Virus record (IMG/VR): IMGVR_UViG_3300027804_000038 | Coordinates: 229,851 to 293,850 of that record | Length of the DNA stretch: 64,000 nucleotides | Direction: 5' to 3' (one strand) | Origin: a virus | Taxonomy: Duplodnaviria > Caudoviricetes | Shown: positions 1-64,000 of the stretch, in pieces | Position numbering within the stretch: the stretch's first letter is position 1 | How the letters are laid out: every line of letters starts with the position of its first letter | The notes under the pieces: generated by a model | Databases searched by the model: none | The model's input: the letters and a program-made list of their open reading frames with translations, nothing else | Told to the model about the DNA's origin: nothing | Position numbers and translations under genes: made by a program

Positions 1-1
1 T

Positions 2-883
<882 letters not shown>

Positions 884-889
884 TTAATT

Positions 890-917
890 AAAAACCCATC
901 TTCGGATGGGTTTTTTA
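890..917 (+). terminator. Intrinsic terminator
   Basis: AACCCATC-TTCG-GATGGGTT followed by a T run. Confidence 0.85.
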
Positions 918-940
918 TTTATATTTGTAAAAAAAATAAA

Positions 941-1510
941 ATGAAGGTAATATTTTTAGACCACGATGGGGTTATTTGCTTATCAAATAACTGGGGGTCA
1001 CGATTTAAGAAACAAAAGAAATATAGAAAAAAATTGAGTCAATCAGTAATGACAATGCCTCTTGATGCTCGTTTTGATAACTTTGATAAGAAAGCGATTA
1101 AGGTGTTAAATCAAATCTTGGAACAGACTGGTGCTGAAATCGTTGTTTCTTCCGATTGGAGGATTTGGTGTTCAGTTGAGGAAATGGGTGATTATTACGA
1201 AAGTCATGGAATTATCAAACGTCCAATTGATTTTACAGGTAATGTTATTGATGAATCAAAAGTTACATGGCACCGAAATTGGGATTTGGAAGGAACAAGG
1301 AGTTTGGAAATCCAAGGTTGGTTAAAAGAACACCCTGAGGTAACACAATGGGTAGCTATTGATGATTTGAATATGGGTAAAAAAGGTCTACACTACTCAA
1401 CGGAATTTGAACACGAATGGGGGTTAGATAATTTTGTACATACTCCTCTTAGAAATGAAGGTATAAAACAAGTTGGTATTAAAGAAAAAATTTTATCATT
1501 TTTAAAATAA
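941..1510 (+). CDS. HAD-family phosphatase (HAD_SAK_2 / RNA-repair type)
   Basis: IFLDHDGV, IVVSSDWR, WVAIDD motifs. Confidence 0.8.
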   Translation: MKVIFLDHDGVICLSNNWGSRFKKQKKYRKKLSQSVMTMPLDARFDNFDKKAIKVLNQILEQTGAEIVVSSDWRIWCSVEEMGDYYESHGIIKRPIDFTGNVIDESKVTWHRNWDLEGTRSLEIQGWLKEHPEVTQWVAIDDLNMGKKGLHYSTEFEHEWGLDNFVHTPLRNEGIKQVGIKEKILSFLK

Positions 1511-1523
1511 AAACTTAAAAATA

Positions 1524-1554
1524 TTGACAAATAAATAAAATTTTAATACTTTTG
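1524..1554 (+). promoter_or_regulatory. Promoter of the tRNA operon leader (TTGACA plus Bacteroidota-type TAnnTTTG)
   Basis: TTGACA 1524-1529, TACTTTTG 1547-1554. Confidence 0.6.
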
Positions 1555-1583
1555 TTAAACAGTTATATATTTAATTAAAAACA

Positions 1584-1697
1584 ATGAAACAGAACTCGAT
1601 ACATAACATAAGTAATCTCCCGATGAATGTGGGCCAAGCTTGGTTTGCGATTAAAGGGCAAGATTGCCGTTGTTTAAGGGTTCTTAATGAGATGTAA
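1584..1697 (+). CDS. 37-aa leader peptide (uORF) ahead of the tRNA operon
   Basis: ATG 1584 to TAA 1697, MKQNSIHNISNLPMNVGQAWFAIKGQDCRCLRVLNEM; lies between a promoter and a terminator. Confidence 0.55.
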   Translation: MKQNSIHNISNLPMNVGQAWFAIKGQDCRCLRVLNEM

Positions 1698-1720
1698 GCG
1701 TATCATCAAATATATAAAAA

Positions 1721-1759
1721 AAGAACCCTGAACAATTAAAAAGTTCGGGGTTTTTTTTT
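1721..1759 (+). terminator. Intrinsic terminator / attenuator
   Basis: AAGAACCCTGAAC-loop-GTTCGGGGTTTTT plus T9. Confidence 0.8.
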
Positions 1760-1797
1760 GATGTTACAAAACAGTTCTTTGACATATTGGTGAATTT

Positions 1798-1839
1798 CGG
1801 GATGTAGCTCAGTTGGCTTAGAGTACGTGCTTTGGGAGC
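1798..1839 (+). pseudogene. 5' part of an interrupted tRNA-Pro(TGG)
   Basis: CGGGATG-TA-D arm-CGTGC TTTGGGA GC, then the sequence breaks off. Confidence 0.85.
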
Positions 1840-1880
1840 TCAAAACATGTTTTTTCGACTTTCATGATATTTATTATTAA

Positions 1881-2438
1881 ATGAATATTATGGAAATAAC
1901 TAAATATGTTTTGATAGAAGTTGTAAACACTTCTAAAAGTAAATCAGAAATACTTAAAAAGCTTGAATTGAGTGATAATGGTAGAAATAGAAATCATTTA
2001 AATAAATTAATTTCTGAATTTGGTGTTAGTTTAGATATTTTGAAAAAAAATAAAAGAATTAATACTAAATTTATTGAAAAAGAATGCCCTGTTTGTGGTA
2101 AAATCTTTGAAACTAAAAAAACAGATAGAGAAAAAACAACTTGTTCTTATAGTTGTTCGAACAGTTATTTTAGAAGCGGAGAAAATAATCCAAATTGGAA
2201 AGATGATAGTTACAGAACAACATGTTTTTTATATCATGAGAAGAAATGCGTAGTGTGTGGTGAAGATAAAATAATTGACGTTCATCATTATGATGAAAAC
2301 AAAAAAAATAATAACAAAGAAAATTTAATTCCTCTTTGCCCAACTCATCACATGTATTGGCACTCAAGATATAAAAATTTAATTGAAAAAACTGTTAACA
2401 ACTATAGAGATGATTTCATTAAACGAGTAATGGGCTAA
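1881..2438 (+). CDS. HNH (homing) endonuclease with Zn-finger
   Basis: CPVC..CSYSC, CVVC, DVHH..N..N..NLIPLCPTHH. Confidence 0.85.
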   Translation: MNIMEITKYVLIEVVNTSKSKSEILKKLELSDNGRNRNHLNKLISEFGVSLDILKKNKRINTKFIEKECPVCGKIFETKKTDREKTTCSYSCSNSYFRSGENNPNWKDDSYRTTCFLYHEKKCVVCGEDKIIDVHHYDENKKNNNKENLIPLCPTHHMYWHSRYKNLIEKTVNNYRDDFIKRVMG

Positions 2439-2498
2439 TTGGTAAGCCGCCATATTTGGGATATGGACATCATGTGGGTTCGAGTCCCACTTATTCGA
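2424..2498 (+). tRNA. tRNA-Pro(TGG), complete divergent copy overlapping the HNH stop codon
   Basis: CGAGTAA/TTATTCG acceptor, CCATA-TTTGGGA-TATGG, GTGGG-TTCGAGT-CCCAC. Confidence 0.85.
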
Positions 2499-2501
2499 CA
2501 C

Positions 2502-2526
2502 GCAGGTTCGAGTCCTGTCATCCCGA
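2502..2526 (+). pseudogene. 3' part (T arm and acceptor strand) of the interrupted tRNA-Pro
   Basis: GCAGG-TTCGAGT-CCTGT-CATCCCG-A; CATCCCG pairs with CGGGATG at 1798. Confidence 0.85.
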
Positions 2527-2574
2527 CGATTAAAATTATTTTACATTTTAATCAAAATTGAATATATTTGTACT

Positions 2575-2991
2575 ATGAAACATAGTATGGAAAATGGCGA
2601 TAAGTCTAGAAATGGGAATCAATTAGAGTCCTATTTCATGGAAAAAACTGGATTAAAAAAAATTCAGAAGAAAGAAAAGCCTTTTTTTACTAATAGCCAT
2701 GGTAAAAAACAAATTATTGATTTTGATTTTTATGTTAAAATTAATGATGACGATGTTTACATTGATTTAACAACAACTTATAGAAGTGATAGGTTAAAAC
2801 AAAAAGCATATAATGCTTTAATGTATAAATCAAAGATTAACAAACCTTGTAAATTTTATATGGGTGTTGGTAAATTAGTTGAACATGGAAAGAAAAAAAA
2901 TCCTGTGTTAATTGAAGGTATTGATGGAGTATTAACAGTTGAGGATTTAGTACAAATGATTTCTAAAAGGTCAGATACTCAAGTGGTTTAA
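2575..2991 (+). CDS. Putative PD-(D/E)XK-like nuclease; 3' end overlaps tRNA-Cys
   Basis: IDFDFYV...YIDLTTT pattern; family assignment is tentative. Confidence 0.4.
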   Translation: MKHSMENGDKSRNGNQLESYFMEKTGLKKIQKKEKPFFTNSHGKKQIIDFDFYVKINDDDVYIDLTTTYRSDRLKQKAYNALMYKSKINKPCKFYMGVGKLVEHGKKKNPVLIEGIDGVLTVEDLVQMISKRSDTQVV

Positions 2992-3042
2992 GGGGCCTGT
3001 CTGCAAAATAGGTATTCGTCGGTTCGAATCCGACTCTGACCT
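2969..3042 (+). tRNA. tRNA-Cys(GCA)
   Basis: GGTCAGA/TCTGACC, CCTGT-CTGCAAA-ATAGG, U73. Confidence 0.9.
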
Positions 3043-3118
3043 CAAAAAAAAAATAAAAAATTTCTTTGAAATTAAAAAAATAGACGTATCTTTGTACTCA
3101 CAAATAAACAATAAAAAT

Positions 3119-3868
3119 ATGATTACACTCCAAGAACTCCAATCAGTAGTACCTTCAGTATTCAACACTCAAAAAGCTCAGAAGCTTTCTGACAAGTACA
3201 CAGTTGTTCCAACCATTGACGTAGTAAATCAATTTATGCAAGCAGGGTGGGAAGTGTCAAGTGCAAAACAAGTAGGGTCAGGTGTATACGGCAAACACTC
3301 AGTTCGTCTCCGTAACTCTGAACTCCCAAAGGTAGGTGATTCTCTACTTGAGGCTATCATCACTAACTCTCACGATGGTCGTACCAAACTCCAAGTAGGA
3401 GCAGGGTTGTACCGATTGGTGTGTTCTAATGGTCTTGTAGTACCAATGCAAGAAATGGTTAACATTAACCAGCGTCACATGAACATTCAGATGGATGAAG
3501 TGAATCAAATCACAGAGAAGTTCATTCAGATATCACCAATCATTGAACGTTCAGTTAATAAAATGATTGACGTTAAAATGGATACTGAAAAGAAAATTGA
3601 TTTTGTAACCAAGGCGGTTGGAATTCGTTGGAAAAATACCGAAGACATCTCAAGTATGACTCTTGAGACGATTATCGAACCTCTTCGTGGTGATGATAAC
3701 AACGATACACTTTGGCATACTTTCAATGTAGTACAGGAGAAGTTGATTAGAGGTGGATTTGTAAAATCACAAGGTAAAAATGTGAGAACAGTCAAAGGGA
3801 TTACTTCCCTAAATATGGACACAATGATTAATACAAAATTGTGGGAATTGGCTGAAACATACATTTAA
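3119..3868 (+). CDS. DUF932/DUF945-family phage protein
   Basis: IITNSHDGRT, GLYRLVCSNGLV, LWHTFNVVQE motifs. Confidence 0.85.
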   Translation: MITLQELQSVVPSVFNTQKAQKLSDKYTVVPTIDVVNQFMQAGWEVSSAKQVGSGVYGKHSVRLRNSELPKVGDSLLEAIITNSHDGRTKLQVGAGLYRLVCSNGLVVPMQEMVNINQRHMNIQMDEVNQITEKFIQISPIIERSVNKMIDVKMDTEKKIDFVTKAVGIRWKNTEDISSMTLETIIEPLRGDDNNDTLWHTFNVVQEKLIRGGFVKSQGKNVRTVKGITSLNMDTMINTKLWELAETYI

Positions 3869-3921
3869 TCTTTATGATTGATGTTTACAAATGGTACCTC
3901 AAAAAGGTACCATTTTTATTT

Positions 3922-3993
3922 GGTGATGTAGCTCAGAGGTGGAGCATCTGACTGTTAATCAGAGGGTCGGGATTTCGAAATTCCCCATCACCG
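3922..3993 (+). tRNA. tRNA-Asn(GTT)
   Basis: Cloverleaf, TCTGA-CTGTTAA-TCAGA. Confidence 0.9.
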
Positions 3994-4004
3994 CAAAATT
4001 TAAT

Positions 4005-4080
4005 GACTTCGTAGCTCAGCTGGTTTTAGAGCATCGCACTTTTAATGCGAGGGTCATGGGTTCGAGTCCCATCGGGGTCA
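4005..4080 (+). tRNA. tRNA-Lys(TTT)
   Basis: Cloverleaf, TCGCA-CTTTTAA-TGCGA. Confidence 0.92.
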
Positions 4081-4090
4081 CTTTTTATAC

Positions 4091-4174
4091 ACGTCAGTGG
4101 CTGAACGGCTTAGGCAACGGTCTCCAAAACCGTGAACATTATGTTCTACGTAGGTTCGAATCCTACCTGGCGTG
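4091..4174 (+). tRNA. tRNA with CCA (Trp) anticodon and a long variable arm
   Basis: ACGGT-CTCCAAA-ACCGT, V-arm GAACA-TTA-TGTTC, G73. Confidence 0.75.
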
Positions 4175-4181
4175 CTAATAT

Positions 4182-4256
4182 TCTCAGATAGCTCAGTTGG
4201 TTTAGAGCACTTGTCTGATACACAAGAGGTCGTGGGTTCGAGTCCCACTCTGAGAA
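4182..4256 (+). tRNA. tRNA-Ile(GAT)
   Basis: CTTGT-CTGATAC-ACAAG. Confidence 0.92.
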
Positions 4257-4265
4257 CTTAAAAAT

Positions 4266-4340
4266 GGGGGCGCATGTACCAAGGCTTGGCGAGAAACACT
4301 TGCAATGTTTCTGTGGAGGTTTCGATTATCTCCGTCTCCA
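4266..4340 (+). tRNA. tRNA-Ala(TGC), atypical D arm
   Basis: G3-U70, AAACA-CTTGCAA-TGTTT. Confidence 0.8.
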
Positions 4341-4348
4341 CTAAATTC

Positions 4349-4421
4349 GCTCCAGTAACTCAGTGGTGAGAGTGTCACTCTTATAAGGTGAAAGTCGTCA
4401 GTTCAATTCTGACCTGGAGTA
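4349..4421 (+). tRNA. tRNA-Ile(TAT)
   Basis: TCACT-CTTATAA-GGTGA. Confidence 0.85.
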
Positions 4422-4427
4422 CTATAT

Positions 4428-4501
4428 GGCCCCTTAGCTCAGTGGTAGAGAGCGATTGTATTACAAACAATAGGTCGTGTGTTCGATTCACACAGGGGCT
4501 A
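4428..4501 (+). tRNA. tRNA-Val(TAC)
   Basis: ATTGT-ATTACAA-ACAAT. Confidence 0.85.
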
Positions 4502-4507
4502 CTCTAA

Positions 4508-4579
4508 CCCGATGTAATTCAGTGGTAGAATACTTGATTCATATCCAAGCAGTCGGTGGTTCAATTCCACCCATCGGGA
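4508..4579 (+). tRNA. tRNA-CAT (elongator Met or Ile2)
   Basis: CCCGATG/CATCGGG, loop TTCATAT. Confidence 0.8.
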
Positions 4580-4634
4580 CAAAAAATATTTGGTGATACA
4601 ATAATCTAATTGTATATTTGTACTTAAATTATAT

Positions 4635-4710
4635 GGGGTGATAGCGCAGGTGGTCAGTTCGCGTCGGTCTGAAAAACCGAAGATGTGTGGTTCAACTCCC
4701 ACTCACCCCA
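4635..4710 (+). tRNA. tRNA-Phe(GAA)
   Basis: TCGGT-CTGAAAA-ACCGA. Confidence 0.9.
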
Positions 4711-4867
4711 CGAGGTCCTGAATTAACAGGACAACCCCCACCTCCGATATGGCAGTCGGTCCGTTAATCCGATGAAGATGGGGTTTTTGAAAAGTGTCTC
4801 GGTAAGCTCTGACGAAAGTCAACTACGAGGTCTCGGTGGACAGAAGGCCTCTGATTCCACCCAAAAT

Positions 4868-4939
4868 GCGGGTATAGTATAATGGTTATTATGATAGCCT
4901 TCCAAGCCTTAGATGTCAGTTCGATTCTGACTACCCGCT
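4868..4939 (+). tRNA. tRNA-Gly(TCC)
   Basis: GCGGGTA/TACCCGC, loop CTTCCAA, U73. Confidence 0.88.
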
Positions 4940-4946
4940 CTTTTTT

Positions 4947-5023
4947 GGGACATTAGTAGAGTTGGTCACAATGCCACCCTGTCACGGTGGAGGTCACGGG
5001 TTCGAATCCCGTATGTCCCGCCA
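4947..5023 (+). tRNA. tRNA-Asp(GTC), CCA encoded
   Basis: CCACC-CTGTCAC-GGTGG. Confidence 0.92.
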
Positions 5024-5082
5024 AAAGAGGAACGACTCAGTGTAGGAGCCTCAGGGGACTGCAGCCCCACTACACTCTATAT

Positions 5083-5153
5083 TGTCCTGTAGTGAAATGG
5101 CATCACTCGACTTTTTGGCAGTCGCATTTCTGGTTCGAGTCCAGACGGGATAA
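5083..5153 (+). tRNA. tRNA-Gln(TTG)
   Basis: CGACT-TTTTGGC-AGTCG, U1-A72. Confidence 0.85.
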
Positions 5154-5169
5154 CTAAAAAATTAAAACT

Positions 5170-5565
5170 ATGTTAAAAGAAAGAATCAATGCCGACTTTA
5201 TGTCCGCATTTAAAAACAAGGAAACTGAAAAGAAAAACTTTTTGGGTGTGGTTAAGGGTGAGATTCAGAATGAGGAAGGTCGCTCTGGTGTTGCTAACGA
5301 TGATGTGGTTGTTGCGATTTTGAGAAAGATGGAAAAATCTTTAACTCAAACTGGAACACCTGAAGCATTAAAGGAATTGGAATATATCAAACCATATCTT
5401 CCATCTCAAATGGGTTCAGATAAAATCCGTGAAATTATCTCAAACTATAAAACCAATGGTCTAACCAATGTCGGTCAGATTATGGGTGAGTTCAACAAGA
5501 ACTTCAAAGGTCAAGCAGATAACAAAATCGTATCAGAAATCGCAAAAGAAGTTTTGGCAGGTTAA
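5170..5565 (+). CDS. YqeY/GatB-domain protein
   Basis: MLKERINADFMSAFK..., IKPYLPSQM, GQIMGEFNKNFKGQAD. Confidence 0.8.
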   Translation: MLKERINADFMSAFKNKETEKKNFLGVVKGEIQNEEGRSGVANDDVVVAILRKMEKSLTQTGTPEALKELEYIKPYLPSQMGSDKIREIISNYKTNGLTNVGQIMGEFNKNFKGQADNKIVSEIAKEVLAG

Positions 5566-5588
5566 AAAATCTGCCATACTTTTGTATT

Positions 5589-6011
5589 ATGGAAAAAGAA
5601 TTTGTCACATATGAGATTGGTTTAGAACTCAAGAATCTTGGGTTTAACGAACGTTGTTATGGATGTTTCAGTCATTTGGACAACAAGGAGTTATGGACAA
5701 GTAGGGTATACACCAACGGAGTATCTGAAAATATTGCGGCACCAATCTTCTCACAGGTATTCGGATGGTTTGAAGATAATTATTCATATTTTGTGGATAT
5801 TAGAACTGACACCACACCAAATGAGATTTTGGGATTTGACTATACGATTAAGAGTTGGAAGTTTCCACCAATGTATTTTGATTTCTTCAATGATAAGAGA
5901 GAAGGAAACATTGAGGTCATCAAGAAGATGATTAAAATGGCGAATAAAGAAAAACAAAAGGAGGCTCTTATTGATTTAATTAATTTGGATAATGACGATA
6001 AAGATAAATAA
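5589..6011 (+). CDS. Hypothetical phage protein
   Basis: 140-aa ORF after a TAnnTTTG promoter. Confidence 0.6.
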   Translation: MEKEFVTYEIGLELKNLGFNERCYGCFSHLDNKELWTSRVYTNGVSENIAAPIFSQVFGWFEDNYSYFVDIRTDTTPNEILGFDYTIKSWKFPPMYFDFFNDKREGNIEVIKKMIKMANKEKQKEALIDLINLDNDDKDK

Positions 6012-6012
6012 T

Positions 6013-6315
6013 ATGACACAGAAACAACAAGACGCAATTGATAATATAATGGACAACTTCAAGTTTGAACAAGTCCGAAAAGTAATGGAACTATTGGATT
6101 GGGAATGGGCGGGAACTGAAGAAGGTGTTCCAACCATTCCTGAATTGAGACGAGAAGCAAGACGACTATTAAAAATGTCGTTTGAAGAAAAAACAAACGT
6201 ATCAACAGGTGGATTCCACGTAATGTACGAATCAAATGATGACGGAGAGTTTATTCAATTGATGTTTGCGGTTGAAGAATGGTATGAAGAAATAGAAGAA
6301 TATTTGGAAGAATAA
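6013..6315 (+). CDS. Hypothetical phage protein
   Basis: Acidic ORF in tandem with the previous gene. Confidence 0.6.
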   Translation: MTQKQQDAIDNIMDNFKFEQVRKVMELLDWEWAGTEEGVPTIPELRREARRLLKMSFEEKTNVSTGGFHVMYESNDDGEFIQLMFAVEEWYEEIEEYLEE

Positions 6316-6730
6316 GAAAGTTGTTATATCTTTGTTGAAGTTCTTTGAAATTAGGAAATTAAAGTGTTTAACGGCAGATTTTGATATAAGTGTTAGAGAG
6401 GATAAAAATCTATGAAACTTATAAGACAATTAGGAAGAGTTATCTTTACGTTGGGAGCTAAAAGTGGAGATAATAAAGTATCTATAACCGTTAAACCTTT
6501 TAAAATATTGATAGTGGTTTTCCCCACTCAACGGATGTCGACAATCTAGATTGGAATCGGAATTCATCACCATCAGCCGAGGCCTCGTAAAACTACGATT
6601 AAGCTGTTAAGATTGGGACGAGACGGGTATCCCAACACTGTCAACAATATTGTGTTGTTCCCTTGAGAAAGGAAGATTGCGGAGATGAACAGTAAGCTCA
6701 CAACACAGAGGACTTCTCATCCTCAAACAT

Positions 6731-6828
6731 AGTCAGGTGGCGGAATTGGCGCCAAAGTTAAGGTGTGTTAAGGCGTGACCCGTTGAGGACCATCCAATGA
6801 CTTACAGGTTCGAATCCTGTCCTGACTT
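6731..6828 (+). ncRNA. tRNA-Leu-scaffold mimic with no canonical anticodon arm
   Basis: AGTCAGG/CCTGACT, TGGCGGAATTGG, ACAGG-TTCGAAT-CCTGT. Confidence 0.6.
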
Positions 6829-6843
6829 CTAAATTTAAAAGAT

Positions 6844-7068
6844 ATGAATAGAACACTTGAAGAAATTGTGAAAACACCAGAATTAACTGACGGTACTGAA
6901 GTCACATTCAGAGTTGTAAATGAAACTTTCAATGGTAAAATTGTAGGTAAATCATCCGATGGATTGATGCCGTATTACATCGTTGAATGTACTGATGGGT
7001 CATTTCCAAATGAAATGTATAAGTATAAATTCTTATCTTTACCACTTAGTGAAATATTTGTTAAGTGA
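6844..7068 (+). CDS. Hypothetical protein
   Basis: 74-aa ORF between two tRNA-like elements. Confidence 0.6.
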   Translation: MNRTLEEIVKTPELTDGTEVTFRVVNETFNGKIVGKSSDGLMPYYIVECTDGSFPNEMYKYKFLSLPLSEIFVK

Positions 7069-7076
7069 TAAAAAAT

Positions 7077-7157
7077 AGTCAGGTGGCGGAAATAGTATCT
7101 CTATAATATACTTGATGAGGTATGAGGTTGACTCAGTATTAGTTCCTATCCTGACTA
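7077..7157 (+). ncRNA. Degenerate paralog of the 6731 tRNA-like element
   Basis: Same AGTCAGGTGGCGGAA 5' end and CCTGACT 3' strand; T loop degenerate. Confidence 0.5.
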
Positions 7158-7482
7158 CAATGAGTAAGAGGTACTCAGAGTCTTCGAATCAAGACTTAAA
7201 GAATGATTCCGCAGAATGTCTACGGCGTGAGTGGGACATCGTGGGATAAAGGGATAGACACATTCCCTCCCAGTAGTGTTGGATGTTTTTAACGGGGATG
7301 CCCAGCAGGTTTTTAAGAAATAGAAAACCGATATGACTACTCATTTGTAATCTCAGGATGGGGAAAGCAAGGGCTCCCTTAATAGCTGTGGCTGACCACG
7401 GGCGTTGCTTGTTCCGTTATATAGGGGGCGAAGACGGAACTTTTTAGTAATTATTTATAGGTATTTATAAATAAAATAGAAT

Positions 7483-7941
7483 ATGAAAATTACTAAAATT
7501 GGAAAAAAAGGTTTGGAATTAATTAAATCTTTTGAAGGTTTAAAATTAAAACCTTATTTGTGTGATGCGGGAGTGCCAACAATTGGTTTTGGAAATACTT
7601 TTTATGAAAATGGTAAAAAGGTCACATTAAATGACCAAGTGATTACTGAACAAAGAGCAGTTGAATTACTTGAATATTCATTATTAAAGTTTGAACAATA
7701 TGTTGATTCATATTGTCGTGATGATATAAACCAAAATCAATTCGATGCATTAGTTAGTTTTTGTTATAATTTAGGACCTGTTAATTTAAAAAATAGTACT
7801 TTATTGAAAAAAGTTAATAAAAACCCTAATGATATAACAATTAGAAATGAGTTTATGAAGTGGAATAAAGCAGGCGGAAGAGCTTTGAAAGGATTAACTA
7901 AAAGAAGAACCGCTGAAGCTGATTTATACTTCAGTAAATAG
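7483..7941 (+). CDS. Phage lysozyme (GH24 endolysin)
   Basis: SFEGLKLKPYLCDAGVPTIGFG, QFDALVSFCYNLG, GLTKRRTAE. Confidence 0.92.
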   Translation: MKITKIGKKGLELIKSFEGLKLKPYLCDAGVPTIGFGNTFYENGKKVTLNDQVITEQRAVELLEYSLLKFEQYVDSYCRDDINQNQFDALVSFCYNLGPVNLKNSTLLKKVNKNPNDITIRNEFMKWNKAGGRALKGLTKRRTAEADLYFSK

Positions 7942-8025
7942 AGGTGGTCCGAATGGACGAGGAGCTTGTCTTGAAAACAAGTAGGTCGGTAACACGATTT
8001 GGGGGTTCGATTCCCTTCGCCTCTG
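7940..8025 (+). tRNA. tRNA-Ser(TGA)
   Basis: CTTGT-CTTGAAA-ACAAG, long V arm, G73. Confidence 0.88.
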
Positions 8026-8037
8026 CTAAAATTAAAT

Positions 8038-8114
8038 ACCCCTTTGGCGGAACGGTAGACGCGCATCACTTAGGATGATGTCTTAGGGTGAGAGTTCGAG
8101 TCTCTCAGGGGGTA
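8038..8114 (+). tRNA. tRNA-Leu(TAG), short variable region
   Basis: TGGCGGAACGGTAGACGC, CATCA-CTTAGGA-TGATG. Confidence 0.85.
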
Positions 8115-8171
8115 CAAACTTCAATAGGAGTACCTGTTCTAGGGATGTCGCAATCCCCCTATTGATTAAAA

Positions 8172-8257
8172 ACCACTGTTGTAAGTTACGTTGGAACGGA
8201 CGAACAGGAGGGTGACCGATACGTAAGGTCTTTGGGGTTCAAATCCCACCAGTGGTC
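8172..8257 (+). ncRNA. tRNA-like element (acceptor stem and T arm only)
   Basis: ACCACTG/CAGTGGT, TGGG-GTTCAAAT-CCCA; centre non-canonical. Confidence 0.5.
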
Positions 8258-8358
8258 AAAACACATAAACTCAAGTACCCATACCGATGACTGTGGGATA
8301 AGTAAGATACAATTTCGTACTGCGGGAAGTAGAATGCTTGAGAGTGTGTTTATTATAT

Positions 8359-8436
8359 GGTGTCTATAGTGTTAGCGGTCTAGCACGAAGGGTTGTGGTT
8401 CCTTTAGCACCAGTTCGAATCTGGTTAGACACACCA
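8359..8436 (+). tRNA. tRNA-His(GTG), G-1, CCA encoded
   Basis: AAGGG-TTGTGGT-TCCTT. Confidence 0.88.
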
Positions 8437-8440
8437 TTAT

Positions 8441-8528
8441 GGAGAGTGAGAGAGGGAAATGGTTTCCCCGACTGTCTGCTAAACAGTAACCCATTAAGTT
8501 GGGTGTGGTTCGATTCCACCATTCTCCG
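8441..8528 (+). tRNA. tRNA-Ser(GCT)
   Basis: ACTGT-CTGCTAA-ACAGT, long V arm. Confidence 0.85.
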
Positions 8529-8533
8529 CTTTT

Positions 8534-8606
8534 ACCCTTATAGTTTAATGGATTAGAATATATCACTACGGATGATATGGTGGGAGTTCGAATCTCTCTG
8601 AGGGTA
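8534..8606 (+). tRNA. tRNA-Arg(ACG)
   Basis: TATCA-CTACGGA-TGATA. Confidence 0.9.
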
Positions 8607-8671
8607 CTTAATTTAACATTTGTTTAACTTTTAAACTGTTTACATTAATCTATTTATATGTAAACAAACTC

Positions 8672-9226
8672 ATGAAAAAGTTAATATTTTTATTTCTAAC
8701 ATTAATTCCGTTTTTATCTTTCTCACAATTGACAACATCAAATCCTGATACGGTATGTATAGGAGATAATTCATCAATATATCAAGTTACAGATATACCA
8801 GGATATACTTATACATGGAATGTATCGTCTCCTGGAGTTCTAACTTCAGGACAAGGTAGTAATCAAATAACTGTTGATTGGTCATCAGCACCTGGAGGTA
8901 TTATATCGAACGGAGTTAGTGTGTACGCAACAACTCCTGAAGGATGTGAAGGTCCCCCAATCCTAATCGATGTTTTTATTCTTGAAATAATTCCAGTAAT
9001 TACACCATTAATTTTTTGTGAAGGTGACCCATGTGAAGATTTAGTTGCAACACCAGTTGGAGGTATTTTTACAGGACCAAATATTGTAAACGGACAGTAT
9101 TGTCCAATAACTGATGGAGTAGAAACGGTAACATATACCATAACAGAAGCGGGATGTATATTTACAGCAACTGCTGATATGACGGTATACCCTATTCCTG
9201 TTTTAGATAATATTTCACATGATTAA
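8672..9226 (+). CDS. Secreted Ig/PKD-like protein
   Basis: Signal peptide, YTYTWNVS..GQGSNQITVDW, ends ISHD. Confidence 0.65.
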   Translation: MKKLIFLFLTLIPFLSFSQLTTSNPDTVCIGDNSSIYQVTDIPGYTYTWNVSSPGVLTSGQGSNQITVDWSSAPGGIISNGVSVYATTPEGCEGPPILIDVFILEIIPVITPLIFCEGDPCEDLVATPVGGIFTGPNIVNGQYCPITDGVETVTYTITEAGCIFTATADMTVYPIPVLDNISHD

Positions 9227-9801
9227 TGAAATTTGTAAAAACAATATTTTTATTTTTATTAATCATGACTGTATTTTCACAGTCTAATCAAAAATTAGAT
9301 ATTTGTGTTGAAGACTCAAGACATGAATATACGTATAGTGTTAATTCTGATACTCCGAATACTATATTTTATTGGTATGTTGATGGGGTATATCATTTCG
9401 GTCAAACACTAACAATAGATTGGTCAACGTACCAACCTGGAGAACACACTATAACCGTTTACGGAATCTCAAATGATTGTTCTTCACTACCTGTTACATA
9501 TAAAGTTTTTATAGACGAATGTTCAAGTATATACATACCTAATGCTTTTACACCTAATGATGATGGTATTAACGATGGTTGGTATCCTATTGGTGTTGGT
9601 TGGGAATGGATTGAAGTTCTAATTTTTGATAGATGGGGTATTTTAGTTTTTTCATCCACAAAAATAAAAGATTCTTGGATTGGTAATTTTAGAAATGGAG
9701 GGTATTATGTTCAAAATGACGTTTATGAGTATAAAGTTACTTGGAAAGGTGTTAACAAAGAACCTGAAATAATATTTGGCCATGTTACATTAATACGATA
9801 A
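9226..9801 (+). CDS. Gliding-motility-associated C-terminal (CHU_C, T9SS type B) domain protein
   Basis: IYIPNAFTPNDDGINDGW, IFDRWG, GHVTLIR. Confidence 0.88.
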   Translation: MKFVKTIFLFLLIMTVFSQSNQKLDICVEDSRHEYTYSVNSDTPNTIFYWYVDGVYHFGQTLTIDWSTYQPGEHTITVYGISNDCSSLPVTYKVFIDECSSIYIPNAFTPNDDGINDGWYPIGVGWEWIEVLIFDRWGILVFSSTKIKDSWIGNFRNGGYYVQNDVYEYKVTWKGVNKEPEIIFGHVTLIR

Positions 9802-9868
9802 AGAATGTTATTATTAGTTATTTGGTAATTATATAAATTTTACATATCTTTGTTAAAATTTATTTATT

Positions 9869-10078
9869 ATGTCTGCAAACGGAAATAATTGGTATGATGT
9901 TATGTTGTGGGTTGAAAATGTCATTAAATCTTGCGAAACTCCACTACAAGAAATTAGTGCCAAAAAACTAGTTAAACTATACCTTAAAAAATATAAATAC
10001 GAATTCAAAGAGTTGGATTTAAGCATTTATTATCGGCTTATGTCAAGATTGGACCAAATTCATTATTCAAAAAAATAA
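9869..10078 (+). CDS. Hypothetical protein
   Basis: ORF after a TAnnTTTG promoter. Confidence 0.55.
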   Translation: MSANGNNWYDVMLWVENVIKSCETPLQEISAKKLVKLYLKKYKYEFKELDLSIYYRLMSRLDQIHYSKK

Positions 10079-10397
10079 TATGTCCTGTTGTAAAGAATGT
10101 CCTTGGAAGGTGGAGAATAACCACAACCAAAAATTAAGAGAGTTCGTTAATAGAACTGGTAGGAAACATACCTGTCATATGGTTAATCCAAAACTTTGGG
10201 ACACTTCCAATGATAAACAAATCTGCAAAGGAATTTATGAAGAAAATTAATATTTACCCCGACAAAGTTATTAAGGTTAAACCCAAAATGATTAAAGAAG
10301 GAATTAACTTAAATCCTTTTACAAAAATTTATTGGTTCTTTTGGTGGGTGCGGAATTACCCTGAAATAGTTTGGTTGAAATTCAAATCATACTTTAA

Positions 10398-10784
10398 ATG
10401 AAGAAAGAATTAAGGGAGAGGGTATTCCACAAATGTAATGGACATTGTGCTTATTGTGGAAAGGAGATAACCTACAAGGAAACGCAGGTTGACCACATTG
10501 AACCCAAATGGCATACCTTCACCGAACAGGAAGCGGATAAACATAAGATTATTAAAGGTTCAGATGACTTTAAAAATCTAAATCCATCTTGCCCAAGGTG
10601 TAATAAATGGAAATCAACTTATTCACTGGAACATTTCCGTAAGGTGGTTCGAACATCACTTGTCAGATTGGAAAGGGATACTCCAAATTATAGGTTGGCA
10701 AAAGATTATGGATTGATTGTTGAAAATGATTCACCGATTGTTTTTTACTTTGAGAAAAATAATATATCTTTGTCTTATGAATGA
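10398..10784 (+). CDS. HNH endonuclease
   Basis: CAYCG, QVDHIEP, NLNPSCPRCNKWKS. Confidence 0.9.
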   Translation: MKKELRERVFHKCNGHCAYCGKEITYKETQVDHIEPKWHTFTEQEADKHKIIKGSDDFKNLNPSCPRCNKWKSTYSLEHFRKVVRTSLVRLERDTPNYRLAKDYGLIVENDSPIVFYFEKNNISLSYE

Positions 10785-11322
10785 TAATGATAAAATTAAC
10801 TGGGTATTAGACCAACACAAAAATACAAACCATTTTTACGACACATACTTACCGTATGAGTTCCATTTGAGAATGGTTGTTAATGTTGCTGACAAATTTA
10901 TGAATCTGTTGGTACCTAAGAACAAATTACATCCTGGTTATCCTGATGTAATTAATATTAGACGAGCGGCTTGGGGACACGACTTGATTGAGGACACTCG
11001 TGTATCTTACAACGATGTTAAAGAACGATTAGGTATAACCGCAGCTGACATCATCTATGCTCTTACCAATGAGAAAGGTAAGAACCGTAAGGAAAGAGCT
11101 AATGCTAATTACTATATGGGTATCAGAAATACTCACGGAGCAGTGTTTGTTAAGTTGTGTGACCGTATTGCTAATGTTCAATACTCAAAAATGACAGGTA
11201 GTCGTATGTTTGAGATGTATAAAAAAGAAAACGAAAATTTTGAACAAATGCTTGGCCGTCACACTGATTACAAACATTTAGAAGAAATGTTTAGTTATTT
11301 AGAAAACCTTTTTAATGATTAA
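10777..11322 (+). CDS. HD-domain hydrolase, small-alarmone-hydrolase/Mesh1-like
   Basis: PYEFHL, WGHDLIEDT, VKLCDRIANV. Confidence 0.75.
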   Translation: MNDNDKINWVLDQHKNTNHFYDTYLPYEFHLRMVVNVADKFMNLLVPKNKLHPGYPDVINIRRAAWGHDLIEDTRVSYNDVKERLGITAADIIYALTNEKGKNRKERANANYYMGIRNTHGAVFVKLCDRIANVQYSKMTGSRMFEMYKKENENFEQMLGRHTDYKHLEEMFSYLENLFND

Positions 11323-11536
11323 TAATATGATGAATAGTTTATTTGGCGGGGAAGCATTTTACCTTATGGGTATGAGTGAACTTTACAATTTTGAAAAACA
11401 ACAAGAGGATTGGAAAGAACGAATTAAAAAAGAATTCCGAGAGTCTTGTAATCTACCAAGAAAAAAGAAAAAACGAGTTAGAAAAAATCTACAACTTGAG
11501 TGGAGTATTGCTAACTGGAATCCGTTTAAATTTTAA
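11315..11536 (+). CDS. Hypothetical protein
   Basis: Basic 73-aa ORF, translationally coupled. Confidence 0.5.
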   Translation: MINNMMNSLFGGEAFYLMGMSELYNFEKQQEDWKERIKKEFRESCNLPRKKKKRVRKNLQLEWSIANWNPFKF

Positions 11537-11589
11537 CTTGTATATTCAAAAAATTAATACTACATTTGTCAAACATTTAAAAAAAAATA

Positions 11590-11844
11590 ATGGAAACTAA
11601 ACAACTAATAAAACTCTCCGCCATTGCATTTATGATGGTTGGAGTATTGATACTAACCGTGCCCCTAACCACGCAAATATTCACACTGATGAATACATCC
11701 AATACAGTTTTAAATTTTATTGGAGTTTTTATTTACCTAATTACGTGGTTTGTAGTGGTAATTACAGAGTACAGTTTATATAAGGAACTCAAAAAAAATC
11801 TTGGTACCGATGAATCAACCAAGGACGAAGAAACAAAACAATAA
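11590..11844 (+). CDS. Two-TM membrane protein upstream of SPFH gene
   Basis: Two hydrophobic segments. Confidence 0.6.
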   Translation: METKQLIKLSAIAFMMVGVLILTVPLTTQIFTLMNTSNTVLNFIGVFIYLITWFVVVITEYSLYKELKKNLGTDESTKDEETKQ

Positions 11845-11883
11845 AATAAATAATCAAATCAATAATTAATAAAAACAAAAAAA

Positions 11884-12720
11884 ATGAACATTTTTAAACT
11901 TGTGGTGGGAGTAATCCTTGGGATTGTGGTAATGTCAGTAATGTTTGCATCTTGTGAACGAATTGATGCGGGACACGTAGGTGTTAAAGTGAATATGTAT
12001 GGTGATGGTAAGGGTGTTGATGACATCACTGAAGTAACAGGTTGGGTATTTTATAACCCTATCGGAGCTAAGATTGTAGAGTTTCCTACCTTTATGCAAC
12101 ACAAAGAATACACAGGTGAGGAATCATTTGTTGTAAACTCTAAAGATGGTTCTGAATTCCATGTATCACCTTTGATTAACTATTCGGTCCAACGGGAAAA
12201 GGTACCTTACATCTATTCAAAGTATCGTGTCTCACTTGAGCAGATTCAATCAGGGTTTCTTAAAACTGCAGTATATGACGCATTTCGTTTGACCGCAAAT
12301 GCTTATACCGCCGAAGAACTCATATCTAATCGTGAAAAGTTTGAGGTTAAAGTAAGAGCTCAACTTGATTCAACACTTATTAGTGAAGGTTTCATGATTT
12401 CTCAAATGACATCAAATTTAGTTTATCCTGAGACGTTCAAAAACGCAATTGAGGCCAAGAATAATGCTGTTCAATCAGCACTTATGGCAGAAAATAAGGT
12501 TAAACAAGCCGAGGCTGAAGCTAAAATTAAAATCGCAACCGCTGAAGGTAACGCTCAAGCAATGTTGACATCGGCAAAAGCTGAAGCCGAATCTAACCGA
12601 TTGAGACAACAAACTTTAACTCCTCTTCTTCTACAACAAATGTGGATTGAGAAATGGGATGGAGCAGTTCCACAAACACAACTTGGTCAAGGTGCCAACG
12701 TTATGTACGGACTGAAATAA
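11884..12720 (+). CDS. SPFH/Band 7 (prohibitin) protein
   Basis: N-terminal TM, ERIDAGHVGV, coiled-coil AEAEAK, WIEKWDG. Confidence 0.9.
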   Translation: MNIFKLVVGVILGIVVMSVMFASCERIDAGHVGVKVNMYGDGKGVDDITEVTGWVFYNPIGAKIVEFPTFMQHKEYTGEESFVVNSKDGSEFHVSPLINYSVQREKVPYIYSKYRVSLEQIQSGFLKTAVYDAFRLTANAYTAEELISNREKFEVKVRAQLDSTLISEGFMISQMTSNLVYPETFKNAIEAKNNAVQSALMAENKVKQAEAEAKIKIATAEGNAQAMLTSAKAEAESNRLRQQTLTPLLLQQMWIEKWDGAVPQTQLGQGANVMYGLK

Positions 12721-12770
12721 TCAAAAAAATAAATTTGGTGGAGTGAAAACTCCACCTTATTTTTGCTTAT

Positions 12771-13091
12771 ATGAAACAGATATTCCATTCGTTATTTCCA
12801 ATGTTCAGAGTTTTCAATAAGAAAACTTTGTCTTTGTTAACACCACTGATTGATAGATTAGGTTTGTCATTAAAACTATATTCACTAACACTGGTAATTC
12901 CTATTTCGGTTAGTATTATTAATATCTTGTTTTGCGGTATTTTAGGGGTTGAATCCATCCACGGATTTTGGGGTAATTTTTACCATATTTGGATTGGATT
13001 TTATTTTACAGGTACATTCCTTGGCATAATTGCGTGGAAATGGCAACTTTTTTTGTTTTTATTTAGTTTTTTATTTACTTTTACAGAATGA
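12771..13091 (+). CDS. Hypothetical membrane protein
   Basis: Hydrophobic ORF. Confidence 0.4.
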   Translation: MKQIFHSLFPMFRVFNKKTLSLLTPLIDRLGLSLKLYSLTLVIPISVSIINILFCGILGVESIHGFWGNFYHIWIGFYFTGTFLGIIAWKWQLFLFLFSFLFTFTE

Positions 13092-13270
13092 AAGAACAAA
13101 TCATATACTGTGAAAGATGTGGTGAAAAACTTAACCCATCAAAAGCAGTATGGCTTGAGTTATCAATGACCGATGGAAAATACTATAACCAAATTCCTGA
13201 TGGTCACGATAGTCAAGGAGCGTTCAGTTTCGGTAAAGCATGTGCTAAATCACAATTAAAATATAAATAA
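13088..13270 (+). CDS. Small Cys-containing hypothetical protein
   Basis: CERC...FGKACAK. Confidence 0.6.
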   Translation: MKEQIIYCERCGEKLNPSKAVWLELSMTDGKYYNQIPDGHDSQGAFSFGKACAKSQLKYK

Positions 13271-13343
13271 TATTTGACAATCTATAGTTTAATGTATATG
13301 ATTGTCTTCCAATAAACAATAAATAATAAAAGACGTAGTAACT

Positions 13344-14969
13344 ATGGCTAAATTCAGAAACACAGGATTAAAAGAGAAGTTGGACTCTACAAAACCAAAG
13401 AAAAATCTCGTCGCAAAAATGTCGGTTCCTAAACCAAACACAACTAACCTACAAGGTTATGAAGCTTATGATATCGATAATTGGCTACGACTAATCTCAC
13501 TGTTAAACACATCAAAACTTCAACCACAATTTTATCGTTCAGAGAATGATACAATGCGTGAACTGAAGAAATTAATTGATGTATGTGGTAAAGAAGACCC
13601 ATACTTCGCGGCACAGTGTATTGTATACTCTCGTTGTGTCGGAGAAGGTATGCGTTCAATCAACCACTTGGCGGCCGTTTACTTGGCACCATATATGAGT
13701 GGTAAAGAATGGTCAAAACGTTTCTTCTCCGTATGGGATAAGAAAAACCAAAAAGGTGGAACGATTTTCCGTCCTGATGATATGGCAGAAATCGTTGCGG
13801 CATATACTGCGATGAATGATAAGAGTATCACAAACGCAATGAAAAAAGGTTTCCGTGAAGCACTTGAAAAAATGGATGCTTATAGTCTGTTAAAGTACAA
13901 ATCGGCAGTACTTGACATGATTAATTTGGTACATCCAGACCCAAATGAATCAAAAGCTCTTGTTGATTACATGGATAAAAAAGTACCAGCGTTCGAAGCA
14001 ATCATTAAAGGGTATAATGTATCTGCGGATACTTGGGAAGTTGCACAATCTGACGCAGGTCAAATTGTTGCACAAGCGGTTCGTGAAGGTAAACTCTCAG
14101 AATCAGAAGCTAAAGAAGTATTAACTGAACAAAAGTCAGAAAACTGGAAAGGGTTATTGACTGAAGGTAAGTTGGGTATTTTGGCCGCTATTCGAAATAT
14201 GAGAAACATTCTTACCAACAAACCTGAGGCGAAAACAATTGACACTCTGTGTGATTTGGTTTCAAATCCTGAATTGATTAAAAAAGGTAAGATTATGCCA
14301 TACCAACTTGACTTGGCAAATGAAGTAATGAACTCTGAGTTTAGTGATACTAACTCAAGAAAGTTGTCAAAAGCTTTATTGACAGGTTATGAGTTGGCGG
14401 TTCCGAACCTTAAAGAACTACTTACAGGTAACAACCTTGTAATCATTGATATGTCAGGTTCTATGGACACTGAAGTACTTGACCCTAACAGAAAAACAAA
14501 TTACAAGAGTACTTGTATGGATAAAGCAAGTCTAATCGGAATGACAATTGCTAAGGCGACAAATGCAGATGTTATCCGTTTCGGTTCAAGTGCTGAGTAT
14601 ATTACTTATAACCCTAACCAAGATGTGTTCAGTTTGGCAAAATCTATCCGTAAAGGAATGGGTGGTACAAACTTGTCACAAGCTTGGGCGAAGGCTCAAA
14701 GTTCAGGTAGAAAATACGACCGTGTTTTTATCTTGTCTGACAATGAGTGTAACATGGGTTCAACATACCGTAATTATACAAGTTATGTTGAAAAGGTTGG
14801 TGACCCATACGTATATTCAATTGACCTAGCATCTTACGGAACTACCGCAATTGCAGGACCTAAAGTAAGATACTACTACGGTTATGGATACTCAATGTTT
14901 GATGATATCGCTAAGAGTGAGTTCAACCCAAACTATCATATTGAAAAAATCCGTAAGATTGAAATTTAA
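13344..14969 (+). CDS. rsr: Ro60/Rsr ribonucleoprotein (TROVE plus vWA)
   Basis: 541 aa; TROVE-type N-terminus (LNTSKLQPQFY, G-M-R-S), vWA IDMSGSM, GGTNLS, VFILSDNE, YSIDLASYG. Confidence 0.85.
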   Translation: MAKFRNTGLKEKLDSTKPKKNLVAKMSVPKPNTTNLQGYEAYDIDNWLRLISLLNTSKLQPQFYRSENDTMRELKKLIDVCGKEDPYFAAQCIVYSRCVGEGMRSINHLAAVYLAPYMSGKEWSKRFFSVWDKKNQKGGTIFRPDDMAEIVAAYTAMNDKSITNAMKKGFREALEKMDAYSLLKYKSAVLDMINLVHPDPNESKALVDYMDKKVPAFEAIIKGYNVSADTWEVAQSDAGQIVAQAVREGKLSESEAKEVLTEQKSENWKGLLTEGKLGILAAIRNMRNILTNKPEAKTIDTLCDLVSNPELIKKGKIMPYQLDLANEVMNSEFSDTNSRKLSKALLTGYELAVPNLKELLTGNNLVIIDMSGSMDTEVLDPNRKTNYKSTCMDKASLIGMTIAKATNADVIRFGSSAEYITYNPNQDVFSLAKSIRKGMGGTNLSQAWAKAQSSGRKYDRVFILSDNECNMGSTYRNYTSYVEKVGDPYVYSIDLASYGTTAIAGPKVRYYYGYGYSMFDDIAKSEFNPNYHIEKIRKIEI

Positions 14970-14971
14970 TA

Positions 14972-14997
14972 AATTGGGAGGATAGCTCCTCCCAATT
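14972..14997 (+). terminator. Hairpin after Ro60 (terminator or processing site)
   Basis: AATTGGGAGGA-TAGC-TCCTCCCAATT. Confidence 0.6.
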
Positions 14998-15004
14998 ATT
15001 TAAC

Positions 15005-15153
15005 ACTCAGGTGGCGAAAGTGAGAACATTCTAGATAATGACTCCTGGTAGACGTAACATATGGTTATAGCAATGTGGGTTAAAAATCATCTGAACAAGA
15101 TGTGGTCACTATAATGGCAGCCCGTGGAGGTTCGAATCCTTCCCTGAGTACCA
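15005..15153 (+). ncRNA. 149-nt expanded tRNA mimic next to Ro60
   Basis: ACTCAGG/CCTGAGT-A-CCA, GGAGG-TTCGAAT-CCTTC, split D arm GGCGAAAG...GGTAGACG. Confidence 0.7.
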
Positions 15154-15305
15154 ATCGTTACTATTAAGTAACAACCCAACCAAGGGCAATGCGGGTTCAT
15201 ACCTGCGGAGCAAGGTGACGACCAGGAAAGACTGGTATATTTATGATTATGTATAATTTTATAAAAATAGATATTTTAATAATATTTATTATTATAACAA
15301 TTATT

Positions 15306-16097
15306 ATGGGTAAAAGATTTGTCATTACTGAAGAAGAAAGAAAAGAAATAAAAAAACAACACGGTATTGCAGAAGATTGGTGGGACGATACTGTTGAATT
15401 TCTTAAAGACACAGGTGAAAAAATAGGAGATTTTGTCTCTGATATTTTTACTGATAGTGATGAAGAGGAGAGTAAAGATGCAGAAGACCTTAAATCATCA
15501 GATTTTTCTTCAGAAGAGAAAAAAGAAATTGAGAAAAAATTAGAAGATACTAAGAAAGAATTATCTTCAAAAATAACAGACTCAAGTTTAAAAGGATTTA
15601 ACTTTGATAAGATACCTGATGGTAAAAATAACTACAGGTCGGCTCAAATAACTGCTGATTTGATTCCATTGGTTATTAAAAAGTATGGTATTAAGAGAAT
15701 TATAAGATTTAATGGTGATGACGGAGACGCTAAACATGCGGGTAAACAAGGTCCGAGCATTAGTGAAGAAAAACGTATTTGTGAGAGTAATGGATGTGAA
15801 TTTTATAAATTATCATCAACTAGAAACCAAGATAAAGTTAATTCTTTATTAAAACAAGGTAATACTCTAATACATTGTGCTCACGGTGCGGATAGAACAG
15901 GTGGTAATGTTGGTGGTTATCTATATGATATAGGATGGGGAGACACAAAAAAAATATGGGATTATACCACAAAATACAATTCATGGGAAAATATGGTAAT
16001 TAATAACCCATCTAAGTTTACAAATGGAGGTTATTTAAATCAAGCCAAAAAGTTTGGGGTCAAAGATATAGAACAAGCTAAAAAATTAAGTAAATAA
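15306..16097 (+). CDS. Tyrosine/dual-specificity phosphatase with acidic N-terminal leader
   Basis: YRSAQ, LIHCAHGADRTG active-site motif. Confidence 0.8.
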   Translation: MGKRFVITEEERKEIKKQHGIAEDWWDDTVEFLKDTGEKIGDFVSDIFTDSDEEESKDAEDLKSSDFSSEEKKEIEKKLEDTKKELSSKITDSSLKGFNFDKIPDGKNNYRSAQITADLIPLVIKKYGIKRIIRFNGDDGDAKHAGKQGPSISEEKRICESNGCEFYKLSSTRNQDKVNSLLKQGNTLIHCAHGADRTGGNVGGYLYDIGWGDTKKIWDYTTKYNSWENMVINNPSKFTNGGYLNQAKKFGVKDIEQAKKLSK

Positions 16098-16134
16098 ATT
16101 TTGTATCATAGTTATTTTACCATATCTTTGTGGT

Positions 16135-16617
16135 ATGAATAACGAAATCAAATACAAACCAACAAAAGAGGCGATTATTGGATATAGTGATTCTAAAATT
16201 GCCCAAAGCGAAACAAACGATTGTGTTGTTAGAGCAATTGCGTCGGCTTTTGAAATGCATTATGATGAGGCACACGACTTTGTTGCAAGTAATTGGTTTC
16301 GTAGAAATCGTGAGGGAACAAGAAACTTCATTGGAGGTATGCGTAGTATGGTCGACAAAGGAGTTTTAATTAACGGTAAATCATTTTCCAATTTGGGTGA
16401 CCAACATGGTCATATGAAATATGACGTTAAAGTTAAAGGTCAAATTGTTAAACGTAATATGACCACAGGAACTTTTATCAAAAAATTCCCAAAAGGTCGA
16501 TACGTTGTGGTTGTTCGTGGACATGCTTTCTCAATCATTGACGGAGTTGTTGTTGGTAATACAGGTGATGCTAAAATGAAGAAGCGTGTTATTTTGTATT
16601 CTTGGAGAGTTTTATAA
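16135..16617 (+). CDS. Conserved phage hypothetical protein
   Basis: NDCVVRAIA, VVRGHAFSIIDG. Confidence 0.65.
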   Translation: MNNEIKYKPTKEAIIGYSDSKIAQSETNDCVVRAIASAFEMHYDEAHDFVASNWFRRNREGTRNFIGGMRSMVDKGVLINGKSFSNLGDQHGHMKYDVKVKGQIVKRNMTTGTFIKKFPKGRYVVVVRGHAFSIIDGVVVGNTGDAKMKKRVILYSWRVL

Positions 16618-16714
16618 TAAAAATAAGATTTTACTTGACAAGAGTATATTTATAACTTACCTTTGTCAAACAATTCAGTAAAGACTGAAACGTTCTTTGA
16701 AAAATTAAAAAAAT

Positions 16715-16853
16715 TGACGTAGTAAGAATAGAGTTACTTCGCATATTGGTTCGAATCCAATATTTGCCGCAATTTTGGCAGATTAGACAAATGGATAAGT
16801 CGACGGTCTCATAAACTGTTATAGAAAAACAACCTCTACTCGTTTTCTCGTCA
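16715..16853 (+). ncRNA. Carrier RNA 1 enclosing a circularly permuted tRNA(CAT)
   Basis: Order is T arm, 3' acceptor, linker, 5' acceptor, D arm, anticodon arm, inside TGACG/CGTCA and TAGAG/CTCTA stems. Confidence 0.85.
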
Positions 16854-16860
16854 TAAAATA

Positions 16861-16994
16861 TTGATTGATAGTAATAGATAAGGTTACTTCGTAAAATAGC
16901 TCAATTGGATGAGCATTTGTATCAGGAACAAAAGGATACGGGTTCAACTCCCGTTTTTACAACCAAAAAAACCTTCCTAACTTTCTTCAATCAA
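16861..16994 (+). ncRNA. Carrier RNA 2 enclosing an unpermuted tRNA(CAG) with CCA
   Basis: TTGATTGA/TCAATCAA and AAGGTT/AACCTT stems; cloverleaf 16890-16965. Confidence 0.82.
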
Positions 16995-17001
16995 ACTTAT
17001 T

Positions 17002-17133
17002 ATCAGATAGTGAAGAGACAGTTACTTCAAATTTTTCTGGAACAAAAAAGGCTCGGGTTCGAATCCCGACTCCTCTTCGGGGGATGTGGTGTAGCGGTAG
17101 CACTAGATAACACTGTTTCTATTTTCTTCTGAT
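17002..17133 (+). ncRNA. Carrier RNA 3 enclosing a permuted tRNA(GGA) with UUCG-capped acceptor stem (YrlA-like topology)
   Basis: ATCAGA/TCTGAT and AGAGACAG/CTGTTTCT stems; order is anticodon arm, T arm, closed acceptor, D arm. Confidence 0.82.
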
Positions 17134-17138
17134 TAAAC

Positions 17139-17222
17139 GCCGAGGTGATGAAAAGGTAGACATGACAGACTTAAAATCTGTTGGGCAGTTCGCCCGTGCG
17201 GGTTCGAATCCCGCCCTCGGTA
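17139..17222 (+). tRNA. tRNA-Leu(TAA)
   Basis: ACAGA-CTTAAAA-TCTGT, long V arm. Confidence 0.92.
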
Positions 17223-17231
17223 CTAAAACAA

Positions 17232-17306
17232 GCCTCCATAGCTCAGCAGGTTTAGAGCGACTGATTTGTAATCAGTAGGTCGTTGGTTCGATTCCGACTG
17301 GAGGCT
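17232..17306 (+). tRNA. tRNA-Thr(TGT)
   Basis: ACTGA-TTTGTAA-TCAGT. Confidence 0.92.
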
Positions 17307-17317
17307 CTAATATATAT

Positions 17318-17392
17318 GCTCGGTTCGTCTAGACTGGTCTAGGACACTACCCTTTCACGGTATAAACACGGGTTCGAATCCCGTACCGAGTA
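17318..17392 (+). tRNA. tRNA-Glu(TTC)
   Basis: TCGTCTAGACTGGTCTAGGAC D arm, loop CTTTCAC. Confidence 0.9.
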
Positions 17393-17395
17393 CTA

Positions 17396-17481
17396 AATGA
17401 AGTAGTAAGGATAAGAGTTACTTCGCAAATTACTTTTAATGATTCAAGCAAAAACAAACTCTTTCCAACGTTCTCTTCATT
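17396..17481 (+). ncRNA. Carrier RNA 4 enclosing an isolated Lys(TTT) anticodon stem-loop
   Basis: AATGAAG/CTTCATT and AAGAGTT/AACTCTT stems; AATTA-CTTTTAA-TGATT. Confidence 0.78.
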
Positions 17482-17486
17482 AATTT

Positions 17487-17571
17487 GGGAGTGTCACCAT
17501 AGCGGCGATTGGCCCGCACTGTAAATGCGGTACCTAAGGTTCCATCGTAGGTTCGAGTCCTACCGCTCCCA
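17487..17571 (+). tRNA. tRNA-Tyr(GTA)
   Basis: CCGCA-CTGTAAA-TGCGG, long V arm. Confidence 0.9.
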
Positions 17572-17572
17572 C

Positions 17573-17787
17573 AAAACACGACGAAAATAGGATTAAAGCT
17601 CCTGTTATCACGACACCAAGATACGGTACGAGTGCGCGCTTAATGACTGTTGCGGTGAGGAGGGAATAAGTAGGGTTTAGCTAACCCAATTACGAAAACC
17701 TCATAACAAAAATAAAGGACCACCAATCTCAGGTGGTGTAATAAAATGTTTGGGTCGGATGTGGATAATGCTTCCACGCAGTGTTTT
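17573..17787 (+). ncRNA. Candidate structured ncRNA at end of RNA operon
   Basis: Terminal stem AAAACAC/GTGTTTT encloses several hairpins; GC-rich, no long ORF. Confidence 0.45.
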
Positions 17788-17862
17788 AAATTTAAAAAAA
17801 AAACAAACTTTAAAAAGGGCCCTTCCTGAAATATTGGCTTGTTGGGCCCGAGTTTGTTAAAT

Positions 17863-17890
17863 CCCCCACCTTTTGAGTGGGGTTTTTTAT
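17863..17890 (+). terminator. Intrinsic terminator
   Basis: CCCCAC..GTGGGG plus T run. Confidence 0.7.
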
Positions 17891-17924
17891 TGACATTATA
17901 ATTTTAATATTATATAATTGAATT

Positions 17925-18278
17925 ATGAAAAAATATCTAACACTTAAAAATTTAGGATGGTTATTAACAACCATTGTAGTCTTCATGCTCGGAATGAGAG
18001 GAGTATCAAAAATCATGGGTACGGATGAAATGGTAGCAAATTTTACTGCTATGAATATGTTACCGTATATGGCTTTAGTTGGTGTAATGGAAATTGCAGG
18101 AGTACTTGCATTGTCAATTCCAAGAACATCAATTTATGGTGCATTACTAATTTCTTCTGTAATGTCTGGAGCGGTTGCAGTACACGTATCATTAATGGGT
18201 GGTGCAGGTATGTTAGTACCATTGTTTTTAGGAGCTTTGTCGTGGACTGCTCATTGTCTTAGAACTTATACTAAATAA
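17925..18278 (+). CDS. DoxX-like membrane protein
   Basis: Four TM segments, VGVMEIAGVLAL, AVAVH. Confidence 0.8.
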   Translation: MKKYLTLKNLGWLLTTIVVFMLGMRGVSKIMGTDEMVANFTAMNMLPYMALVGVMEIAGVLALSIPRTSIYGALLISSVMSGAVAVHVSLMGGAGMLVPLFLGALSWTAHCLRTYTK

Positions 18279-18360
18279 TCTAAGATAATTAATCTATTTT
18301 AACCCCCATCTTGATAGTTGGGGGTTTTTTATTATATTTATTTAAACAAATATTTTACAT

Positions 18361-19320
18361 ATGAAAAGATTTTTTTTACTTTTTTTAGTCCTTATTTCAA
18401 CAGATTTATTCTCACAATGTGATAGTGATACAATAAATCCTTGGTTTACTTATTTTGAACATGAACCAACAATTAGTTGTGATGGGGATATAAGTTTATT
18501 GTTCCCTGTTGCTGAAGATAATTGTGATGACAGTGTTGAAATTGCTTTTTATGAAGAAGTAATACCTGGAATCTGCCCAAACAACAGGGATATTTTTAGA
18601 GTTTACCGAGCATTTGATGAATTTGGTAATAGTTTCGTACAGACACAAATTATTCATGTTGTAGATGAAACACCTCCAACGTTCCTATACTTACAACCTG
18701 ATACTGTATTGGGATGTTTGAGTCAAATAGAATTTGAAGAACCTTTAGTTGAAGATAATTGTGGGAATCATACTTTGACTTCAAGTACAATCTTGGACCC
18801 AACCTCAACAAACTGCGAATATAATATTACTAAAATATGGACTGCGGTTGACGAGTGTGGTAATAGCGATAGTAGAATACAATTGATAACTTTATTAGAT
18901 ACAGTACCTCCTAATATTATTGGAGATACTTTAATTAATATTGAACAAGGACAACCAATTAATACGTTATTTGTTACAGTTTTAGATAATTGTAATAGTT
19001 TTGAAATTTATTTCATTGACGAAACTTTATCAGGTGATAACATATTAAGAACTTATACTGCCACAGATGAATGTGGTAATGAATCAACTTTTATACAAAT
19101 AATCCACGTAAATACTTCAAATAATGTTGCAATTTGTCATAGATTAGGTAATGGTAACTGGATGACTATGTATGTCCCACAATCATCTGTTTCCGCTCAT
19201 TTAGCTCATGGAGATTATTTGGGTCCATGTAATGAAATGAGTAATAACTTTTTTCCATATAACTTTGAGTTAGTGAAAGATGAAGACGGGAAAGTGAGAA
19301 AATACGTCAGAGTTAAATAA
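18361..19320 (+). CDS. Secreted Cys-rich repeat protein (HYR-like D..PP repeats)
   Basis: Signal peptide, repeated (V/L)D(E/T)(T/V)PP, DNC, DECGN; CH..G...HLAHGDYLGPC. Confidence 0.65.
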   Translation: MKRFFLLFLVLISTDLFSQCDSDTINPWFTYFEHEPTISCDGDISLLFPVAEDNCDDSVEIAFYEEVIPGICPNNRDIFRVYRAFDEFGNSFVQTQIIHVVDETPPTFLYLQPDTVLGCLSQIEFEEPLVEDNCGNHTLTSSTILDPTSTNCEYNITKIWTAVDECGNSDSRIQLITLLDTVPPNIIGDTLINIEQGQPINTLFVTVLDNCNSFEIYFIDETLSGDNILRTYTATDECGNESTFIQIIHVNTSNNVAICHRLGNGNWMTMYVPQSSVSAHLAHGDYLGPCNEMSNNFFPYNFELVKDEDGKVRKYVRVK

Positions 19321-19411
19321 GTTTAATGTATATTTATTAGTACGTTCAAGATGAAAGATATTTTTAAAAATTTAACTGAAAAAGAAATTAGCGAACTTCT
19401 GAATAAAACAG

Positions 19412-20560
19412 ATGTTTCTAGAAATGAACGTATTAAAGAAATGCTATTCAAATATATACGTGAAAAAGATACAAAGGATAATAAATGAAGCATTAGGAGT
19501 ACCTAATGAAATTGATATGATTGTTGATATCTATACTGATTTAGTTATAGATAGATTAAAACAAGATATTGTTAATAAGTCATATAAAACACGTAAAGTA
19601 GATGCCACTAATTACGGAGAGTGGGATATGGTTTATGGTAAATTAAAAATATCCGCAAATGATTCATGGAGATATGTTGAATCATCTCCTAAGTTTAATA
19701 TAGATGAATGGAGAAAATTTCCACTATATCGAAATAAATTTGAAATAACCTACCAAGTCATACCTGAAAAAACATTTGAATTACAAGGTAAGAGTTCCCC
19801 ACAAATAGGTGGTACCCATGCATTTAAACCAGGTGAAATGAAGATTAAAAATTTAAAGTCTAGAGGGGATGTTTACGATGTTGGATATTTTGAGTTTGAT
19901 TTTCATATGAACGAAGAAAATTTTGAAAATCCTGATTCAATGAGAGACGTATTTAAATCAGTTATGGCTCATGAAATTTTTCATTCGTTTCAGTTGTATA
20001 CTAAATTTAAAAAAACAGGTAAAGTAGGGTATGGTAAAGAAAGTGTTTATAATTTTTTACAAAACATTTTAAAGAGTAATTTTAGCCAAGAGTGGAATGA
20101 TTTTACATATCTATTATATCTTTCATTAAGATTTGAACATCAGGCGAGAATACCACAAGTTTATAATGTTCTTAAAAATAAGAAAATTACAAACTATGAT
20201 GAATTTATGGATGAAATTAGAAAAACTGATGTTTGGGATGAAATTAAAAAGTTAAGGTCTTTCTCGGCTAAAAAAATAATTAACGATTTGTCTAAAATAA
20301 GTGGACTTGAAGATATAATCTTTGCACCTATGAAAAGACAAGAGTTACAGCAAAATATTGCAAATTGGAACGACTTTATTGAAATTGTAATGCAAAAGTT
20401 ATCTGAAAATGGTACAGATGTCGGTAAAATAAGAAAGTTAGGTAGTAATATACTAAGTAACCCAGAATCTTTTTTTACTTATTGGGAAAAAAGATTTCAT
20501 AACAGAGCCGAGGAATTGGTAAAGAAAATATCTAAATTATATCATTTAGTTAAAAAATAA
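19412..20560 (+). CDS. Hypothetical protein with HExxH zincin motif (likely GTG start near 19460)
   Basis: MAHEIFH, EHQAR. Confidence 0.55.
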   Translation: MFLEMNVLKKCYSNIYVKKIQRIINEALGVPNEIDMIVDIYTDLVIDRLKQDIVNKSYKTRKVDATNYGEWDMVYGKLKISANDSWRYVESSPKFNIDEWRKFPLYRNKFEITYQVIPEKTFELQGKSSPQIGGTHAFKPGEMKIKNLKSRGDVYDVGYFEFDFHMNEENFENPDSMRDVFKSVMAHEIFHSFQLYTKFKKTGKVGYGKESVYNFLQNILKSNFSQEWNDFTYLLYLSLRFEHQARIPQVYNVLKNKKITNYDEFMDEIRKTDVWDEIKKLRSFSAKKIINDLSKISGLEDIIFAPMKRQELQQNIANWNDFIEIVMQKLSENGTDVGKIRKLGSNILSNPESFFTYWEKRFHNRAEELVKKISKLYHLVKK

Positions 20561-20608
20561 TTTGGATATCCAAGAAATAAAACGTAGATTTGTCTAAAAT
20601 TAAAACAA

Positions 20609-20995
20609 ATGAAAAAAATAATTCTCTCACTTATCATTTCTTTATTTTCAATCGTGGCTTTTGCTCAGTCATTTGCAAAATCTAAAACGGTACAAATCGG
20701 AGTTAAGAATGAAACAACAGGTAAATTCGATTTCCAAGAACCCCAAGAAATACCAGCTGTATTGGTAAAAATGGGTGATATTGAGATTATTATTTATTCT
20801 AAAGTTGAACAAAAATATTTTATATATAGTGAAACATATGATTTTGATGATGGTAATGGTTCTTATTGGTACGCATATGATGCTGAAGGTAACAAAGTAA
20901 GAATCTATCTATATAAAAATCCAGTGTCAGAAATATTTTTGGGTATTGAATATGGAGATGTTTGTTGGGTATATACTTTGAATTCGATGAAATAA
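20609..20995 (+). CDS. Secreted hypothetical protein
   Basis: Signal peptide ending AFA-Q. Confidence 0.65.
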   Translation: MKKIILSLIISLFSIVAFAQSFAKSKTVQIGVKNETTGKFDFQEPQEIPAVLVKMGDIEIIIYSKVEQKYFIYSETYDFDDGNGSYWYAYDAEGNKVRIYLYKNPVSEIFLGIEYGDVCWVYTLNSMK

Positions 20996-21042
20996 CCATC
21001 GAATTTTTTTGCCAATTAAAAAAAAGATTGTATATTTGTCAT

Positions 21043-21636
21043 ATGAAAAATATCCTAATACTTTTAATTTCTTTATTTACATTTTCAGTAAATGCTCAAG
21101 TTATTGATTACAATAACTTTGACAACAAATTACTTGAACGTTTAGTTTTTGAAGAACTTAACAAATATCGAGATTCTTTAGGTGTTGTAGATTTGTTATG
21201 GTCAAAAGTAATGTATGAGCAAGTTAGCTGTAAACAAACTGAAATACTTGCTAAAGGTAGTACTTTATATCACCCTGACTTAGATACTTTGTTTACTGAT
21301 GAATTCAGAGTAGGGTTATCTAAAGAATCTCAAAAACTAACTGGTATCAAGAGTCAATTTAATTGTGGACCATCTTCTGTAACTACTTTAAGTGAAAACG
21401 GGTTTTCATGGGAATTAAATAAGGTTACTTACCAAGAAATGGCAAAGATTGCAATAATTGCTTGGGACAAATCATATATGCACAAGTGTAATCAAAAGTA
21501 CCCATATGTTGTTGATGGAGGAGGAAAAGGATTTGTGTCAATATCCGCAAGAGTAAATAAGTCAAAAACTAAAATATTTATAACTTGTAATTTTTCACAA
21601 GTTCACAAAGAAAAAAAAACCACTACTAGTCAGTAG
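21043..21636 (+). CDS. Secreted CAP/SCP-like protein
   Basis: Signal peptide, ELNKYRDSLG, SENG, AWDKSYMH. Confidence 0.6.
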   Translation: MKNILILLISLFTFSVNAQVIDYNNFDNKLLERLVFEELNKYRDSLGVVDLLWSKVMYEQVSCKQTEILAKGSTLYHPDLDTLFTDEFRVGLSKESQKLTGIKSQFNCGPSSVTTLSENGFSWELNKVTYQEMAKIAIIAWDKSYMHKCNQKYPYVVDGGGKGFVSISARVNKSKTKIFITCNFSQVHKEKKTTTSQ

Positions 21637-22933
21637 TGGTTTTTACTATATCTTTTTTCTCAAACTTAGGTAATTTAATATCTAAACGTCTATTGTTAAT
21701 TGTCTGATTAAAATCTTTAACTTCAGGCCATTTTTTACCCTTGTCAAATCTATCAGTTTCACCTAAAGGGTTTGCAACAAATGTTCCTGAAAGTTCTGGT
21801 AATGATTTATCTAATTCTTGAATTATTGCTTTAGCTCTTTCTTCAGATAAACATTTATTGTATTCATTTCTGGGTCTACCACCAGGTTTTCTACAAGCTG
21901 GTAAAGTAGTTGTTGTTTTACTATTTGAATCCGACATAATTCCCTTTGGGTCCTCATCAATAGAAGATGATGTGGTCACATAAGCTTTTTGAGACTTTAA
22001 AAAGTTAATATATTCACCATATATTTTATCGTCGTATTTAGTTTTAACATTTTTAATTTCTTTAATAAAGTTTTCTAATTCAAGTTTACCGTTATCTGTT
22101 AAATCTGTTTTATCAAATTTAAATGGGTCAGTCATTTCAGCCTTAATTTCAATAGAAACAACCATAGGAGGTTTTATCTCAGGAGCATTAATTACACCAG
22201 TTCCTTCAGGACCTTTCATGGCGTTAATACCAATTCCGTAATTATTTACGAATTCTTTATATTTCATATCTGAATAATTAGTACCTGTAGATACCGTACG
22301 ACTTCCAGTATTTCTAAAACTTATACTACTTCTAACCCAAGATGTGGAATTATAATCTTCTTTACTAGGTATAAATAATTCATTTAAACTAACATTAGGG
22401 TTATTAATTTTTTCATATGGTTTGTCTAAAGTTTGAATTATTGGATATATTTGAAATATTGTAGGAATTCCATTTTCTAACGCTAAAGCAAAACCAAGAT
22501 AATTTGGACGTAAGTCTTGCCCAAATTTTACATTTTGTAAAATCAATCCCAAAATTGCAGGATTACCCTCGGCCGCTCCACTTCTATACTGGTCTCTTGT
22601 AATAGTAATTACTTTATTATCAGTAAATTGTCCTGTAGTTAAATTAAAATCAACGTCTAAAATATTACCACTTAAAGTCTCCTCTTGGTGCATTTTTTCA
22701 TATTTTTGTTTTCCAGTTCTTCTACCATCTATTACTTCATCTACTACATCTAAAACTTCTAAATTTCCATTTGTAACATTAATGTAATATCCTCCTAACT
22801 TAAATAAAGTAGGTGTAGATTCTTCAGGTTTATCACCTGTAGTAAAATCCTGCTCAACCAAAATACCCTTGGTTAAATACATTGATAATATTTGTGATTT
22901 TTCTTGTTCCGTAACTAAAAATCTTTTACTCAT
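21626..22933 (-). CDS. Protein with MSKRF leader and C-terminal OmpA-like domain
   Basis: NKCLSEERAKAI...NRRLDI. Confidence 0.65.
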   Translation of the reverse strand: MSKRFLVTEQEKSQILSMYLTKGILVEQDFTTGDKPEESTPTLFKLGGYYINVTNGNLEVLDVVDEVIDGRRTGKQKYEKMHQEETLSGNILDVDFNLTTGQFTDNKVITITRDQYRSGAAEGNPAILGLILQNVKFGQDLRPNYLGFALALENGIPTIFQIYPIIQTLDKPYEKINNPNVSLNELFIPSKEDYNSTSWVRSSISFRNTGSRTVSTGTNYSDMKYKEFVNNYGIGINAMKGPEGTGVINAPEIKPPMVVSIEIKAEMTDPFKFDKTDLTDNGKLELENFIKEIKNVKTKYDDKIYGEYINFLKSQKAYVTTSSSIDEDPKGIMSDSNSKTTTTLPACRKPGGRPRNEYNKCLSEERAKAIIQELDKSLPELSGTFVANPLGETDRFDKGKKWPEVKDFNQTINNRRLDIKLPKFEKKDIVKTTTD

Positions 22934-23089
22934 AATTGTATTTTAAATATAAATATAAAAAAATAAAGAAATATCATTCATTATATTGTTATTTGATTTT
23001 TTTTAAATTATGATTGTAAAAGAATTTCAAAAAAATTTTAAAAGTTGAAAAAAAAGTATTACATTTGTATTCTAAATAAAATAATAAAC

Positions 23090-23479
23090 ATGGGAAAAAG
23101 TAAGTGTAAAAGTAAAGAAATGAAATCTCAAGTGGAACAACTTGAGGCTATGGTACAAAAGTTGAAAGGTGAGATGAAGAAAAATAGTAGTACTATTTAT
23201 AAATTCACTGAAGAACAGTTAGTTGAATTTGCAACTGAATTACACAATAAGTTTATGGATAATATGTCAAATCAACTTATTGATTGTGATTTTGATAGTG
23301 ATGGTATAGTGTCAATTGAAGTTGATGATTTGATGATTACCCCAATTGTTGATACTGATTACTTAGTTGATGAAATTACATCTAACGTAATTTGTCCTGA
23401 AGAGGATGAAATGATGGATATTGTTTATGAAGTACTAAGTGATTTGGGACTTGAGCAAACTGAAGAAGTTGAGGAATAA
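23090..23479 (+). CDS. Acidic hypothetical protein
   Basis: ORF after TACATTTG promoter. Confidence 0.55.
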   Translation: MGKSKCKSKEMKSQVEQLEAMVQKLKGEMKKNSSTIYKFTEEQLVEFATELHNKFMDNMSNQLIDCDFDSDGIVSIEVDDLMITPIVDTDYLVDEITSNVICPEEDEMMDIVYEVLSDLGLEQTEEVEE

Positions 23480-23500
23480 CAACTAAAACTAAAAAGAAGA

Positions 23501-23950
23501 CCCCACGAGTAACGGAGATATCCGACCGTTATGGAGTGTGAACATGGCTTAGAAGGCTCCAAGGCTATGGGGGAGGCTACACAAACTAATACGGATTCCC
23601 CATTATGGATTAAGGGGGTTAGGGGCCTTAAATGGTTGTAATACAATCCACAAGTTGTAGAAATACTGGACAATTCTACAATATACACTCTTCTTCCGAG
23701 TGAGACTCACCACGTAACTTTGGGGGTAGGGCGAAGATGTCCTGAGGGTAGCACTGAACGCTATATCTGAAAGGTTATGACACATTTGATTAACTGAGTA
23801 AATATGGACGGAGTGTAAGAGTAGAGGTCTTCGGTGGATGGTTACTACGGTCCCACTCTCTTGGGGCATATCCGAAGAAATACTAATAATGGGAAACTAC
23901 CAAACAAAGGTTAGCGCGTGAAATCCCACACGGACAGAGAAGCTGACCTT
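23501..23950 (+). ncRNA. Candidate large structured ncRNA upstream of a tRNA
   Basis: GC-rich relative to flanks; nested stems CCCCACGAG/CTCTTGGGG, TTGTAGAA/TTCTACAA, TACACTC/GAGTGTA, AAGGTTAGC/GCTGACCTT. Confidence 0.6.
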
Positions 23951-23958
23951 TATTTTAT

Positions 23959-24033
23959 GAAGAAGTAGCTCAGACGGTAGAGCATAGGGTTAGAAATCCC
24001 TTGTGCCGCGAGGTTCGATTCCCGCCTTCTTCA
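23959..24033 (+). tRNA. Atypical tRNA with 8-nt anticodon loop (TTAGAAAT)
   Basis: GAAGAAG/CTTCTTC, canonical D arm, bulged T stem. Confidence 0.65.
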
Positions 24034-24081
24034 CTTAACCCACTTATGTGGGTTTTTTCATTATAAAAGTATTTATTAATA

Positions 24082-24471
24082 ATGGAATATAAAATACCTG
24101 AAAAAAGACTGTATAATATAATTTATCAGTATATTGATAGTATATACGATGTTAATGAAATACATTGGACTCATCCATATGAGTATGATGAATTAAAAGG
24201 TGAAGAAGGTGAAGACCCATGTAGAATAACCTTTTACCGTGGTGATTATGACCAATATGACGAACCTTTATTCCGTTGGTATGATAAATGTTATTGGAAT
24301 ACAGATTCGTGGCAAGGAACTATACAATATGATAGGTCTCCTATTTTGTCTATTGAAGACGAAGAATTATCTAGAATGTATTCTCATTTTGGGGATTTTT
24401 GGAAAACCCCATTTTTAGATTGGTTTACCAATAACTTTAAAGACATTTCAGTTAAAAGCGTTTTAATCTAA
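24082..24471 (+). CDS. Hypothetical protein (MKYLITE-like family)
   Basis: MEYKIPEKRLYNIIYQYID. Confidence 0.6.
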   Translation: MEYKIPEKRLYNIIYQYIDSIYDVNEIHWTHPYEYDELKGEEGEDPCRITFYRGDYDQYDEPLFRWYDKCYWNTDSWQGTIQYDRSPILSIEDEELSRMYSHFGDFWKTPFLDWFTNNFKDISVKSVLI

Positions 24472-24550
24472 TATTTTATTTGACTTAATTTAAAATTATC
24501 CGTACCTTTTAAAGGTCACAAGGGTTCTTTGAAATAAAGGAGAAAATATT

Positions 24551-24937
24551 ATGGAAACAACTTATTTTGTTTTAGGTGTGCTCTCGGTTGTTGCTCTAAT
24601 TTTCATTGGGGTAATTGCTTGGGGTGTGTTTAAGATTAGTAAACAACAAATTCAAATTAAAAATTTACAGGAAGATATTCAGGGGTTATTAAGAACCATT
24701 TCAAATGAAAGTGAATATACCTCAAGAAGAATTGATAATGAAAGACAAAATATCCATTCTGATTTAAGAGAATACAATAATAGAATGGAAAGTCAGGTAA
24801 GTGATATATGGAGACAGATAGAAAGTACTAAAAAAGATACTATTTCTGAATCTAATTCATACGTGGACAAACGAATTGATAAACTAATTGATGCCTATTT
24901 TGACATCAAAAAAAATAAAGACCTTTTAAAAGGATAA
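24551..24937 (+). CDS. Membrane-anchored coiled-coil protein
   Basis: N-terminal TM helix then coiled coil. Confidence 0.65.
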   Translation: METTYFVLGVLSVVALIFIGVIAWGVFKISKQQIQIKNLQEDIQGLLRTISNESEYTSRRIDNERQNIHSDLREYNNRMESQVSDIWRQIESTKKDTISESNSYVDKRIDKLIDAYFDIKKNKDLLKG

Positions 24938-24971
24938 AATAATAATGAACCCTTGTGATTTTTTTTAGAAT

Positions 24972-25352
24972 ATGAATAATAAATTTAATATTGCGGTTAT
25001 TGCTCACGATAACAAGAAAGCGGATATGGTTGCATTTATTATGAAAAGATTAGAGTTTTTTAAAAATGTTAATATATTTGCAACAGGAACCACAGGTAAA
25101 CACATTGAATTTGCAGGATGTTACGTTAGTAAGATGAAGTCTGGACCAATGGGAGGAGATGCTCAAATTGCATCAATGATTGTTGACGGTAAAATTGATT
25201 ATGTTATATTTTTTATTGACCCATTATCTTCTCATCCACACGAAGTTGATGTGCAAATGTTATTAAGAATATGTAATGTTACAGATACTCCAATTGCAAC
25301 TAATTACTCAACTGCAAAAATGGTTGTTGAGTATTGTGAAAATAAAAAATAA
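24972..25352 (+). CDS. mgsA: Methylglyoxal synthase
   Basis: IAHDNKK, ATGTTG, SGPMGGDAQI, PHEVDV. Confidence 0.93.
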   Translation: MNNKFNIAVIAHDNKKADMVAFIMKRLEFFKNVNIFATGTTGKHIEFAGCYVSKMKSGPMGGDAQIASMIVDGKIDYVIFFIDPLSSHPHEVDVQMLLRICNVTDTPIATNYSTAKMVVEYCENKK

Positions 25353-25368
25353 TTTATATATTTGTAAA

Positions 25369-25824
25369 ATGAAATACAATATATACTTAGATGATGTTCG
25401 TACCCCAAAAGATAAAAATTGGGTAGTTGTACGAAATTATGATGAATTTGTTAATAGAGTTACTGAAATAGGTTTAAATAATATTGATACTATTTCTTTG
25501 GACCATGACCTTGGAGATACTGCAATGAATGAATATTTCAACAATGTAAGCCCAAACTACACTTTAAACTATGAGAATATTAAAGAAAAAACTGGTTTGG
25601 ATTGTGCTAAATGGTTGGTTAATTATTTCTATGATACTAATCCTGAGTGGATTGAAATGAATAGAATAGTTAAGAGAGCCGATAAAATAAACTTTCCTCA
25701 GGTTTATACTCATTCTGCAAATCCGATTGGTTCTGCAAATATTATGGGTTACATAAATAATTTTTTAATGAATGAAGCTCAAACTCAGACATGTGTTAGG
25801 GTTCAAATTCCACATAACGTATGA
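25369..25824 (+). CDS. Cyclic-phosphate-processing receiver-like domain protein
   Basis: YLDDVRTP, ISLDHDLG, TGLDCAKWL, HSANPIG. Confidence 0.8.
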   Translation: MKYNIYLDDVRTPKDKNWVVVRNYDEFVNRVTEIGLNNIDTISLDHDLGDTAMNEYFNNVSPNYTLNYENIKEKTGLDCAKWLVNYFYDTNPEWIEMNRIVKRADKINFPQVYTHSANPIGSANIMGYINNFLMNEAQTQTCVRVQIPHNV

Positions 25825-26047
25825 AAATGGAAAGTAGAGTTCAAGTTACAGTTAATCTAACTGTTGACCAAAGAATTGAAATTATTAAACAAATCGATAA
25901 ACATTTTGATATACTAGATTTTGGTATTAACAGTTTTCATGATGAAAAAAATCAGGAAGAAGATTTACATAAAGAAATAGATATTATGTACCCTGGATGT
26001 CCCAAAACAGTAAATTGTTTTTACGTTATTTAAAAATAAATTTTAAA

Positions 26048-26656
26048 ATGAAAACAAAATTTGCAGATACATTTTTTGATAGTTTCAAAAAAATGGTAAA
26101 CCGACAAAGATGGTATTGGAAAACATGGGACTTATTCAGATATGACCTGCCAAACTTTTTCCGTAATCTTTGGTTGTTCCGTAAGAACTTATGGAATCAC
26201 ACTTGGTATAATGGTGATGGTTCTATTTTACCTTGGGTGAAAACCGCAGTTGATGATATGACTTGGAGAATTGAAAAACATGGAAACGAAGTTGATGAAA
26301 GTCGTATGAAAAAAGTTGCGAAAATGAAACGACTATCATATCTCATTGATATTTGTGTTCACGATAAATTCATTGAGGAAGCCGAAAAGGAGTTGGGAAT
26401 TGAAATGATTTTACACGATTGGGAGTTTATTCCAGTTGAGGGACGAGAAGATTCATATGAGTTATTGGATAAAGATACACCTGAAGAAAAAGAGCATAAT
26501 AAAAAAATCATAAAAAGGTCTCACGAGATTCAAAAGGAATATTGGGAAGAACTTTGTTATATCATCAAAGGACCTGATTATGATTCAATCAGAGAATCTG
26601 GTGAAGATTTCTATGAAAAACTTGACGGTACTGATATTAGAAGTTGGTGGGATTAA
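26048..26656 (+). CDS. Conserved phage hypothetical protein
   Basis: W-rich ORF ending RSWWD. Confidence 0.6.
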   Translation: MKTKFADTFFDSFKKMVNRQRWYWKTWDLFRYDLPNFFRNLWLFRKNLWNHTWYNGDGSILPWVKTAVDDMTWRIEKHGNEVDESRMKKVAKMKRLSYLIDICVHDKFIEEAEKELGIEMILHDWEFIPVEGREDSYELLDKDTPEEKEHNKKIIKRSHEIQKEYWEELCYIIKGPDYDSIRESGEDFYEKLDGTDIRSWWD

Positions 26657-26945
26657 AATAATTAAATAAATTTATATAAAATGAATATTGACATTGAAGT
26701 GGATGACGTTCTATGGGCAATGAGTAGACGTGAAAAAAAAGAAATGTATGAAGCTTTGAAAGACGAAATTGATGACAGACCAGTCTTGACTGTACAAAAT
26801 TTTATACCATTATCTAGTGATGAAAGAAAAAAACTTTCATATTGCGAAACTGAACTTTTTGAGACTCTATTGAGAATTTGGCAAAATAGAAATTTTATCG
26901 AATTAAGTGATGTAGATGCATTAAAATACTATGTAAATAAATAAT

Positions 26946-27467
26946 ATGAATTGGTACATTGTTAGAAGTCAGGCTAATAGAGAAAGAAAAGTTAGCGAGA
27001 GACTAATCAAAGAAGGAGAGAACGGAGACCTAAAAGGTGTCTTAGGGAGAGTTATAGTCCCGACAGAAAAAGTATTTTCAATCAAAGAAGGTAAAAAAGT
27101 ACAAAGAGAAAAAGTAATATTTCCTGGGTATATTTTTGTTGAATGTTCGGCTATCGGAGAATTGAAACAAGTTGTTAAATCAATAAATGGTGCCACTGGT
27201 TTACTCACTGATAGAACAGGTGAAATCCAAATTGTTAAAGAACAAGAAGTAAATAGAATGATTGGGTTACATGAAGAAAATAAAAATAAAAATTTTGCAG
27301 ATATTTTCTCAGTTGGAGATGAAGTGACAATAACTGAAGGACCCTTTGCGTCATTTAAAGGAGCAATTGATTTTATTGATAAAGATAAAGGTAAGTTGAA
27401 AGTTAACGTATCAATCTTTGGAAGGATAACTGTGGTAGAATTAAACGAATTTCAAGTAAAAAAATGA
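26946..27467 (+). CDS. nusG: Transcription termination/antitermination factor NusG
   Basis: WYIVRSQANRE, FPGYIFVE, KOW GDEVTITEGPFASFKG, VSIFGR. Confidence 0.95.
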   Translation: MNWYIVRSQANRERKVSERLIKEGENGDLKGVLGRVIVPTEKVFSIKEGKKVQREKVIFPGYIFVECSAIGELKQVVKSINGATGLLTDRTGEIQIVKEQEVNRMIGLHEENKNKNFADIFSVGDEVTITEGPFASFKGAIDFIDKDKGKLKVNVSIFGRITVVELNEFQVKK

Positions 27468-27938
27468 TTAGTTTATCAGATTTAGTAGATATGGTTCAAA
27501 ATTCTGCACGTATGGATAGAGAATTAACGCCTAGATGGGTTTATTACATATCTTTGGTTGGAATGGCATTCTTATTAACAATCTCATTAATTTATTAATA
27601 ATGATTAAAATTAACGGTAAAATATTATCTGATAATCCATTTTTAAATCACGAAAAAATTCAAGATTTAGTATTTTATGACGCTCCATTAGCGGTATTAT
27701 ATAAATACGAAAATGAATACTATGTATGGTGGTGGTTGGATATGGATGGTGTGTGCAATCGACATGGTGTATTTAAAACAACGATAAAAAAATTAGAAAG
27801 TTGGAGAGAGTTTGATTATAGTTGGGATAAATTAAAAGATGCTATTGATAGTGATTTATCATACATTATTAATTTAGATACTAGTGGGGATTTTGTTGTT
27901 GGTTGGGAAGTAACATCTGACGTTATATTAGATTATGA

Positions 27939-28265
27939 ATGAATACACAAAAAGAAATAATCCTATGTGCCGCTATTTGGTATAAAGACATACCAATAAA
28001 AAAAGAAATTCCAAAAGACGCTGTATTACCAATCAATTGTGATAGAGGGTTAGTATTCTGCGGATATAGACATAATCATTGTATGTATACAATGGTTGCG
28101 GTTACGGGACTAAGAAGTGTTGAAACTGAAATAGGTGAGTATGTCCAAGGGTTCCTCACTAACAAAAATAGATTTGTAAATAGAGAAGAGGCGGCTAAAA
28201 TCCATATATCTAACGGACATAAAATTGATTTCGAAAATAGATTATTCAGTGAAGACCTCTATTAA
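27939..28265 (+). CDS. Conserved phage hypothetical protein
   Basis: ILCAAIW, CGYRHNHC, QGFLTNKNRFVNREEA, LFSEDLY. Confidence 0.65.
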   Translation: MNTQKEIILCAAIWYKDIPIKKEIPKDAVLPINCDRGLVFCGYRHNHCMYTMVAVTGLRSVETEIGEYVQGFLTNKNRFVNREEAAKIHISNGHKIDFENRLFSEDLY

Positions 28266-28526
28266 TAGTGAATTATGTAAAAAAATAGTTAAATCAGTTT
28301 ATCCTGATTTAGTTATAAACAACATTGAAATAATACCAAGAAATATATTAGTGGAAGGTAAATGGGTTGAGGACTTACCTGCAATTTTTGTTGGTATCGG
28401 AAGCACTGAACACACAGATATTAGTGAAACTTTAACTAAACTAAGTGGACTTGAGTTTAATGTTTTTATTTCGTAAAAAATTAGATAATTAAAAATTTTA
28501 GAGTATATTTGTAAAAAATATAAGAA

Positions 28527-29258
28527 ATGTTCAAGTTCTATGAGGTCGGAGGTAAAATAAGAGACGAAATCCTTGGTTTAAAATCAAAGGATGTTGATTA
28601 CGTTGCGGTACCAAGTGACGAGTTAATTAATGATATTAGCTCACCTCATTCTATGTTTGGAATACTCGAAGGATTTTTAAAAGAAGAAGGTTTTGAAATA
28701 TTTTTAATTACACCTGATTGTTTTACGATTAGAGCCAAGTTTCCCCAAGGGCATACATACGAAGGTGTTGCTGATTTTGTAATGGCGAGAAAGGAATTGG
28801 GATATATTCCTGGCACAAGAACTCCATTGGTTAAACCAGGAACTCTATACGATGATTTGGAAAGACGTGACTTTACATTAAACGCATTGGCTAAAGATTC
28901 AGATGGAAACATTATTGATTTCTTTGGTGGTGAGGATGATTTGAAACATGGTATGTTAAGAACACCACTAGATTGTAAAGTAACTTTTGATGATGACCCT
29001 TTACGTATTTTGAGAGCAATTAGGTTTTCAATTACTAAGGGATTTACTATGTCTAGAAAGATAGTTGAAGAAATATACATCTACGACTACGACAATAAAA
29101 TGTCTGTAGTATCTACAGAAAGAATCAGAGAAGAGCTCCTCAAGTGTTTTAAACATGACACGATTAAAACATTAAACACTTTGGAGGAGTTTTACAGATT
29201 AAGAGATTATATCTTTAAAAACAATATTTTGTGGTTAAAACCAACTTTAGAAAAATGA
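28527..29258 (+). CDS. cca: tRNA nucleotidyltransferase (CCA-adding / poly(A) polymerase family)
   Basis: VGGKIRDEILG..KDVDY, DLERRDFTLNALA, DDPLRILRAIRF. Confidence 0.9.
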   Translation: MFKFYEVGGKIRDEILGLKSKDVDYVAVPSDELINDISSPHSMFGILEGFLKEEGFEIFLITPDCFTIRAKFPQGHTYEGVADFVMARKELGYIPGTRTPLVKPGTLYDDLERRDFTLNALAKDSDGNIIDFFGGEDDLKHGMLRTPLDCKVTFDDDPLRILRAIRFSITKGFTMSRKIVEEIYIYDYDNKMSVVSTERIREELLKCFKHDTIKTLNTLEEFYRLRDYIFKNNILWLKPTLEK

Positions 29259-30440
29259 ATATGAAGAAAGCAAGTAATATAAAATTAATAATGTTTTTAA
29301 TTTTATTAATATTTTTATCGTTAGGTGTCTTTTATTTTTTTAAAACCGTAACAATTGGTGAAAAAATAACAATTGAATATCAAAAAACAACAGTGGTTTC
29401 TATTAAAAGAAAACCACCAAAAAACGTACATGAAGAAATTAATTTGTGGTATGAAATAGAACTATCTAATGGTAATAAGTTCGTATCATCACATAGATAT
29501 TTAGTTGGTGATACAGTATATTATGAAATCTATAAAATAAATAAGTGATGGAAGTAAGTATGGACGGACTAAGAAACCATTTGTTAAGAAGTTATAACTC
29601 TTTGGTTTCTAAATTAAATAAACGAATTGACGGTGACGACATTGTTGATTTGGAAATTTACGATATTGAAAGAGAACTTGAGGGTATTAGAAGTTGTATT
29701 GTTACACTAGCTTTTACATCACTTGAAGGTGAAGGAGGGTGGAAATCAATGGATGACAGTACTCACTTTGAGCAATTTAATCCTGAATAAGAGTTGGAAG
29801 ATTAAAAATTGTATCAGAAATTGCAAAAGAAGTTTTGGCGGGAGAGTAATCCCGCCGTATCTTTGTTAAATATAAAAAACACTCAAATGACTAGCAACGA
29901 ATTTAATAAGAAATATAAAGAATATCTTGGTGAAAGACACTATGGATTGGATATTGAGGTCCCCCAACTAACACTTTGGTTAGACGAAAAATTCCAAGAA
30001 TTCATCAAAATTCCTGAATTTAAATACTATCAAATCAAAACAAAATTTGGTTATGGTAGATTCTATTGTGATGGGGTACCTCAAGAACAAATAACTGAGG
30101 TTGAGGTAAAAATTAGAGAACTTTGTAAATAAAAAAGAGGTATATTATGTCAGGAGGACATTTTGATTATAATCAATACAAAATCGGATATATTGCCGAT
30201 GAAGTAGAGCAACTTATTGAAAGAAACGGTAAGGAAATACCAAAACAATATCGTGATGATTGGTCGGGTACCAATTACTACGAATATCCACCTGAAGTAA
30301 TTGAGAAATTCAAAGAAGGTGTTGAGATTCTTCGTAAAGCTCAAATTTACGCTCAAAGGATTGATTGGTTGGTTTCAGGTGATGATGGTAATGAATCTTT
30401 TTTGAGAAGACTGAAAGAAGATTTGGAAAAATTGAAATAG
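29231..30440 (+). CDS. Run of four small hypothetical genes (29231-29548, 29545-29790, 29809-30132, 30147-30440)
   Basis: Tightly coupled ORFs; YYQIKTKFG, MSGGHFDY motifs. Confidence 0.55.
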
Positions 30441-30458
30441 TTTTTGTATATTTGCAAT

Positions 30459-31157
30459 ATGATTCTAAAGATAGAAAAAGATATAAAAGGAATTTTCCCA
30501 AAAATTTGGATATGTTCTGACCCCCACTACAACCACAAAAATATTTGTAGAGGTGTTACGAATTGGAGAACCTTGGATGGAGAAGTTCCCGAAGAACAAA
30601 CTCGCGATTTCCCAACCATTGAGAAAATGAACGAGGCAATTCTGAATGGGATTAACTGGAATGTTGGACAAGATGACATTTTAATTTGTCTTGGAGACTG
30701 GTCTTTTGGTGGGTTTGAGTCTATTAAACAATTCAGAGATAGAATTGTTTGTAAAAATGTACACTTAGTACTTGGTAATCACGACCACCACATTGAACGT
30801 AACAGAGAGAACATTAAGGCTTTATTTAGTTCAGTTTCAGAATACCTGAGAGTTGTTGTGATGGAACCGATTAAAAAAGATGTTACTAAACGACATGAGT
30901 TTGTATGTATGCACTACCCAATACAAAGTTGGGACGGTTTAAATAAAGGAGTTTATCATCTACACGGACATGTACACTTACCAAATGAACGAAAGTTTGG
31001 TCGTGGTAAGAAAATGGACGTTGGTTTTGACGGACATCCTGAATTCAGACCGTACAATCTACTAAAAGAAGTTGTGCCGATGTTAAGTAAGAGAGAAATG
31101 TTGTCGGATATGTCAAATGACCATCACCTTGAAAGATTATTAAACAGTGATAAATAA
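30459..31157 (+). CDS. Calcineurin-like metallophosphoesterase
   Basis: SDPHYNH, LGDW, LGNHD, HGHVH. Confidence 0.92.
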   Translation: MILKIEKDIKGIFPKIWICSDPHYNHKNICRGVTNWRTLDGEVPEEQTRDFPTIEKMNEAILNGINWNVGQDDILICLGDWSFGGFESIKQFRDRIVCKNVHLVLGNHDHHIERNRENIKALFSSVSEYLRVVVMEPIKKDVTKRHEFVCMHYPIQSWDGLNKGVYHLHGHVHLPNERKFGRGKKMDVGFDGHPEFRPYNLLKEVVPMLSKREMLSDMSNDHHLERLLNSDK

Positions 31158-31746
31158 TTTTGAACACATAAAAAAATTTTTAATATTTGAATCTGAAGAC
31201 GATTACTATCTTCTTCAGATTCTTAGACGTAAAAAAGAAAATTCAGATGTTGGTAATAAACCTAACGTTGTTAAGACTTATTATATCGACTCTATTGATT
31301 TTTTTGATAGGGTTATTCCTGAAATAATTGCCATCTCTAATGAAAGAAATAGCCGAGCTTATATAAATCTAAATCGAAGGTCCTTCAGAAAAACTGCAAT
31401 TAGGACTTTACAAGAGATTGCGAATAATATTGAGTCAGGAAATTATAAATCCGCAAGAAAGGCTTACGAAAAAATATCAGGAAAATCTCCTAATGAGAAA
31501 GATAAAAAATGGGTAATTGATATAGATTGGAAGGATTTTCCTGATAAAAAAACTGAGATTGCTAATCTGGTTTTATATGCTATTGAGTTACAATCAGAGA
31601 CTGATAATGTACCGATGAGCGAACCAATCCCAACTAAAAACGGTATTCACTATATAACTAGACCATTTAATCTAAAGAAATTTAATGAAAGGTACCCAAA
31701 AATTGAGGTACATAAAGATAGATACACTTTATTATATATCCCTTAA
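31147..31746 (+). CDS. Conserved phage hypothetical protein
   Basis: RAYINLN, WVIDID, PTKNGIHYITRPF. Confidence 0.6.
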   Translation: MINNFEHIKKFLIFESEDDYYLLQILRRKKENSDVGNKPNVVKTYYIDSIDFFDRVIPEIIAISNERNSRAYINLNRRSFRKTAIRTLQEIANNIESGNYKSARKAYEKISGKSPNEKDKKWVIDIDWKDFPDKKTEIANLVLYAIELQSETDNVPMSEPIPTKNGIHYITRPFNLKKFNERYPKIEVHKDRYTLLYIP

Positions 31747-31747
31747 T

Positions 31748-32749
31748 ATGAAATTTGATTTTAAAGACATTGTTTTAGTACCTGAAGTTTTATCGTCAAT
31801 CTCGTCTAGGTCAGAAATAGATATTACTGATGAATTTGGTAAACTACCATTGATTGTTTCCCCTATGGATACTGTGATAAATGAAGGTAATTCTGAATTA
31901 TTTGAAAAATTAGGATTTACAGTTTGTTTACCTAGAGGAGAGAATGTTACCGAAAATCAATTTAGGTCTATTTCTTTGGACGACTTTGAAATTTTGACTG
32001 ATTATTTAGTAGTAACTAATGATTATTTATTAGTTGATATTGCAAATGGTCATATGGAAAAATTATATTCACTATGTGAAAAGTTTTTAGAAAAAAATAA
32101 TGGTGATAAATTAATGATTGGTAATATTGCCAATCCAAAAACCTACAAAAAATTTGCAGAGATTGGGGTTGGTTTTATTAGGGTCGGTATCGGAGGTGGT
32201 AGTGGTTGTCTAACCTCAGCAAATACTGGTGTTCATTATCCCATGGCTTCACTAATTAATGAGTGTTACCAATTTAAAAAGGATAATGGTTATACAACTA
32301 AAATAGTTGCTGATGGAGGTTTTAGAAACTATGATGATATTATTAAAGCCATTGCATTAGGTGCGGATTATGTTATGTTAGGAGGAATGTTAAATAAAAG
32401 TTTAGAATCGTGTTCTCCTGTTAAATTATTTGGTAAATTAAAAATTTCTACTAAATTTGCAAATAAATTGTGGGCAAATTATCCAAAACTCAGAAAGTTT
32501 TTTTACAAAGACTTCAGAGGTATGAGTACTAAAGAAGTTCAAAAAAAATGGGGTAGAAAGAATATTAAAACATCTGAAGGGGTACACAGGGTTAACAAAG
32601 TTGAGTACAAGTTAGATACGTGGGTTGATAACTTTAAAGACTATTTAAAATCTGCAATGTCATATACTAACTCAAAAAATTTAAATAGTTTTAGATACAG
32701 TGAGTTTGTAAAAATTACAGAAAACGCATATAAAAGATTTAATAAATAA
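31748..32749 (+). CDS. guaC: GMP reductase / IMPDH-family protein
   Basis: SPMDTV, DIANGH, RVGIGGGSGCLT, ADGG, GMS. Confidence 0.85.
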   Translation: MKFDFKDIVLVPEVLSSISSRSEIDITDEFGKLPLIVSPMDTVINEGNSELFEKLGFTVCLPRGENVTENQFRSISLDDFEILTDYLVVTNDYLLVDIANGHMEKLYSLCEKFLEKNNGDKLMIGNIANPKTYKKFAEIGVGFIRVGIGGGSGCLTSANTGVHYPMASLINECYQFKKDNGYTTKIVADGGFRNYDDIIKAIALGADYVMLGGMLNKSLESCSPVKLFGKLKISTKFANKLWANYPKLRKFFYKDFRGMSTKEVQKKWGRKNIKTSEGVHRVNKVEYKLDTWVDNFKDYLKSAMSYTNSKNLNSFRYSEFVKITENAYKRFNK

Positions 32750-32754
32750 TTTTT

Positions 32755-33171
32755 ATGATGAAAACACTTTTTATTGTTAGAGGAGTACCAGGTTCAGGTA
32801 AATCAACGTTTGCTCATGCTATTTGGAATAATTATGCTATTTGTGAAGCCGACCAGTACTTCATAGATAAAGAAACAGGTGAATATAAGTTTAATCCTGA
32901 TGAACTAAAAAACGCTCACCAATGGTGTAGAGATGAGGTTGAAACAAAAATGAAAGATAATCAAGCAAATCCTCAATACTACCCTGAAATTGTAGTTTCA
33001 AATACATTCACACAGGAGTGGGAAATGGAACCTTACTTTAAACTAGCTGAAAAGTATGGTTATAAAGTATTTTCTTTTATTGTTGAGAATCGACACGGGG
33101 GCGTGAATACTCATGGTGTTCCAGAAGATAAAATTCAAGTAATGAAAGATAGATTTCAAATCAAACTATGA
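32755..33171 (+). CDS. P-loop kinase (AAA_33, polynucleotide-kinase-like)
   Basis: RGVPGSGKST, EADQYF, VSNTF, HGVP. Confidence 0.85.
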   Translation: MMKTLFIVRGVPGSGKSTFAHAIWNNYAICEADQYFIDKETGEYKFNPDELKNAHQWCRDEVETKMKDNQANPQYYPEIVVSNTFTQEWEMEPYFKLAEKYGYKVFSFIVENRHGGVNTHGVPEDKIQVMKDRFQIKL

Positions 33172-33256
33172 AATACTTAAAAAAAATTTGGAAATATCTT
33201 ATTTTTGTACAAGAAGAAGTTGATAAGATTAGAGAAAAGTCTTCGTTTGGTAAATT

Positions 33257-34024
33257 TTAAACCCTAAGACTTTTTTTAATTTCATCTCCAGCATCAAACA
33301 TGTCAATGTTTGAAATCGCCCAAGAGTTTCTACTTCTTTTAGCTTCTTCACGGTTTTTAGGTCTTTCAACATTATCGACAATCCAATCAATCCATCCTTT
33401 AATTCCTTTATCACCTGAAGGTTTTTTACTTTGGACATGTTTTGCCATGAATTTGATTTGTTTATCGCAATCAGATAATACTTTCATCTTTTCTTCAGGA
33501 GACTCATCCTCAACCCCGTATTCCTTTAACAACGCAATGCCTAATCCACCACATATATTGTATTGCCATAACCCAAAAGAACAATAACCACCTATACTTG
33601 ATTCAGGGTGTTTTTTAGCATAGTCACCACCATCACCTCTCGATTTACATTTAAACCCAGATTCTTTAGCTGCATTAGCAACTAATGCGATTGATAATTT
33701 TTTGTTGTTTAAAATTGAATCTAATTTTCTGTACAAATCAACTGGTGATATTTTACCATCGCCTGACTCAAATTTAAATTTTTCTGACTTAACAATATTA
33801 ATCTCTTTATCTATTTTTTCTTTTTCGTCTTTACTAAAGTCCATGTCCTCAACCGACTCATCACTATCATCATCTAAATCTAACTTATCTTTAATAAAGT
33901 CGACCGCATCCTCCCCAACATCCTTTAAAAATTCTAATGTATCATCTAACCAATCCTCGTTTAAATTATACATTCCTCTTATTTGTTTTTTTTCGTCTTC
34001 TGAAATTATGAAACGTTTGGACAT
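33257..34024 (-). CDS. Phage tail-lysozyme-like protein with acidic MSKRF leader
   Basis: ALVANAAKESGF, SFGLWQY, VERP. Confidence 0.7.
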   Translation of the reverse strand: MSKRFIISEDEKKQIRGMYNLNEDWLDDTLEFLKDVGEDAVDFIKDKLDLDDDSDESVEDMDFSKDEKEKIDKEINIVKSEKFKFESGDGKISPVDLYRKLDSILNNKKLSIALVANAAKESGFKCKSRGDGGDYAKKHPESSIGGYCSFGLWQYNICGGLGIALLKEYGVEDESPEEKMKVLSDCDKQIKFMAKHVQSKKPSGDKGIKGWIDWIVDNVERPKNREEAKRSRNSWAISNIDMFDAGDEIKKSLRV

Positions 34025-34373
34025 AGTAATATTTTTTTTATAAATACATCCAAAAATAAATTTGTTACTGATTATATTTTTACTATCTTTGTTTAAAATT
34101 AGTTTATGACAAAAAAAGAAAAATTCTTTCATAATTTACTTATTGATTTACATACCGCTCGTTGGACACTTAATGGTGACATGGTAAATGCAATTCTTGA
34201 CAATATTGGAGGTTATTCATATGCACATACAAATGGTAATGTTTGGGATGAAGATGACAAGTACGATAAAGCTTATGAAAGATTTGTTGAGAAACATAAT
34301 GATATTATGAGTGGTAACTATAGTAAAACAACTAAGGTATATGAAACACCTAAAGATTCTAAATGGTTAAAAA

Positions 34374-35528
34374 ATGAAAATGATGGAAAATAATAATTCA
34401 GTGTGCTATGTAGCACGTATTGACGAAATTAAAGAAATACCTGGCGCTGATAACATTGTACAAGGTGTTATTGGAGGATGGAATTGTATTATTCAAAAAG
34501 AACAATACCAAGCTGGCGACTTAGTAGTTGTTGCAACTACAGATGCGGTTATTCCTTTAGATTTATCTGATGCGATGAACGTGACTAATTATTTACGTAA
34601 AGGTCAACGTGTACGTACTGTTAAGTTGAGAGGTGTTTATTCTGAATGTTTAATCATTCCTTTAAAATACGCTCGTGAAGTAGCTAAACATGCTAACACA
34701 AAATGGGATGAAGGTGAAGACATGATGGATGTATTAAAGATATTTAAATACGAACCACCTGCAGTACAAATACAATTATCTTCAGGTAAAAAGGTAAGAT
34801 ATCACCAAAACCCGAACTTCCATGTTTACTATAAGTTCCCAAACTTGAAGAATGTTGCAGGAATGTTTACCGAAGAAGATACTGTTGAAATTACTCGTAA
34901 AATTCACGGTACAAATGCTCGTTATGGGATTGTTAAGAAAACTAAATTAACATTATGGGATAAGTTTAAGAAGTTTATTGGATTGGCGGATAAATGGATT
35001 GAGTATGAGTATGTGTATGGTTCTCATAATGTTGAAAAGGGGTCCGACTCACAAGGGTTTTATTCAACTGATGTGTGGAGAGAGGTTGCTGACAAATACC
35101 AAATCAAAAAGAAGTTATGGGATTATGTTAAAAACAACGCTATGGAACCAGAAATTGGAGATGGGATTACAATATACGGTGAAATCTATGGTGCGGGTAT
35201 CCAAAAGAACTATGAATACGGTTTAAATGATATTAAATTTGTGGGGTTCGATGTTAAAGAAAACGGAGAGTATTTAAGTCCTATTAATGCTAAACTACAG
35301 ATTAAATATCTTTTAGAATTGCCATATGTCGAAATCTTACATTTCGGAAAATGGTCTCAAGAGGTACAAGACAAATATACATTTAATAACTTTATTGAAG
35401 GTACAAAAGTACCACATGAAGGTATTGTGATTAAATATGAGTCGGGTGGACGTAATAAAGTGGCAAAAGTAATCAACCCAGATTATTTAATTTATGCTGA
35501 AAAAAAGGATGTTGGGGACTCTCACTAA
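34374..35528 (+). CDS. RNA ligase, DRB0094-like with N-terminal OB domain
   Basis: EIPGADNI, motif I KIHGTN, YGEIYG, FDV, EGIVIK, KVIN. Confidence 0.88.
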   Translation: MKMMENNNSVCYVARIDEIKEIPGADNIVQGVIGGWNCIIQKEQYQAGDLVVVATTDAVIPLDLSDAMNVTNYLRKGQRVRTVKLRGVYSECLIIPLKYAREVAKHANTKWDEGEDMMDVLKIFKYEPPAVQIQLSSGKKVRYHQNPNFHVYYKFPNLKNVAGMFTEEDTVEITRKIHGTNARYGIVKKTKLTLWDKFKKFIGLADKWIEYEYVYGSHNVEKGSDSQGFYSTDVWREVADKYQIKKKLWDYVKNNAMEPEIGDGITIYGEIYGAGIQKNYEYGLNDIKFVGFDVKENGEYLSPINAKLQIKYLLELPYVEILHFGKWSQEVQDKYTFNNFIEGTKVPHEGIVIKYESGGRNKVAKVINPDYLIYAEKKDVGDSH

Positions 35529-35560
35529 CATCCTTTTTAAAAACTTAGAAAAAAAATAAA

Positions 35561-35998
35561 ATGATAGAAAAAGAAAGGAAATTTATTTTAAAGTACCTCC
35601 CATCAGGACTTAAAAAACAAAAAATTAAACAAGGATACATCTCAAATAACAGTAAAACTCAAGTTAGAGTTAGAATTATTGATGATTCATCTGCCTTTAT
35701 AACTGTTAAGTTTAAAATTGATAATGAGACTAGACAAGAGTTTGAATATAAAATACCAATCGATGAAGGTTTTGAAATATATCATTCATGTAGTTTAAAA
35801 TTAGAAAAAATTAGATACAAAACAAAATATGAAAATAACCAAATTGATATTGATGTTTATCAAAATGGAAAGTCTGTTGTTGAAATTGAATATGAAGATG
35901 TTTTAACAAAATTACCTGATTATTGTGGTGAAGAGGTTACTGGAGTTAAAGAATGGTCTAACTCATCAATAGCAAAATCAATAATGGAAAATTATTAA
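35561..35998 (+). CDS. CYTH-domain protein
   Basis: IEKERKF, RVRI, RQEFEY, EIE. Confidence 0.88.
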   Translation: MIEKERKFILKYLPSGLKKQKIKQGYISNNSKTQVRVRIIDDSSAFITVKFKIDNETRQEFEYKIPIDEGFEIYHSCSLKLEKIRYKTKYENNQIDIDVYQNGKSVVEIEYEDVLTKLPDYCGEEVTGVKEWSNSSIAKSIMENY

Positions 35999-36033
35999 AC
36001 ATAAAATTAACTAAGAATAAAAAATAATTAAAT

Positions 36034-36285
36034 ATGAAAAAAATTTTTTTAAGTGTTATTACAATCTCTATAGTGATGGTGTCATGTACTGACGCAACAA
36101 TGAGTAAAATGGGTGGATACGGGGATACCTTTACAGTTAAAGTACTTGGACCTGATACCATAATCACCTATCACTCAACAGGAAAGGTAATTAGTGAAGA
36201 ACATTCTGACGGATATTATTTTACAAATCGTGAGACTGGGAAGTTGATTGAAGTTAGTGGAAATGTTATAATTGAACAAGAGTAA
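36034..36285 (+). CDS. Lipoprotein
   Basis: Lipobox VMVS-C. Confidence 0.65.
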   Translation: MKKIFLSVITISIVMVSCTDATMSKMGGYGDTFTVKVLGPDTIITYHSTGKVISEEHSDGYYFTNRETGKLIEVSGNVIIEQE

Positions 36286-36321
36286 TGATGTTACTTATAT
36301 GTACCCTATGCGGGATATGGG

Positions 36322-37980
36322 TTGGAATGTTTATTGGATATCTTGCAACTAAACACATGTTTGAAAAAGAAAATGATTGAAAAATTAATTAAAAATAGAA
36401 CTCCATATCTAGGTAAGATGATATTGAAGTTTGAGAAATACCCTCACTATACAAGTAGTCAGGATGGTAAATTAAATAAAGTTCACCTTAATTTATGGTT
36501 TACCAAATTGGTTTCTAGATTCATACCAAGACAGGTAATGGAAGGTCAGACCAATGTTGACCCTGAAAAAGTTAAGTTAATTGAAAAATATACTGATGGA
36601 GTTATTGGAACTCACAAGTGGGGAAATAATGATGAGTATGTTTTGGAGGATTCATTCCTAACTAAAGACGGAAAATATATAGGTAATATTGATACTGCTT
36701 GGTGGTATTTTAAAAACGGAATGACCGTTTGTGAAGAGTATCCACACGGAGTTGCTATTGTTTGGAATACCGCGAACTCTGATAAAACATTGATGAGTGG
36801 ACAAGATGGGATTAAAGGTTATTATGGTTATTCACATCGTGGAGGAGCTTTATTAACAATCGGGGATAGAATTTTTGATAAGGAGTATAATCCTGTTGTT
36901 GAAGATTACGATAATAAGGAGTTTAAAAAGTGGTGGAAAAAATACGCCAAGTCATATAAAAAGGGTGACGATTTTGATAGAAAACACATTTATAATGATG
37001 GAATTAAATCAGTAATACCATTTAATAAACGAGGAAAACATATTATTAAAAATTGGTCAGACGCAATGAATTCGGCAATAAACGTGTCAAAATATTTAGG
37101 ATAACATGAAAATAATACCATTCTTTAACTTAACTTGGACTGAGGACTTTAAACAAATTGCCATAGTCCCAACAATATTCCTAACTAAGAGTTATGGAAA
37201 TAGATACAATTTTGGAATTAATTTTTTATGTTTTGATTTTGGACTATGGATACTAATAAGAAAATAAACATTATTGAAGATTTAAGTAGGTATGAAGATT
37301 ATCTTACTGTTGGAAAATTAAAGAAGTTTTTGGAAGAACATCCTGAACTACCTGACGACGCAAATGTTTTAATCCAAAGGGTCGAAGATAGGTATTATGA
37401 AGAACATGGATGGGGTGTTGTTTTGAAGGAAGGTGACCATTATCACATGTATAAAGAACAGAACTATCGGATGAATGAGGAGATTAAAAGAAGAAAGAAC
37501 GGAGAACACCCAAAGTATGAAATGGAAGACCCATCAAAATTCATAGTTGAATTGGATGACTCAATGAAAGACCAATACCATCCAGGATGGTGTTGTTTAA
37601 AATATAAAGATGATAACAATTTATATATTGATTTACATTATTAGACAATGGCAACACTAGAAACACAATACTGGAACTTTCTAGAAAAGAATCCTAAATC
37701 TACGTTCACATTTGAGGAGTGGAAACAAAAATGGGCGGATGATATGAAACCATCATTTGATAAATTAAACAATCCATCAGTTGAATGGAAATTATATCAG
37801 AACTACGTAAATACTTTCATAGGACACGAAGATATCCCAAGTTTTGAATGGTTCAAACACGAATTGGAAAATAACAAAGAGTTCAGTGAGAGGTATGGTG
37901 AAACAGATTCCATATATTGTCCTGTATGTTCGGGATGTGTGATAATTGAAACTGAATCGGAGATTAAGATTATAAGATGA
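36322..37980 (+). CDS. Three hypothetical genes (36322-37104, 37246-37644, 37648-37980)
   Basis: Long ORFs with typical codon usage. Confidence 0.55.
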
Positions 37981-38339
37981 ATAGAGTTTTTTTAATTGAT
38001 ATTGACGGGACAATATGTGATGATATAAAAAATGAGGAGTCACATTTATACCCAACGGCAAAGTGTTATCCTGACGCATTACGGATAATCAATAAGTGGT
38101 ATGATGAAGGAAACGTCATAACATTTTTCACCGCACGTGAGAGTAAAGATAGGGATGTTACTGAAACTTGGTTGGGTGATAATGGATTTAAATATCACGG
38201 ATTGGTTATGGATAAACCAAGAATTAAAGATGGTCAGGAATATATTTGGATTGACAATCGTAAGGTGAGAGCGGTTACTTATTTGGGTAACTGGACGGAA
38301 CTAAAAGAAATTGAAACTAAAATACAAGTTTTTGAATAA
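37977..38339 (+). CDS. Small HAD phosphatase
   Basis: LIDIDGT, FFTAR, MDKP, WIDN. Confidence 0.8.
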   Translation: MNRVFLIDIDGTICDDIKNEESHLYPTAKCYPDALRIINKWYDEGNVITFFTARESKDRDVTETWLGDNGFKYHGLVMDKPRIKDGQEYIWIDNRKVRAVTYLGNWTELKEIETKIQVFE

Positions 38340-38340
38340 T

Positions 38341-38682
38341 ATGGCAACACTTGAATCACAGTATTGGAAGTTTTTGGAAGACAACCCTGGCTCAACTCTT
38401 ACCTTTGAAGAGTGGAATGTTGAATTGGCTAAACGAATTAAAATGGGTTTTGAAAACAGGAAAAATAATTTAGATGAACAACTTGAAGAGTTTGAAATGG
38501 TTCGTTATAGAATGGAGAATGAAGGTTTCCACTATTGTTTTAAACATTACTCATCATTCAAAGAAGTTGAGGATGAAAAGTTCCACGAACTGAGGAGAAA
38601 GTATTTGGAGATATCTCACGAGCTTGAGGAGTATGTCCATTCAAAGATTAATACATTGAGAGATGAAATAGAAGAATTATGA
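38341..38682 (+). CDS. Hypothetical protein (N-terminus paralogous to 37648)
   Basis: MATLESQYWKFLE vs MATLETQYWNFLE. Confidence 0.6.
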   Translation: MATLESQYWKFLEDNPGSTLTFEEWNVELAKRIKMGFENRKNNLDEQLEEFEMVRYRMENEGFHYCFKHYSSFKEVEDEKFHELRRKYLEISHELEEYVHSKINTLRDEIEEL

Positions 38683-39144
38683 TAAAACAAGATTATGAAT
38701 AAGGAAATCAAAAAAGGCAATCTTAACTACGACCAATCAGGTAGAGCATATCCTGATAACCCAAGAATAAAAGAAAATTGGGATTGTATTTGGGAAAATG
38801 ATGGTAAATACTACAAGTTAGTTGGTGATAATGAGCATAAAGAATGGGAAGAAATAGAAAACCAATAAAAAGTTATGAATAAAGAAAAAATTATTTTAAT
38901 TCATTATATCAATGTAAGTAATATTGATAGTAATGATGTGTCAAAAATGATAGAAGAAGTTATTAACAAATTCTCTCCAAAGGAAGAAGATAATATAATT
39001 TCATATTGGATACCAGTTAGAGAAGGTGAAACAAGAGTAGAATGTATAAATCCTAAACTTGTATCAGAAGAAGATTTCACGGAAGCGAAACGAGTATTAG
39101 ATAGAAATCAGGAAATTGTAAATGATATTATTAATTGGAAAAAC

Positions 39145-39273
39145 AAAACAATAGAAAGTTATGAGTAAAAGAAATATAATCCAAATAGATTTAAGTGGTT
39201 GTAAAAACTGGAAAGAGTGTGAAAGAACAATTGCACTAATTACAACGATAAAACAATAGAAAGTTATGAGTAA
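39145..39273 (+). repeat. 24-bp direct repeat flanking a 105-bp unit
   Basis: AAAACAATAGAAAGTTATGAGTAA at 39145 and 39250. Confidence 0.85.
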
Positions 39274-40402
39274 CACATTAGATAAAACATACACAGACCT
39301 ACTTCAAGACATTCTTGATAACGGAGTAGAAAAGAAAGACAGAACAGGTACTGGTACCTTATCAGTATTCGGAAGACAAATCAGACATAAGATGTCAGAA
39401 GGGTTTCCACTTCTAACAACCAAAAAGATGCCATTCAAAACAATCACTACAGAATTGTTATGGTTCCTAAGAGGTGATACCAACATCAAATATCTTGTTG
39501 ACAATAATTGCCATATTTGGGATGGTGATGCTTATAAGAATTATTGTAAAAATGTGATAGTAGATGAAGATGTTTTAAGTGTTTATTCAACTAAAGATGG
39601 AAATGTTTCACATTTATTTACTGATAAAGTTTTAACGCAAGAAGAATTCATCAACAAAATCAAAACAGATGATGAGTTTGCTAAGAAGTGGGGTGAATTA
39701 GGTCCCGTGTATGGTAAGCAATGGAGAAGTTGGGGAGGTGAATTTTCATTACATATTGGATTAGAACGGGATGGAAGTCAAGATAAAATAAATTTTAAAC
39801 CAGGTATAGACCAAATCGCAAACTCAATCAATCTACTTAAAACAGACCCAGACTCAAGACGTAATAAAGTTAATGCTTGGAATGTAGGTGAGTTGGATTC
39901 TATGGTCTTGCCACCTTGTCATACAGATTTTCAATTTTATACAAGAGAGTTGAGTTTAGAAGAGAGGTTATCTTTATGGGATAAAAGATTTGGGTTTGCA
40001 AATGAAGAACAACAAAATCAATTCAATCCCGATGTACATTTAGATACACATGGAATACCTAAACGAGCAATCTCTTTAATGTGGAATCAACGTTCAGTAG
40101 ATACATTCTTAGGTTTACCATTCAACATTGCTAGTTATGGGTTGTTATTAGAAATCATTGCCAAAGAAGTTAATATGGTTCCTGATGAGTTGATTGGTAA
40201 TTTGGGTGATACTCACTTATATCTTAATCATATTGAACAGGCAAAAGAACAAATTGGAAGAGAACCTTATGATTTGCCTAAATTAGGTGTGGATTATAGA
40301 GAGGGTGAATATAATAAAAATTTAAAAGACTTTGTACCTGATGATTTTTATTTAATAGATTACCAATCACACCCAACTATTAAGGCCCCACTATCCAATT
40401 AA
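39266..40402 (+). CDS. thyA: Thymidylate synthase
   Basis: DRTGTGT, ELLWFLRG, LPPCH, QRSVD, PFNIASY, DTHLY. Confidence 0.97.
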   Translation: MSNTLDKTYTDLLQDILDNGVEKKDRTGTGTLSVFGRQIRHKMSEGFPLLTTKKMPFKTITTELLWFLRGDTNIKYLVDNNCHIWDGDAYKNYCKNVIVDEDVLSVYSTKDGNVSHLFTDKVLTQEEFINKIKTDDEFAKKWGELGPVYGKQWRSWGGEFSLHIGLERDGSQDKINFKPGIDQIANSINLLKTDPDSRRNKVNAWNVGELDSMVLPPCHTDFQFYTRELSLEERLSLWDKRFGFANEEQQNQFNPDVHLDTHGIPKRAISLMWNQRSVDTFLGLPFNIASYGLLLEIIAKEVNMVPDELIGNLGDTHLYLNHIEQAKEQIGREPYDLPKLGVDYREGEYNKNLKDFVPDDFYLIDYQSHPTIKAPLSN

Positions 40403-40408
40403 TCCACT

Positions 40409-40867
40409 ATGATGGAAGATGACCTGTGGTGTAATTATTCTGACCTACCAAGTGTAATGAGTTACGAACAACCAAAAAAGAAATATCCCGACAATGTTGT
40501 ATGGAGTGAAGAGCGTGGTTATTATGCTCATCTTCTTCCATATGCAACAAACATTGGGGCACCAGTTATAATACCTGACAATGTATCAACTTGGAAGAAT
40601 GAAAAGATTTTAAAAACCAATCATTACTTCAATAAAAAATACGAGGAGATAAAAGAACAATATGAAAAACTACTTCAGGAATTTGAGTGGAATAGTATTG
40701 TATATAATGCGACATATAATTTTCAACCAGTTATTGGACAAGAATATTATTTGTATCGTAGAAAAAGTGGAGAGTATTTCTTATCATTAATCAAACCAAC
40801 CGAGTGGAAAGAAAACCACATTGGAACATTTGAATTGGATTCAGATAATAAGTGGAAAAAAATATAG
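40409..40867 (+). CDS. DUF2452-like protein
   Basis: YNFQPVIGQEYYLY, LSLIKPTEW. Confidence 0.7.
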   Translation: MMEDDLWCNYSDLPSVMSYEQPKKKYPDNVVWSEERGYYAHLLPYATNIGAPVIIPDNVSTWKNEKILKTNHYFNKKYEEIKEQYEKLLQEFEWNSIVYNATYNFQPVIGQEYYLYRRKSGEYFLSLIKPTEWKENHIGTFELDSDNKWKKI

Positions 40868-41062
40868 AATTATGGAGAAATTAATAGGTAGTTATGATTA
40901 CTTGAAAGTTAGAGAGTCTATAAAAAATATTGAATTACTAACTAAACAATTCAAAAAAAATAGAATAAAGACTGACGAGTATATTATTAAAGTAAACGAA
41001 AATTTATATAATCTAACCAATCAGAGAGACTACATTGGTTATTTAAAAAATATAGGACAATT

Positions 41063-41398
41063 ATGAAAAGAATTATATTTTTATTATTTTTTATAGTACC
41101 ATTTAAATTATTATCTCAGTCAGATTCGTTATATATACCTAACGCATTTTCGCCAAATAATGATGGGGATAACGACTATGTTAAAGTTTATAGTGATGAG
41201 GTTTTTTCAAAATTTAATTTTGAGATATATTCAAATTATGGTGAATTAGTATTTAAAACTAATAATCAGTATGAAGTTTGGATGGGAGGTGATTTTTATT
41301 ATTCTGGTCCTACAGTATTCCAATATAAAATTGAATATACTATAGAAAATAAATTTGATAGTCAAGTTAAATTTGGTCATATAGTTTTAATAAGATAA
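41063..41398 (+). CDS. CHU_C (gliding-motility C-terminal) domain protein
   Basis: YIPNAFSPNNDGDND, GHIVLIR. Confidence 0.85.
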   Translation: MKRIIFLLFFIVPFKLLSQSDSLYIPNAFSPNNDGDNDYVKVYSDEVFSKFNFEIYSNYGELVFKTNNQYEVWMGGDFYYSGPTVFQYKIEYTIENKFDSQVKFGHIVLIR

Positions 41399-41582
41399 AT
41401 TATGAATGAATTTGAAAAAATGATAGTTGAGATTGAATTTGCGGTCGGACAAATTGATTATGACAATGGGGACATATCCGATATAGGAAATGAGATTGGG
41501 TATGCTATTGGTAGATTTATTAAAAATGATGAAGACATTAATGATTTTATTACGGGTTTAAAACATGGGGTTTCGTTAAGAA

Positions 41583-42734
41583 ATGGCACACATTAAAAAA
41601 ATCATAATTTTACTCTTATTAATTTTTCCTAATTTAACGTTTTCACAATGTTTGAACTCTAATTTTGAACTTGGAAACTTTACAAATTGGTCAGGTAGAC
41701 GAGGTACATGTTGTCCTATAAATTTACCAACAAATGGTATTTTGAACGGAAGACAAACCATTATGACACAAGGAATTGACCCACACAGTTGTGGTGGATT
41801 AAATATGGTGTACCAGGGTAATTTCTCCGCTAGACTTGGTAACGATGCGGTTGGAGCAAGAGCTGAAGGTCTTTATTATCAGTTTACAGTTAGCCCAAAT
41901 TCTACGTTAATTCAATATGCTTATGCTGTTGTATTACAAGACCCAGGTCATAATGATGGAGACCAACCAAGGTTTCAATCTAGAGTTAGATTACAAAATG
42001 GAAATGTAATTCCGTGTACCGAATACATGGTTACCGCAGGACCCAACTTAAGCGGGTATAATTATTGTACTGAGATTGATTCCCAAGGAAACTTAGTACA
42101 AGTTGCTTGGAGTGATTGGAGAGTTATTACATTAGATTTATCAGGTTATATCGGACAAGTTGTAACACTAGAGTTTGAAACAGGTGATTGTGAATTAGGT
42201 GCTCACTATGGTTACGCATATATTGACGCAATTTCTTGCGGACCAATTGAAACACAAGTTAGTTATTGTTTAGATAGTGATTCTATTCTTGTTGAAGGTC
42301 CTGAAGGATTTGCAACATATGAATGGGTACCAACTGGTGACACAACAAGAGTAATTACTATAGGACCACAGGATTATGATACCCTTTGGTGTAATGTGAC
42401 CACAGTAACAGGATGTGAATTACAATTAGAAGTTTTATTAAATCCTGTTGGAGTTTTAGCTGAAATAATATGTGATAATACCTGTATTGGTGATACTGTG
42501 TATTTTACTAATTTAACTCCATTAATTAATGGATATAATTTATTATTTTATTGGGATTTTGGTGATGGGCAAAATTCTATTGAATATTCACCATCACATT
42601 TTTATGAATTACCTGGTGCATATATTGTTACATTAACTGTTGAGGTTGAAGGTACTAATTGTACTGATATAACATATTGTGAAGTTATTATTTATGAGGA
42701 ACCAATTCCTATTAATGAAATAGAACACGACTAA
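41583..42734 (+). CDS. Secreted protein with C-terminal PKD domain
   Basis: Signal peptide, NSNFELGNFTNW, YWDFGDG...H.Y..PGAY.VTL, ends IEHD. Confidence 0.75.
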   Translation: MAHIKKIIILLLLIFPNLTFSQCLNSNFELGNFTNWSGRRGTCCPINLPTNGILNGRQTIMTQGIDPHSCGGLNMVYQGNFSARLGNDAVGARAEGLYYQFTVSPNSTLIQYAYAVVLQDPGHNDGDQPRFQSRVRLQNGNVIPCTEYMVTAGPNLSGYNYCTEIDSQGNLVQVAWSDWRVITLDLSGYIGQVVTLEFETGDCELGAHYGYAYIDAISCGPIETQVSYCLDSDSILVEGPEGFATYEWVPTGDTTRVITIGPQDYDTLWCNVTTVTGCELQLEVLLNPVGVLAEIICDNTCIGDTVYFTNLTPLINGYNLLFYWDFGDGQNSIEYSPSHFYELPGAYIVTLTVEVEGTNCTDITYCEVIIYEEPIPINEIEHD

Positions 42735-42820
42735 CATGTAAATTACGTAGACATAAATAAAAATATTAATTTGAAATATTATAAAATTACTGGTATTTAT
42801 GAATGTAAGTTGAGAATGTT

Positions 42821-43402
42821 ATGAGGTTAGTTTTAATATTTTATTTCATATTTTTACATTTAACATCCCTCGGACAACTGAGGGATTCTGTTTATATAAG
42901 GACTTCTATTTTTGATGTTGTTTATTCTGAAATATTACAACAACCAAAGTGGATAGAATATAATATAAGGTGTAGTGAAGGACAAATATCCAGAAAAGGT
43001 CTTGATTTTTATACTTGCGACAGTATAGTAACCTCAGATTCAAAAGACTATGAAAATAATGAATGGGATAAAGGACATTTAGCCCCTGCCGCAGACTTTA
43101 ACTGCGATAAAGATTTATTAAAAATAACTTTTTCTTATTTAAATTGTGTTTTACAACATGAAAAATTAAACAGAGGTGTATGGAAAAACTTAGAATTTTA
43201 CGAACGAGAAATATCTAAAAAATACTCAGTTTATGTTGAGATAAGAGTTATATATAGTAAAAAATCAAAAAAATTACCCTCAGGGGCTACAGTACCTGAC
43301 GGATTTTATAAAATAATATATTATAATAATAGTAAAGAAAAATATTATTTTCCAAACAGTATACCAATACATTCAGATTATACAAAATACAGAGTGAACT
43401 GA
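42821..43402 (+). CDS. DNA/RNA non-specific endonuclease
   Basis: DKGHLAPAADF, LNRGVWKNLE, ATVPDGFYK. Confidence 0.92.
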   Translation: MRLVLIFYFIFLHLTSLGQLRDSVYIRTSIFDVVYSEILQQPKWIEYNIRCSEGQISRKGLDFYTCDSIVTSDSKDYENNEWDKGHLAPAADFNCDKDLLKITFSYLNCVLQHEKLNRGVWKNLEFYEREISKKYSVYVEIRVIYSKKSKKLPSGATVPDGFYKIIYYNNSKEKYYFPNSIPIHSDYTKYRVN

Positions 43403-43450
43403 CCTATGCTCTCTGTTATTAATAAACATATTTATATTTTTTAAAAAAAA

Positions 43451-45733
43451 ATGAAAAAATTATTTTTTCTATTAACTTTTTGTTTCTCTTTCATTTTTGG
43501 ATATGGCCAATATGATTTATCCAAAAATGTAGACAAACAAGTCATAGTGGTTCCAAAAAAAGGAATGGAGTCACTAACAGAATCATTTATTGAAGGTAAC
43601 TTTGCTAAAATAGTTGCCGAATTTGACCAACTAGGTTGGTATGTAGTTTTATTACCTGATAATTTAACTCAGGATAGATTTTTAGAAATCTGTAAAGATT
43701 TCAGTTTTATTAAAAATGTGTGGAAAGATGAGGAAATGGAGATGAAATTGGATTACATCCCAAACGACACTGAATTTTCATCTTGCTGGCATTTAAAACA
43801 ATCAACTGATAAAGACATTGATGCTGACGAAGCTTGGGATTTAGTTCCTTCAGATAATCCATATGTAAGTGTTGCAATGTTTGATGGGGGACTTGATTTA
43901 ACTATACCTGATTTAGGTCAAAACGTTGTAAATCCATTTAATGCGGTTAACAGTACCACATCAATCCCATATGTGAATGCTGAAGATAAACACGGTACAA
44001 CATGTAGTGGAACAATCGCCGCAATCACTAACAACGGATTAGGTGTTAGTAGTGTTGGTAACAACAAAGTTAAAGTAATGCCTGTAAATATTATGTCTAA
44101 TGTTTACGCTGGAGGTAGTTTTGCGACAACTGCGGTAATCCAAATAAACGCAGTAAACGCGGCTATGGCTAACCCAAATTGTGTGGCAATTGCGATGTCA
44201 TATGGAGGTTCATCATATTCAGCAGCTCTTGAAGCGGCGTTTGAATCTGCAAGAACGACAGCAAGAGAAGGTAAAGGTATGGTTGTTGTCGCATCATCGG
44301 GAAATGGATATTCAGGGACCGCAAATCAATATCCTGCAAATTACAATAATGTATGGGGTATAGGAGCAACATCACAAAGTGATGTAAGGGCAAGTTTTTC
44401 TAATTATGGTCAGATTTGTGATATATCTGCACCTGGTGTTTCAATTAGAACTGTAGACAGACCAGGAACTGCGGGATATAATACAGGTGATTATACATCA
44501 ATCAGTGGAACATCATTTTCATGTCCAATATTTGCGGCTTCTGCGGCATTTTGTTTTTATAAAAATTGGGAACTAACTGATGACCAAATATTACAAATAC
44601 TTTCATCTACCGCTGAAAAAGTAGGTGGATATATCTATTCTAATAACTCCAACTGGCCTTACTCAACTAGAAGTAACGAACTTGGTTATGGTAGAATTAA
44701 TTTAAGAGATGCTATTATTGCAACTCCAAATCCTGGAGGAACACCACCTCCACCACCTCCTCCTCCATCCTTGGTACATAATTTCTTAATTAGTTCAATA
44801 AGTGTTATACCAAATTCAGTTAATACAAACTCAAATATTACGATAAATTGTAATATTGGAACACAAAACCCAACATATCCTGAAGTAACGGTTATGACTC
44901 AATATAGAATATCAAACAATGCAATTTGGGGTGATTCTGATGATATTGTAATAGGGACTACTTCAAATAATTTAGGAGGAGGAACATCTAATCAAAATGA
45001 TACGCTAACTTATAATGTTGGTTCATTACCTGGCAATAGATATGTGTTAGCAAAGGTTAATTATATGGGTAGTGTTACTGAAACAAATCAGAATGATAAT
45101 AATGCTCAATCTCAGTTTACAATTATACAAACTGTAGAACCTGGAACTGATGCTTTGGCATTCTTCGTAACACCAACTACCCCTACATTAACAACTAGTA
45201 GTCAATCTGTAAGTTTTAGATGGGGAATTAAAAATAATGGAACAACAAATATAACATCTCTAACATATAGAAGAGGATGGGTTAATTGCCCACCACCACC
45301 ATTTCCATGGTCACAACCATGTGTACAAGTATATACTTGGAGTGGAACTTTGTTACCTGGACAAACAGTTTACTTCCCATCAAGTACTGGGTATATATCA
45401 ACAAACCTGTGCTTCAGTTCAACAAGTTGTGCGATACCTGCTGGTGGTAGTAACACTTATTTTTTTGAAGTAATTTCTATTAATGGTTCTAATACTGATA
45501 ACGTTATGGATAATAACTATTCACAGTGTGTTATAACAAGAACTGCAACCGCCGTTAATAATGGAAATGTATCTGATATTGATTTTGTTGAAATTAGGTC
45601 ATACAATAAATTGTATGAAAATCCTATTAAGTATAATACCATTGAAGATGCTTTGATGGAAAAAGGGCTTAACTTTATATACATACATTACTCTGATGGA
45701 ACAATCGAGGTTAAAAAAATATGGCAAGACTAA
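43451..45733 (+). CDS. Secreted S8 subtilase with CARDB-like domains
   Basis: Triad DGG / HGT / GTSFS, ETNQNDN, CTD-like C-terminus. Confidence 0.9.
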   Translation: MKKLFFLLTFCFSFIFGYGQYDLSKNVDKQVIVVPKKGMESLTESFIEGNFAKIVAEFDQLGWYVVLLPDNLTQDRFLEICKDFSFIKNVWKDEEMEMKLDYIPNDTEFSSCWHLKQSTDKDIDADEAWDLVPSDNPYVSVAMFDGGLDLTIPDLGQNVVNPFNAVNSTTSIPYVNAEDKHGTTCSGTIAAITNNGLGVSSVGNNKVKVMPVNIMSNVYAGGSFATTAVIQINAVNAAMANPNCVAIAMSYGGSSYSAALEAAFESARTTAREGKGMVVVASSGNGYSGTANQYPANYNNVWGIGATSQSDVRASFSNYGQICDISAPGVSIRTVDRPGTAGYNTGDYTSISGTSFSCPIFAASAAFCFYKNWELTDDQILQILSSTAEKVGGYIYSNNSNWPYSTRSNELGYGRINLRDAIIATPNPGGTPPPPPPPPSLVHNFLISSISVIPNSVNTNSNITINCNIGTQNPTYPEVTVMTQYRISNNAIWGDSDDIVIGTTSNNLGGGTSNQNDTLTYNVGSLPGNRYVLAKVNYMGSVTETNQNDNNAQSQFTIIQTVEPGTDALAFFVTPTTPTLTTSSQSVSFRWGIKNNGTTNITSLTYRRGWVNCPPPPFPWSQPCVQVYTWSGTLLPGQTVYFPSSTGYISTNLCFSSTSCAIPAGGSNTYFFEVISINGSNTDNVMDNNYSQCVITRTATAVNNGNVSDIDFVEIRSYNKLYENPIKYNTIEDALMEKGLNFIYIHYSDGTIEVKKIWQD

Positions 45734-45815
45734 AGTAATTTAATTATAAGTTTAAAAAGGTAGGGTAACCTACCTTTTTTATTTTAAAAAAGTATTTATA
45801 AAATAAATTAAGGTT

Positions 45816-46361
45816 ATGAAAAAATATTCAGTAGAAGAACTAAAGAAAAAATTTGAAGAATTAGGATATAAATGGTATCCATTTATGTTAATTGGTATCC
45901 GCTCAAAAGAAAATAAACCTAATGTATTTGATGATTTGATTGGGGTAGTTGAAAATGATAAAATAAATTGGTATACTGCAACAACAAATCCTGGAACACA
46001 TTGGTTAAAAAATCTTTTAAATCCTAAAGGAGCCGCACTTTTAAAACATGGACAATGGGTCGATTCATGGAAAATCGGGTTACACCAAGGAAAGTACGAG
46101 GCTTTAACCCAAATTAAACCAATTACAGTTTATAGAGATGGTGATAAAGATATTATTGCGGAAGAAACTAAAATAACAGATACTGGTTTATTTGGAATTA
46201 ATATTCACAGAGCTAACTCTAGTGCTATCTCAAAACTAATTGATAAATGGTCTGCGGGATGTCAAGTTTTAAATAATCCTAAAGAATTTGCGGAATTATT
46301 GTCAAAATGTAAATCGTCAGGTCTTAAAACTTTTACATATACGTTATTGAACGAATTTTAA
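45816..46361 (+). CDS. Putative cell-wall hydrolase-like phage protein
   Basis: GINIHRA, WSAGCQV (His...Cys motif). Confidence 0.5.
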   Translation: MKKYSVEELKKKFEELGYKWYPFMLIGIRSKENKPNVFDDLIGVVENDKINWYTATTNPGTHWLKNLLNPKGAALLKHGQWVDSWKIGLHQGKYEALTQIKPITVYRDGDKDIIAEETKITDTGLFGINIHRANSSAISKLIDKWSAGCQVLNNPKEFAELLSKCKSSGLKTFTYTLLNEF

Positions 46362-46630
46362 AAAAAATAATTTTAAAAAAAATATAAGGGTCTATTGACC
46401 CTTTTTTTATTTATAAAAATTGACTAATAAAACTAACCTAATTATAATTGTGACATGAGTTATTCTAATGAAGATTATATTGAAGAACTTATGTGGTTAG
46501 CACATAATGAAAACATCGGAGATGAACTTATTAAATTAGTTGATAAGTACACAAATATTAATAAATTAAGTAGAGTTGACGCATTCACTTTGGCTAGTAA
46601 AGAACTTGGTCTAAAAATACCTGATTAATA

Positions 46631-47650
46631 ATGATATATAAATTTGAATACATTTGGTTAGATGGATATACTCCCGAACCAAACCTTAGAAGTAAAACAA
46701 AGGTAATTAACTTCACAAAAGAAGATTTTACAATAACAGACCTACCAATATGGAGTTTTGATGGCTCATCAACAAAACAAGCTGAAGGTATTGACTCAGA
46801 TTGTCTTTTGAAACCTGTTAAAATGATTAAAGACCCACAAAGAAAGAATGGGTATCTTGTATTGTGTGAAGTCTTAAATGTTGATGAAACTCCACATGAG
46901 TCAAATATGAGAGCAAAGGTTGCGGATGACCCAAATCTTTGGCTTGGTTTTGAGCAAGAGTTCTTCATTTATAAAGATGGATTACCATTAGGGCATAATG
47001 GTATAACACCAAAACCACAAGGAGAATACTATTGTGGAATTGGTTCGGAAAACATTTCAGGACGAGATATTATTGAACATCATTTGGACCTATGTTTGGC
47101 CGCAGGACTTAATATGACAGGAATCAATGCTGAAGTGGCACTCGGTCAATGGGAATTCCAAGTTATGGGTAAAGGAGCTCTTGATGCTTGCGACCAACTA
47201 ACACTTGCAAGATACATTCTTAATAGGCTTTCAGAGTCTTACAAAGTGTCAATTGAATATCACCCAAAACCACTTGGTGATACAGATTGGAATGGGTCAG
47301 GAATGCACACAAATTTCTCAACCAAACAAATGAGAGAAGAAGGCGGAAAGGAACTATTTGATGAAATCTTCCGTGTATTTAAAACAAACCACGACAAACA
47401 TATTTCGGTTTATGGTTCAGATAATGAACAAAGACTTACAGGTAAACATGAAACTCAGTCTATTGATAAGTTTAGTTGGGGTGTGAGTGACAGAGGTGCA
47501 TCAATTCGTATTCCACAAACCACAGTTAAAAACGGATGGAGAGGTTATTTGGAAGATAGAAGACCAGCATCAAATGCTTGTCCTTATATGATTACAAAAC
47601 AAATTTCAGAATCATTAAAATTGGCTCAAAATAATTTTAGTTTTGTTTAA
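46631..47650 (+). CDS. glnII: Glutamine synthetase type II
   Basis: EYIWLDG, FDGSST, GFEQE, NAEVALGQWE, WNGSGMH, DRRPASN. Confidence 0.95.
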   Translation: MIYKFEYIWLDGYTPEPNLRSKTKVINFTKEDFTITDLPIWSFDGSSTKQAEGIDSDCLLKPVKMIKDPQRKNGYLVLCEVLNVDETPHESNMRAKVADDPNLWLGFEQEFFIYKDGLPLGHNGITPKPQGEYYCGIGSENISGRDIIEHHLDLCLAAGLNMTGINAEVALGQWEFQVMGKGALDACDQLTLARYILNRLSESYKVSIEYHPKPLGDTDWNGSGMHTNFSTKQMREEGGKELFDEIFRVFKTNHDKHISVYGSDNEQRLTGKHETQSIDKFSWGVSDRGASIRIPQTTVKNGWRGYLEDRRPASNACPYMITKQISESLKLAQNNFSFV

Positions 47651-48102
47651 TGGAGTTAATTACCACATATATATGTAAAAAAGGTGACATCGGGATTCAC
47701 GATAATATGTTCGGAGGTTTATTACTTGGACTTATTGATGATGCCGCTGCTTCATACGCTTCACAAATTTGTGATACACAAAAAATAGTTACTCTTAAAA
47801 TAGATGAACTATTATTTAAAAGACCAGTAAAAGTTGGAAGTATTTTAAAAGTTTATGGTGATGTGGTTTCTTTTGGTAATACATCCGTAACACTTTACAT
47901 TGAAGTAAGGAAACATAATGTCTATACTGGCGAACAAGATATAGTCACTCAAACCAAAATAGTATTTGTTAGAATTGATGAAGACGGAAAACCAAGACCG
48001 ATTCATCAACACGTTAAAGAGAGATATTGGGATAGAAAAGAAAAATTCGGAAAAGGATTACTCACACCTGAAGAAAAAATAAATAATGAATCCACAAGAT
48101 AA
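47650..48102 (+). CDS. Acyl-CoA thioesterase (hotdog fold)
   Basis: NMFGGLLL..IDDAA, GNTS, FVRID. Confidence 0.85.
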   Translation: MELITTYICKKGDIGIHDNMFGGLLLGLIDDAAASYASQICDTQKIVTLKIDELLFKRPVKVGSILKVYGDVVSFGNTSVTLYIEVRKHNVYTGEQDIVTQTKIVFVRIDEDGKPRPIHQHVKERYWDRKEKFGKGLLTPEEKINNESTR

Positions 48103-48744
48103 ATTATATTTAAAACTAATCAAAGAAAGGTTAATACCTAAATATGGATTAGATTTTAATAAAGTTTCATTTCAATACAGAGATAATCTATTATCTGTTT
48201 ATTATTTAGTTAGTCATGTTGAGCAAGATAAAGTTTATGAATATTATAAAGTTATAGAAAAATTTTATGAAGAGGCTAACCTATTGTGTAGAGTCGTGAC
48301 TCAAAATAATTTAAACACTTTTAGAGTTTTTTGTGACGTATTTAATAATGAAAAACATAATTTATTACTATCTGTATGACTGAGATTTATCCATATTACG
48401 AAATTAAAAACTTTGTAAATCAATTTTGTTTGTCCAAAGAAGAATTAATGGAATCACAAGGATGGACTATTGAGTCCAGACCATGTGAAAAAACAGATAA
48501 AAAGTATGATACTTCAGTAAGAGAAATTGACGATAGATATTTTTATCTTACAACAAATGGTAAAAAAATAATTAATAAGGATTATCTTTTTGTTACTAAA
48601 CTTAATAATTCTAAAACTATGAGAGTTATTAATAAAACTTTAAACAAGTATGGTTTTATAGTTAATAAAGATGGATTAATTTTAAACGTTAAAGAAAATG
48701 CTACACAGTTACTTGTTGATGAATCTTTTTTTGGTAATGATTAG
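48086..48744 (+). CDS. Two hypothetical genes (48086-48379, 48376-48744)
   Basis: Coupled ORFs. Confidence 0.5.
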
Positions 48745-48866
48745 AATGTATTTATATTCATTTAAAGTACCAAAACCTTTATTTAAAGAAGAGTTAAATG
48801 AATATTTGAGACATATATTAAACGCAACAATTATTTGGTTAATTTTAATATTTTTATTTTTTTGAT

Positions 48867-49550
48867 ATGAATGTTATAGTTTTAGGTGGAACAGGGCTCT
48901 TAGGCTCCGAGTTCAAAAAAAATAGTGATTTTATACTTTGTGGTAGTGAAGTTGACATTAGAAGTGAAAATGAACTTTTTTTAAAGTTAGATTCATTAAG
49001 ACCAAAAATAATTCTATTAGCGGCTGCGAAAACTAATTCAGTTGAGATTGATAATAATCCTATTGATGCTATTGAAACTAATATAAAAGGTACTGCTAAT
49101 GTTGTTAAATACTGTATTAAAAATAATATTAGACTTGTATATATTTCTACTGACTATGTCTATAACCCAAAGGGAACGGAACATAGAGAAAACGATTCTT
49201 TAAATCCTTTTAATTATTATGCTTGGACAAAATTAGGTGGAGAATGTTCAGTTAGAGGACATAAAAATTCCCTAATAATAAGGACTTCTTTTGGTTCCCA
49301 AGAGTATCCATATGAATTTGCATATACAAATAGATTGGTCAATAAAGACTATGTTGATGTGATAGCACCAATGATAAGAGATTTGACTTTATCTAATGAA
49401 ACAGGTATAATAAACGTTGGAACCGATGTAAAAACACTGTTTCAGTATGCTACTCAGAGGAATCCAAATGTTAAACCATTAAGACAATTAATTCCCAATG
49501 ATTTTACAATGGACTTAAATAAACTAAGAAGATTAAAATATATTAAATGA
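48867..49550 (+). CDS. RmlD-like NAD(P)-dependent sugar-nucleotide reductase
   Basis: GGTGLLG, ISTDYVY, YAWTK, IRTS. Confidence 0.85.
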   Translation: MNVIVLGGTGLLGSEFKKNSDFILCGSEVDIRSENELFLKLDSLRPKIILLAAAKTNSVEIDNNPIDAIETNIKGTANVVKYCIKNNIRLVYISTDYVYNPKGTEHRENDSLNPFNYYAWTKLGGECSVRGHKNSLIIRTSFGSQEYPYEFAYTNRLVNKDYVDVIAPMIRDLTLSNETGIINVGTDVKTLFQYATQRNPNVKPLRQLIPNDFTMDLNKLRRLKYIK

Positions 49551-50557
49551 TTAAATATGCAGATGTAATTGTAGACCTACAAGCTGGGGATACTGGAAAA
49601 GGGAAAGTATGTAATACCTTATCAAAGATTGATAATGAATATACTCATGTTATCCGATATAATGGAGGTGGTAATGCGGGTCACACAATTTATAAAGACG
49701 GTAAAAAAATGGTAACGCATTTTATACCATCAGGAATTGTTAATGGTATAAAATCAATAATAGGTCCTGGATGTGTATTAAATGTAGAATCTTTAATGAA
49801 AGAAATTGAAACACTTGAAAAAGAAGGTGTTGAAATTAAAGGAAAACTTTTTATAGATAAAAGAGTTAATTTAATAACTGATGAACATCTTATAGAAGAA
49901 TTTAATGAAAGTAAAATAGGGACAACGAAAACAGGTAATGGTCCCGCATATAGGGACAAATATTTTAGAAAGGGAAAACGAGTTGAAGATAATAGCGAGT
50001 TATTAAAAGATTATATAATTGACATCTATCAGGAATTACACGGTAACTCAGATAGTAAAATATTATTTGAAGGGGCACAAGGATTTGAACTTGATATTGA
50101 TTGGGGTGATTACCCTTATGTGACATCATCACATTGTACTGTTGGAAGTGCTATTTTAAACGGAGTTCCACCACAAAAAATAAGAAAAGTTTATGGAGTT
50201 GCAAAGGCTTATAATACTTATGTTGGCTCTAAAAAATTTGAAGATAATAGTGATATATTTGATAAAATTAGAGAATTAGGTAATGAGTACGGCTCAACTA
50301 CTGGTAGAGCTAGACAAATTAAATGGACAAATATTGATGACCTAGTAAAGGCATCAAATATAAATGGAGTAACTCATTTAATTATTAATAAAATAGACAT
50401 ACTTGAAAGTATTGGGCAATTTACAATAGTGGTTAATGGATTCCCAAGAACGTTTAATAACAAAGATTTCTTTCAAAATTTTATTGAGGACACAATGAAA
50501 AGATATTGTCCATTAATACAAGAAGTTATTTTTAGTTCTTATGCGGACGTAATATAA
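49547..50557 (+). CDS. purA: Adenylosuccinate synthetase (short form)
   Basis: GDTGKGK, NAGHT, GTTKTGNGP, EGAQG, GDYPYVTSS, TTGRAR. Confidence 0.93.
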   Translation: MIKYADVIVDLQAGDTGKGKVCNTLSKIDNEYTHVIRYNGGGNAGHTIYKDGKKMVTHFIPSGIVNGIKSIIGPGCVLNVESLMKEIETLEKEGVEIKGKLFIDKRVNLITDEHLIEEFNESKIGTTKTGNGPAYRDKYFRKGKRVEDNSELLKDYIIDIYQELHGNSDSKILFEGAQGFELDIDWGDYPYVTSSHCTVGSAILNGVPPQKIRKVYGVAKAYNTYVGSKKFEDNSDIFDKIRELGNEYGSTTGRARQIKWTNIDDLVKASNINGVTHLIINKIDILESIGQFTIVVNGFPRTFNNKDFFQNFIEDTMKRYCPLIQEVIFSSYADVI

Positions 50558-51134
50558 TCCTAATATATTTAGATTTTTTTTCAATAAAGGACACTAAAAA
50601 TTGAATTTCAGGTATATCAGTTGGGTCTATTAAAGTATAGTTAGACATAATATTGTCCCAAGATTCATTGTCAACATAAAAATTTAAATCAAAATTTGTA
50701 TATAAAACGTTGGCAGTTTTAGGTATTGATAAATTTAAATTAGAAACATTATATTTAACACCATCAATTGTTAGAGTATGTATTGATGAAAGTTTTTTAT
50801 CAATCTTTTCTAAAATATTATTTGAAGCGTAAAAATAAAATAAACCCATACTATTTTCATTATCTTCTAAATCTATTAAACTGACATAAATTTTTTCAGG
50901 TACTGTGGAAATCCTAAAAAAAGTCCCAACTCTTTCACTAATATATGAAATTAGTTCATCACCGCTGATAAAGTAAGATGATGGCATTTTTACTATTTTA
51001 TAGTATAAAGTTATTGAATTGAAAAAGGTTGATATAAACAAATCTGAAAATTCAAATTTATATCCATTAACTTCAATTTCGTTTAAAGATGATACCGATA
51101 ATAGTTTTATTATGTTTTGTTTTGTTAATTTCAT
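50532..51134 (-). CDS. Hypothetical protein (similar to 61821-62528)
   Basis: IEVNGYK vs IDVNGLK. Confidence 0.5.
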   Translation of the reverse strand: MKLTKQNIIKLLSVSSLNEIEVNGYKFEFSDLFISTFFNSITLYYKIVKMPSSYFISGDELISYISERVGTFFRISTVPEKIYVSLIDLEDNENSMGLFYFYASNNILEKIDKKLSSIHTLTIDGVKYNVSNLNLSIPKTANVLYTNFDLNFYVDNESWDNIMSNYTLIDPTDIPEIQFLVSFIEKKSKYIRIILRPHKN

Positions 51135-51231
51135 TGAATTATAATTGAATAAAATATGAGTTACAAAATTATCTTATTTAAAGTATTTTTATTCATTTTC
51201 TATAAATACCGCTTTATTTATATTTATTGAT

Positions 51232-52122
51232 ATGAGATTACTACAGGAAGAAATTAATAGAGTTAAAGAAATTATAAAAGTGATTTCTATTAATGAAAAT
51301 AGTGAGAAATATTTACCATGTCAAAGATTCGGAGAACCAAAAAAAACTGTATGTAAGGCATTTAATAACTTAGGACCTTGGATTGTTGATTATAATGGAT
51401 TAGGTATGAGGAAATTAATTGATGAAAAAATTAAAAACATCCAAACAAACATACCTGAGAAAATTATTGAAAATTTTAGAGAAGGAATTGAGTTAATTAG
51501 AAAAACTGGTAAATACTCAGATTCATATATTGAGGAAAAACTCAACGACATCTCCAATAAAACACAAGTATATATAAACGGAGAGTGGAATTATATTAAT
51601 AAATTAAATACTAATTATAGAGATTTATCAGAGTTACTAACTGATGTTATTGAAAAAATTGATAAGATAGATAATGTTAGTCAGTGGTTAAACTCAAAAA
51701 AAAGAACTGATGAAGAGGTAAAAAATTTTCTAACTAAAAGTGTTAAACCAAAATTAAAATATTGGATTAATGAGTTTTTTAAAACTTCCGAAGAGTTATT
51801 TGATTATACATATAATATAAAATATAATTCTAGCTTAGGTGAGGAAAGTGAGAATAGAATAGTTGATTTCCTTAAAGGAAATGGATTTGAAATTTTATAC
51901 CAAGGGGGTAACGGAGATTTTATCGATATGTTATTTGGGGTTGACTTGATTGTTAAAAGAGATGATTATGGTATTATCTTAATACAAGTCAAAAATAATG
52001 GACCAAAATGGGAACAACTAGGAAGATATAATGTAGATTGGGTTGCGATAGGTGACAGTAAAAAAATATACGATAAGAAAACTAAACAATTAATTGATAT
52101 TACTCAATTTTATACAAAATAA
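51232..52122 (+). CDS. Hypothetical protein with PD-(D/E)XK-like C-terminus
   Basis: GEESE...DMLFGVDLIV...IQVK. Confidence 0.5.
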   Translation: MRLLQEEINRVKEIIKVISINENSEKYLPCQRFGEPKKTVCKAFNNLGPWIVDYNGLGMRKLIDEKIKNIQTNIPEKIIENFREGIELIRKTGKYSDSYIEEKLNDISNKTQVYINGEWNYINKLNTNYRDLSELLTDVIEKIDKIDNVSQWLNSKKRTDEEVKNFLTKSVKPKLKYWINEFFKTSEELFDYTYNIKYNSSLGEESENRIVDFLKGNGFEILYQGGNGDFIDMLFGVDLIVKRDDYGIILIQVKNNGPKWEQLGRYNVDWVAIGDSKKIYDKKTKQLIDITQFYTK

Positions 52123-52124
52123 AT

Positions 52125-52304
52125 ATGAAAAAAATATTACTAATATTATCTTTTAGTGTTATGATTATGTCTTGTGACCAATCAACACATAACTATAACT
52201 GTAAATGTGATAAAAACTGTTGTGATATTGAAAAAGACAGCATCAATACCGACCTAATGTTAGAAAGTGAATTTGAAGATGATACAATAGGGGTTAACAA
52301 CTAA
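52125..52304 (+). CDS. Small Cys-rich lipoprotein (not in ORF track)
   Basis: MKKILLILSFSVMIMS-C, CKCDKNCC. Confidence 0.55.
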   Translation: MKKILLILSFSVMIMSCDQSTHNYNCKCDKNCCDIEKDSINTDLMLESEFEDDTIGVNN

Positions 52305-52489
52305 CAAACAACATTAAAGATATTGTGATTAATGCTAAAATTTGAAATATATTTTCAATTAACCTTTCTTTATTTTTCATTTTATATTGTTATTAGTATG
52401 TGTAATCTAACTTTATTATAATGAAAAATATTTTTGAAATCAATACCAAGGGATGATAAAAAATCTTTTAATTTGTTATATTTATTATT

Positions 52490-53575
52490 ATGTCAAAAAA
52501 ATTTATATTAACTGAGTCTGAAAAAAATGAAATTAAAAAACTTTATGGTTTATTAACCGAAGTTGCAAAATCGATAGTGGCCTCAACAAGTCCCGAAAGA
52601 ATGCCAAATTTTATTGGTAAAGGTAATAAAAATTCAACATTTGGATTGAAAGGAGACGCTAAACAAGAAAATTTTTATTTTAAAAGTACTATAGGAGACT
52701 TGGTTTCAAAAAGTACAGGTGATACCAAATTGTTTTTATCAGGATTTCAGCCAGCATCAGATGCTGGACAGTATGTTGACTATGTGAAGGTCGGAACATC
52801 AGAACTAACTAATAAAGGTAGTATTAGTTTTGATTTAGGTAAATTACCAGTGGAAACTGAAGTTATTGCAACACATAATGGTTTATTAGTGTTAAGAAGA
52901 ATGATGGACCAACTAAACGGGTCGAAAAATGGAAAAGTAACCTTATCAATGTCCGCAGAACAAAGAGCTTCAGGACAAAAAACGTTTGACTTGAATAATA
53001 TTTCTTCAAGAATTCCCCCAAATTTAGCAACAATCGCAAGTGCGTTGTCTGTATTATTAATACCTGAAGCACAAAGAGCGAATATTAAAGATGGTTATGC
53101 TATAGACAATTTTGTTGGTAAAACGAATGAACAAATTATACAAGCAATTAATACAACATTAAAAAGAGGTTTAGTTGGTGTGTTTCTAACACCTGAGGAT
53201 AGTGCAAATATTGATAAAATAATAAGTGATAAGAAATTAGTTACAACATTAGATTTATCAGTTTTTGAATCGATGTATGGTAAAGGGACTTTAGATAAAA
53301 CAGGAGGTTCCATCACTGAAGCACAAATTAATTCCGTTTGGAACTCATTTAAAAAATCATATAAAGATACTTTAATAAGTAATTTTACAGCTTATCTCGA
53401 CAACGAATTTAAATACTTGGCAAACAATCTTAGTAAAATTATGGAAGGATTGAGCATTTCAACTCTATGGTATATGTATACAAAACTAAGAGACACTAGT
53501 ACTTTAGGACCTAAATCAGGAGTCCAAACAAGTACCAAAACTCAAACTAGCCAGACGTATCAGATGGGTAAGTAA
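52490..53575 (+). CDS. Hypothetical protein with MSKKFILTE leader
   Basis: 361-aa ORF after TATTTAT motif. Confidence 0.65.
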   Translation: MSKKFILTESEKNEIKKLYGLLTEVAKSIVASTSPERMPNFIGKGNKNSTFGLKGDAKQENFYFKSTIGDLVSKSTGDTKLFLSGFQPASDAGQYVDYVKVGTSELTNKGSISFDLGKLPVETEVIATHNGLLVLRRMMDQLNGSKNGKVTLSMSAEQRASGQKTFDLNNISSRIPPNLATIASALSVLLIPEAQRANIKDGYAIDNFVGKTNEQIIQAINTTLKRGLVGVFLTPEDSANIDKIISDKKLVTTLDLSVFESMYGKGTLDKTGGSITEAQINSVWNSFKKSYKDTLISNFTAYLDNEFKYLANNLSKIMEGLSISTLWYMYTKLRDTSTLGPKSGVQTSTKTQTSQTYQMGK

Positions 53576-53983
53576 TTATTCGTAAATTTCAACAATTTTG
53601 TAGTCAACCCAAATATGTTCTTCAAAACTAACATATTTGACACCATCAACAATAATTAAGTCATCCATATAAGTGATAGATGTATCACCAACAGACGGAA
53701 TGAGTTCCTTGTAGATAATTAAAGAAGGCTCAACAACATAAGATGTGTCGATGTATACATCAATCACTCGCTCAGAAGTTTCAACTGAGGAAGTGTCAAC
53801 CTGAAAATTAACACCCTCAAACAGATGAACTTCTTCTTCGGTCATCTGACCAAAGGTATCGTTGAATACCTTTTCATAAATCTTTCTTTCTTGTCGTTTT
53901 GTAATACGAGTTCCATCTGTAAGCTCAACAGTTTTACAAGAGTAAACCAAAAAAGACAATAAGATTAAAGAAATGTATTTCAT
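53576..53983 (-). CDS. Lipoprotein
   Basis: Lipobox LVYS-C. Confidence 0.65.
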   Translation of the reverse strand: MKYISLILLSFLVYSCKTVELTDGTRITKRQERKIYEKVFNDTFGQMTEEEVHLFEGVNFQVDTSSVETSERVIDVYIDTSYVVEPSLIIYKELIPSVGDTSITYMDDLIIVDGVKYVSFEEHIWVDYKIVEIYE

Positions 53984-54181
53984 GTTTTTAATATTTACAA
54001 CAAATTTACGGAAACTTATTCATTCCCACAAGCATTTTCAAAAATTTTTTTCATACTATTTATAGATAACAAAAATATTAAAAATACGGGCTTAGGACCG
54101 TTGTGGTTATGCCACATTTAACCTCGGTGAATTCGCTACTCACTGAGGTTTTTATTTATAAAAAAGACTATTTATTATGAA

Positions 54182-55766
54182 ATGATGTTAAAAGAAAAAA
54201 TAATAAAGATACTGAAAGAAAGTTTTAGATTAAAGGATAGTTTAATTAAAGAAATGGAAAAATACGGACTATTCAATACTTTAAAATTTACAACTATGAC
54301 TTATACTAAACTATGGAGTATTGTTGGTGATGAGTATTTAAATAGGAATATAAAACAAGAATTCATACAAACTTTTTTTAAAGAATTAGGTTATGGATTC
54401 AGTTTGGGTGAAATTGACAAGGAACCAATTTTTTATGGTGAAAATGAATCAACATATAAAGAAATAGTTTATTTAGGCCCATCTAAAGTTGCAGTAATTG
54501 TTTGGGATAAAGATATATGGCAAGCAGATAACGAGTTTGGTGTAATTTATCATAATTTAAGTGATAATATTATTGATGAAATTTTTGACATCGTTACCGA
54601 ACTTTATGATAATAATAGGTATATAAAAAAATAATTTAAAAAAAAAATATCATGGAAAAATTAGCGGATAAAATATTTGGAATGATTGATAAGAATAATG
54701 ATATTTTACACATAGCCAAATTTTTTGGGGGTATTAATGAATTATTAAACATAACAAAAAAATATCCATATCTAAATGCAATAATACAAACCAAACTTGG
54801 AGGATATCTTTATTGTTCCGCCGCGGATGAGGTAGAGAATATGGTTCCTTTTGAATTACCATTTATAATGACTGAACTTGAAGATGCTGATATAGATGAT
54901 GTTGAACATTATAATGCGAATGTTAATTTAATTATACCTGAATTGGATAAAGTTAAAGATATGCAGGTTCTATACTCTTGGCTTGAGGACTATCTTATGG
55001 ATATGGGAGCAGAAGTTGGAAGTTTTAATGATGGTAACTTAAATAAAAAAATGATTTGGATTTATGTGACAGAAATAAATGGAGTTAAGCTCGATTCAAT
55101 CGCACAAATGTCCGTTAGTGACCAAGAAGTATTATCAATAATACCCGATAATTATATAAAGGATTAAAATGGGATTAAAAAAAATTATAACTAGAATAAT
55201 TAGAGAAAATATTAATATCTGTAATATTTTAAATGTTAATACTTCTGAAGAACTATTAGATTTATTAAATTCTATTGATATACACAAAGATGACGTTGAG
55301 AAGGTAGATAAGATTGTTGAAAAAATGAAAAAAGATATGAAAAATTTAAGTTCTAAATACGATATTTTAGACACATATCTTCATGACATACAAGACATTA
55401 TATGTAAAAGAAAATATCCCGATTTTTAAATACATGATACTTAACGACAAAATAGTAAATAAAATTGTAAACTCAGATTATATTAAAGAAATATATCCGA
55501 TGCTTGACCATATTGAAACAAAAATGGATTGGGATGGAGACGAAGAATTCCCATTCTATGATTTGGAATTAAATATGTATTTAAATGACCCTAAAATCAA
55601 TGAAAATAATATGTATATGAAAGGGTTTGACCCACATTATTTAGTTGATAAACATTTGATGTTTATATTTAAAATGGCAGGTCTTGATAGACCATCGGCA
55701 TACATACATCAAATTTATATTAAAGTAATAGCAAAAAATGGTGATTTGATATATCCTAGACGTTAA
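54182..55766 (+). CDS. Four hypothetical genes (54182-54634, 54652-55167, 55169-55429, 55383-55766)
   Basis: Coupled ORFs, IIKILKES / IITRIIREN leaders. Confidence 0.55.
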
Positions 55767-55864
55767 TATAAAATATGGGGTTTTATTTTAGGATAAATTG
55801 ATATCTCACTAAATTAATCTGTAATAATATTAAGTTGTGTTTTTTGAGCATACTGCTCATGTTT

Positions 55865-56513
55865 TTAAAAATAATATACGACTATATCTGATTGAACGTC
55901 AACTGCTCTATAATGAGTACCAGTTTTATCCTCAACCCACTTAGCGATTGACGAAATGGAATCTATATTTTTCAAAGAAAAGAAAGAAGCAATTTCTTCC
56001 ATTAATTTCCTATCAATTGTACACCAATGACTCTTATTATTAAATTTAATCTGAGCATATTCATCTTTATTTGAATTAAGGAAATAACCGTTTATTCCAT
56101 ACTCCATATAAACAAAATCCTGATTGTCAAGATACTTAAATATTACATTTTCAATTCGAGATTCGGAGATTAGATATTTCATTGTATTAATAAATACTTA
56201 ATACGAAAAATTCAACATCCCACTCTGAACCATATTCTTCCATATTCAAACCAAACATGGAATCAATTGTTCTCCAAATTTCTCTTTTTAAATCATGACC
56301 AATTAAGACTCCCTTATTTGGTTTAAAGTTGCCCTTTAATATTCCTTCGGGGTCAATTAGTATTTGAATGTTGGTTCTTTCAATACGTCTATCCTCTGAT
56401 GCCAACCATACCCCAACCTTTTTGAATTTAACATCAACAACATCATTAAAAGTACTTTTAAGAAATCTTTCAATCGACGAATTGATTTTACTTTCAGTAA
56501 TAAGATATTTCAT
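55865..56513 (-). CDS. Two MKYLI(S/T)ES-family genes (55865-56182, 56187-56513)
   Basis: Shared N-terminal motif. Confidence 0.6.
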
Positions 56514-56575
56514 ATAGGATAAATATTTATAGTTATTAAACTTGTGTGTAAAATTAAGAACATAAAAATAAATAT

Positions 56576-58526
56576 TTGATAATGAAAGATAATATAACAT
56601 CAAATTATATTGAGTTAAATATATTAAACAAGATTTTGAATAAAAAATTATCAAATAAATTTGACTGGTTTAAAGGTATTGAATTAACACAAGTTGGGGT
56701 TAATAACAATCAAAATTATCTGTATATGAATGGTGATATCTATCTTGATGAAGATTGGGTAGGTAATCAGTGGAGAAAATATTATGATTATAAAGAATTA
56801 CCTTTTTTTGGTGATAATAGTGATTATACATTTGGTGATTTGATAGGTTCAAGGGATGAATGGATTGATAAATTAAAAGAAATATTTATTTCAACATTTA
56901 ATACCATACATGGAGGTAAACCTCCTAAATATTTATCATTTAGTTGGATTAATGTTCATCCTGTTGAAATAGACAAGGATGATTATAATTTTTTGGAAGA
57001 AAACTTTACTAAAATTTTAAAAGAAAATACAAATATTAACTCAAGAGTCAGAAGAAGAATTAATTTACTTGATGATGAGTTATTATATAGAATGAGTGCG
57101 ATTTATAGACCTGATAATATATGTAGATATGTAAGTGGTGAAGAATTATTAGAAGTAATTATAGAGGCGGTAATTGATGCTATGTATTGGACTTATTTTA
57201 GTGATATGGATGATAATTCAGGAGAGTGGAATGAATCTTATTATTTTATGTATGATTATATGAAAGACAAATATGGTGAAAAAATAAAAGAATATTACCA
57301 CATTAATTGCGGAAATTAAAATGACAGAAAAATTTAAAAATAAAATAAAAAATATCGTAAATGAGTTAGGGTACTACGAAGCCAAAAAAATTATTGGTGT
57401 CTCTTTTACTGAATTGGCTGAATTAATTGATGAAAGAATACCTTACGATTTTGCACATGAAATATTAATAGAGAATATTAATAATAAAAATATACCTACA
57501 GAATATAAAGAATTTAAAATTCATACTAGTTTTGATGGGGTTCTTTATTGGAGTACAAAAATAAAAACAGGACATTTTTTATCTAATATTATAGAACATA
57601 TTCATTTAGTTGCAACTCCGTTTTGGGACGGAAACGAATATACTCCAGTCGAACTTGATTGGTATGCGCTGTATAATGACGATACAAATAAAAAAATTGT
57701 TGATTTTGGTAGTGACGGTAGTTTCTTTAGAAGAATTGAAGATAGAACGTCATTTAAAAATCTTGATGATTTATTCCAATGGTATAAAGAATTCTATTTA
57801 CCTACAATATATAATATAACAATGAATGACTTCTTACCAAATATCCAACAAGTTGCCGACGATGAGTTAGATGAAAGATTCGGCCCAACTAATTTAGAGG
57901 AACAAATAAGAAGAATACTAAAAGAAGAAGTTAATAAAAAATTCTTGAAACCAAATGAAAAAACTGAAAAACTTATTTTAGATAGGTTAAATAATATTTT
58001 TTCAGATATGAATATATATCACGTTGAAAGTTATAAAACAAGACACGATTTTGAGTTTTGTAAAAATGGTAAGGAAATAATGAATTTAGTATTGTTTTTT
58101 GAAGAAACTAATGACCGAAGACCAACATCTGAAAGAACATTCATAGAGTCAACTTTATTTATACCCAAAGAGTTAGTTAACGATATGTTAACCTTTATGC
58201 CTATTAGAAAAAATTATCTTCATTACGTAATTGAAGAATGGTTCGAGGATAATTTTTTAAGTAAAATCTCAAATATGATGGGTAGAAATGATATATCTGT
58301 GGATGAATTATCATTTAGAGATAGTGTTGATGTATGTGTACCACCAATTACTGAAAAACCTGAAGATGTTACCCAAGAGGAGATGATTAAGGTTATTATG
58401 AATAATACACTATGGCGTAAAAAAGATTTAGTTGCGTTAGAAGAAAGAGAACCTGGGTCTATAGAACGGATGTATTTACAAAAACTTCGTAATATTGAAA
58501 TGGATAGATTAAGAAGTAATAGATAA
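56576..58526 (+). CDS. Two hypothetical genes (56576-57319, 57321-58526) with internal leader-like motifs
   Basis: Internal ENFTKILKE and NLEEQIRRILKEE. Confidence 0.55.
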
Positions 58527-58527
58527 T

Positions 58528-61500
58528 ATGAACCTACAAGAACATATAAGAAAAGTATTAAGGGAAGAACTTAATGAAGTTAGAGTTCCAAGAAGTGAAA
58601 GAGTGGAAGTATATAAAGATGATAATATAATTGTTGTTGTTCCATTAACACATAGAGCATTACAAAAATATGCTCACCAATGCCAGTGGTGTATTAATGA
58701 TGATATTCATGAGTGGGAAGATTACCATAAAGGTAAACATGCGGTAATAATTCAAAGAAACCCAAAGAAACTAAAAATAGGTATAACAGGAAATCCAACG
58801 GCATCGGAAATATTTTTATTAGCCAAATGGGATAACAATCAATCAAGTTTTGAGGATGTATGCCAGATGTTAGATTATGAATTTAGGAATGATAGAACAA
58901 TGTCTGATTATTATGTAACGATTTCAAACGATATAAATAACTTCGCCACCAACATAGTCTATTATTCACCTGAAACAGGTATCTACGACCAAGAAGATAA
59001 TTTCTTATGGAATTTTAATATAGAGATAAATGACATCCCGAATGTAAAACCTAAAGTCATTGAGATAATGGATGATTATTTAACTGAAGAAGAATGAACC
59101 TACAAGAACAAATATCAAGAATGCAATCAATGATGGAGGACAATAATACTAGAAGAACTGGTGTTGGGAGAACTATGGATACATTCACATTTGATGATTT
59201 ATATGATGAACTTTTAGGGTCAACTTATTTTAAATTTCAAAACTATGATATTTGGTTTGGTGTTAATGGTGAAGAAATAACAGACGAATTAACCAATAAA
59301 ATATTAGATTCACTTATACCTCAAGATAGTTACAGTTCATATGAGAAGTGGAAAAATTCAAAATGGTATAACATAACAGGATTCCCATTTTCAAGTAAAG
59401 ATTGGTCAATGGTTAAGAATGGAGATGAACAATTCAAATGGCACTCCACAGGACATAAAAACATGGAAGAACGAATATTCAATTCGTATTTAGAAAAATA
59501 TGGGCAATTCATAGTTGTTAATTTAACTGATAATTAATATGAACCTACAAGAAACAATAAGAAAAGTATTAAAGGAAGAAACCAAAAGAATTGATGATTT
59601 TTTGGACACAATAACAGATGTACACGAAATGTCCGATGAATTAAAAGAATTTGTTAAAAAATTTATTGAAGAATCTGATTGTAAAAGGATAGATTTCTCA
59701 AATTTTAAAATGCCTGTAATGGGAGTGGCGTTAGAAAGTGGGGTTTTAATTAATTCTGAAGTTATTGATTATGATTTAGAATTTTTGTTATTTTTAATAT
59801 TTCATGAAATCGCTCACCAATATCAATTTAAAAAATACGGGGCTGATATTATGTATGATTGTTATATTGGTGACATAACAGAAATAAAAGCTGCTGAGTT
59901 TATGAAAAAAACGGAAGAAGTTGCTGATGAATTCGCGGCAAGGAAAATTAGAGAACTCCAAAAAATAGGTTTGATGGGAGAATATAATCCTCCACAAATG
60001 TACAAAAGTGTCCCAATACAAAAAATAACGAAGATGATTCGTAATTACAGAAATGATATGAAAATAAAAAATATCAATTCACCAATAAAGGTTAGTGAGT
60101 ATTTTTATAATGCAGTTAAAAGTGAATTATAATATGAACCTACAAGAACAAATATCAAGAATGCAATCAATGATGGGATTAAACGAGGTATCAAACCCGT
60201 ATTCAATCACTTGGTTAGAACCTACAAAGGAATATTTTACACAAGAGTTAGAAGAGTTACTTGGAAATCCAATGAGGTTCAGCAAAGATGAATTCTTTCA
60301 CCCACAAAATTATGATTTAATGTATTCCATATTTCCACACACATTCAAAATAATTGCGGAACATGCAAAAGGAAGTGAAGTGGATAATGAACAAGAAATT
60401 AAAGACATTCTATTAGATAAAGAAATATCTGATTTAATGAATGATTGGGACGATTTTAAACTAGTTCTATTAAAAGATGAACAATCACAAATGGAAGGGT
60501 TTAATTTGTTTAATAAAGGAAGAATGGAAGAATGGGGAGATGAGAAAATAAACAGTACATTTTATATGGGAAGATTCTCAAAAGTGTTTCCAAGAATGTT
60601 TAAAGATACAACATCATCAGGATTAATTAAACAAATGAAAAATGATGATGGAGAAGTTAACCCGTACCACAAAGGCTATTTTGATAATATAGAAAATTTA
60701 AGAAACAAAAAACATAGAGAACTTCCAGCACCATTTGTAATGAAACTACCAACAGGTGGAAGAGAAGGGAATGAATATACGTTAATTGGTGGACATAAAC
60801 GTTCAACAATCGCTAACCAACTAAACGTACCAATATCAGTTTGGTTTATAGAATTATCGTAGATGAACCTACAAAAGACAATAAGAAGAGTATTGAAAGA
60901 AACCCTTGAATCTAGATGGAATAAAGGTAATTACAACTACCAACACGGGTTCTGTCATTATTTCGCATATAACATAATTGATAAAATTAGAGAAAGATTC
61001 CCCAACAAGAAAGTTAATTACTATCTGTTGTTAGCGAACGAAGTTGATACCGAATTTAATAATGATGTTGTACAAGAATATCTAATCCATGCTTATATTC
61101 AAATAGATGATATGTTACTTGATTCAAATGGATTCACAACAGAAGATGCTGCTTGGGAAAGATTGGAAGAATGGGAAAGAGTTCAAAGACGAATGACACC
61201 TGATGAGTATGAGATTAATATATGGGATGAAGAAACAGATGAAATACCTGAATGGTTCTTCAATAATAGTTTTTGTAACACAGGAAGAGTTAAGAAAGAT
61301 ATGGAAGAATTCCTAAATAACCCAATAGTTCAAAGAATATTAAGAGACAAATGAATCTACAAGAACATATAAAGAAAGCACTAAGAGAAAATACTAGTGA
61401 TAAATTTTTATCTACAATAAAGAAACATGGTTTATTTCATTTTCTTATGGTGAGTCAAATAAACCCCATGATTCTTGGAAAATATGTAAAATATGAAGAA

Positions 61501-61809
61501 CTACCAAAAGAAATTATATATAGATTCTTGGATGATTTAGGTAATTCAAATAAGATAAGTGAATGGATAACAGATTATTATGATAGTCCATTATATTTTA
61601 AAAGAGGTCAAGATGGTAGGATATATGAAATACAAACCTTTGGATATAACGGTTCCGTAACAGGGGAGTTTTTTATAGATAAAACGTATATTAATAATTT
61701 TACATTGGATTATGATTTATTACCTGATTATACTTTAGATAAATTATTTGAAATGGCTTTACTCGGACCATTTTATCAATCAATTTATAAGGATAATGTT
61801 AAAGATTAA
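58528..61809 (+). repeat. Tandem array of six genes starting MNLQ(E/K) (58528, 59094, 59539, 60134, 60863, 61351)
   Basis: ATGAA(C/T)CTACAA at every start; 43-nt identity between 59094 and 60134; bodies unrelated. Confidence 0.85.
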
Positions 61810-61820
61810 TACGGGACTGA

Positions 61821-62528
61821 TTAATCAATTAATTTAGGGATAATATTAACACTTACAAATTGCCAATTACGGTCAATAAAAGAGGGATACTTAAATAAAT
61901 AATCAGACAAACAACCCCAAATCGGGTCTTCGAAATATTCAGAATAATCATATTTAAGGTCATAAATATTATGAATTATTTCCTCAGCGTCCGTAATTAA
62001 TTTTGATTCACTACTATTAATCCCTTTAAATCTAAATTCATCAATAACAAGACTTATATCTAAATGAAAGGATTCAGAATCATCCCAGTACATATCAAAA
62101 TCATTATCGACTACATACATACCTTTTATTTGATAATATCCTTTTATATTACTTATTGATTCTTTTAAATCGGTTTTATTTATACATTTCAAAAATTCAT
62201 TTTCTAAAACATTTGGAATGTAAAATTGGTGTCTTTCAAAGTCATCAAATTTAACTAAGGATTCAATTTCTCGCATTGTTAAATTAGTACTTAGTAGTTT
62301 ATCTAAAACAACTAATTCATCCGCAACTAAAGTAACCAAAGAGTTATAAGAGAATGGTAGATTCTTAGGGTTAGATATTTTTAAAGTTGGTACATAAAAA
62401 TCGTAAGAACGTGTGGTTAGTCTATCAAACTCACCTGACATATATAATTTCAAACCGTTAACATCAATGTCTTTAATGTATTTAGGTAAAAATTTAATAA
62501 ATCTATTTATATTATCTATTTTGGACAT
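61821..62528 (-). CDS. Hypothetical protein
   Basis: 235-aa ORF. Confidence 0.55.
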   Translation of the reverse strand: MSKIDNINRFIKFLPKYIKDIDVNGLKLYMSGEFDRLTTRSYDFYVPTLKISNPKNLPFSYNSLVTLVADELVVLDKLLSTNLTMREIESLVKFDDFERHQFYIPNVLENEFLKCINKTDLKESISNIKGYYQIKGMYVVDNDFDMYWDDSESFHLDISLVIDEFRFKGINSSESKLITDAEEIIHNIYDLKYDYSEYFEDPIWGCLSDYLFKYPSFIDRNWQFVSVNIIPKLID

Positions 62529-62544
62529 TTTTTATATATAAATA

Positions 62545-63230
62545 TTAACCCGCACCACAATCGGAGTAAGGTTCACCAACAGTAATATCAAATTTATTTT
62601 CAACCCAACTGGCTACCAAATATAAACATTCATCCAAAGATATTGAAAAGAAATTTGAAATCTCTTCCAATAAAGAACAACTAATATAACAATCATTAGA
62701 TTTACGATGAGTGGAAATAATTGCGTAAGATAAACGTTCCCTCCAATGAATCTCAGATGGCCAAAAAAGAATATCACCTTCATCCTCAAGATGAAAAAAG
62801 TTTTGCATATCAAGATACTTAAATACTAATCTATCAAACTGTGATTCGTCTATTAGGTATTTCATGATATATGAGCACTCCTTACTTCTGTAACTTTATA
62901 TTCAGGGAATAAACTAACAAACACGTCTGCTAATAGGTATCTGGCATTAACCGACCAAAAAGGGTGAGGAAGCATCTCATCATATCTATCCAAAGACCTA
63001 TCATAATATAATTCACCACTATGTTTATTAAATACCATTAATTTAACACCATCAGAATCGTATAATGTAATGTGAGAATCTCTTTCACTATATTCATCAA
63101 TTAAGTTCTCAAAATGAGGAATAAGTTTATGTTTTAGTTTCTCATATATTTCAACATATTTAACATCTCTCCAAGTCCTTTCAAGCTCGGAAATAAGTTT
63201 AAGTTGTGATTCGGTGATAAGGTATTTCAT
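62545..63230 (-). CDS. Two MKYLI-family genes (62545-62865, 62862-63230)
   Basis: MKYLIDESQ, MKYLITESQ. Confidence 0.6.
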
Positions 63231-63316
63231 ATGATATAAATACAAACATAAGTCAAAATGGTCCCCTTAACAATTCCATAATATGTTTAACCATTTACCT
63301 TTAATATTTATATGTA

Positions 63317-64000
63317 ATGGAACTATCAAGATTTCTTACAATAGTCATTCCCTGTAAGAACGAATCAAAAATTATTGATACGACTCTTTCTTTACTTAAT
63401 TCCCAAAAAAATATTAATGGTGTTAAAGTTATTATTTCAGATTCTTCTGATGATGGAACGACATATAATCTTGAAACAAGAAACAGAGACCATTTTGATT
63501 TATTAATAATCCAAGGAGGACTTCCAGGTTATGCAAGAAACAAAGGGGCTGAAAGAGTTGAAACCCCATATGTTTTATTTATGGATGCCGATATCTTTAT
63601 TCTTGACCCAGATTTATTAACTGAAGCGATTAAGTTAATGAGAAGAAATGAGTATGACTTACTAACAACAAAGGTAAGAACAACCAATGGGAAATATAAC
63701 TACGTATTCAGGTTCTTTGATGTGGTACAAAAGTCAATTAAAGTATTCACACCATTCTGTCTTGGTGGGTTTATGTTATTTAAAACTGAGACATTTAATA
63801 GACTTGGTGGATTTGATGAAGAAGCAAAAGTTGCTGAAGATTACCTGTTATCAAAACAAGTATTCAGTGATAAGTTCAAGATAATAAATACAACGGTATT
63901 CACACCACCAAGAAGATTTGAGAATAAGGGACTATGGTATATGACAAAACTAATGGTTAAATCATTCTTCAATAGGAACAACAAGAAGTTCTTTTCAAAC
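63317..64000 (+). CDS. Glycosyltransferase family 2 (runs off window)
   Basis: TIVIPCKNE, SDSSDDGT, ARNKGA, LFMDAD. Confidence 0.9.
   Translation, partial: MELSRFLTIVIPCKNESKIIDTTLSLLNSQKNINGVKVIISDSSDDGTTYNLETRNRDHFDLLIIQGGLPGYARNKGAERVETPYVLFMDADIFILDPDLLTEAIKLMRRNEYDLLTTKVRTTNGKYNYVFRFFDVVQKSIKVFTPFCLGGFMLFKTETFNRLGGFDEEAKVAEDYLLSKQVFSDKFKIINTTVFTPPRRFENKGLWYMTKLMVKSFFNRNNKKFFSN

What the first reader, a model, noticed from the sequence alone, without database searches (positions are those of the whole stretch)
1798..2526. HNH gene splits tRNA-Pro(TGG) and carries its own replacement tRNA-Pro
Seen: the resident tRNA-Pro is broken after the anticodon loop (5' part 1798-1839; T arm and acceptor strand 2502-2526; about 7 nt missing). 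The 660-bp insert holds an HNH ORF plus a complete, sequence-divergent tRNA-Pro(TGG) whose first 15 nt are the ORF's last codons and stop. Inference: an intron-free homing element that destroys the target isoacceptor and restores function with a cleavage-resistant allele physically fused to the nuclease gene.
Basis: partly seen in the sequence, partly recalled or inferred. Interest (0 to 1): 0.75.

Follow-up and report, generated by a model that had tools for sequence, protein, structure and literature searches.

The report
Nuclease cassette splits tRNA-Pro, brings spare
A selfish DNA-cutting-enzyme gene that travels with its own working proline tRNA gene has landed in the middle of this giant phage's original proline tRNA gene and broken it; a sister sample still holds the unbroken gene, so the element stays harmless by bringing a substitute rather than by splicing itself out.

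Summary
The resident tRNA-Pro(UGG) gene is in two pieces, 1798-1839 and 2501-2526. Between them lie 661 bp (1840-2500): a leader, an HNH endonuclease ORF (1881/1890-2438) and a complete, divergent tRNA-Pro(UGG) (2424-2499) whose first 15 nt are the ORF's last four codons and stop.

I found the empty site. L177, a contig from a sister assembly with about 99.5% identical flanks, carries the same tRNA-Pro intact. The insert replaces exactly 7 nt (ATGAGGT, the end of the anticodon stem plus four variable-loop bases). A third assembly (L091) has the occupied site with an in-frame 54-nt deletion that removes half of the HNH motif.

The same cassette (80% nt identity) sits unsplit in another phage's tRNA array (L092). 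In 53 of 66 non-redundant homologues the nearest tRNA is tRNA-Pro, and several other phages show independent splits of a tRNA-Pro gene.

No ribozyme was found, and the 7 lost bases rule out precise splicing. The best reading is an intron-less homing cassette that cuts tRNA-Pro genes and carries a probably immune spare.

This scan has noted the same kind of element before on other DNA. I found no paper describing it.

The parts
1511..1797 (+). Context only: conserved intergenic region in front of the tRNA array. It includes a hairpin followed by a T-run at about 1722-1760. In related phages it is followed directly by tRNA-Asn.
   Evidence: blastn at 84-90% identity to loci L002-L051, where tRNA-Asn follows. 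Weak Thr_leader-like Rfam match at 1683-1759. Earlier scan notes read it as a leader-peptide attenuator; I did not test that.
1798..1839 (+). 5' piece of the resident tRNA-Pro(UGG) gene: nt 1-42 of the 76-nt gene (standard positions 1-40).
   Evidence: Identical to L177:1134-1175 of the intact empty-site gene. 38/40 match to the intact tRNA-Pro of L008 and seven other loci. Weak truncated tRNA match in Rfam, 17.8 bits.
1840..2500 (+). The inserted cassette, 661 bp: leader, HNH gene, its own tRNA-Pro, plus one A.
   Evidence: Absent from L177, where 7 nt (ATGAGGT) stand instead. 80.5% nt identity to L092:3262-3922, which sits between tRNA-Thr and tRNA-Phe with no tRNA-Pro pieces around it.
1842..1912 (+). 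Leader hairpin that buries both candidate start codons of the HNH ORF (ATG 1881 and ATG 1890).
   Evidence: RNA fold: 16-bp inner stem plus an outer stem, -20.7 kcal/mol, z -6.0 against shuffles. Hairpins over the start codon also fold in L093, L172 and L160, but not in L092.
1881..2438 (+). HNH endonuclease ORF: 185 aa from ATG 1881, or 182 aa from ATG 1890, which is the start that homologues and gene callers use.
   Evidence: PHROG 1271 HNH endonuclease, E 1.9e-14; Pfam HNH_2 21.2 bits against a cutoff of 21. 842 homologues. Invariant C123, C126, H135, H136, N148, C153, H156, H157 and H161. AF2 model pLDDT 89, with only weak PDB matches, the top ones to HNH-nuclease proteins.
2424..2499 (+). 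Cassette-borne tRNA-Pro(UGG), the only intact tRNA-Pro in the 293,850-bp genome. It has a 7-nt variable loop, and its first 15 nt are the end of the HNH ORF.
   Evidence: ARAGORN. Rfam tRNA 56.8 bits. C1-G72, A73, G35-G36-G37 read directly from the sequence. Cloverleaf kept in 9 related alleles, with compensatory changes at 16 of 23 pairs and none broken. About 62% identical to the resident gene.
2501..2526 (+). 3' piece of the resident tRNA-Pro gene: last variable-loop base, T arm, acceptor 3' strand and discriminator A.
   Evidence: Identical to L177:1183-1208. Acceptor strand complementary to 1798-1804. 27/27 match to intact tRNA-Pro genes in L082-L084.
2331..2384 (+). Approximate stretch (54 nt, between AATTTAATT direct repeats) that is deleted in the sister contig L091. 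It encodes PLCPTHHMYWHSRYKNLI, the second half of the HNH motif.
   Evidence: Pairwise blastn of window 1700-2700 against L091: identical apart from this 54-nt gap.

Best explanation
The 661-bp insert is a free-standing (intron-less) HNH homing-endonuclease cassette that carries its own tRNA-Pro(UGG) gene.

Shown:
- It entered the phage's resident tRNA-Pro(UGG) gene at the boundary between anticodon stem and variable loop. It replaced 7 nt and left two dead pieces.
- The cassette tRNA is now the genome's only intact tRNA-Pro.
- The same phage population holds an empty, an occupied and an HNH-degenerate allele.
- The same cassette type occurs in other phages beside, in place of, or inside tRNA-Pro genes.

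Inferred:
- The HNH enzyme nicks or cuts tRNA-Pro genes of cassette-free genomes, in or near the variable loop and T arm, during co-infection.
- The break is repaired from the cassette-bearing genome, or by short-homology joining. This copies nuclease and spare tRNA together.
- The spare is immune because its stems and its 7-nt variable loop differ from the target.
- The spare takes over decoding of proline codons, so the insertion costs the phage little. It does for an RNA gene what a self-splicing intron or an intein does elsewhere.
- Nuclease expression is probably kept low in two ways: a hairpin buries the start codons, and RNase P processing of the overlapping tRNA would cut the mRNA before its stop codon.
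For: Insertion event:
- L177 has the intact gene with flanks identical for 414 nt to the left, and with 1 mismatch in about 550 nt to the right.
- The window and L176 have the insert.
- L091 has the insert with a 54-nt in-frame deletion of HNH catalytic and zinc residues. This matches the invasion, fixation and decay cycle known for homing endonuclease genes.

Discrete mobile unit:
- Homology to L092 runs from 1840 to 2500, whose ends fall at the two junctions. There the cassette lies between tRNA-Thr and tRNA-Phe.
- L093 has it downstream of an intact tRNA-Pro.

Target specificity:
- tRNA-Pro is the nearest tRNA, upstream or downstream, in 53 of 66 non-redundant homologue loci, against about 27% expected (binomial p 1.7e-19).
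- 6 of 7 further hits in a genome (MAG) collection have a tRNA-Pro right beside the gene, and the seventh has one about 580 nt away.
- In the cultured jumbo phages whose loci I inspected, Xanthomonas XbC2 and Serratia BF, the gene follows a tRNA-Pro; two Erwinia phages also carry a homologue.

Repeated splitting:
- L160, L116, L123, L145 and the L159/L161/L169/L171/L172 group show tRNA-Pro pieces around an HNH and an intact tRNA-Pro.
- Where both pieces remain, their acceptor strands are complementary.
- In L159, L161 and L169 the cassette is 96-97% identical, while the 5' tRNA pieces are 68-75% identical and the upstream flanks are unrelated.

Not an intron:
- No group I or II match in the window or in 7 related loci.
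- 7 nt of the tRNA are lost.

Spare is a working-type tRNA:
- Compensatory changes at 16 of 23 pairs and none broken.
- Identity elements are present.

Immunity hint:
- 12 of 14 tRNA-Pro(UGG) genes in loci without this HNH have a 5-nt variable loop, against 5 of 25 of those fused to the HNH (Fisher p 1.2e-4).

Expression control:
- Start-codon hairpin.
- The same two controls were proposed for T4 segB (PMC2330249).
Against: - No cleavage assay exists, so neither the cut site nor the immunity of the spare is known.
- In L093, L095 and several other loci an intact tRNA-Pro sits just upstream of the HNH. Either not every tRNA-Pro allele is a target, or expression is tightly limited.
- In L160 the spare differs little from the resident gene and has a normal 5-nt variable loop. 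Variable-loop length therefore cannot be the only immunity determinant.
- Breakpoints differ between clades (after nt 38, 40, 46; some after about nt 20-25). This may mean erosion or different cut sites.
- The junctions in the window show no clear microhomology, so the first entry may have been an illegitimate joining rather than classical homing.
- The variable-loop and adjacency counts are not corrected for shared ancestry.
Expression of the HNH and maturation of the spare are unshown.
- The start-codon hairpin is not conserved in L092.
Confidence: 0.8

Rival explanations
1. Anti-defence tRNA module. The divergent tRNA-Pro alleles are selected mainly because they escape a host tRNA-cleaving defence. 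The HNH serves the phage by exchanging or amplifying such alleles, as T6 SegB amplifies tRNA-Tyr against Septu. The split resident gene is a by-product. This is compatible with mobility; it differs on what drives the spread.
For: SegB drives amplification of a tRNA-Tyr/segB unit that overcomes a defence cutting the tRNA variable loop (PMC13096335). HNH-linked tRNA-Pro genes have unusual variable loops of 4, 6, 7, 19 or 25 nt. Pro-His units are duplicated around the HNH in L134, L136 and L139.
Against: No tRNA-Pro-cleaving defence was looked for or identified here. The unusual alleles track HNH adjacency within the same arrays. The resident gene is destroyed rather than kept as an extra copy. 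The HNH decays in L091 while the tRNA stays, which also fits a purely selfish nuclease.
Confidence: 0.15
2. Chance illegitimate insertion.
For: Junctions in the window lack clear microhomology and 7 nt are lost. Other endonuclease families also populate these arrays between other tRNAs.
Against: tRNA-Pro adjacency in 53 of 66 clusters against about 27% expected, and again in the MAG hits. At least five further split tRNA-Pro genes were found. Near-identical cassettes sit at the same tRNA position in three unrelated contexts.
Confidence: 0.07
3. Intervening sequence removed at RNA level. The insert is an intron (group I, group II or of unknown kind) and the two pieces are ligated into a functional tRNA.
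For: Bacterial group I introns do sit in tRNA anticodon loops and can carry HNH genes (general knowledge; review PMC3984707 was listed but I did not read it). In L160 almost nothing of the resident tRNA is missing.
Against: No intron family match at E up to 10 in the window or at E up to 0.1 in 7 related loci. Only 41 nt precede the ORF, and only a tRNA follows it. Joining the pieces would give a tRNA lacking 7 nt, including most of the variable loop. In L159 and L172 the 3' pieces start in the T loop and are degenerate.
Confidence: 0.02
4. Integrase-type island or tandem duplication. The extra tRNA-Pro is an att-site duplication made by a site-specific recombinase, or a diverged tandem duplicate of the resident gene.
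For: tRNA genes are classical integration sites, and integration leaves partial tRNA copies (general knowledge).
Against: The 661-bp insert contains no recombinase. There is no direct repeat of the tRNA 3' end. The inner tRNA is complete and only about 62% identical to the resident. The same cassette exists elsewhere without the pieces.
Confidence: 0.01

Closest known systems
Phage T4/T6 SegB, a free-standing GIY-YIG homing endonuclease in the tRNA gene cluster (PMC2330249; PMC13096335)
   Same: It is a free-standing nuclease gene inside a phage tRNA array. It cuts tRNA genes of related phages that lack it and is inherited together with neighbouring tRNA genes. Its ORF end overlaps the next tRNA, so tRNA processing would remove the stop codon. 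A hairpin over its start codon was proposed as a brake.
   Different: It belongs to another nuclease superfamily (GIY-YIG, not HNH). It recognises the T-arm motif common to all tRNAs, and its homologues show no isotype preference. The HNH family here is tied to tRNA-Pro(UGG). SegB lies between genes; it is not reported to split a tRNA gene while carrying a same-isoacceptor spare.
Phage T5 F-TflI, F-TflII and F-TflIV endonucleases of the tRNA gene region
   Same: They are endonuclease ORFs located in a phage tRNA cluster, and processing of the tRNA precursor was suggested to limit their expression (cited in PMC2330249).
   Different: I could not read the primary paper, which is not in the library. 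tblastn of this HNH against 50,697 phage records gave no T5-like hit at E up to 1e-8, so there is no close sequence relationship.
Homing endonuclease genes inside self-splicing group I introns of bacterial tRNA genes, and inteins
   Same: The nuclease gene sits inside the conserved gene it targets, and the host is spared the loss of function.
   Different: There the cost is removed by RNA or protein splicing. Here no ribozyme is present, 7 nt of the gene are lost, and function is supplied by a second complete gene carried in the insert.
Genes split by free-standing endonuclease insertion (Aeh1 nrdA split by mobE; 'fractured genes' with split inteins, PMC2677866)
   Same: A homing endonuclease gene interrupts an essential-type gene without an intron.
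   Different: In those cases the two gene pieces stay functional, either as subunits or through trans-splicing inteins. Here the pieces are dead remnants and a replacement gene is brought along. The Aeh1 case is recalled from memory; the fractured-genes paper is known to me only from its abstract.
Synthetic cleave-and-rescue (ClvR-type) gene drives (my own knowledge, not checked here)
   Same: The logic matches: a nuclease that destroys the wild-type copy of a needed gene is linked to a recoded, uncuttable rescue copy.
   Different: Those are engineered Cas9 systems in animals. This is a natural protein-guided nuclease in phage, and whether the spare is truly uncuttable is untested.

Membership tests
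Free-standing (intron-less) homing endonuclease gene | Encodes a nuclease of a homing-endonuclease superfamily with catalytic residues intact | tested here: met
   PHROG 1271 HNH, E 1.9e-14; Pfam HNH_2 at threshold. Invariant His/Asn/Cys positions across 39 homologues. Confident AF2 model (pLDDT 89) whose only PDB matches are weak, the top ones to HNH-nuclease proteins.
Free-standing (intron-less) homing endonuclease gene | Presence/absence polymorphism at one locus among otherwise near-identical genomes | tested here: met
   L177 is empty; the window and L176 are occupied; flanks are about 99.5% identical.
Free-standing (intron-less) homing endonuclease gene | Same element at the cognate site in unrelated genomic backgrounds | tested here: met
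   The cassette is 96-97% identical in L159, L161 and L169, with 68-75% identical tRNA pieces and unrelated flanks. The L092 and L093 contexts differ again.
Free-standing (intron-less) homing endonuclease gene | Site-specific cleavage of the endonuclease-free allele, with immunity of its own allele | not testable with these tools
   Needs purified protein and DNA substrates. The only indirect hints are insertion points clustered at tRNA positions 38-48 and unusual variable loops.
Free-standing (intron-less) homing endonuclease gene | Preferential inheritance in mixed infection | not testable with these tools
   The phage is uncultured (IMG/VR record).
Group I or group II intron in a tRNA gene | Ribozyme core detectable by covariance model | tested here: not met
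   Rfam at E up to 10 on window 1400-3200 and at E up to 0.1 on 7 related loci returned no intron family.
Group I or group II intron in a tRNA gene | Exons join to give the complete gene | tested here: not met
   Joining 1839 to 2501 lacks the 7 nt ATGAGGT that the intact L177 gene has.
SegB-like GIY-YIG endonucleases | GIY-YIG catalytic domain | tested here: not met
   No GIY-YIG match in Pfam or PHROGs; the domain is HNH.
tRNA-targeting integrative element | Site-specific recombinase gene and direct repeat of the tRNA 3' part at both ends | tested here: not met
   The only ORF of the insert with a family match is the HNH gene. The ends are a 5' piece and a 3' piece of one gene, not repeats.
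Functional bacterial-type tRNA-Pro (for the cassette copy 2424-2499) | Cloverleaf, UGG anticodon, G37, C1-G72 and A73 | tested here: met
   ARAGORN and Rfam. Bases read. Covariation in 9 alleles. The named identity elements are from my own knowledge of E. coli tRNA-Pro.
Functional bacterial-type tRNA-Pro (for the cassette copy 2424-2499) | Processed, aminoacylated with proline and used in translation | not testable with these tools
The 7-nt variable loop is unusual for a class I tRNA.

The most novel reading that the evidence does not exclude
This is a natural 'cleave-and-rescue' drive on RNA genes. It would be a third way, beside self-splicing introns and inteins, for a homing endonuclease to live inside the conserved gene it attacks: it carries a recoded, nuclease-immune copy of that gene. 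On this reading, isotype-specific HNH families such as this tRNA-Pro one continually overwrite tRNA genes in phage arrays. That would explain why phages that are otherwise close carry wildly different tRNA-Pro alleles in the same slot. It would also explain why many of those alleles have odd variable loops of 6-7 nt, or insertions of about 20-25 nt, which would be immunity scars.
Probability: 0.55. Interest if true: 0.8.

Novelty: new variant of a known kind. Interest (0 to 1): 0.7.

Why it matters
- **A third strategy for homing endonucleases.** These genes are thought to persist inside conserved genes only when an intron or intein removes them, or else they stay between genes. Here a gene is broken outright and the element pays the cost by bringing a spare. 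In one environment the empty, occupied and decaying states are all preserved.
- **tRNA turnover in phage arrays.** This would help explain the rapid turnover and odd shapes of tRNA genes in phage tRNA arrays.
- **A testable nuclease.** It offers a compact, probably sequence-specific HNH nuclease with a defined natural target to test.
- **A natural cleave-and-rescue system.** It gives a natural model of cleave-and-rescue drive dynamics.
- **Annotation.** Orphan tRNA halves and 'pseudo-tRNAs' next to HNH genes, as annotated in Serratia phage BF, may be footprints of this process.

Tried and rejected
- **Intron reading.** Rejected. Rfam with permissive thresholds found no intron family in the window or in 7 related loci, and 7 nt are missing.
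- **Integrase/att reading.** Rejected. No recombinase and no repeats.
- **Promoter and terminator scan of 1450-3150.** Fewer promoter-like sites than in shuffles and no terminator call, so uninformative.
- **Exact 25-mer of the resident anticodon arm in metagenome contigs.** No match. The empty site was found instead through the downstream neighbour protein.
- **Close-relative search for the HNH in viral contigs.** Only one distant locus. An alignment-based search was needed.
- **Foldseek against the PDB.** Only weak, partial matches, the top ones to HNH-nuclease proteins (IscB, McrA, Cap5; best E 0.066), so there is no informative structural relative for the DNA-binding half.
- **Defining the recognition site from invaded versus spare alleles.** The invaded alleles share little beyond universal tRNA positions, and L160's spare is close to its resident gene. 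I left the site undefined.
- **Complex prediction.** Not used, because it does not address protein-DNA recognition.
Full report
**Setting**

The window is the last 64 kb of a 293,850-bp IMG/VR virus record that CheckV rates as complete. It holds 22 tRNA genes; the whole genome holds 25 tRNA genes plus a predicted tmRNA. Only one intact tRNA-Pro exists in the genome, at window 2424-2499.

**The observation**

Reading 1500-3000 shows the following.
- 1798-1839 is the 5' part of a tRNA-Pro: acceptor strand CGGGATG, D arm, anticodon stem strand CGTGC, loop TTTGGGA, then GC.
- 2501-2526 is C, followed by a T arm (GCAGG / TTCGAGT / CCTGT), the acceptor strand CATCCCG and A73.
- The two acceptor strands are perfectly complementary.
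- An ORF lies between them at 1881-2438. Homologues and gene callers start it at the second ATG, 1890, giving 182 aa.
- The ORF is an HNH endonuclease: PHROG 1271, E 1.9e-14; Pfam HNH_2 at its threshold.
- Its last codons, CGA GTA ATG GGC TAA, are also nt 1-15 of a complete tRNA-Pro(UGG) at 2424-2499 (ARAGORN; Rfam 56.8 bits).

**The empty site**

The protein encoded just downstream (2575-2991) led to two ENA contigs that encode it exactly.
- L176, part of a 175-kb contig, is identical to the window over all 730 nt of the split locus.
- L177 (2,182 bp, from a sister assembly) has the same flanks, but only 422 bp separate the two neighbouring genes, against 1,064 bp in the window.
- L177 carries an intact tRNA-Pro(UGG) at 1134-1209.
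- Base-by-base comparison: the left flank is identical for 414 nt. The first 42 nt of the tRNA are identical. L177 then reads ATGAGGT followed by CGCAGG..., while the window reads 661 nt (1840-2500) followed by CGCAGG.... The right flank has one mismatch in about 550 nt.
- So 661 bp replaced exactly 7 bp: the last three bases of the anticodon stem and four of the five variable-loop bases.

A third contig from the same set of assemblies, L091, has the occupied site. It is identical to the window except for a 54-nt in-frame deletion between AATTTAATT direct repeats. That deletion removes PLCPTHHMYWHSRYKNLI, the second half of the HNH motif. Empty, occupied and nuclease-degenerate alleles therefore coexist. 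This is the pattern expected from the known life cycle of homing endonuclease genes.

**The insert is a discrete, mobile unit**

The HNH protein has 842 homologues at E up to 1e-3.
- The 79%-identical one (L092) lies in another phage's tRNA array. Nucleotide homology to the window runs from 1840 to 2500, whose ends fall at the two junctions.
- In L092 the same leader, HNH gene and overlapping tRNA-Pro sit between tRNA-Thr and tRNA-Phe, with no tRNA-Pro pieces around them.
- In L093 (70% identity) the unit lies 50 nt downstream of an intact tRNA-Pro.
- In L089 and L090 (51% identity) the HNH follows a tRNA-Pro. The HNH-free relatives L087 and L088 have a different tRNA-Pro allele plus a small ORF at that place, while the neighbouring tRNA-Arg and tRNA-Ile are conserved.

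**Family-wide link to tRNA-Pro**

An alignment-based search gave 80 more viral loci.
- After collapsing near-identical proteins, tRNA-Pro is the nearest upstream or downstream tRNA in 53 of 66 clusters. tRNA-Pro makes up 14% of tRNAs in these loci, so about 27% is expected (binomial p 1.7e-19).
- Two layouts recur. In one, tRNA-Pro lies 50-150 nt upstream of the HNH. In the other, tRNA-Pro overlaps the ORF's 3' end by 10, 15, 23 or 33 nt. Some loci have both.
- Seven further hits in a collection of genomes and MAGs all have a tRNA-Pro nearby: within about 100 nt in six of them, and about 580 nt away in L186.
- Among cultured phages, Xanthomonas XbC2, Serratia BF and two Erwinia jumbo phages carry a homologue. 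In the two loci I inspected (XbC2 and BF) the gene follows a tRNA-Pro, and BF also has an annotated pseudo-tRNA there.
- These counts are not corrected for shared ancestry.

**Other split tRNA-Pro genes**

Orphan tRNA-Pro pieces flank the HNH and an intact tRNA-Pro in several other loci.

| Locus | 5' piece kept (tRNA nt) | 3' piece | Note |
|---|---|---|---|
| L160 | 1 to about 46 | resumes in the variable loop | almost nothing lost |
| L116 | about 1-20 | present | order is 5' piece, intact tRNA-Pro, HNH, 3' piece |
| L123 | 1-22 | – | |
| L145 | 1-25 | – | |
| L159, L161, L169, L171, L172 | ends right after the anticodon loop | resumes in the T loop (absent in L161) | |

- Where both pieces remain, their acceptor strands are complementary and differ from locus to locus.
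- In L159, L161 and L169 the cassette is 96-97% identical, while the 5' tRNA pieces are only 68-75% identical and the upstream flanks are unrelated. One cassette has therefore entered different tRNA-Pro genes at the same position.
- Insertion points cluster between tRNA positions 38 and 48. I take that as the likely region of cutting; this is inference.

**Not an intron**

- Rfam found no group I or II intron in the window at E up to 10, nor in seven related loci at E up to 0.1.
- Only 41 nt precede the ORF, and only the tRNA follows it.
- Joining the pieces would give a tRNA without most of its variable loop.
- The 3' pieces in L159 and L172 are degenerate.

**The spare tRNA**

- It has C1-G72, A73 and G35-G36-G37. 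These are identity elements of bacterial tRNA-Pro, from my own knowledge.
- In nine related HNH-linked alleles the cloverleaf is kept, with compensatory double changes at 16 of 23 pairs and no broken pair.
- It is about 62% identical to the resident gene and has a 7-nt variable loop.
- Across the data, 12 of 14 distinct tRNA-Pro(UGG) genes in loci without this HNH have the usual 5 nt, against 5 of 25 of those fused to the HNH (Fisher p 1.2e-4). Several HNH-linked copies carry variable arms of 19-25 nt.
- This fits immunity by altering the cut region. L160's spare has a normal loop, however, so it cannot be the whole story.

**Expression**

- Both candidate start codons lie in the 3' arm of a 16-bp hairpin (-20.7 kcal/mol, z -6.0). 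Similar hairpins fold in some relatives, but not in L092.
- RNase P cutting at the 5' end of the spare would remove the ORF's last codons and its stop codon.
- Both kinds of brake were proposed for T4 segB (PMC2330249). Here they are inference.

**Known relatives of the idea**

- T4/T6 SegB is a free-standing GIY-YIG endonuclease in the tRNA cluster. It cuts tRNA genes at the T-arm motif, drives inheritance of neighbouring tRNA genes, and shows no isotype preference (PMC2330249; PMC13096335).
- The T5 F-Tfl enzymes also lie in a tRNA region (cited).
- Four full-text searches found no paper describing an endonuclease cassette that splits a tRNA gene and carries a same-isoacceptor spare.
- Earlier notes of this scan describe the same kind of cassette on other DNA, for tRNA-Pro and also for Arg, Ile and Met. 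I treat those as leads, not as evidence.

**Limits**

- The recognition site, the type of break and the repair route are unknown.
- The AF2 model is confident (pLDDT 89). The PDB offers only weak matches, the top ones to HNH-nuclease proteins.

Noticed in passing
window 2575-3043: The 138-aa ORF just downstream (2575-2991) overlaps tRNA-Cys (2969-3043) by 23 nt. It has a weak Cfr10I/Bse634I restriction-endonuclease match (Pfam PF07832, E 0.031), and several homologues carry that Pfam label. The ORF plus tRNA-Cys pair is conserved in L087-L090. It may be a second nuclease-plus-tRNA unit.
   Followed up: partly
L093:1330-1420; L094:2301-2397; L120:2075-2170; L146:2215-2310; L154:2874-2970; L089:97-189: tRNA-Pro(UGG) genes of 91-97 nt, with 19-25-nt variable arms, recur in loci that hold this HNH family. 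They could be immunity scars or insertion footprints in the variable loop. Whether they function is unknown.
   Followed up: partly
L009:5000-5536; L017:9734-10555; L090:4764-5300 and 1601-2224: Arrays of related phages carry other endonuclease-like ORFs between other tRNAs: a classical HNH with an N-terminal helix-turn-helix look, and a zinc-finger protein whose C-terminus looks DUF559/Vsr-like by eye. Their ORF ends also abut the next tRNA. These arrays seem to be a playground for several homing-endonuclease families.
   Followed up: partly
window 1798-3921, compared with L002-L051: In relatives the conserved upstream region is followed directly by tRNA-Asn, and tRNA-Pro sits further in, after tRNA-Ile(GAU). 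In this phage and in L177 the block tRNA-Pro, ORF138, tRNA-Cys and DUF932 stands between them. At least four very different tRNA-Pro(UGG) alleles occupy the same slot among relatives. One of them (in L002-L004 and L016) resembles the HNH-linked alleles of L123 and L135.
   Followed up: partly
L092:3922-4107; L172:2910-3065: G+C-richer stretches of about 150-190 nt follow the cassette tRNA-Pro in other phages. They have no Rfam match. Nature unknown.
   Followed up: no
G000:C1:49741-50133 (outside the window), minus strand: ARAGORN predicts a phage-encoded tmRNA with tag GNVINKLQTIGLIRTEEVSVA. This would be relevant if tRNA processing makes non-stop HNH mRNAs, but I did not examine it.
   Followed up: no
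whole genome G000: No tRNA-Ala and no tRNA-His were found in this genome, although relatives carry them in the same arrays.
   Followed up: no
window 1683-1766: Weak Rfam matches to amino-acid operon leaders and terminator-containing sRNAs lie over a hairpin plus T-run just upstream of the split tRNA. Earlier scan notes read this as a leader-peptide attenuator for the tRNA array.
   Followed up: no

What the first reader, a model, noticed from the sequence alone, without database searches (positions are those of the whole stretch)
16715..17481. Four-member modular carrier-RNA family loaded with different tRNA cargos, next to a phage Ro60
Seen: four dispersed copies (16715, 16861, 17002, 17396) of one scaffold. 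Each has a 5-8 bp terminal stem, an unpaired TAGT(A/G) on the 5' strand, a second stem, an invariant GTTACTTC, the cargo, an A-rich AAAAC/GATAAC linker and the complementary 3' strand. Stem sequences differ between copies but pairing is kept (TGACG/CGTCA, TTGATTGA/TCAATCAA, ATCAGA/TCTGAT, AATGAAG/CTTCATT). The cargos have four topologies and four anticodons (CAT, CAG, GGA, TTT). Established: bacterial Ro60 binds a bulged terminal helix of Y RNAs, and YrlA-class Y RNAs carry a permuted tRNA-like domain. Inference: this is a phage Ro60/Y-RNA-like cassette system with swappable tRNA modules that retain anticodon loops, unlike YrlA. Possible roles are decoys for host anticodon nucleases, tethers that bring tRNA-acting enzymes to Ro60, or precursors for tRNA splicing.
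Basis: partly seen in the sequence, partly recalled or inferred. Interest (0 to 1): 0.93.

Follow-up and report, generated by a model that had tools for sequence, protein, structure and literature searches.

The report
Ro60 partner RNAs displaying tRNA shapes
A freshwater jumbo phage encodes four small RNAs built on one conserved "handle" that is found, in phages and bacteria alike, almost only beside a particular branch of the Ro60 RNA-binding ring protein, and this handle carries interchangeable inserts that are often whole, rearranged or partial tRNAs: an apparently undescribed class of Y-RNA-like partners of Ro60.

Summary
Four RNAs (16715-16853, 16861-16994, 17002-17133, 17396-17481, + strand) share a scaffold found nowhere else in the 294-kb phage genome. 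About 85 distinct homologues turned up. They lie next to, and on the same strand as, Ro60 genes 30-79% identical to the window's, in about 44 of 46 viral contigs and 14 of 16 bacterial loci (for example Neolewinella persica). Unrelated viral DNA and Ro60-less genomes gave no hits.

Stems covary strongly. It is a helix with two invariant single-U bulges (A:U changes to G:C in 19 of 74 sequences). UUACUUCG and an A-rich opposite strand form an invariant internal loop.

The inserts are modular:
- About 40% carry tRNA parts. These are linear tRNAs (one with encoded CCA), two circular permutations, or tRNAs lacking an acceptor stem.
- The rest are hairpins or larger domains.

Rfam's YrlA model does not match (16 bits or less against a threshold of 69), and the published Ro60-binding motif is absent.

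Best reading: a new structural class of Ro60-associated Y-like RNAs, with the handle binding Ro60 and the insert recruiting tRNA-binding factors. Ro60 binding and the function are inferred, not shown. Earlier notes of this scan describe similar Ro60/scaffold-RNA arrays in other genomes.

The parts
13344..14969 (+). Phage Ro60 (TROVE HEAT-repeat ring plus vWA/MIDAS domain), 541 aa
   Evidence: Pfam TROVE 7e-6, vWA_Ro60 3.2e-5. A profile of three orthologues hits the Thermus phage phiLo Ro60 structures 9KOP/9L5Y at 1.6e-26 and X. laevis Ro60 1YVP at 1e-8.
16715..16853 (+). Scaffold RNA c1. Stem 1 is 16715-16719/16849-16853; U-AG-U-AA is 16720-16725, pairing with UUCU 16845-16848; stem 2 ends at G16733; UUACUUC is 16734-16740. 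The cargo is a tRNA-like domain permuted in the variable loop (T arm, loop-closed acceptor stem, D arm, anticodon arm with CUCAUAA).
   Evidence: R2 48.0 bits. ARAGORN finds a tRNA(CAT) across the junction of the doubled cargo. Seven orthologues in other phages keep every arm with compensatory changes: 27 pairs, 16 compensatory.
16861..16994 (+). Scaffold RNA c2. The cargo is a complete linear class-I tRNA (16890-16965) with anticodon CAG, C1xA72, A73 and an encoded CCA. tRNA position 1 is the last C of the invariant UACUUC.
   Evidence: tRNA model 59.9 bits; ARAGORN; R2 45.6 bits. A sister cargo in L155:7769-7898 has the same C1xA72/A73/CCA arrangement.
17002..17133 (+). Scaffold RNA c3. The cargo order is anticodon arm (loop CUGGAAC), T arm, UUCG-closed acceptor stem, D arm, so the break lies between the D and anticodon arms.
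   Evidence: R2 37.6 bits. Residues 17048-17104 align to positions 26-82 of Rfam YrlA (T arm, acceptor hairpin, D arm) at only 15.9 bits. The same topology occurs in L027, L131:9487, L151:8843 and L141:6201.
17396..17481 (+). Scaffold RNA c4, a minimal member. The cargo is a 5-bp/7-nt hairpin with loop CUUUUAA, closed by G-C and C-G pairs.
   Evidence: R1 79 bits, R2 73.4 bits; fold. The loop is identical to that of the phage tRNA-Lys(UUU) at 4005-4081. The same CUUUUAA hairpin cargo occurs in L150:4585 and L130:3020.
17139..17572 (+). Ordinary tRNA genes interleaved with the scaffold RNAs, separated by 2-10-nt spacers: Leu(TAA) 17139-17223, Thr(TGT) 17232-17307, Glu(TTC) 17318-17393, Tyr(GTA) 17487-17572.
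   Evidence: ARAGORN and Rfam tRNA. The tight packing implies one precursor cut at the tRNA boundaries (inference).
17864..17882 (+). Intrinsic-terminator-like hairpin plus T run, the likely end of the RNA array transcript.
   Evidence: Terminator scan.

Best explanation
The four elements are small non-coding RNAs of a previously uncurated family. This family is the Y-RNA-type partner of one branch of Ro60 proteins, found in large phages and in Bacteroidota-like bacteria.

**Shown**
- Each RNA closes its 5' and 3' ends in a covarying 5-8-bp stem.
- Next comes a sequence-invariant helix with two single-U bulges: 5' G|U|RG|U|AA paired with 3' UUCY|C.
- A second covarying stem follows, then an invariant internal loop (5' UUACUUCG opposite an A-rich AAAACA strand).
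- A variable apical insert completes the RNA.
- The family co-occurs with Ro60, on the same strand and usually within 2 kb, across Ro60 proteins only 30-79% identical, while all other neighbouring genes change.

**Inferred**
- The array is transcribed together with its neighbouring tRNAs, and host tRNA-processing and AU-site nucleases release the individual RNAs.
- The invariant bulged helix near the termini, possibly together with the UUACUUCG loop, is the docking site for the outer surface of the Ro60 ring, as in animal and bacterial Y RNAs.
- The insert is the effector module. When it is tRNA-shaped (linear, permuted, acceptor-less or a bare anticodon stem-loop) it presents a tRNA elbow and/or anticodon loop that cannot be charged. 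This tethers tRNA-recognising proteins (host exonuclease, modification or repair enzymes, or tRNA-cleaving defence nucleases) to Ro60 or sequesters them.
- A phage therefore carries a panel of 1-6 such adaptors with different heads.
For: **Structure (74 sequences).**
- 91.7% of cells are paired against 64.4% in shuffles.
- 365 cells have changes on both sides against 120 in shuffles.
- Covariation score 0.642 against 0.171 (0 of 500 shuffles reach it); slid controls score 0.147 or less.
- Invariant unpaired or bulged nucleotides U7, U10, U31, C33, U35 and C36 point to recognition by sequence.

**Linkage to Ro60.**
- 111 R1 hits in 46 Ro60 loci plus the window. Every hit in a Ro60-oriented locus lies on the Ro60 strand.
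- The nearest RNA lies within 2 kb of Ro60 in 30 of 31 non-redundant loci. In the closest relatives it lies 10-118 nt after the stop codon.
- The loci without a hit lack flanking sequence; R2 rescues L157 and a truncated copy in L127.
- Six loci have the RNAs and Ro60 but no tRNA genes.
- The window's own 17-tRNA array at 2.4-8.6 kb has no scaffold RNA.

**Specificity control.** 926 kb of unrelated viral DNA, pre-selected to contain the sequence pattern, gave hits only in L087, L027 and L028. L087 and L028 encode Ro60.

**Cellular genomes.**
- 14 of 16 Ro60 loci have the RNA.
- In the 7.1-Mb Neolewinella persica genome the only two hits flank rsr.
- In 121 genomes of that order, two have hits. 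Both hits lie just upstream of a Ro60 gene.

**Precedent.**
- Y RNAs are encoded within 2 kb of Ro60, occur as two or more per species, include tRNA-like members, and are processed from one precursor (Chen 2014, PMC4201824).
- The nearest solved homologue, phage phiLo Ro60, binds two adjacent phage RNAs and host PNPase (PMC12135203).

**Insert modules are under selection.** The c1-type permuted tRNA keeps all arms by compensatory change in seven phages.

**Expression (weak).** Exact-match contigs in metatranscriptome libraries cover 16899-17113 and 17410-17582. A relative's 1.5-kb RNA-library contig joins the Ro60 3' end to c1-c3.
Against: - No binding data exist, and the RNA-protein contact cannot be modelled with the tools at hand.
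- The scaffold lacks the published Ro60-contact motifs: GGUCCGA in animals, GNCGAAN0-1G in YrlA, CGAA in phiLo Yrl RNAs.
- A different tRNA-like element at 15005-15153, directly after the Ro60 stop codon, does contain GGCGAAAG. It could be the canonical partner.
- RNA-library contigs cannot prove transcription or map RNA ends.
- Two cellular Ro60 loci showed no R1 hit within their 1.5-kb flanks; R2 rescued one of them.
- Nothing indicates which effector the tRNA-shaped heads bind. No protein other than Ro60 is a constant neighbour.
Confidence: 0.72

Rival explanations
1. The scaffolds are tRNA-maturation cassettes. The scaffold is a processing or stability handle, and the cargo is the product. 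RNase P, RNase Z and an RNA ligase release or re-join working tRNAs from linear and permuted precursors. Ro60 is only a neighbour or a quality-control chaperone for this pathway.
For: - c2 and L155:7769 carry complete tRNAs with A73 and an encoded CCA that start exactly at the end of the invariant UACUUC.
- The RNAs are packed into tRNA arrays with tRNA-like spacers.
- The genome encodes a CCA-adding-type nucleotidyltransferase and an Rnl2-type RNA ligase.
- M. smegmatis YrlA is cut by RNase P and receives CCA (PMC4201824).
Against: - Only 7 of 85 members hold a linear tRNA, and about half hold no tRNA part at all, yet they keep the full scaffold.
- Permuted cargos have acceptor ends sealed by loops, including a UUCG tetraloop.
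- Cargo anticodons mostly duplicate ordinary tRNAs of the same phage: Gly-UCC, Gln-UUG, Glu-UUC, Lys-UUU, Met-CAU.
- There is no bulge-helix-bulge motif and no RtcB.
- Bacterial copies beside rsr carry GC-rich non-tRNA inserts.
- The scaffold tracks Ro60, not tRNA arrays.
Confidence: 0.1
2. The RNAs are stand-alone decoys for host tRNA-cleaving defence nucleases. They soak up anticodon nucleases by mimicking the target anticodon loops. The scaffold only stabilises the RNA, and Ro60 is not needed for the effect.
For: - Canonical 7-nt anticodon loops (U33, purine 37) are kept in 34 of 85 members.
- c4 copies the loop of tRNA-Lys(UUU), a classic anticodon-nuclease target, and the same hairpin recurs in two other phages.
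- The mimicked anticodons duplicate the phage's own tRNAs, so they are redundant for decoding.
- The phage carries tRNA-repair enzymes.
Against: - The family also occurs in bacterial chromosomes beside rsr, where a phage counter-defence role makes no sense.
- About half the members have no anticodon-like loop.
- The strict linkage and co-orientation with Ro60, and the sequence-invariant handle, are not explained by a free decoy.
Confidence: 0.1
3. The true Y RNA of this Ro60 is the tRNA-like element at 15005-15153, which carries the YrlA-type GNCGAANG motif. The four scaffold RNAs bind some other, unidentified protein, or they act as cis-regulatory leaders or trailers of the Ro60 operon.
For: - The 15005-15153 element lies 36 nt after the Ro60 stop codon. 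It has an acceptor stem, a T arm, a CCA end, and GGCGAAAG near its 5' end.
- Many scaffold RNAs lie in the 5' region of Ro60 and could be part of its mRNA.
Against: - The GNCGAANG match is expected by chance about once per 15 such regions (my own estimate). Rfam gives that element no YrlA hit.
- The closest relatives (L125, L126, L129, L130) have no room for such an element between Ro60 and the scaffold RNAs.
- No other protein is a constant neighbour of the scaffold RNAs.
- The RNAs lie upstream, downstream or several kb away from Ro60. This fits trans-acting RNAs better than a leader.
Confidence: 0.06

Closest known systems
Bacterial and phage YrlA/YrlB Y RNAs bound by Rsr/Ro60 (Chen et al. 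2014, PMC4201824; Rfam RF02553)
   Same: - Small RNAs encoded within about 2 kb of Ro60 and on the same strand.
- Several per locus.
- Ends paired in a stem that carries a conserved recognition element.
- At least one RNA per genome has a tRNA-like domain, and others are simple hairpins.
- Processed from a common precursor.
- c3's T arm, closed acceptor stem and D arm follow the order of the YrlA core.
   Different: - No YrlA model match: 16.3 bits or less against a gathering score of 69, and nothing at E<=1 on the bacterial copies.
- The GNCGAAN0-1G motif is absent. Instead there is a two-U-bulge helix and a UUACUUCG/A-rich loop.
- One scaffold carries many insert topologies: a linear tRNA with CCA, two permutation points, acceptor-less tRNAs, and bare anticodon stem-loops.
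- Anticodon arms are kept as free hairpins rather than replaced by the Ro-binding stem.
Thermus phage phiLo Ro60 with Yrl1/Yrl2 RNAs and host PNPase (PMC12135203; PDB 9KOP, 9L5Y)
   Same: - The nearest solved homologue of the protein (1.6e-26).
- A phage Ro60 with two or more phage-encoded partner RNAs beside the gene.
- An experimentally shown ternary complex with a host exonuclease, which is the tether model used here.
   Different: - The proteins are only about 26% identical.
- The phiLo RNAs were picked by a CGAA motif in an internal bulge and are not tRNA-like.
- The scaffold model finds nothing in the phiLo locus.
Deinococcus radiodurans Yrn1 and animal Y RNAs
   Same: - Ro60 recognises a conserved bulged helix formed by the RNA termini.
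- A variable distal module binds effectors such as PNPase.
- Yrn1 shows that tRNA-like arms can be arranged in a different order from YrlA.
   Different: - The helix sequence is different (GGUCCGA-type).
- There is no complete tRNA or anticodon loop.
- There is one arrangement per family rather than many on one scaffold.
Circularly permuted and split tRNA genes (Cyanidioschyzon merolae, some archaea)
   Same: c1 and c3 have the gene order of permuted tRNAs with all arms intact.
   Different: Those genes are matured through a bulge-helix-bulge motif, a splicing endonuclease and circular intermediates into working tRNAs. Here no bulge-helix-bulge motif is visible, the acceptor end is sealed by a loop, and a conserved scaffold unrelated to tRNA occupies the break.
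Dictyostelium Class I RNAs (PMC7919456), a resemblance raised by earlier notes of this scan for related phage RNAs
   Same: A short terminal stem joins the 5' and 3' ends, followed on the 5' side by an invariant unpaired motif and a variable remainder. The letters UUAC..C are shared with the 11-nt motif as I recall it.
   Different: - Here two stems and a bulged helix separate the termini from the motif.
- The invariant A10 and A11 of the Class I motif are not matched.
- No Rfam family of that kind scored on the region at E<=10.
- I treat this as a weak lead only.

Membership tests
Y RNA (functional class: Ro60-bound small RNAs) | Encoded close to a Ro60/TROVE gene and on the same strand | tested here: met
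   The nearest RNA lies within 2 kb of Ro60 in 30 of 31 non-redundant viral loci, always on the same strand. The RNA is present in 14 of 16 cellular loci. The only two hits in the N. persica genome flank rsr.
Y RNA (functional class: Ro60-bound small RNAs) | 5' and 3' ends pair into a stem that contains a conserved, bulged recognition helix, with a variable distal module | tested here: met
   Covariation in 16 of 18 pairs; invariant bulged U7 and U10; invariant G:C and A:U pairs. Inserts range from about 15 to 230 nt.
Y RNA (functional class: Ro60-bound small RNAs) | Physically bound and stabilised by Ro60 | not testable with these tools
   Needs immunoprecipitation or gel shifts. The complex predictor takes no RNA.
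Y RNA (functional class: Ro60-bound small RNAs) | Published Ro60-contact sequence (GGUCCGA, GNCGAAN0-1G or CGAA) | tested here: not met
   The scaffold consensus has UAGUAA...UUACUUCG. CGAA follows UACUU only in the members whose next two bases are A; the first of these is A in 20 of 74.
YrlA (Rfam RF02553) | Scores at or above the curated covariance-model threshold (69 bits) | tested here: not met
   Best scores are 16.3 and 15.9 bits. Nothing at gathering in the window or in bacterial homologues.
YrlA (Rfam RF02553) | tRNA-like core in the order T arm, closed acceptor stem, D arm, with the anticodon stem replaced by the helix leading to the Ro60 site | tested here: inconclusive
   c3 (17048-17104) has this order and aligns to model positions 26-82, and c1 has the same three arms. 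Both, however, keep a free anticodon stem-loop. c2 is linear and c4 has no tRNA core.
tRNA (Rfam RF00005) | Cloverleaf scoring at or above 29 bits, with a 7-nt anticodon loop | tested here: met
   Met for c2's cargo only: 59.9 bits at 16890-16962. c1 and c3 are recognised only after circular re-joining. c3 scores 27.2 bits through a spurious alignment.
Permuted tRNA genes matured by bulge-helix-bulge splicing | A bulge-helix-bulge motif (3-nt bulges on opposite strands, 4 bp apart) at the leader/trailer junction, with a free acceptor end after processing | tested here: not met
   The junction helix has two 1-nt bulges on the same strand, 2 bp apart, plus a 4-6-nt 3' bulge. Acceptor ends are closed by loops.

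The most novel reading that the evidence does not exclude
One Ro60-binding handle serves as a universal display stand. Phages and some bacteria graft onto it every possible presentation of a tRNA: whole, opened at the variable loop, opened between the D and anticodon arms, stripped of the acceptor stem, or reduced to an anticodon loop. This builds a panel of uncharged tRNA look-alikes that Ro60 uses to capture, neutralise or redirect specific tRNA-recognising enzymes. In phages the targets would include host anticodon nucleases. This would be a programmable RNA-adaptor system for tRNA-centred conflict, with the invariant UUACUUCG loop as a new protein-recognition motif.
Probability: 0.25. Interest if true: 0.9.

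Novelty: new variant of a known kind. Interest (0 to 1): 0.8.

Why it matters
Ro60 and its Y RNAs are conserved from bacteria to humans, yet two questions remain open: what the tRNA-like part of bacterial Y RNAs is for, and how Ro60 recognises its RNAs outside animals.

This family offers the following:
- A second, sequence-unrelated solution for the Ro60 handle, which allows comparative dissection of recognition.
- A natural series in which the same handle carries different tRNA topologies, or none. This makes the role of the tRNA-like head directly testable.
- Members in a cultured bacterium (Neolewinella persica DSM 23188) and in widespread freshwater jumbo phages.
- An annotation warning: tRNA finders will call some of these inserts as ordinary tRNA genes (for example 'tRNA-Leu CAG' at 16890-16965), which inflates phage tRNA repertoires.

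Tried and rejected
- **Rfam.** At gathering thresholds and at E<=10 there was no family other than tRNA. YrlA, permuted tmRNA, mascRNA and Tymo tRNA-like hits are all noise-level matches to the T arm.
- **Collection scan with the bare pattern (14 specified bases).** It was flooded by chance hits. Only 3 of 118 loci were real.
- **GenBank phages.** blastn found only tRNA similarity.
- **MAFFT alignment of all short members.** It misaligned the 3' halves, so I used a cleaner 11-sequence subset plus a covariance model instead.
- **UAGUAA pairing with UUACU of the invariant motif.** I considered this alternative hairpin and rejected it in favour of pairing with the 3' UUCY strand, because A-to-G at position 2 always goes with U-to-C at the 3' end.
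- **UUC pairing with a 3' GAA to close the insert.** This holds in minimal members but in only 27 of 74 sequences. The U-to-A variant (UACAUC) shows no compensating change, so it is not established.
- **A constant protein partner other than Ro60.** None was found. Neighbours are homing endonucleases, dCMP deaminase, isochorismatase, NAD synthase, an RNaseH-like protein and a cREC domain protein, each in a minority of loci.
- **RtcB.** Absent from the genome.
- **Distant phage Ro60 loci.** The scaffold model finds nothing beside Ro60 in Vibrio phiKT1024, Gordonia Neville or Thermus phiLo.
- **Metatranscriptome contigs.** They show the sequence in RNA libraries, but they cannot give ends, strand or abundance.
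- **Dictyostelium Class I RNA resemblance.** Only a weak partial motif match.
Full report
**What is in the window**

The window is the last 64 kb of a 293,850-bp IMG/VR jumbo-phage record. The phage occurs in freshwater, lake and estuary metagenomes from 13 studies.

Between 16.7 and 17.6 kb lies a tightly packed array on the + strand:
- scaffold RNAs c1 (16715-16853), c2 (16861-16994) and c3 (17002-17133);
- tRNA-Leu, tRNA-Thr and tRNA-Glu;
- scaffold RNA c4 (17396-17481);
- tRNA-Tyr;
- about 290 nt of structured non-coding sequence;
- a terminator at 17864-17882.

The pattern TAGTR-N(6-14)-GTTACTTC occurs four times against 0.06 expected, and nowhere else in the genome. ORF 13344-14969 is a Ro60 protein (TROVE plus Ro60-type vWA). 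Its closest solved relative is the Ro60 of Thermus phage phiLo.

**Homologues**

A pattern scan of IMG/VR gave mostly chance hits. Three contigs, however, had the full architecture, and two of them encode Ro60 within 1-2 kb.

Searching with a Ro60 alignment fetched 46 viral loci with Ro60 proteins 34-79% identical to the window's. A structure-aware regex found 47 distinct scaffold RNAs in them.

I built a covariance model (R1) from 11 short members. It found 111 hits, and every hit in a Ro60-oriented locus lies on the Ro60 strand. In all, about 85 distinct RNAs were collected.

**Structure**

On 74 aligned sequences:

| measure | observed | shuffled controls |
|---|---|---|
| cells forming a standard pair | 91.7% | 64.4% |
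| pairs with a change on both sides | 16 of 18 | mean 13.5 |
| covariation score | 0.642 | 0.171 (0 of 500 reach it) |

Slid controls score 0.147 or less. That alignment was fitted to the model, so two independent observations matter. The regex set shows every TGGTAA paired with ...TTCC and nearly every TAGTRA with ...TTCT; L129's two TAGTGA copies end in TTCCT, which still pairs. A plain MAFFT alignment of the c1 type shows compensatory changes in stem 2 and in all four tRNA-like arms.

The consensus, from the 5' end:
1. Stem 1, 5-8 bp, any sequence.
2. U (100% conserved, bulged).
3. R-G, paired with Y-C.
4. U (100% conserved, bulged).
5. A-A, paired with U-U.
6. A 4-6-nt bulge on the 3' strand (AANNW).
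7. Stem 2, 7-10 bp, ending in G:C.
8. 5' UUACUUCG, with U, C, U and C invariant, and the base after G never G.
9. The insert.
10. An A-rich 3' strand (consensus AAAACA) leading back into stem 2.

The invariant primary sequence of paired and bulged bases is what one expects of a protein docking site.

**Inserts**

Of 85 RNAs, 34 have a canonical T arm, 34 have an anticodon-type hairpin (5-bp stem, 7-nt loop, U33, purine 37), and 22 have both. Running ARAGORN on doubled inserts finds 7 linear tRNAs and about 12 permuted ones.

The window holds one of each main type:
- **c1** is opened in the variable loop, so the scaffold sits where a class-II long variable arm would be. This type recurs in seven phages with anticodon loops CUCAUAA (four times), CUUAUAA, CUUAAAA and CUGCAAA.
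- **c2** is a linear class-I tRNA with CAG, C1xA72, A73 and an encoded CCA. Its position 1 is the last C of UACUUC.
- **c3** is opened between the D and anticodon arms, with a UUCG-sealed acceptor stem. Its T arm, acceptor stem and D arm core align to the middle of Rfam YrlA at only 15.9 bits.
- **c4** is a bare hairpin with the loop of the phage's tRNA-Lys. The same hairpin occurs in two other phages.

Other phages add acceptor-less tRNAs, in which the scaffold replaces the acceptor stem, and 190-265-nt non-tRNA domains. Minimal members of 64 nt carry only a 3-4-bp UUCG/YGAA hairpin.

Cargo anticodons largely duplicate ordinary tRNAs of the same phage. This argues against a decoding role.

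**Link to Ro60**

- The nearest scaffold RNA lies within 2 kb of Ro60 in 30 of 31 non-redundant viral loci, with 1-6 copies per locus. In the closest relatives it lies 10-118 nt after the stop codon.
- In the window, a tRNA-like element and two ORFs have been inserted between Ro60 and the array. A relative's contig in an RNA library lacks them.
- Loci without hits are truncated. The second model, R2, rescues L157 and a cut copy in L127.
- Six loci have Ro60 and scaffold RNAs but no tRNA genes. The window's own large tRNA array at 2.4-8.6 kb has no scaffold RNA. The scaffold therefore follows Ro60, not tRNA arrays.
- In 926 kb of unrelated viral DNA, R1 hit only L087, L027 and L028. L087 and L028 encode Ro60; L027's contig is a 62%-complete fragment.
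- The family reaches GenBank record LR745206.1 (about 240624-240695, 400 nt upstream of a Ro60 that is 33% identical). It does not reach the more distant Ro60 loci of Vibrio, Gordonia or Thermus phages.

**The family is not phage-specific**

A scan of representative prokaryote genomes found 16 loci with this Ro60 branch. They come from Saprospiraceae, Neolewinella persica DSM 23188, Aureispira, Bacteroidales, Anaerolineaceae and Babeliales MAGs. Fourteen of them have the RNA on the Ro60 strand, usually just upstream.

- In the 7.1-Mb N. persica genome, the only two hits flank rsr.
- Among 121 genomes of that order, two have hits. Both hits lie directly upstream of a Ro60 gene, one of which is cut by a contig end.
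- Of two further Ro60-bearing genomes, R2 finds the RNA in one.
- UUACUUCG is invariant in the cellular copies as well. The first bulge can be C, and some copies carry T arms.
- Rfam finds nothing on them at E<=1.

**Comparison with what is known**

Chen et al. 2014 (PMC4201824) reported the following:
- YrlA-type Y RNAs lie beside Ro60 in more than 250 bacteria and 22 phages.
- There are two or more Y RNAs per species, one tRNA-like and one a simple hairpin.
- They are processed from one precursor.
- A GNCGAAN0-1G motif is proposed to contact Rsr.
- RNase P cuts M. smegmatis YrlA, and CCA is then added.
- They expected further structural variants in Ro60-bearing species where no YrlA was found.

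The phiLo phage Ro60 binds two adjacent phage RNAs and host PNPase (PMC12135203).

The present family fits this biology but fails the YrlA membership tests: it does not reach the model score, it lacks the motif, and its anticodon arms are retained. I found no published description of the scaffold in the held library.

Earlier unchecked notes of this scan describe similar Ro60/scaffold-RNA arrays in other genomes, including one with a related (G/A)NT(A/T)CTTC motif. The resemblance to Dictyostelium Class I RNAs raised in those notes is weak for this family.

**Mechanism**

Shown:
- the architecture;
- the covariation;
- the invariant handle;
- the modular inserts under purifying selection;
- the exclusive linkage to one Ro60 branch.

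Inferred:
- The RNAs are cut out of a polycistronic tRNA-type precursor. Spacers are 2-10 nt and AU-rich.
- Ro60 docks on the two-bulge helix, possibly with the UUACUUCG loop.
- The insert acts as the effector module.
- The tRNA-shaped heads cannot be charged in most members and are redundant for decoding. They therefore most likely recruit or sequester tRNA-recognising proteins.
- The phage also encodes a CCA-adding-type enzyme and an Rnl2-type RNA ligase, but no RtcB. This is compatible with a tRNA damage and repair setting.

Which effector is involved, and whether the outcome is tethering to an exonuclease, decoying of anticodon nucleases or controlled tRNA release, cannot be decided here.

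**Expression**

Exact-match contigs from metatranscriptome libraries cover 15000-15187, 16899-17113, 17410-17582 and 17587-17838 at low depth. These are contigs and could stem from contaminating DNA, so this is only weak support.

**Verdict**

The finding is real and its interpretation is largely right. It is a new structural class of Ro60-associated Y-like RNAs with a uniquely modular, tRNA-displaying design. Binding to Ro60 and the function await experiments.

Noticed in passing
window 15005-15153 (+): A separate 149-nt tRNA-like element starts 36 nt after the Ro60 stop codon. It has the acceptor stem ACTCAGG/CCTGAGT, A73-CCA, a canonical T arm and an expanded interior. It contains GGCGAAAG (15013-15020), which fits the published YrlA Rsr motif GNCGAAN0-1G. 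Rfam gives it no hit. An exact metatranscriptome contig covers 15000-15187.
   Followed up: partly
window 17573-17863 (+): About 290 nt of non-coding sequence lies between tRNA-Tyr and the terminator. It folds far better than shuffles (z = -3.34, 0 of 100 shuffles as good) and is covered by an exact metatranscriptome contig (17587-17838). It is possibly another structured RNA of the array.
   Followed up: partly
window 8360-8433 and 23959-24033 (+): Two Rfam tRNA hits (53.3 and 52 bits) were not called by ARAGORN. They may be unusual tRNAs or tRNA-like elements.
   Followed up: no
window about 28539-28961 and about 34881-35474 (+): The phage encodes a CCA-adding/poly(A)-polymerase-family nucleotidyltransferase (PF01743, 58.5 bits) and an Rnl2-type RNA ligase (PF09414, 55.7 bits). 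No RtcB was found in the genome.
   Followed up: partly
L143, L144, L145, L152, L154, L165, L166, L167 (related phage loci): Each carries a tRNA with anticodon CTA (called 'Pyl' by ARAGORN) near Ro60. This suggests amber-suppressor tRNAs and possibly TAG recoding in these phages. L146, L158 and L161 carry phage tmRNA genes in the same arrays.
   Followed up: no
L145:12265-12744, L161:7807-8292 and relatives: An RNaseH-like protein (PF04308) lies about 0.5 kb downstream of Ro60 in 8 loci. A cyclic-phosphate-processing receiver domain protein (cREC_REC, PF20274) lies near Ro60 in 5 loci. Both are recurrent but not constant neighbours, and they hint at RNA-end processing.
   Followed up: partly
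window 15243-16097 and 16135-16617 (+): Two ORFs (284 and 160 aa) are inserted between Ro60 and the RNA array. They are absent at this position in the closest relatives. The first has only a weak tyrosine-phosphatase-family hit (E = 0.0033, below the cut-off).
   Followed up: no

What the first reader, a model, noticed from the sequence alone, without database searches (positions are those of the whole stretch)
16741..16823. Circularly permuted tRNA(CAT) opened at the variable loop
Seen: the order is T arm (ATTGG-TTCGAAT-CCAAT, 16745-16761), 3' acceptor strand ATTTGCC-G, 7-nt linker CAATTTT, 5' acceptor strand GGCAGAT (16777-16783), TA, D arm (GAC..GTC), anticodon arm ACGGT-CTCATAA-ACTGT. Every tRNA element is intact. 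Established: permuted tRNA genes are known from red algae and some archaea and mature through a circular intermediate. Inference: the carrier holds the two variable-loop ends together, so cleavage, ligation (RNA ligase at 34374), opening of the acceptor linker and CCA addition (28527) could yield a working Met/Ile2 tRNA. Alternatively the RNA stays as a mimic.
Basis: partly seen in the sequence, partly recalled or inferred. Interest (0 to 1): 0.85.

Follow-up and report, generated by a model that had tools for sequence, protein, structure and literature searches.

The report
Phage Y RNA shaped like permuted tRNA
The "permuted tRNA(CAT)" is real and conserved, but it is most likely a Ro60-bound Y RNA (a tRNA mimic of the YrlA kind) in a freshwater jumbo phage, unusual in keeping a complete anticodon arm, and not a gene that matures into a working tRNA.

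Summary
At 16745-16819 the order is T arm, 7-bp acceptor hairpin, UA, D arm, anticodon arm (CAU), enclosed by a two-part stem (16715-16733 with 16834-16853).

It is not chance. Twenty-eight homologues in viral contigs keep every helix with compensatory changes (covariation 0.73 against 0.23 in shuffles). The tertiary 15:48 pair also covaries (26/28).

The context decides the reading:
- A full-length Ro60/TROVE gene lies 1.75 kb upstream on the same strand.
- 24 of 28 homologous records also encode Ro60. The other four are small fragments.
- The conserved GUUACUUCG motif before the T arm recurs in bacterial elements beside Ro60 genes.

This is the YrlA class of Y RNAs, already described as resembling circularly permuted tRNAs. 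What is new is a canonical anticodon arm: U33 and A37 are kept, with 15 different triplets among the homologues. The Ro60 stem leaves through the variable region.

Maturation into an ordinary tRNA is unlikely:
- The genome has three normal tRNA-CAT genes.
- It has no splicing endonuclease or RtcB.
- There is no bulge-helix-bulge motif.
- The closest relatives seal the acceptor with tetraloops.

Opening of the acceptor loop and CCA addition remain plausible.

The parts
13344..14969 (+). Phage Ro60/TROVE protein (541 aa), presumed protein partner of the RNA
   Evidence: Pfam TROVE 25.9 bits (cut-off 23), plus Ro60 vWA. Full-length phmmer match to Thermus phage phiLo Ro60 (9l5y/9kop, E 9e-11) and a match to Xenopus Ro60 (1yvp, E 6e-4).
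16635..16665 (+). Promoter-like site upstream of the RNA cluster (TTG... then TACCTTTG, which fits the Bacteroidota -7 motif TAnnTTTG)
   Evidence: Read. The same block precedes the tRNA cluster in relatives L003-L010. This is inference, not tested.
16715..16733 (+). 5' strand of the carrier: basal stem UGACG, internal-loop motif UAGUAA (16720-16725), GA, distal stem UAGAG
   Evidence: MFE fold. Helices 1 and 2 covary in 28 homologues. U20, A21, G22 and A25 are (nearly) invariant.
16733..16744 (+). GUUACUUCG motif plus CAU. The last U (16744) acts as nucleotide 48.
   Evidence: The motif is shared by all four carriers in the window, by L019/L020 and by bacterial Ro60-adjacent elements. Column 51 pairs with column 101: U:A 15, C:G 11, other 2.
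16745..16761 (+). T arm (5 bp, loop UUCGAAU)
   Evidence: 100% of cells paired, 3 pairs with double changes.
16762..16783 (+). Acceptor stem closed by a loop: 3' strand AUUUGCC, G73, CAAUUUU, 5' strand GGCAGAU (7 bp, one G-U)
   Evidence: All 7 pairs show compensatory changes. A transcribed relative has two compensating changes and the loop U-CCA-AAAUC.
16784..16802 (+). U8 A9, D arm (3 bp, loop with A14, A15, G18 G19), G26
   Evidence: D stem 89% paired, 2 pairs with double changes.
16803..16819 (+). Anticodon arm ACGGU-CUCAUAA-ACUGU, anticodon CAU at 16810-16812
   Evidence: 98.6% of cells paired, all 5 pairs with double changes. U33 26/28, A37 26/28, and 15 different triplets.
16820..16853 (+). 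A-rich 3' linker (16820-16833) and 3' strand of the carrier (CUCUA, UC, UUUUCU, CGUCA)
16861..17481 (+). Three further carriers of the same family. E2 (16861-16994) holds a tRNA-like body in normal order (CAG). E3 (17002-17133) is opened between the D and anticodon arms, with the acceptor sealed by UUCG. E4 (17396-17481) holds a bare anticodon stem-loop (UUU). Ordinary tRNAs lie between them.
   Evidence: Model R1 scores E4 at 55 bits and E3 at 31 bits.

Best explanation
The element is the tRNA-like module of a roughly 139-nt Y RNA (16715-16853) of the YrlA class, encoded by a freshwater jumbo phage next to its own Ro60 gene. It is transcribed with three sister RNAs and several tRNAs as one cluster. 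The 5' and 3' ends pair into a two-part stem. The conserved internal loop of that stem (5' UAGYRA opposite 3' UUCUC) is the probable docking site for the phage Ro60 ring. The middle folds into a tRNA L-shape: T arm, 7-bp acceptor helix closed by a loop, D arm and a true anticodon arm showing CAU. The RNA therefore presents a tRNA(Met/Ile2) look-alike on a Ro60 handle. Most likely it engages proteins that recognise the tRNA elbow and anticodon loop, acting either as a tether that brings them to Ro60 or as a decoy in the tRNA-centred conflict between phage and host. Shown here: the structure, its conservation, its link with Ro60 genes, and its presence in RNA libraries. Inferred: Ro60 binding, the RNA ends and the partner protein. 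The acceptor loop may additionally be cut by RNase P and given CCA, which would make a two-piece RNA. I put this at about 0.35 for this copy.
For: Ro60 gene 1.75 kb upstream on the same strand. In relatives L019, L020, L028, L053, L071, L075 and L105 the homologous RNA lies within a few hundred bases downstream of Ro60. 24 of 28 homologous records encode Ro60, and the 4 without are fragments at most 19% complete. The layout T arm - closed acceptor - UA - D arm is that of the Rfam YrlA consensus and of the published YrlA description, including Levitt-pair covariation (PMC4201824; bioRxiv 10.1101/312249). That covariation is reproduced here in 26/28. The GUUACUUCG motif, which contains YrlA's conserved YUAY, recurs in Ro60-adjacent elements of Bradyrhizobium, Streptomyces, Flavobacterium, Chryseobacterium, Pontibacter and Acidobacteria. 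Strong covariation in all helices. Relatives' copies appear in rRNA-depleted metatranscriptome contigs at about ten times the depth of the neighbouring ORF (44 vs 4) and in several further runs. Phage Ro60 with Y-like RNAs is documented (PMC12135203).
Against: Binding to Ro60 is not shown. Rfam RF02553 does not hit this element; as a control it also misses 18 bacterial Ro60-adjacent loci, so the model is narrow. The published 5' motif GNCGAAN0-1G is only approximated (GACGUAG). Published YrlA lacks an anticodon loop, and its Ro60 stem continues the anticodon stem; here a full anticodon arm is present. The canonical loop (U33, A37) with free triplets, and N-CCA in 8 of 10 long acceptor loops, hint at a use closer to real tRNA biology than plain elbow mimicry. 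In this window two ORFs separate Ro60 from the RNA.
Confidence: 0.78

Rival explanations
1. Two-piece working tRNA. RNase P cuts 5' of G16777, the 3' side is trimmed to G73 and given CCA by the phage enzyme. The two pieces, held together by the acceptor helix and the carrier (which acts as a long open variable arm), are charged and used in translation or in another aminoacyl-dependent process, as two-piece tmRNA is.
For: The acceptor stem is exactly 7 bp with U at -1 and G at +1. M. smegmatis YrlA with a 7-bp stem is cut by RNase P and gains CCA in vivo (PMC4201824). 8 of 10 homologous acceptor loops of 8 nt or more begin N-CCA, and the other two (this one included) begin N-CAA. Sister RNAs have ACCA or GCCA followed by 15-20-nt A/U spacers. 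The phage's own tRNA genes do not encode CCA. A CCA-type nucleotidyltransferase is encoded at 28527-29258. The anticodon loop is canonical.
Against: The closest relatives with the identical acceptor stem seal it with UUCG, UCCG or UUCU. G73 differs from the A73 of all real Met/Ile tRNAs of the phage. The same acceptor stem occurs with unrelated anticodons. Three normal tRNA-CAT genes are present. RNA contigs run uninterrupted through the loop.
Confidence: 0.12
2. True permuted tRNA gene. The carrier is cut away, the ends are ligated at the variable loop to give a circle, the acceptor loop is opened, and an ordinary one-piece tRNA(CAU) results.
For: All tRNA parts are intact, and a de-permuted copy is called tRNA-Met by ARAGORN. 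The carrier brings the two ends together. An RNA ligase (34374-35528) and a CCA-type enzyme are in the window. Relatives without Ro60 have an ordinary tRNA-Met(CAT) at the syntenic site. The possibility is raised in bioRxiv 10.1101/312249.
Against: There is no bulge-helix-bulge: the junction has a 5-bp helix with 11- and 14-nt single strands. No splicing endonuclease or RtcB in the complete phage genome, and none is reported in bacteria. The carrier itself is conserved and tied to Ro60 genes, which is not expected for a discarded leader and trailer. The CAU decoding function is already supplied three times. No back-joint in RNA contigs.
Confidence: 0.03
3. Ro60-independent tRNA decoy. The carrier only stabilises the RNA, and the displayed anticodon loop soaks up a host anticodon nuclease or another tRNA-directed toxin.
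For: Anticodon triplets vary freely while the loop frame is kept. The sister RNA E4 shows only a tRNA-Lys(UUU)-type stem-loop, with the same loop as the phage's real tRNA-Lys. Phages carry panels of 2-6 such RNAs.
Against: Every record at least 60% complete that has this RNA also has Ro60. The carrier has a conserved internal loop, as Y RNA stems have.
Confidence: 0.05
4. Decaying remnant of a tandem tRNA duplication, without function.
For: Model R1 also hits junctions between neighbouring real tRNAs locally, e.g. 4056-4142, so dimeric tRNA genes resemble the core.
Against: Compensatory changes in every helix across 28 phages, and complementarity of the two acceptor strands maintained by double changes.
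Confidence: 0.02

Closest known systems
YrlA Y RNAs (S. Typhimurium YrlA, M. smegmatis YrlA; Rfam RF02553; Chen et al. 2014; Wang et al. 2018)
   Same: Encoded beside Ro60 on the same strand. A terminal stem carries the tRNA-like domain. The order is T arm - closed acceptor stem-loop - UA - D arm. T-loop, G18G19, U8 and A14 are conserved, the 15:48 pair covaries, and a YUAY motif precedes the T arm. Published YrlA RNAs are explicitly said to resemble circularly permuted tRNAs.
   Different: Published YrlA has no anticodon loop, and its Ro60 stem continues the anticodon stem. Here a canonical 5-bp/7-nt anticodon arm follows the D arm, and the Ro60 stem is joined through 11- and 14-nt linkers at the variable region. 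The 5' motif is UAGYRA (GACGUAG here) rather than GNCGAAN0-1G. The Rfam model does not score it.
Bacteroidota Ro60-adjacent elements (e.g. Pontibacter, locus L125)
   Same: Same five-way layout: carrier, GUUACUUCG, T arm, 7-bp acceptor hairpin, UA, D arm, then a hairpin at the anticodon position.
   Different: That hairpin ends in a GNRA tetraloop, not a 7-nt anticodon loop.
Permuted tRNA genes of Cyanidioschyzon merolae, some green algae and Thermofilum pendens
   Same: The 3' half lies upstream of the 5' half, the acceptor is initially closed, and the ends are paired.
   Different: Those have a bulge-helix-bulge cut by the splicing endonuclease, are ligated to a circle and become the cell's decoding tRNA for that anticodon. 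None of these features is found here.
Two-piece tmRNA from permuted ssrA genes
   Same: A permuted tRNA-like gene whose product could work as two base-paired pieces with an open CCA end.
   Different: No tag reading frame, no match to tmRNA models, and a different partner (SmpB rather than Ro60).
Thermus phage phiLo Yrl1/Yrl2 with phiRo60 (PMC12135203)
   Same: A phage-encoded Ro60 with neighbouring Y-like RNAs. That Ro60 is the best structural relative of the protein here.
   Different: The phiLo RNAs are described as stem-bulge-stem RNAs with a CGAA motif, with no tRNA cloverleaf reported.

Membership tests
YrlA-class Y RNA | Encoded within about 4 kb of a Ro60/TROVE gene, on the same strand | tested here: met
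   Ro60 at 13344-14969 (+), RNA at 16715-16853 (+). 24 of 28 homologous records have Ro60; the others are fragments.
YrlA-class Y RNA | Order T arm - acceptor-like stem-loop - UA - D arm, with tRNA invariant nucleotides | tested here: met
   Same order as the Rfam YrlA consensus.
YrlA-class Y RNA | Covarying Levitt pair (G15:C48 or A15:U48) | tested here: met
   U:A 15, C:G 11, other 2 of 28.
YrlA-class Y RNA | 5' and 3' ends form the Ro60-binding stem, with GNCGAAN0-1G near the 5' end | tested here: inconclusive
   The stem is present and covaries. The motif here is GACGUAG (6 of 7), and the family consensus is UAGYRA.
YrlA-class Y RNA | Conserved YUAY ahead of the variable region and T arm | tested here: met
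   UUAC within GUUACUUCG, shared with bacterial Ro60-adjacent elements. Caveat: the viral set was collected with this motif in the search pattern.
YrlA-class Y RNA | Ro60 stem takes the place of the anticodon stem; no anticodon loop | tested here: not met
   A full anticodon arm lies at 16803-16819 and is conserved in 28 homologues.
YrlA-class Y RNA | Reaches the Rfam RF02553 gathering score (69 bits) | tested here: not met
   No hit at E up to 10; sister E3 scores 15.9 bits. Control: the model also misses 18 bacterial Ro60-adjacent loci, so this test has little weight.
YrlA-class Y RNA | Bound by Ro60 in vivo | not testable with these tools
   Needs immunoprecipitation or a gel-shift assay.
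Permuted tRNA gene (red-algal/archaeal type) | 3' half upstream of 5' half, all tRNA elements present | tested here: met
   A de-permuted copy is called tRNA-Met(CAT).
Permuted tRNA gene (red-algal/archaeal type) | Bulge-helix-bulge motif at the junction of leader and trailer | tested here: not met
   The junction is a 5-bp helix flanked by 11- and 14-nt single strands.
Permuted tRNA gene (red-algal/archaeal type) | tRNA splicing endonuclease and matching ligase available | tested here: not met
   PF01974 and PF01139 are absent from the complete phage genome, with positive controls. The host was not examined. None is reported in bacteria.
Permuted tRNA gene (red-algal/archaeal type) | Joined (circular or re-ordered) RNA product exists | tested here: inconclusive
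   No back-joint in 8 metatranscriptome runs, but only contigs were available.
Permuted tRNA gene (red-algal/archaeal type) | Supplies a decoding function not otherwise encoded | tested here: not met
   Three ordinary tRNA-CAT genes and tRNA-Ile-TAT are in the same genome.
Two-piece (permuted) tmRNA | Match to tmRNA models and a tag reading frame | tested here: not met
   ARAGORN and Rfam give nothing at this site.

The most novel reading that the evidence does not exclude
In this phage lineage, Ro60-linked Y RNAs are complete tRNAs in disguise. The acceptor loop is opened by RNase P and CCA-tailed, giving a two-piece tRNA whose long open variable arm is a Ro60 handle. The anticodon, which differs from phage to phage and between the several copies in one phage, is functionally read.
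Probability: 0.12. Interest if true: 0.85.

Novelty: new variant of a known kind. Interest (0 to 1): 0.58.

Why it matters
The effector that binds the tRNA-like domain of bacterial Y RNAs is still unknown. This phage subfamily keeps a canonical anticodon loop and swaps its triplet freely. It often keeps an encoded N-CCA, and it comes in panels of several cargos on one scaffold: a whole tRNA in three permutations, or a bare anticodon stem-loop. That pattern narrows the search to proteins that read anticodon loops and acceptor ends, and it gives natural variants to test. It also connects Ro60 RNPs to the tRNA-centred arms race between phages and hosts. Finally, it supplies intermediate forms for the proposed origin of Y RNAs from dimeric tRNA transcripts.

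Tried and rejected
1. Megablast of the region against GenBank phages found nothing. Distant blastn found only ordinary tRNA similarity.
2. Rfam at gathering and at permissive thresholds gave no family for the element. Rfam YrlA also failed on 14 viral and 18 bacterial Ro60-adjacent loci, so it was dropped as a membership test.
3. Single-sequence folding energy is not better than shuffles, so it was not used as evidence.
4. Relatives found through the neighbouring ORF 16135-16617 (L003-L018) lack Ro60 and the Y RNAs. They carry an ordinary tRNA-Met(CAT) at that site, and its sequence is not similar to the permuted one beyond universal tRNA features.
5. I looked for a local hairpin within the repeated 5' motif (GUAGUAA with UUACUUC). 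It was rejected because the pairing is not kept in the sister copies, whereas the long-range carrier stems covary.
6. Metatranscriptome runs were available only as contigs, so RNA ends, CCA tails and circular joints could not be read.
7. The supplement of Chen et al. 2014 and two reviews were not held. I therefore could not check whether a member with an anticodon arm was already listed there.
8. No paper describing Y RNAs with true anticodon arms was found in four literature searches.

Full report
**What is there.** The window is the last 64 kb of a 293,850-bp virus record rated 100% complete. DNA runs that hold it come from freshwater, lake and estuary metagenomes. These are: T arm 16745-16761; 3' acceptor strand 16762-16768; G73; a 7-nt linker; 5' acceptor strand 16777-16783 (7 bp, one G-U); UA; a D arm with A14, A15 and G18G19; G26; and an anticodon arm of 5 bp with loop CUCAUAA. 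The MFE fold places these four hairpins in a multiloop closed by UAGAG/CUCUA and UGACG/CGUCA. The folding energy is not unusual (z = -1.1). ARAGORN and Rfam do not call the element in genomic order. A de-permuted copy is called tRNA-Met(CAT).

**Context.**
- The ORF at 13344-14969 is a full-length Ro60/TROVE protein. Pfam gives TROVE plus Ro60 vWA. The best solved relative is the Ro60 of Thermus phage phiLo, and Xenopus Ro60 also matches.
- The element (E1) is the first of four RNAs on one scaffold, at about 16715, 16861, 17002 and 17396. Each has a basal stem, an internal loop with UAG(U/C)(A/G)A, a distal stem, GUUACUUC(G/A), a cargo, an A-rich linker and the 3' strands.
- The stems differ in sequence between the four copies but stay complementary.
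- The cargos differ. E1 is opened at the variable region. E2 is a tRNA-like body in normal order (CAG, C1-A72). E3 is opened between the D and anticodon arms, with a UUCG-sealed acceptor, and is the only copy with a weak Rfam YrlA hit (15.9 bits). E4 carries a bare stem-loop with the loop of tRNA-Lys(UUU).

**Relatives.**
- Two viral contigs with a 72-79% identical Ro60 (L019, L020) carry the same kind of RNA set directly downstream of the gene. Each includes an E1 homologue with compensatory changes at 5 of 7 acceptor pairs.
- A pattern made of GUUACUUCG and the T arm hits 87 viral contigs. Some of these are real class II tRNAs whose variable arm has this sequence. At least 42 have a Ro60 homologue in the fetched flank.
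- Twenty-eight distinct loci have the complete E1 layout.
- RNAalifold recovers both carrier helices and the T, acceptor and anticodon arms from a plain MAFFT alignment.
- With the D stem and the 15:48 pair added, 91.8% of cells pair against 64.6% in shuffles. The covariation score is 0.731 against 0.226 (0/500), and partners slid by 1-3 columns give at most 0.18.
- The nucleotide before the T stem is U when the D loop has A15 and C when it has G15 (26 of 28). This is the tertiary Levitt pair of a folded tRNA.
- Of the 28 records, 24 encode Ro60. The four that do not are fragments at most 19% complete.
- A covariance model built from the 28 finds 2-6 carrier RNAs per locus. These include second E1-type copies with other anticodons, for example CAU and GCA in one phage on an identical acceptor stem.

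**Link to the known family.**
- Chen et al. 2014 (PMC4201824) described YrlA RNAs beside Ro60 in more than 250 bacteria and 22 phages. They have T and D arms, an acceptor-like stem-loop between them, a covarying Levitt pair and a conserved YUAY.
- Wang et al. 2018 (bioRxiv 10.1101/312249) solved the Salmonella domain. [quoted passage not shown]
- The Rfam consensus shows this layout, with the D arm running straight into the 3' strand of the stem.
- The same GUUACUUCG-plus-T-arm pattern occurs in bacterial genomes. In 31 of 120 loci it lies next to Ro60: Bradyrhizobium, Streptomyces, Lentzea, Flavobacterium, Chryseobacterium, Pontibacter, Chitinophaga, Acidobacteria and Verrucomicrobia.
- Folding these gives the classical four-way layout. 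In the Pontibacter type it gives a five-way layout with a GNRA-capped hairpin at the anticodon position.
- So E1 belongs to this class in the broad sense. It differs in having a true anticodon arm.
- Rfam RF02553 misses E1. It also misses all 18 bacterial Ro60-adjacent loci tested, so that failure says little.

**What is unusual.**
- In the 28 homologues the loop keeps C32 (21), U33 (26), A37 (26) and A38 (24). Positions 34-36 carry 15 different triplets: CAU x5, UGA x4 by alignment column (5 once the one-column slip in L038 is corrected), UAU x3, GCA x3 and others. This is the signature of an anticodon loop that is read as such.
- Of the acceptor loops of 8 nt or more found among these RNAs (the 28 aligned homologues plus the related loci L070 and L172, which are outside the alignment), 8 of 10 begin N-CCA followed by an A/U spacer. 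The other two, this window's copy included, begin N-CAA. The phage's ordinary tRNA genes do not encode CCA.
- Against that, the closest relatives with the identical acceptor stem close it with UUCG, UCCG or UUCU.

**Against maturation into an ordinary tRNA.**
- The genome has three normal tRNA-CAT genes and tRNA-Ile-TAT, all with A73. E1 has G73.
- There is no splicing endonuclease and no RtcB in the phage.
- There is no bulge-helix-bulge.
- The carrier is itself under selection and tied to Ro60.
- One acceptor stem with G73 serves unrelated anticodons.
They are ordinary parts of jumbo-phage RNA-repair kits (PMC7824862) and are not linked to this locus.

**Expression.**
- Metatranscriptome contigs match the window exactly at 16899-17113 and 17410-17582.
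- A 93% identical relative's E1-E3 cluster is assembled at depth 44, against 4 for the adjacent ORF. It recurs in four more runs.
- Its E1 has compensating acceptor changes and the loop U-CCA-AAAUC.
- All contigs are colinear with the gene.
- Contigs cannot show RNA ends, so cleavage at the acceptor loop is untested.

**Verdict.** The element is best read as a phage YrlA-type Y RNA, a new variant with a complete anticodon arm, and not as a permuted tRNA gene in the algal sense. Opening of the acceptor with CCA addition stays open. A role in translation is unlikely but not excluded.

**Earlier notes.** The scan's earlier notes on this genome had already recorded the four-carrier family beside Ro60. 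I reached the Y RNA reading before seeing them.

Noticed in passing
window 16861-16994: Carrier E2 holds a class-I tRNA-like body in normal order, with anticodon CAG, a C1-A72 mismatch and an encoded ACCA. Its homologue in L019 (7345-7420) keeps C1-A72, has compensatory changes at 3:70 and 7:66, and carries GUG instead.
   Followed up: partly
window 17002-17133: Carrier E3 has the order anticodon-like arm (GGA) - T arm - acceptor sealed by UUCG - D arm. This is a second permutation point. It gives a weak Rfam YrlA hit (15.9 bits).
   Followed up: partly
window 17396-17481: Carrier E4 has no tRNA body. Its cargo is a 5-bp hairpin with loop CUUUUAA, the same loop as the phage's real tRNA-Lys(UUU). 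L019 (about 2280) has a similar carrier with a GUA (Tyr) stem-loop.
   Followed up: partly
window 15005-15153: Thirty-six bases after the Ro60 stop lies a tRNA-like shell: a 7-bp acceptor stem, T arm and encoded A-CCA around a long, odd interior. Its predicted fold is not better than shuffles.
   Followed up: partly
L003-L010, about 4480-4650: Close relatives of the phage that lack Ro60 and the carriers have an ordinary tRNA-Met(CAT) right after the same promoter block, at the site where this window has the permuted CAU element.
   Followed up: partly
Genome-contig loci L110-L227 (many): GUUACUUCGG is also the variable arm, a C(UUCG)G mini-hairpin, of real tRNA-Tyr and tRNA-Leu genes in Sphingobacteriales and Planctomycetes. 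The conserved Y RNA motif may therefore be a relic of a class II tRNA variable arm.
   Followed up: no
window 36322-37104: The ORF matches Pfam Tad6, a type I Thoeris inhibitor (51 bits). This is a counter-defence gene in the same region.
   Followed up: no
window 8360-8433 and 23959-24033: Two Rfam tRNA hits (53 and 52 bits) that ARAGORN did not report.
   Followed up: no
G000:C1:49741-50133 (outside the window, - strand): ARAGORN calls a tmRNA gene with a 21-residue tag in the phage genome.
   Followed up: no
L013 about 5230-5360; L015 about 5045-5175: A roughly 130-nt element bracketed by GGUGGGG ... CCCCCACC sits at the head of the tRNA cluster in more distant relatives. It was not identified.
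   Followed up: no

What the first reader, a model, noticed from the sequence alone, without database searches (positions are those of the whole stretch)
16861..16994. Unpermuted class-I tRNA with CAG (Leu) anticodon embedded in a carrier
Seen: full cloverleaf 16890-16965 with encoded CCA, loop ATCAGGA, short variable loop (bacterial tRNA-Leu has a long one), A-T-rich acceptor stem and a C1-A72 mismatch whose C comes from the carrier ACTTC. Inference: RNase P/Z could release it from the carrier. The body and anticodon do not match, so it may be uncharged, mischarged or a decoy.
Basis: partly seen in the sequence, partly recalled or inferred. Interest (0 to 1): 0.6.

Follow-up and report, generated by a model that had tools for sequence, protein, structure and literature searches.

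The report
Ro60-docked tRNA look-alike in phage
The "leucine tRNA in a carrier" is real, but it is most likely a small non-coding Y RNA of a giant phage: a stem that probably docks the phage's own Ro60 protein and holds out a complete tRNA-shaped module, rather than a tRNA that reads leucine codons.

Summary
Bases 16890-16965 form a canonical short-variable-loop cloverleaf (Rfam tRNA 59.9 bits) with anticodon CAG, a C1/A72 mismatch and an encoded CCA. It sits inside a leader/trailer stem spanning 16861-16994.

The "carrier" is one of four like scaffolds that lie 1.7-2.5 kb downstream of a phage Ro60/TROVE gene, on the same strand. The same scaffold, with a natural-order tRNA module, occurs in at least 112 phage contigs:
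- 91 of them show Ro60 in the piece fetched.
- All 135 units near a Ro60 gene are on its strand, at a median distance of 233 nt.

Cloverleaf, tertiary pairs and closing stem all covary. The anticodon is not conserved: there are 24 different triplets, and the nearest relatives carry TCA, TTG, TAG and GTG. U33 and a purine at 37 are kept. CCA is present in only 8 of 68 distinct sequences. CTG is 1.2% of this phage's leucine codons.

Best reading: a Y RNA in natural tRNA order, as in D. radiodurans Yrn1 rather than permuted YrlA, that presents a tRNA mimic. Release as a working tRNA is not excluded, but I think it unlikely. It matches no Rfam 15 family.

This scan has already found the same design on other phage DNA and on the neighbouring units of this genome.

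The parts
13344..14969 (+). Phage Ro60/Rsr homologue (541 aa; TROVE ring plus vWA domain), the presumed protein partner
   Evidence: Pfam TROVE 25.9 bits (cut-off 23), vWA_Ro60 and VWA_2. Best PDB match is Thermus phage phiLo Ro60 9KOP/9L5Y, E 9e-11 over residues 23-508; it also matches Xenopus and human Ro60. It is the only TROVE match in the 293,850-bp genome.
16635..16665 (+). Candidate promoter of the RNA operon (TTGACA, 17 nt, then TACCTTTG)
   Evidence: Read from the sequence. It was not called by the sigma-70 scan, so this is inference only.
16861..16994 (+). The whole unit (u2): scaffold plus tRNA-shaped module, a Y-RNA-like gene
   Evidence: Folds. Covariation across 12 homologues.
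16861..16868 (+). Outer closing stem, 5' strand (pairs with 16987-16994)
   Evidence: All 8 pairs show changes on both sides among homologues; 87.5% of cells are paired. A perfect 6-bp leader/trailer complement is found in 21 of 23 relatives tested.
16869..16874 (+). Conserved unpaired TAGTAA (family consensus TAG[T/C]NA); candidate Ro60 contact
   Evidence: Conserved in all four window units and in relatives. Its role is inferred.
16875..16885 (+). Middle (TAG) and inner (AAGGTT) stems, 5' strands; they pair with 16977-16979 and 16970-16975
   Evidence: Covariation is partial (56-67% of cells paired) because the alignment is imperfect there.
16883..16890 (+). Invariant GTTACTTC junction motif; its last C is tRNA position 1
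16890..16962 (+). Natural-order tRNA-shaped module (class I, 5-nt variable loop)
   Evidence: Acceptor, D, anticodon and T stems are 96-100% paired with compensatory changes. Tertiary pairs U8-A14, G18-U55, G19-C56 and T54-A58 are kept, and the 15-48 pair covaries A-U/G-C.
16921..16927 (+). Anticodon loop ATCAGGA (CAG, U33, G37)
   Evidence: Among relatives the triplet is hypervariable, while U33 (60/65) and purine 37 (62/65) are kept.
16963..16965 (+). Encoded CCA, part of the A/C-rich linker 16963-16969
   Evidence: CCA is kept only in the closest subclade (W, L097, L297, L318, L049); 8 of 68 sequences in the family have it.
16970..16994 (+). 3' strand of the scaffold: AACCTT, CTA, conserved ACTTTCT (family TTTCTC), TCAATCAA
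16715..16860 (+). Neighbouring unit u1: same scaffold; module in the order T arm, closed acceptor, D arm, anticodon arm (CAT)
17002..17133 (+). Neighbouring unit u3: same scaffold; module in the order anticodon-like arm, T arm, TTCG-closed acceptor, D arm
   Evidence: Weak Rfam YrlA hit at 17048-17104 (15.9 bits).
17397..17481 (+). Neighbouring unit u4: same scaffold with a short insert
17139..17572 (+). Ordinary tRNA genes in the same cluster, without a scaffold: Leu(TAA), Thr, Glu, Tyr
17864..17890 (+). Intrinsic terminator-like hairpin plus T run that closes the RNA cluster

Best explanation
Bases 16861-16994 encode a Y-RNA-type small RNA of a 294-kb phage.

The 5' and 3' ends pair into a three-part stem. 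Its conserved unpaired motifs (TAGTAA, GTTACTTC, an A-rich linker, TTTCT) most likely dock the phage's own Ro60 protein. That stem holds out a complete tRNA-shaped module in natural 5'-to-3' order, attached through its acceptor end.

The RNA is probably made from a polycistronic transcript together with three sister scaffolds and four real tRNAs. The tRNA module acts as a mimic: a very stable L-shaped fold with an authentic-looking anticodon stem-loop that tRNA-binding proteins can recognise. It does not act as a decoder of CUG.

Shown:
- the fold and its covariation;
- the physical linkage of this scaffold to Ro60 genes;
- the non-conservation of the anticodon and of the CCA.

Inferred:
- Ro60 binding;
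- co-transcription;
- that the module stays on the scaffold, or is at most nicked by RNase P as M. smegmatis YrlA is;
- what its protein partner is.
For: (1) A Ro60/TROVE+vWA gene lies 1.9 kb upstream on the same strand.

(2) A scan of IMG/VR with the RNA motif alone returned 119 stretches. 18 of them carry a Ro60 homologue of 25-72% identity in the few kb fetched.

(3) After a second scan, 112 phage loci hold a natural-order unit:
- 91 have Ro60 in the fetched piece.
- 135 of 135 units near a Ro60 gene are on its strand.
- The median distance is 233 nt and the maximum 3.6 kb.

(4) The same scaffold carries quite different inserts: permuted tRNA-like modules, short hairpins and a ~200-nt insert. 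So the scaffold is the constant part.

(5) Covariation across 12 homologues: 87% of cells are paired against at most 55% when partners are slid, and 28 of 34 pairs show double changes. This includes all 8 pairs of the closing stem.

(6) Orthologues keep the body but not the anticodon. There are 24 triplets among 68 distinct sequences. The nearest relatives of this unit carry TCA, an 8-nt TTAG loop, TTG, TAG and GTG. Against the closest relative (L097), all 3 anticodon bases differ but only 5 of the other 73 do.

(7) CCA is present in 8 of 68 sequences. Acceptor stems range from 7 bp down to about 4-5 bp.

(8) CTG accounts for 71 of 5,703 Leu codons (1.2%) in 208 long ORFs. The phage already has Leu(TAG) and Leu(TAA) tRNAs.

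(9) Published precedent:
- Bacterial and phage Y RNAs lie within 4 kb of Ro60 on the same strand and contain tRNA-like domains.
- D. radiodurans Yrn1 has the natural orientation, with an anticodon-like arm.
- Yrn2 is co-transcribed with a tRNA (PMC4201824).
- A phage Ro60 binds phage Y-like RNAs and host PNPase (PMC12135203).
Against: - No binding, expression or processing data exist for this RNA.
- The published Ro60-contact motif GNCGAAN0-1G is absent from this unit, which reads TTCGTA. Half of the relatives read TTCGAA.
- No Rfam family, YrlA included, matches this unit.
- This unit and its closest subclade keep C1/A72, A73 and CCA, a U at -1 and a seven-position acceptor. That is what a releasable tRNA would need.
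- U33 and purine 37 are strongly kept, so the anticodon loop is not simply decaying.
Confidence: 0.7

Rival explanations
1. Anticodon-loop display. This is still a Ro60-docked Y RNA, but its working part is the anticodon stem-loop. The loop serves as a decoy, bait or competitive inhibitor for a host enzyme that reads anticodon loops, such as an anticodon nuclease of a defence system or a toxin. Different phages would display different loops.
For: U33 is kept in 60 of 65 loops and purine 37 in 62 of 65 while the triplet changes.

Many loops copy natural ones: CTTTTAA (Lys UUU), CTGTAAA (Tyr GUA), CTTTCAA (Glu), CTTCTAA (Arg). In that large clade the acceptor is only about 4-5 bp with no CCA, so the anticodon end is what is preserved.

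NAG+G37 loops recur in this unit's own subclade: CAG here, TAG in L274 and L313, TTAG in L354.

Lys and Tyr tRNAs are known targets of PrrC, PARIS and retron-Eco7, and phages counter these with their own tRNAs (PMC11555353, PMC11464382, PMC10264068).

The phage also encodes a CCA-adding-type nucleotidyltransferase and an Rnl2-type RNA ligase.
Against: - No nuclease or host is known for this phage.
- Some relatives have loops that no natural tRNA has: A34 in ATC and ATG, C37, no U33, and 8-nt loops.
- Counts are inflated by many near-identical phages from one metagenome.
- A stoichiometric decoy would need very high expression.
Confidence: 0.2
2. Releasable cargo. RNase P cuts before C1 and 3' trimming stops at the encoded CCA. 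This frees a 76-nt class-I tRNA(CAG) that is charged, by LeuRS or by another synthetase, and reads CUG.
For: - A canonical tRNA core, a seven-position acceptor, U at -1, A73 and an encoded CCA are kept in the closest subclade.
- An internal loop separates the acceptor from the scaffold stem.
- M. smegmatis YrlA is cut by RNase P and receives CCA in vivo (PMC4201824).
- From general knowledge, not tested here: E. coli LeuRS relies on A73 and core tertiary features rather than on the anticodon or the long arm, and this RNA has A73 and an A15-U48 pair.
Against: - The anticodon differs in every close orthologue, including the stop-reading TCA and an 8-nt loop. True tRNA orthologues keep their anticodon.
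- CCA is present in only 8 of 68 sequences, and acceptor length varies.
- CTG is the rarest Leu codon at 0.97 per 1000, and tRNA-Leu(TAG) is present.
- From general knowledge: a C1/A72 mismatch is the bacterial initiator feature that weakens EF-Tu binding. The three G-C pairs and the CAU anticodon that an initiator needs are absent.
- The real tRNAs of the same cluster have no scaffold.
Confidence: 0.08
3. The scaffold has nothing to do with Ro60. It would be a processing or punctuation stem (for example an RNase III site) or a mobile cassette around tRNA-derived pieces, or a decaying tRNA pseudogene.
For: - Leader/trailer stems flank stable RNAs in many operons.
- Ro60 binding is untested.
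- Two ORFs separate Ro60 from the units in this phage.
Against: - Same-strand linkage to Ro60 holds across Ro60 proteins as low as 25-38% identical.
- Unpaired motifs are conserved, which a simple double-strand cleavage site would not need.
- Purifying selection and covariation on all stems argue against a pseudogene.
Confidence: 0.04

Closest known systems
D. radiodurans Yrn1 (Y RNA with a tRNA-like domain in natural orientation; Chen et al. 2014, PMC4201824)
   Same: Both have a long stem made by the 5' and 3' ends, next to Ro60. The tRNA-like part runs D side, anticodon-like arm, T arm, so the stem takes the place of the acceptor end. Both are encoded in a cluster with tRNA genes.
   Different: Yrn1 has only a partial D arm, a 6-nt 'anticodon' loop and no variable region. 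The phage RNA is a full cloverleaf that scores as a tRNA, with a 7-nt loop, U33, G37 and all core tertiary pairs, and here even a CCA. Sequence homology to Yrn1 was not tested.
YrlA Y RNAs of bacteria and mycobacteriophages (Rfam RF02553; Chen et al. 2014; structure in bioRxiv 10.1101/312249)
   Same: - Encoded within a few kb of Ro60 on the same strand.
- tRNA mimic with D and T arms and a covarying 15-48 pair.
- Several Y RNAs per locus.
[quoted passage not shown]
   Different: - YrlA is permuted (V, T, closed acceptor, D) and lacks an anticodon loop and a free CCA end.
- This unit is unpermuted with a complete anticodon arm.
- RF02553 gives no match for this unit.
- The GNCGAA motif is not present in this unit.
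Yrl1/Yrl2 of Thermus phage phiLo with phiRo60 (PMC12135203)
   Same: A phage-encoded Ro60, the best structural-database match of this phage's Ro60 (E 9e-11), with phage-encoded Y-like RNAs beside the gene. It forms complexes with host PNPase.
   Different: As described, Yrl1/Yrl2 are stem-bulge-stem RNAs with a CGAA motif. No tRNA cloverleaf is reported. They lie upstream of Ro60.
Phage-encoded tRNAs that counter tRNA-cleaving defences (T5 tRNA-Lys against PARIS, tRNA-Tyr against retron-Eco7, tRNA-Lys against PrrC; PMC11464382, PMC11555353, PMC10264068)
   Same: Phage RNA with a tRNA shape and an anticodon loop that differs between phages. It is located in a phage tRNA cluster.
   Different: Those are free, charged, decoding tRNAs that replace the cleaved host species. 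This RNA is tied into a scaffold linked to Ro60, and its anticodon is not conserved among orthologues.
Bacterial tRNA-Leu (class II) and bacterial initiator tRNA
   Same: CAG anticodon with G37 and A73, as in tRNA-Leu. C1/A72 mismatch, as in initiator tRNA.
   Different: There is no long variable arm. There is no run of three G-C pairs in the anticodon stem and no CAU anticodon. Orthologues carry other anticodons.

Membership tests
Y RNA (Ro60 partner RNA, general) | Encoded close to a Ro60/TROVE gene, same strand | tested here: met
   1.9 kb downstream of Ro60, on the + strand. In relatives, 135 of 135 units are on the same strand, median distance 233 nt.
Y RNA (Ro60 partner RNA, general) | Long stem formed by pairing of the 5' and 3' ends, with conserved internal loops or bulges | tested here: met
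   Folds. The closing stem covaries in 8 of 8 pairs. Conserved unpaired TAGTRA, GTTACTTC and TTTCTC.
Y RNA (Ro60 partner RNA, general) | Bound by Ro60 | not testable with these tools
   Needs RIP or EMSA.
YrlA (Rfam RF02553) | Scores above the family's gathering threshold (69 bits) | tested here: not met
   No hit on this unit, even at E up to 10. Only a 15.9-bit hit on the neighbouring unit u3.
YrlA (Rfam RF02553) | Permuted order V, T arm, closed acceptor-like stem, D arm; no anticodon loop; no free CCA end | tested here: not met
   The order here is acceptor, D, anticodon arm, variable loop, T, acceptor, CCA.
YrlA (Rfam RF02553) | GNCGAAN0-1G motif near the 5' end | tested here: not met
   This unit reads ACTTCGTAAAA. 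34 of 68 relatives read TTCGAA, which has the CGAA core but no G two bases before it.
YrlA (Rfam RF02553) | tRNA-like D and T arms with tRNA tertiary pairs, including a covarying 15-48 pair | tested here: met
   15-48 is A-T in 4 and G-C in 7 of 16 sequences. G18-U55 holds in 16 of 16 and T54-A58 in 16 of 16.
Yrn1-type Y RNA (D. radiodurans) | tRNA-like part in natural orientation, with an anticodon-like arm between the D side and the T arm | tested here: met
   Topology, compared with the description in PMC4201824. Sequence relationship was not tested.
Bacterial elongator tRNA-Leu | Long (class II) variable arm | tested here: not met
   The variable loop is 5 nt, AGGAT. The phage's own Leu(TAA) tRNA at 17139-17223 has the long arm.
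Bacterial elongator tRNA-Leu | Anticodon conserved among orthologues | tested here: not met
   24 different triplets in the family. The closest relatives carry TCA, TTAG, TTG, TAG and GTG.
Bacterial elongator tRNA-Leu | Watson-Crick 1-72 pair, A73, 3' CCA | tested here: inconclusive
   A73 and CCA are present, but 1-72 is C/A. CCA is present in only 8 of 68 relatives.
Bacterial elongator tRNA-Leu | Charged by LeuRS and used on the ribosome | not testable with these tools
   Needs aminoacylation and tRNA-seq assays.
Bacterial initiator tRNA | C1/A72 mismatch, three consecutive G-C pairs in the anticodon stem, and a CAU anticodon | tested here: not met
   Only the mismatch is present. The anticodon stem is TTTGT/ACAAA and the anticodon is CAG.

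The most novel reading that the evidence does not exclude
Phage Ro60 particles carry a swappable set of authentic anticodon stem-loops on a common handle, here a Leu(CAG)-type loop on a full tRNA body. They use these loops to trap, sense or divert host enzymes that attack or read specific tRNA anticodons. This would be a programmable RNA decoy system, in which the loop evolves quickly while the body and handle stay fixed. A rarer variant of this reading is that the natural-order units are cut out and used as non-standard tRNAs.
Probability: 0.2. Interest if true: 0.8.

Novelty: new variant of a known kind. Interest (0 to 1): 0.5.

Why it matters
What the tRNA-like domain of bacterial Y RNAs does has been open since 2014. 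This phage family offers a natural experiment. One Ro60-linked handle carries tRNA modules in three topologies. The unpermuted form keeps a complete anticodon loop whose shape is conserved (U33, purine 37) while its triplet changes between phages. That points to the anticodon end as a functional surface and suggests simple tests, such as loop swaps and pull-downs.

It also matters for annotation. ARAGORN and the Rfam tRNA model call these units as ordinary tRNAs (Leu, His, SeC, Pro, Lys, Tyr and others). Phage tRNA inventories, suppressor-tRNA calls and codon-usage arguments will be contaminated by them.

Tried and rejected
- **Ordinary phage tRNA-Leu(CAG).** Rejected because orthologues change the anticodon, CTG is hardly used, there is no long arm, and 1-72 is C/A.
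- **Initiator-like tRNA for CUG starts.** Rejected because the anticodon stem has no G-C triplet.
- **Body derived from a particular isotype.** BLAST against phage records gave only weak matches (E 5e-3 at best among annotated tRNAs) to Ala, Gln and Thr tRNAs. Among 514 tRNA calls, the nearest sequences are other scaffolded units whatever their anticodon, followed by generic Ile/Ala tRNAs. No isotype could be assigned. G3-U70 appears in three relatives (L119, L031, L027) but not here.
- **RtcB repair-operon context, as in Salmonella.** There is no RtcB in the genome. T4 Rnl1 was searched, but the control genomes did not respond, so that result is uninformative.
- **Close phage relatives in GenBank phage records.** None were found; only generic tRNA matches.
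- **Bacterial genomes.** Only 1 of 120 motif hits in GTDB representatives (L215) was a real unit beside Ro60. This sequence variant of the handle is therefore essentially phage-borne.
- **MFE folding alone.** It does not form the A-U-rich acceptor stem. I rely on covariation for that stem.
- **Resemblance of the handle to upper-stem sequences of human Y RNAs.** I recalled this only from memory. It was not tested and is not used.

Full report
**What is there**

The window is the last 64 kb of a 293,850-bp IMG/VR virus record with 30% G+C, rated complete by CheckV. It holds about 25 tRNA genes.

At 16890-16965 ARAGORN calls tRNA-Leu(cag). The Rfam tRNA model scores 59.9 bits, with one non-standard pair at 1-72.

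Reading the sequence gives:
- an acceptor of C1/A72, G2-C71 and five A-T pairs;
- a normal D arm with G18G19;
- anticodon stem TTTGT/ACAAA with loop ATCAGGA;
- a 5-nt variable loop;
- a TTCAACT T loop;
- A73 and an encoded CCA.

There is an 8-bp outer stem (16861-16868 with 16987-16994), a 3-bp stem and a 6-bp stem. These are separated by unpaired TAGTAA and ACTTTCT, and by the junction ACTTC and an A-rich linker.

The combined model contains only canonical pairs and is 1.9 kcal/mol above the MFE. The MFE leaves the weak acceptor stem open.

**What the carrier is**

Four units on the + strand (about 16715, 16861, 17002 and 17397) share the same 5' motif (TAGTRA, 7-10 nt, GTTACTTC) and 3' motif (A-rich linker, then TTTCTC). 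Their closing stems differ in sequence but all pair.

On the same strand 1.9 kb upstream lies a 541-aa ORF with a TROVE domain and a Ro60-type vWA domain. Its best solved relative is the Ro60 of Thermus phage phiLo (E 9e-11, nearly full length), followed by Xenopus and human Ro60. It is the only TROVE gene in the genome.

Two IMG/VR contigs whose Ro60 is 72-79% identical have the same GTTACTTC units directly after the gene.

I then searched IMG/VR with the RNA motif alone. Of the 119 stretches returned, many are chance hits in coding DNA. Still, 18 carry a Ro60 homologue (25-72% identical) in the few kb fetched.

A second scan aimed at natural-order units brought the total to 112 phage loci:
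- 91 show Ro60 in the fetched piece.
- All 135 units near a Ro60 gene are on its strand.
- The median distance is 233 nt.

The numbers are therefore lower bounds and are not independent counts.

In GTDB representative genomes, only 1 of 120 motif hits was a real unit beside Ro60.

Location within 4 kb of Ro60 on the same strand is the criterion Chen et al. used to recognise bacterial and phage Y RNAs (PMC4201824). A phage Ro60 has been shown to bind phage-encoded Y-like RNAs and host PNPase (PMC12135203). The carrier is therefore best read as the Ro60-docking stem of a Y RNA. Binding itself is inferred.

**Is the fold selected?**

I aligned twelve homologues of this unit, all natural-order cloverleaves starting at the C of GTTACTTC. 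I counted pairs on a structure written from the window sequence:
- 87% of cells pair, against 41-55% when partners are slid by 1-3 columns.
- 28 of 34 pairs carry changes on both sides.
- No shuffle out of 500 reaches any of the five measures.
- The anticodon stem is 100% paired, with 5 of 5 pairs covarying.
- The T, D and inner acceptor stems are 96-98% paired.
- The 8-bp closing stem is 87.5% paired, with 8 of 8 pairs covarying.
- The two inner scaffold stems score lower (56-67%), partly because MAFFT misplaces gaps there.

In a 16-sequence subclade the tRNA tertiary pairs are kept: U8-A14 in 15 of 16, G18-U55 in 16 of 16, G19-C56 in 15 of 16 and T54-A58 in 16 of 16. The 15-48 pair switches between A-U (4) and G-C (7). 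Chen et al. noted the same covariation for YrlA. This is a structurally constrained tRNA mimic, not a decaying gene.

**Is it a Leu decoder?**

The evidence says probably not.

(a) Among 68 distinct natural-order units there are 24 different "anticodons". The sequences most similar to this one are other scaffolded units regardless of anticodon. In order of similarity they carry TCA (L097), an 8-nt loop with TTAG (L354), TTG (L297), TAG (L274), GTG (L001) and TCA (L318). Against L097, all three anticodon bases differ while only 5 of the other 73 positions do. By my own hypergeometric estimate this has a probability of about 8e-4 if differences fell at random.

(b) CCA at the 3' end occurs in 8 of 68 sequences. 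It is kept in this unit's closest subclade (W, L097, L297, L318, L049), but elsewhere the same position reads ACA or TCA within a conserved A/C-rich linker.

(c) Acceptor stems vary from 7 bp down to about 4-5 bp. In the large Lys/Tyr-loop clade there is no usable acceptor end.

(d) CTG is the rarest Leu codon of the phage: 71 of 5,703 Leu codons, or 0.97 per thousand, in 208 ORFs of at least 150 aa. Leu(TAG) and a normal long-arm Leu(TAA) tRNA are present.

(e) From general knowledge, a C1/A72 mismatch is the bacterial initiator feature that disfavours EF-Tu. The other initiator features are absent here.

Points in favour of release remain:
- U at -1, A73 and CCA;
- an internal loop between the acceptor and the scaffold;
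- the precedent that M. smegmatis YrlA is cut by RNase P and CCA-tailed in vivo.

In natural topology, such cuts would free the module altogether.

**What the anticodon loop tells**

The loop is not decaying. U33 is present in 60 of 65 parsed loops and a purine at 37 in 62 of 65. Many loops are exact copies of natural ones: CTTTTAA, CTGTAAA, CTTTCAA, CTTCTAA.

In this unit's subclade, NAG followed by G37 recurs: CAG, TAG twice, and TTAG. So the shape of the anticodon end is under selection while its identity turns over.

That fits a module meant to be recognised by a protein that reads anticodon loops. Phage tRNAs are known to counter anticodon-directed defences against Lys and Tyr tRNAs. The phage also encodes a CCA-adding-type nucleotidyltransferase (window 28539-28961) and an Rnl2-type RNA ligase (window 34881-35474), but no RtcB.

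This decoy or display reading is attractive but untested. Some relatives have loops that no real tRNA has.

**Comparison with what is known**

The closest architecture is D. radiodurans Yrn1. Chen et al. describe its T and D elements as lying in the opposite orientation to YrlA, with an anticodon-like arm between them. The phage unit is a much more complete version of this.

It is not a member of Rfam YrlA:
- no score on this unit;
- different order of arms;
- no GNCGAA motif here, although 34 of 68 relatives read TTCGAA at the junction.

No Rfam 15 family other than tRNA matches it.

In this phage the same handle carries two different permutations (u1, u3), a short insert (u4) and this unpermuted form. 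Sister phages add further variants.

Notes from this scan independently reached the Y RNA reading for u1, u3 and u4 of this genome. They also report similar Ro60-linked arrays on other phage DNA. I treat those as agreement, not as evidence.

**Verdict**

- This is a new variant of a known kind: a Y RNA with a complete, unpermuted tRNA module.
- The mechanism beyond "Ro60-docked tRNA mimic" is open.
- ARAGORN and the Rfam tRNA model call these units as tRNAs, which is a practical annotation trap.

Noticed in passing
window 23959-24033 (+): A tRNA-like gene found by Rfam (52 bits) but not by ARAGORN. Its anticodon region reads AGGG TTAGAAAT CCCT, which is either an 8-nt loop or a 7-nt loop closed by G-T. 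Its identity is unclear.
   Followed up: no
window 8160-8260 (+): A tRNA-like element with acceptor strands ACCACTG/CAGTGGT and a good T arm, but a long irregular interior. No tool called it. It lies between tRNA-Leu(TAG) and a tRNA-His that only Rfam finds (8360-8433).
   Followed up: no
window 17573-17860 (+): About 290 nt of non-coding sequence with several G+C-rich hairpins, between tRNA-Tyr and the terminator at 17864-17882. Possibly another structured RNA of the same transcript.
   Followed up: no
window 28539-28961 and 34881-35474 (+): A CCA-adding-type nucleotidyltransferase head domain (PF01743, 58.5 bits) and an Rnl2-type RNA ligase domain (PF09414, 55.7 bits). The phage has tRNA maturation and repair enzymes but no RtcB.
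   Followed up: partly
window 10398-11322 (+): A small HNH endonuclease-like ORF (10398-10784) overlaps a 201-aa ORF with a weak RelA/SpoT-type match (10717-11322), inside the tRNA-rich region.
   Followed up: no
L354 (unit at 5827, +), L293 and L335: Relatives of this unit have 8-nt anticodon loops; ARAGORN reports four-base anticodons ttag and ggta. L097 and L318 carry TCA, which would read UGA, and are reported as tRNA-SeC.
   Followed up: partly
L119, L031, L027 (natural-order units): In units with a full 7-bp acceptor after the invariant C, position 3-70 is G-T. This is the alanine identity pair. It is not present in the window's unit.
   Followed up: no
genome G000:C1 49741-50133 (-), outside the window: ARAGORN reports a tmRNA with tag peptide GNVINKLQTIGLIRTEEVSVA. 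This is an unusual tag and was not verified.
   Followed up: no
L001 8066-8320 (+): The same Ro60-linked handle encloses a ~200-nt insert that is not tRNA-like, so the scaffold also carries other cargo.
   Followed up: no
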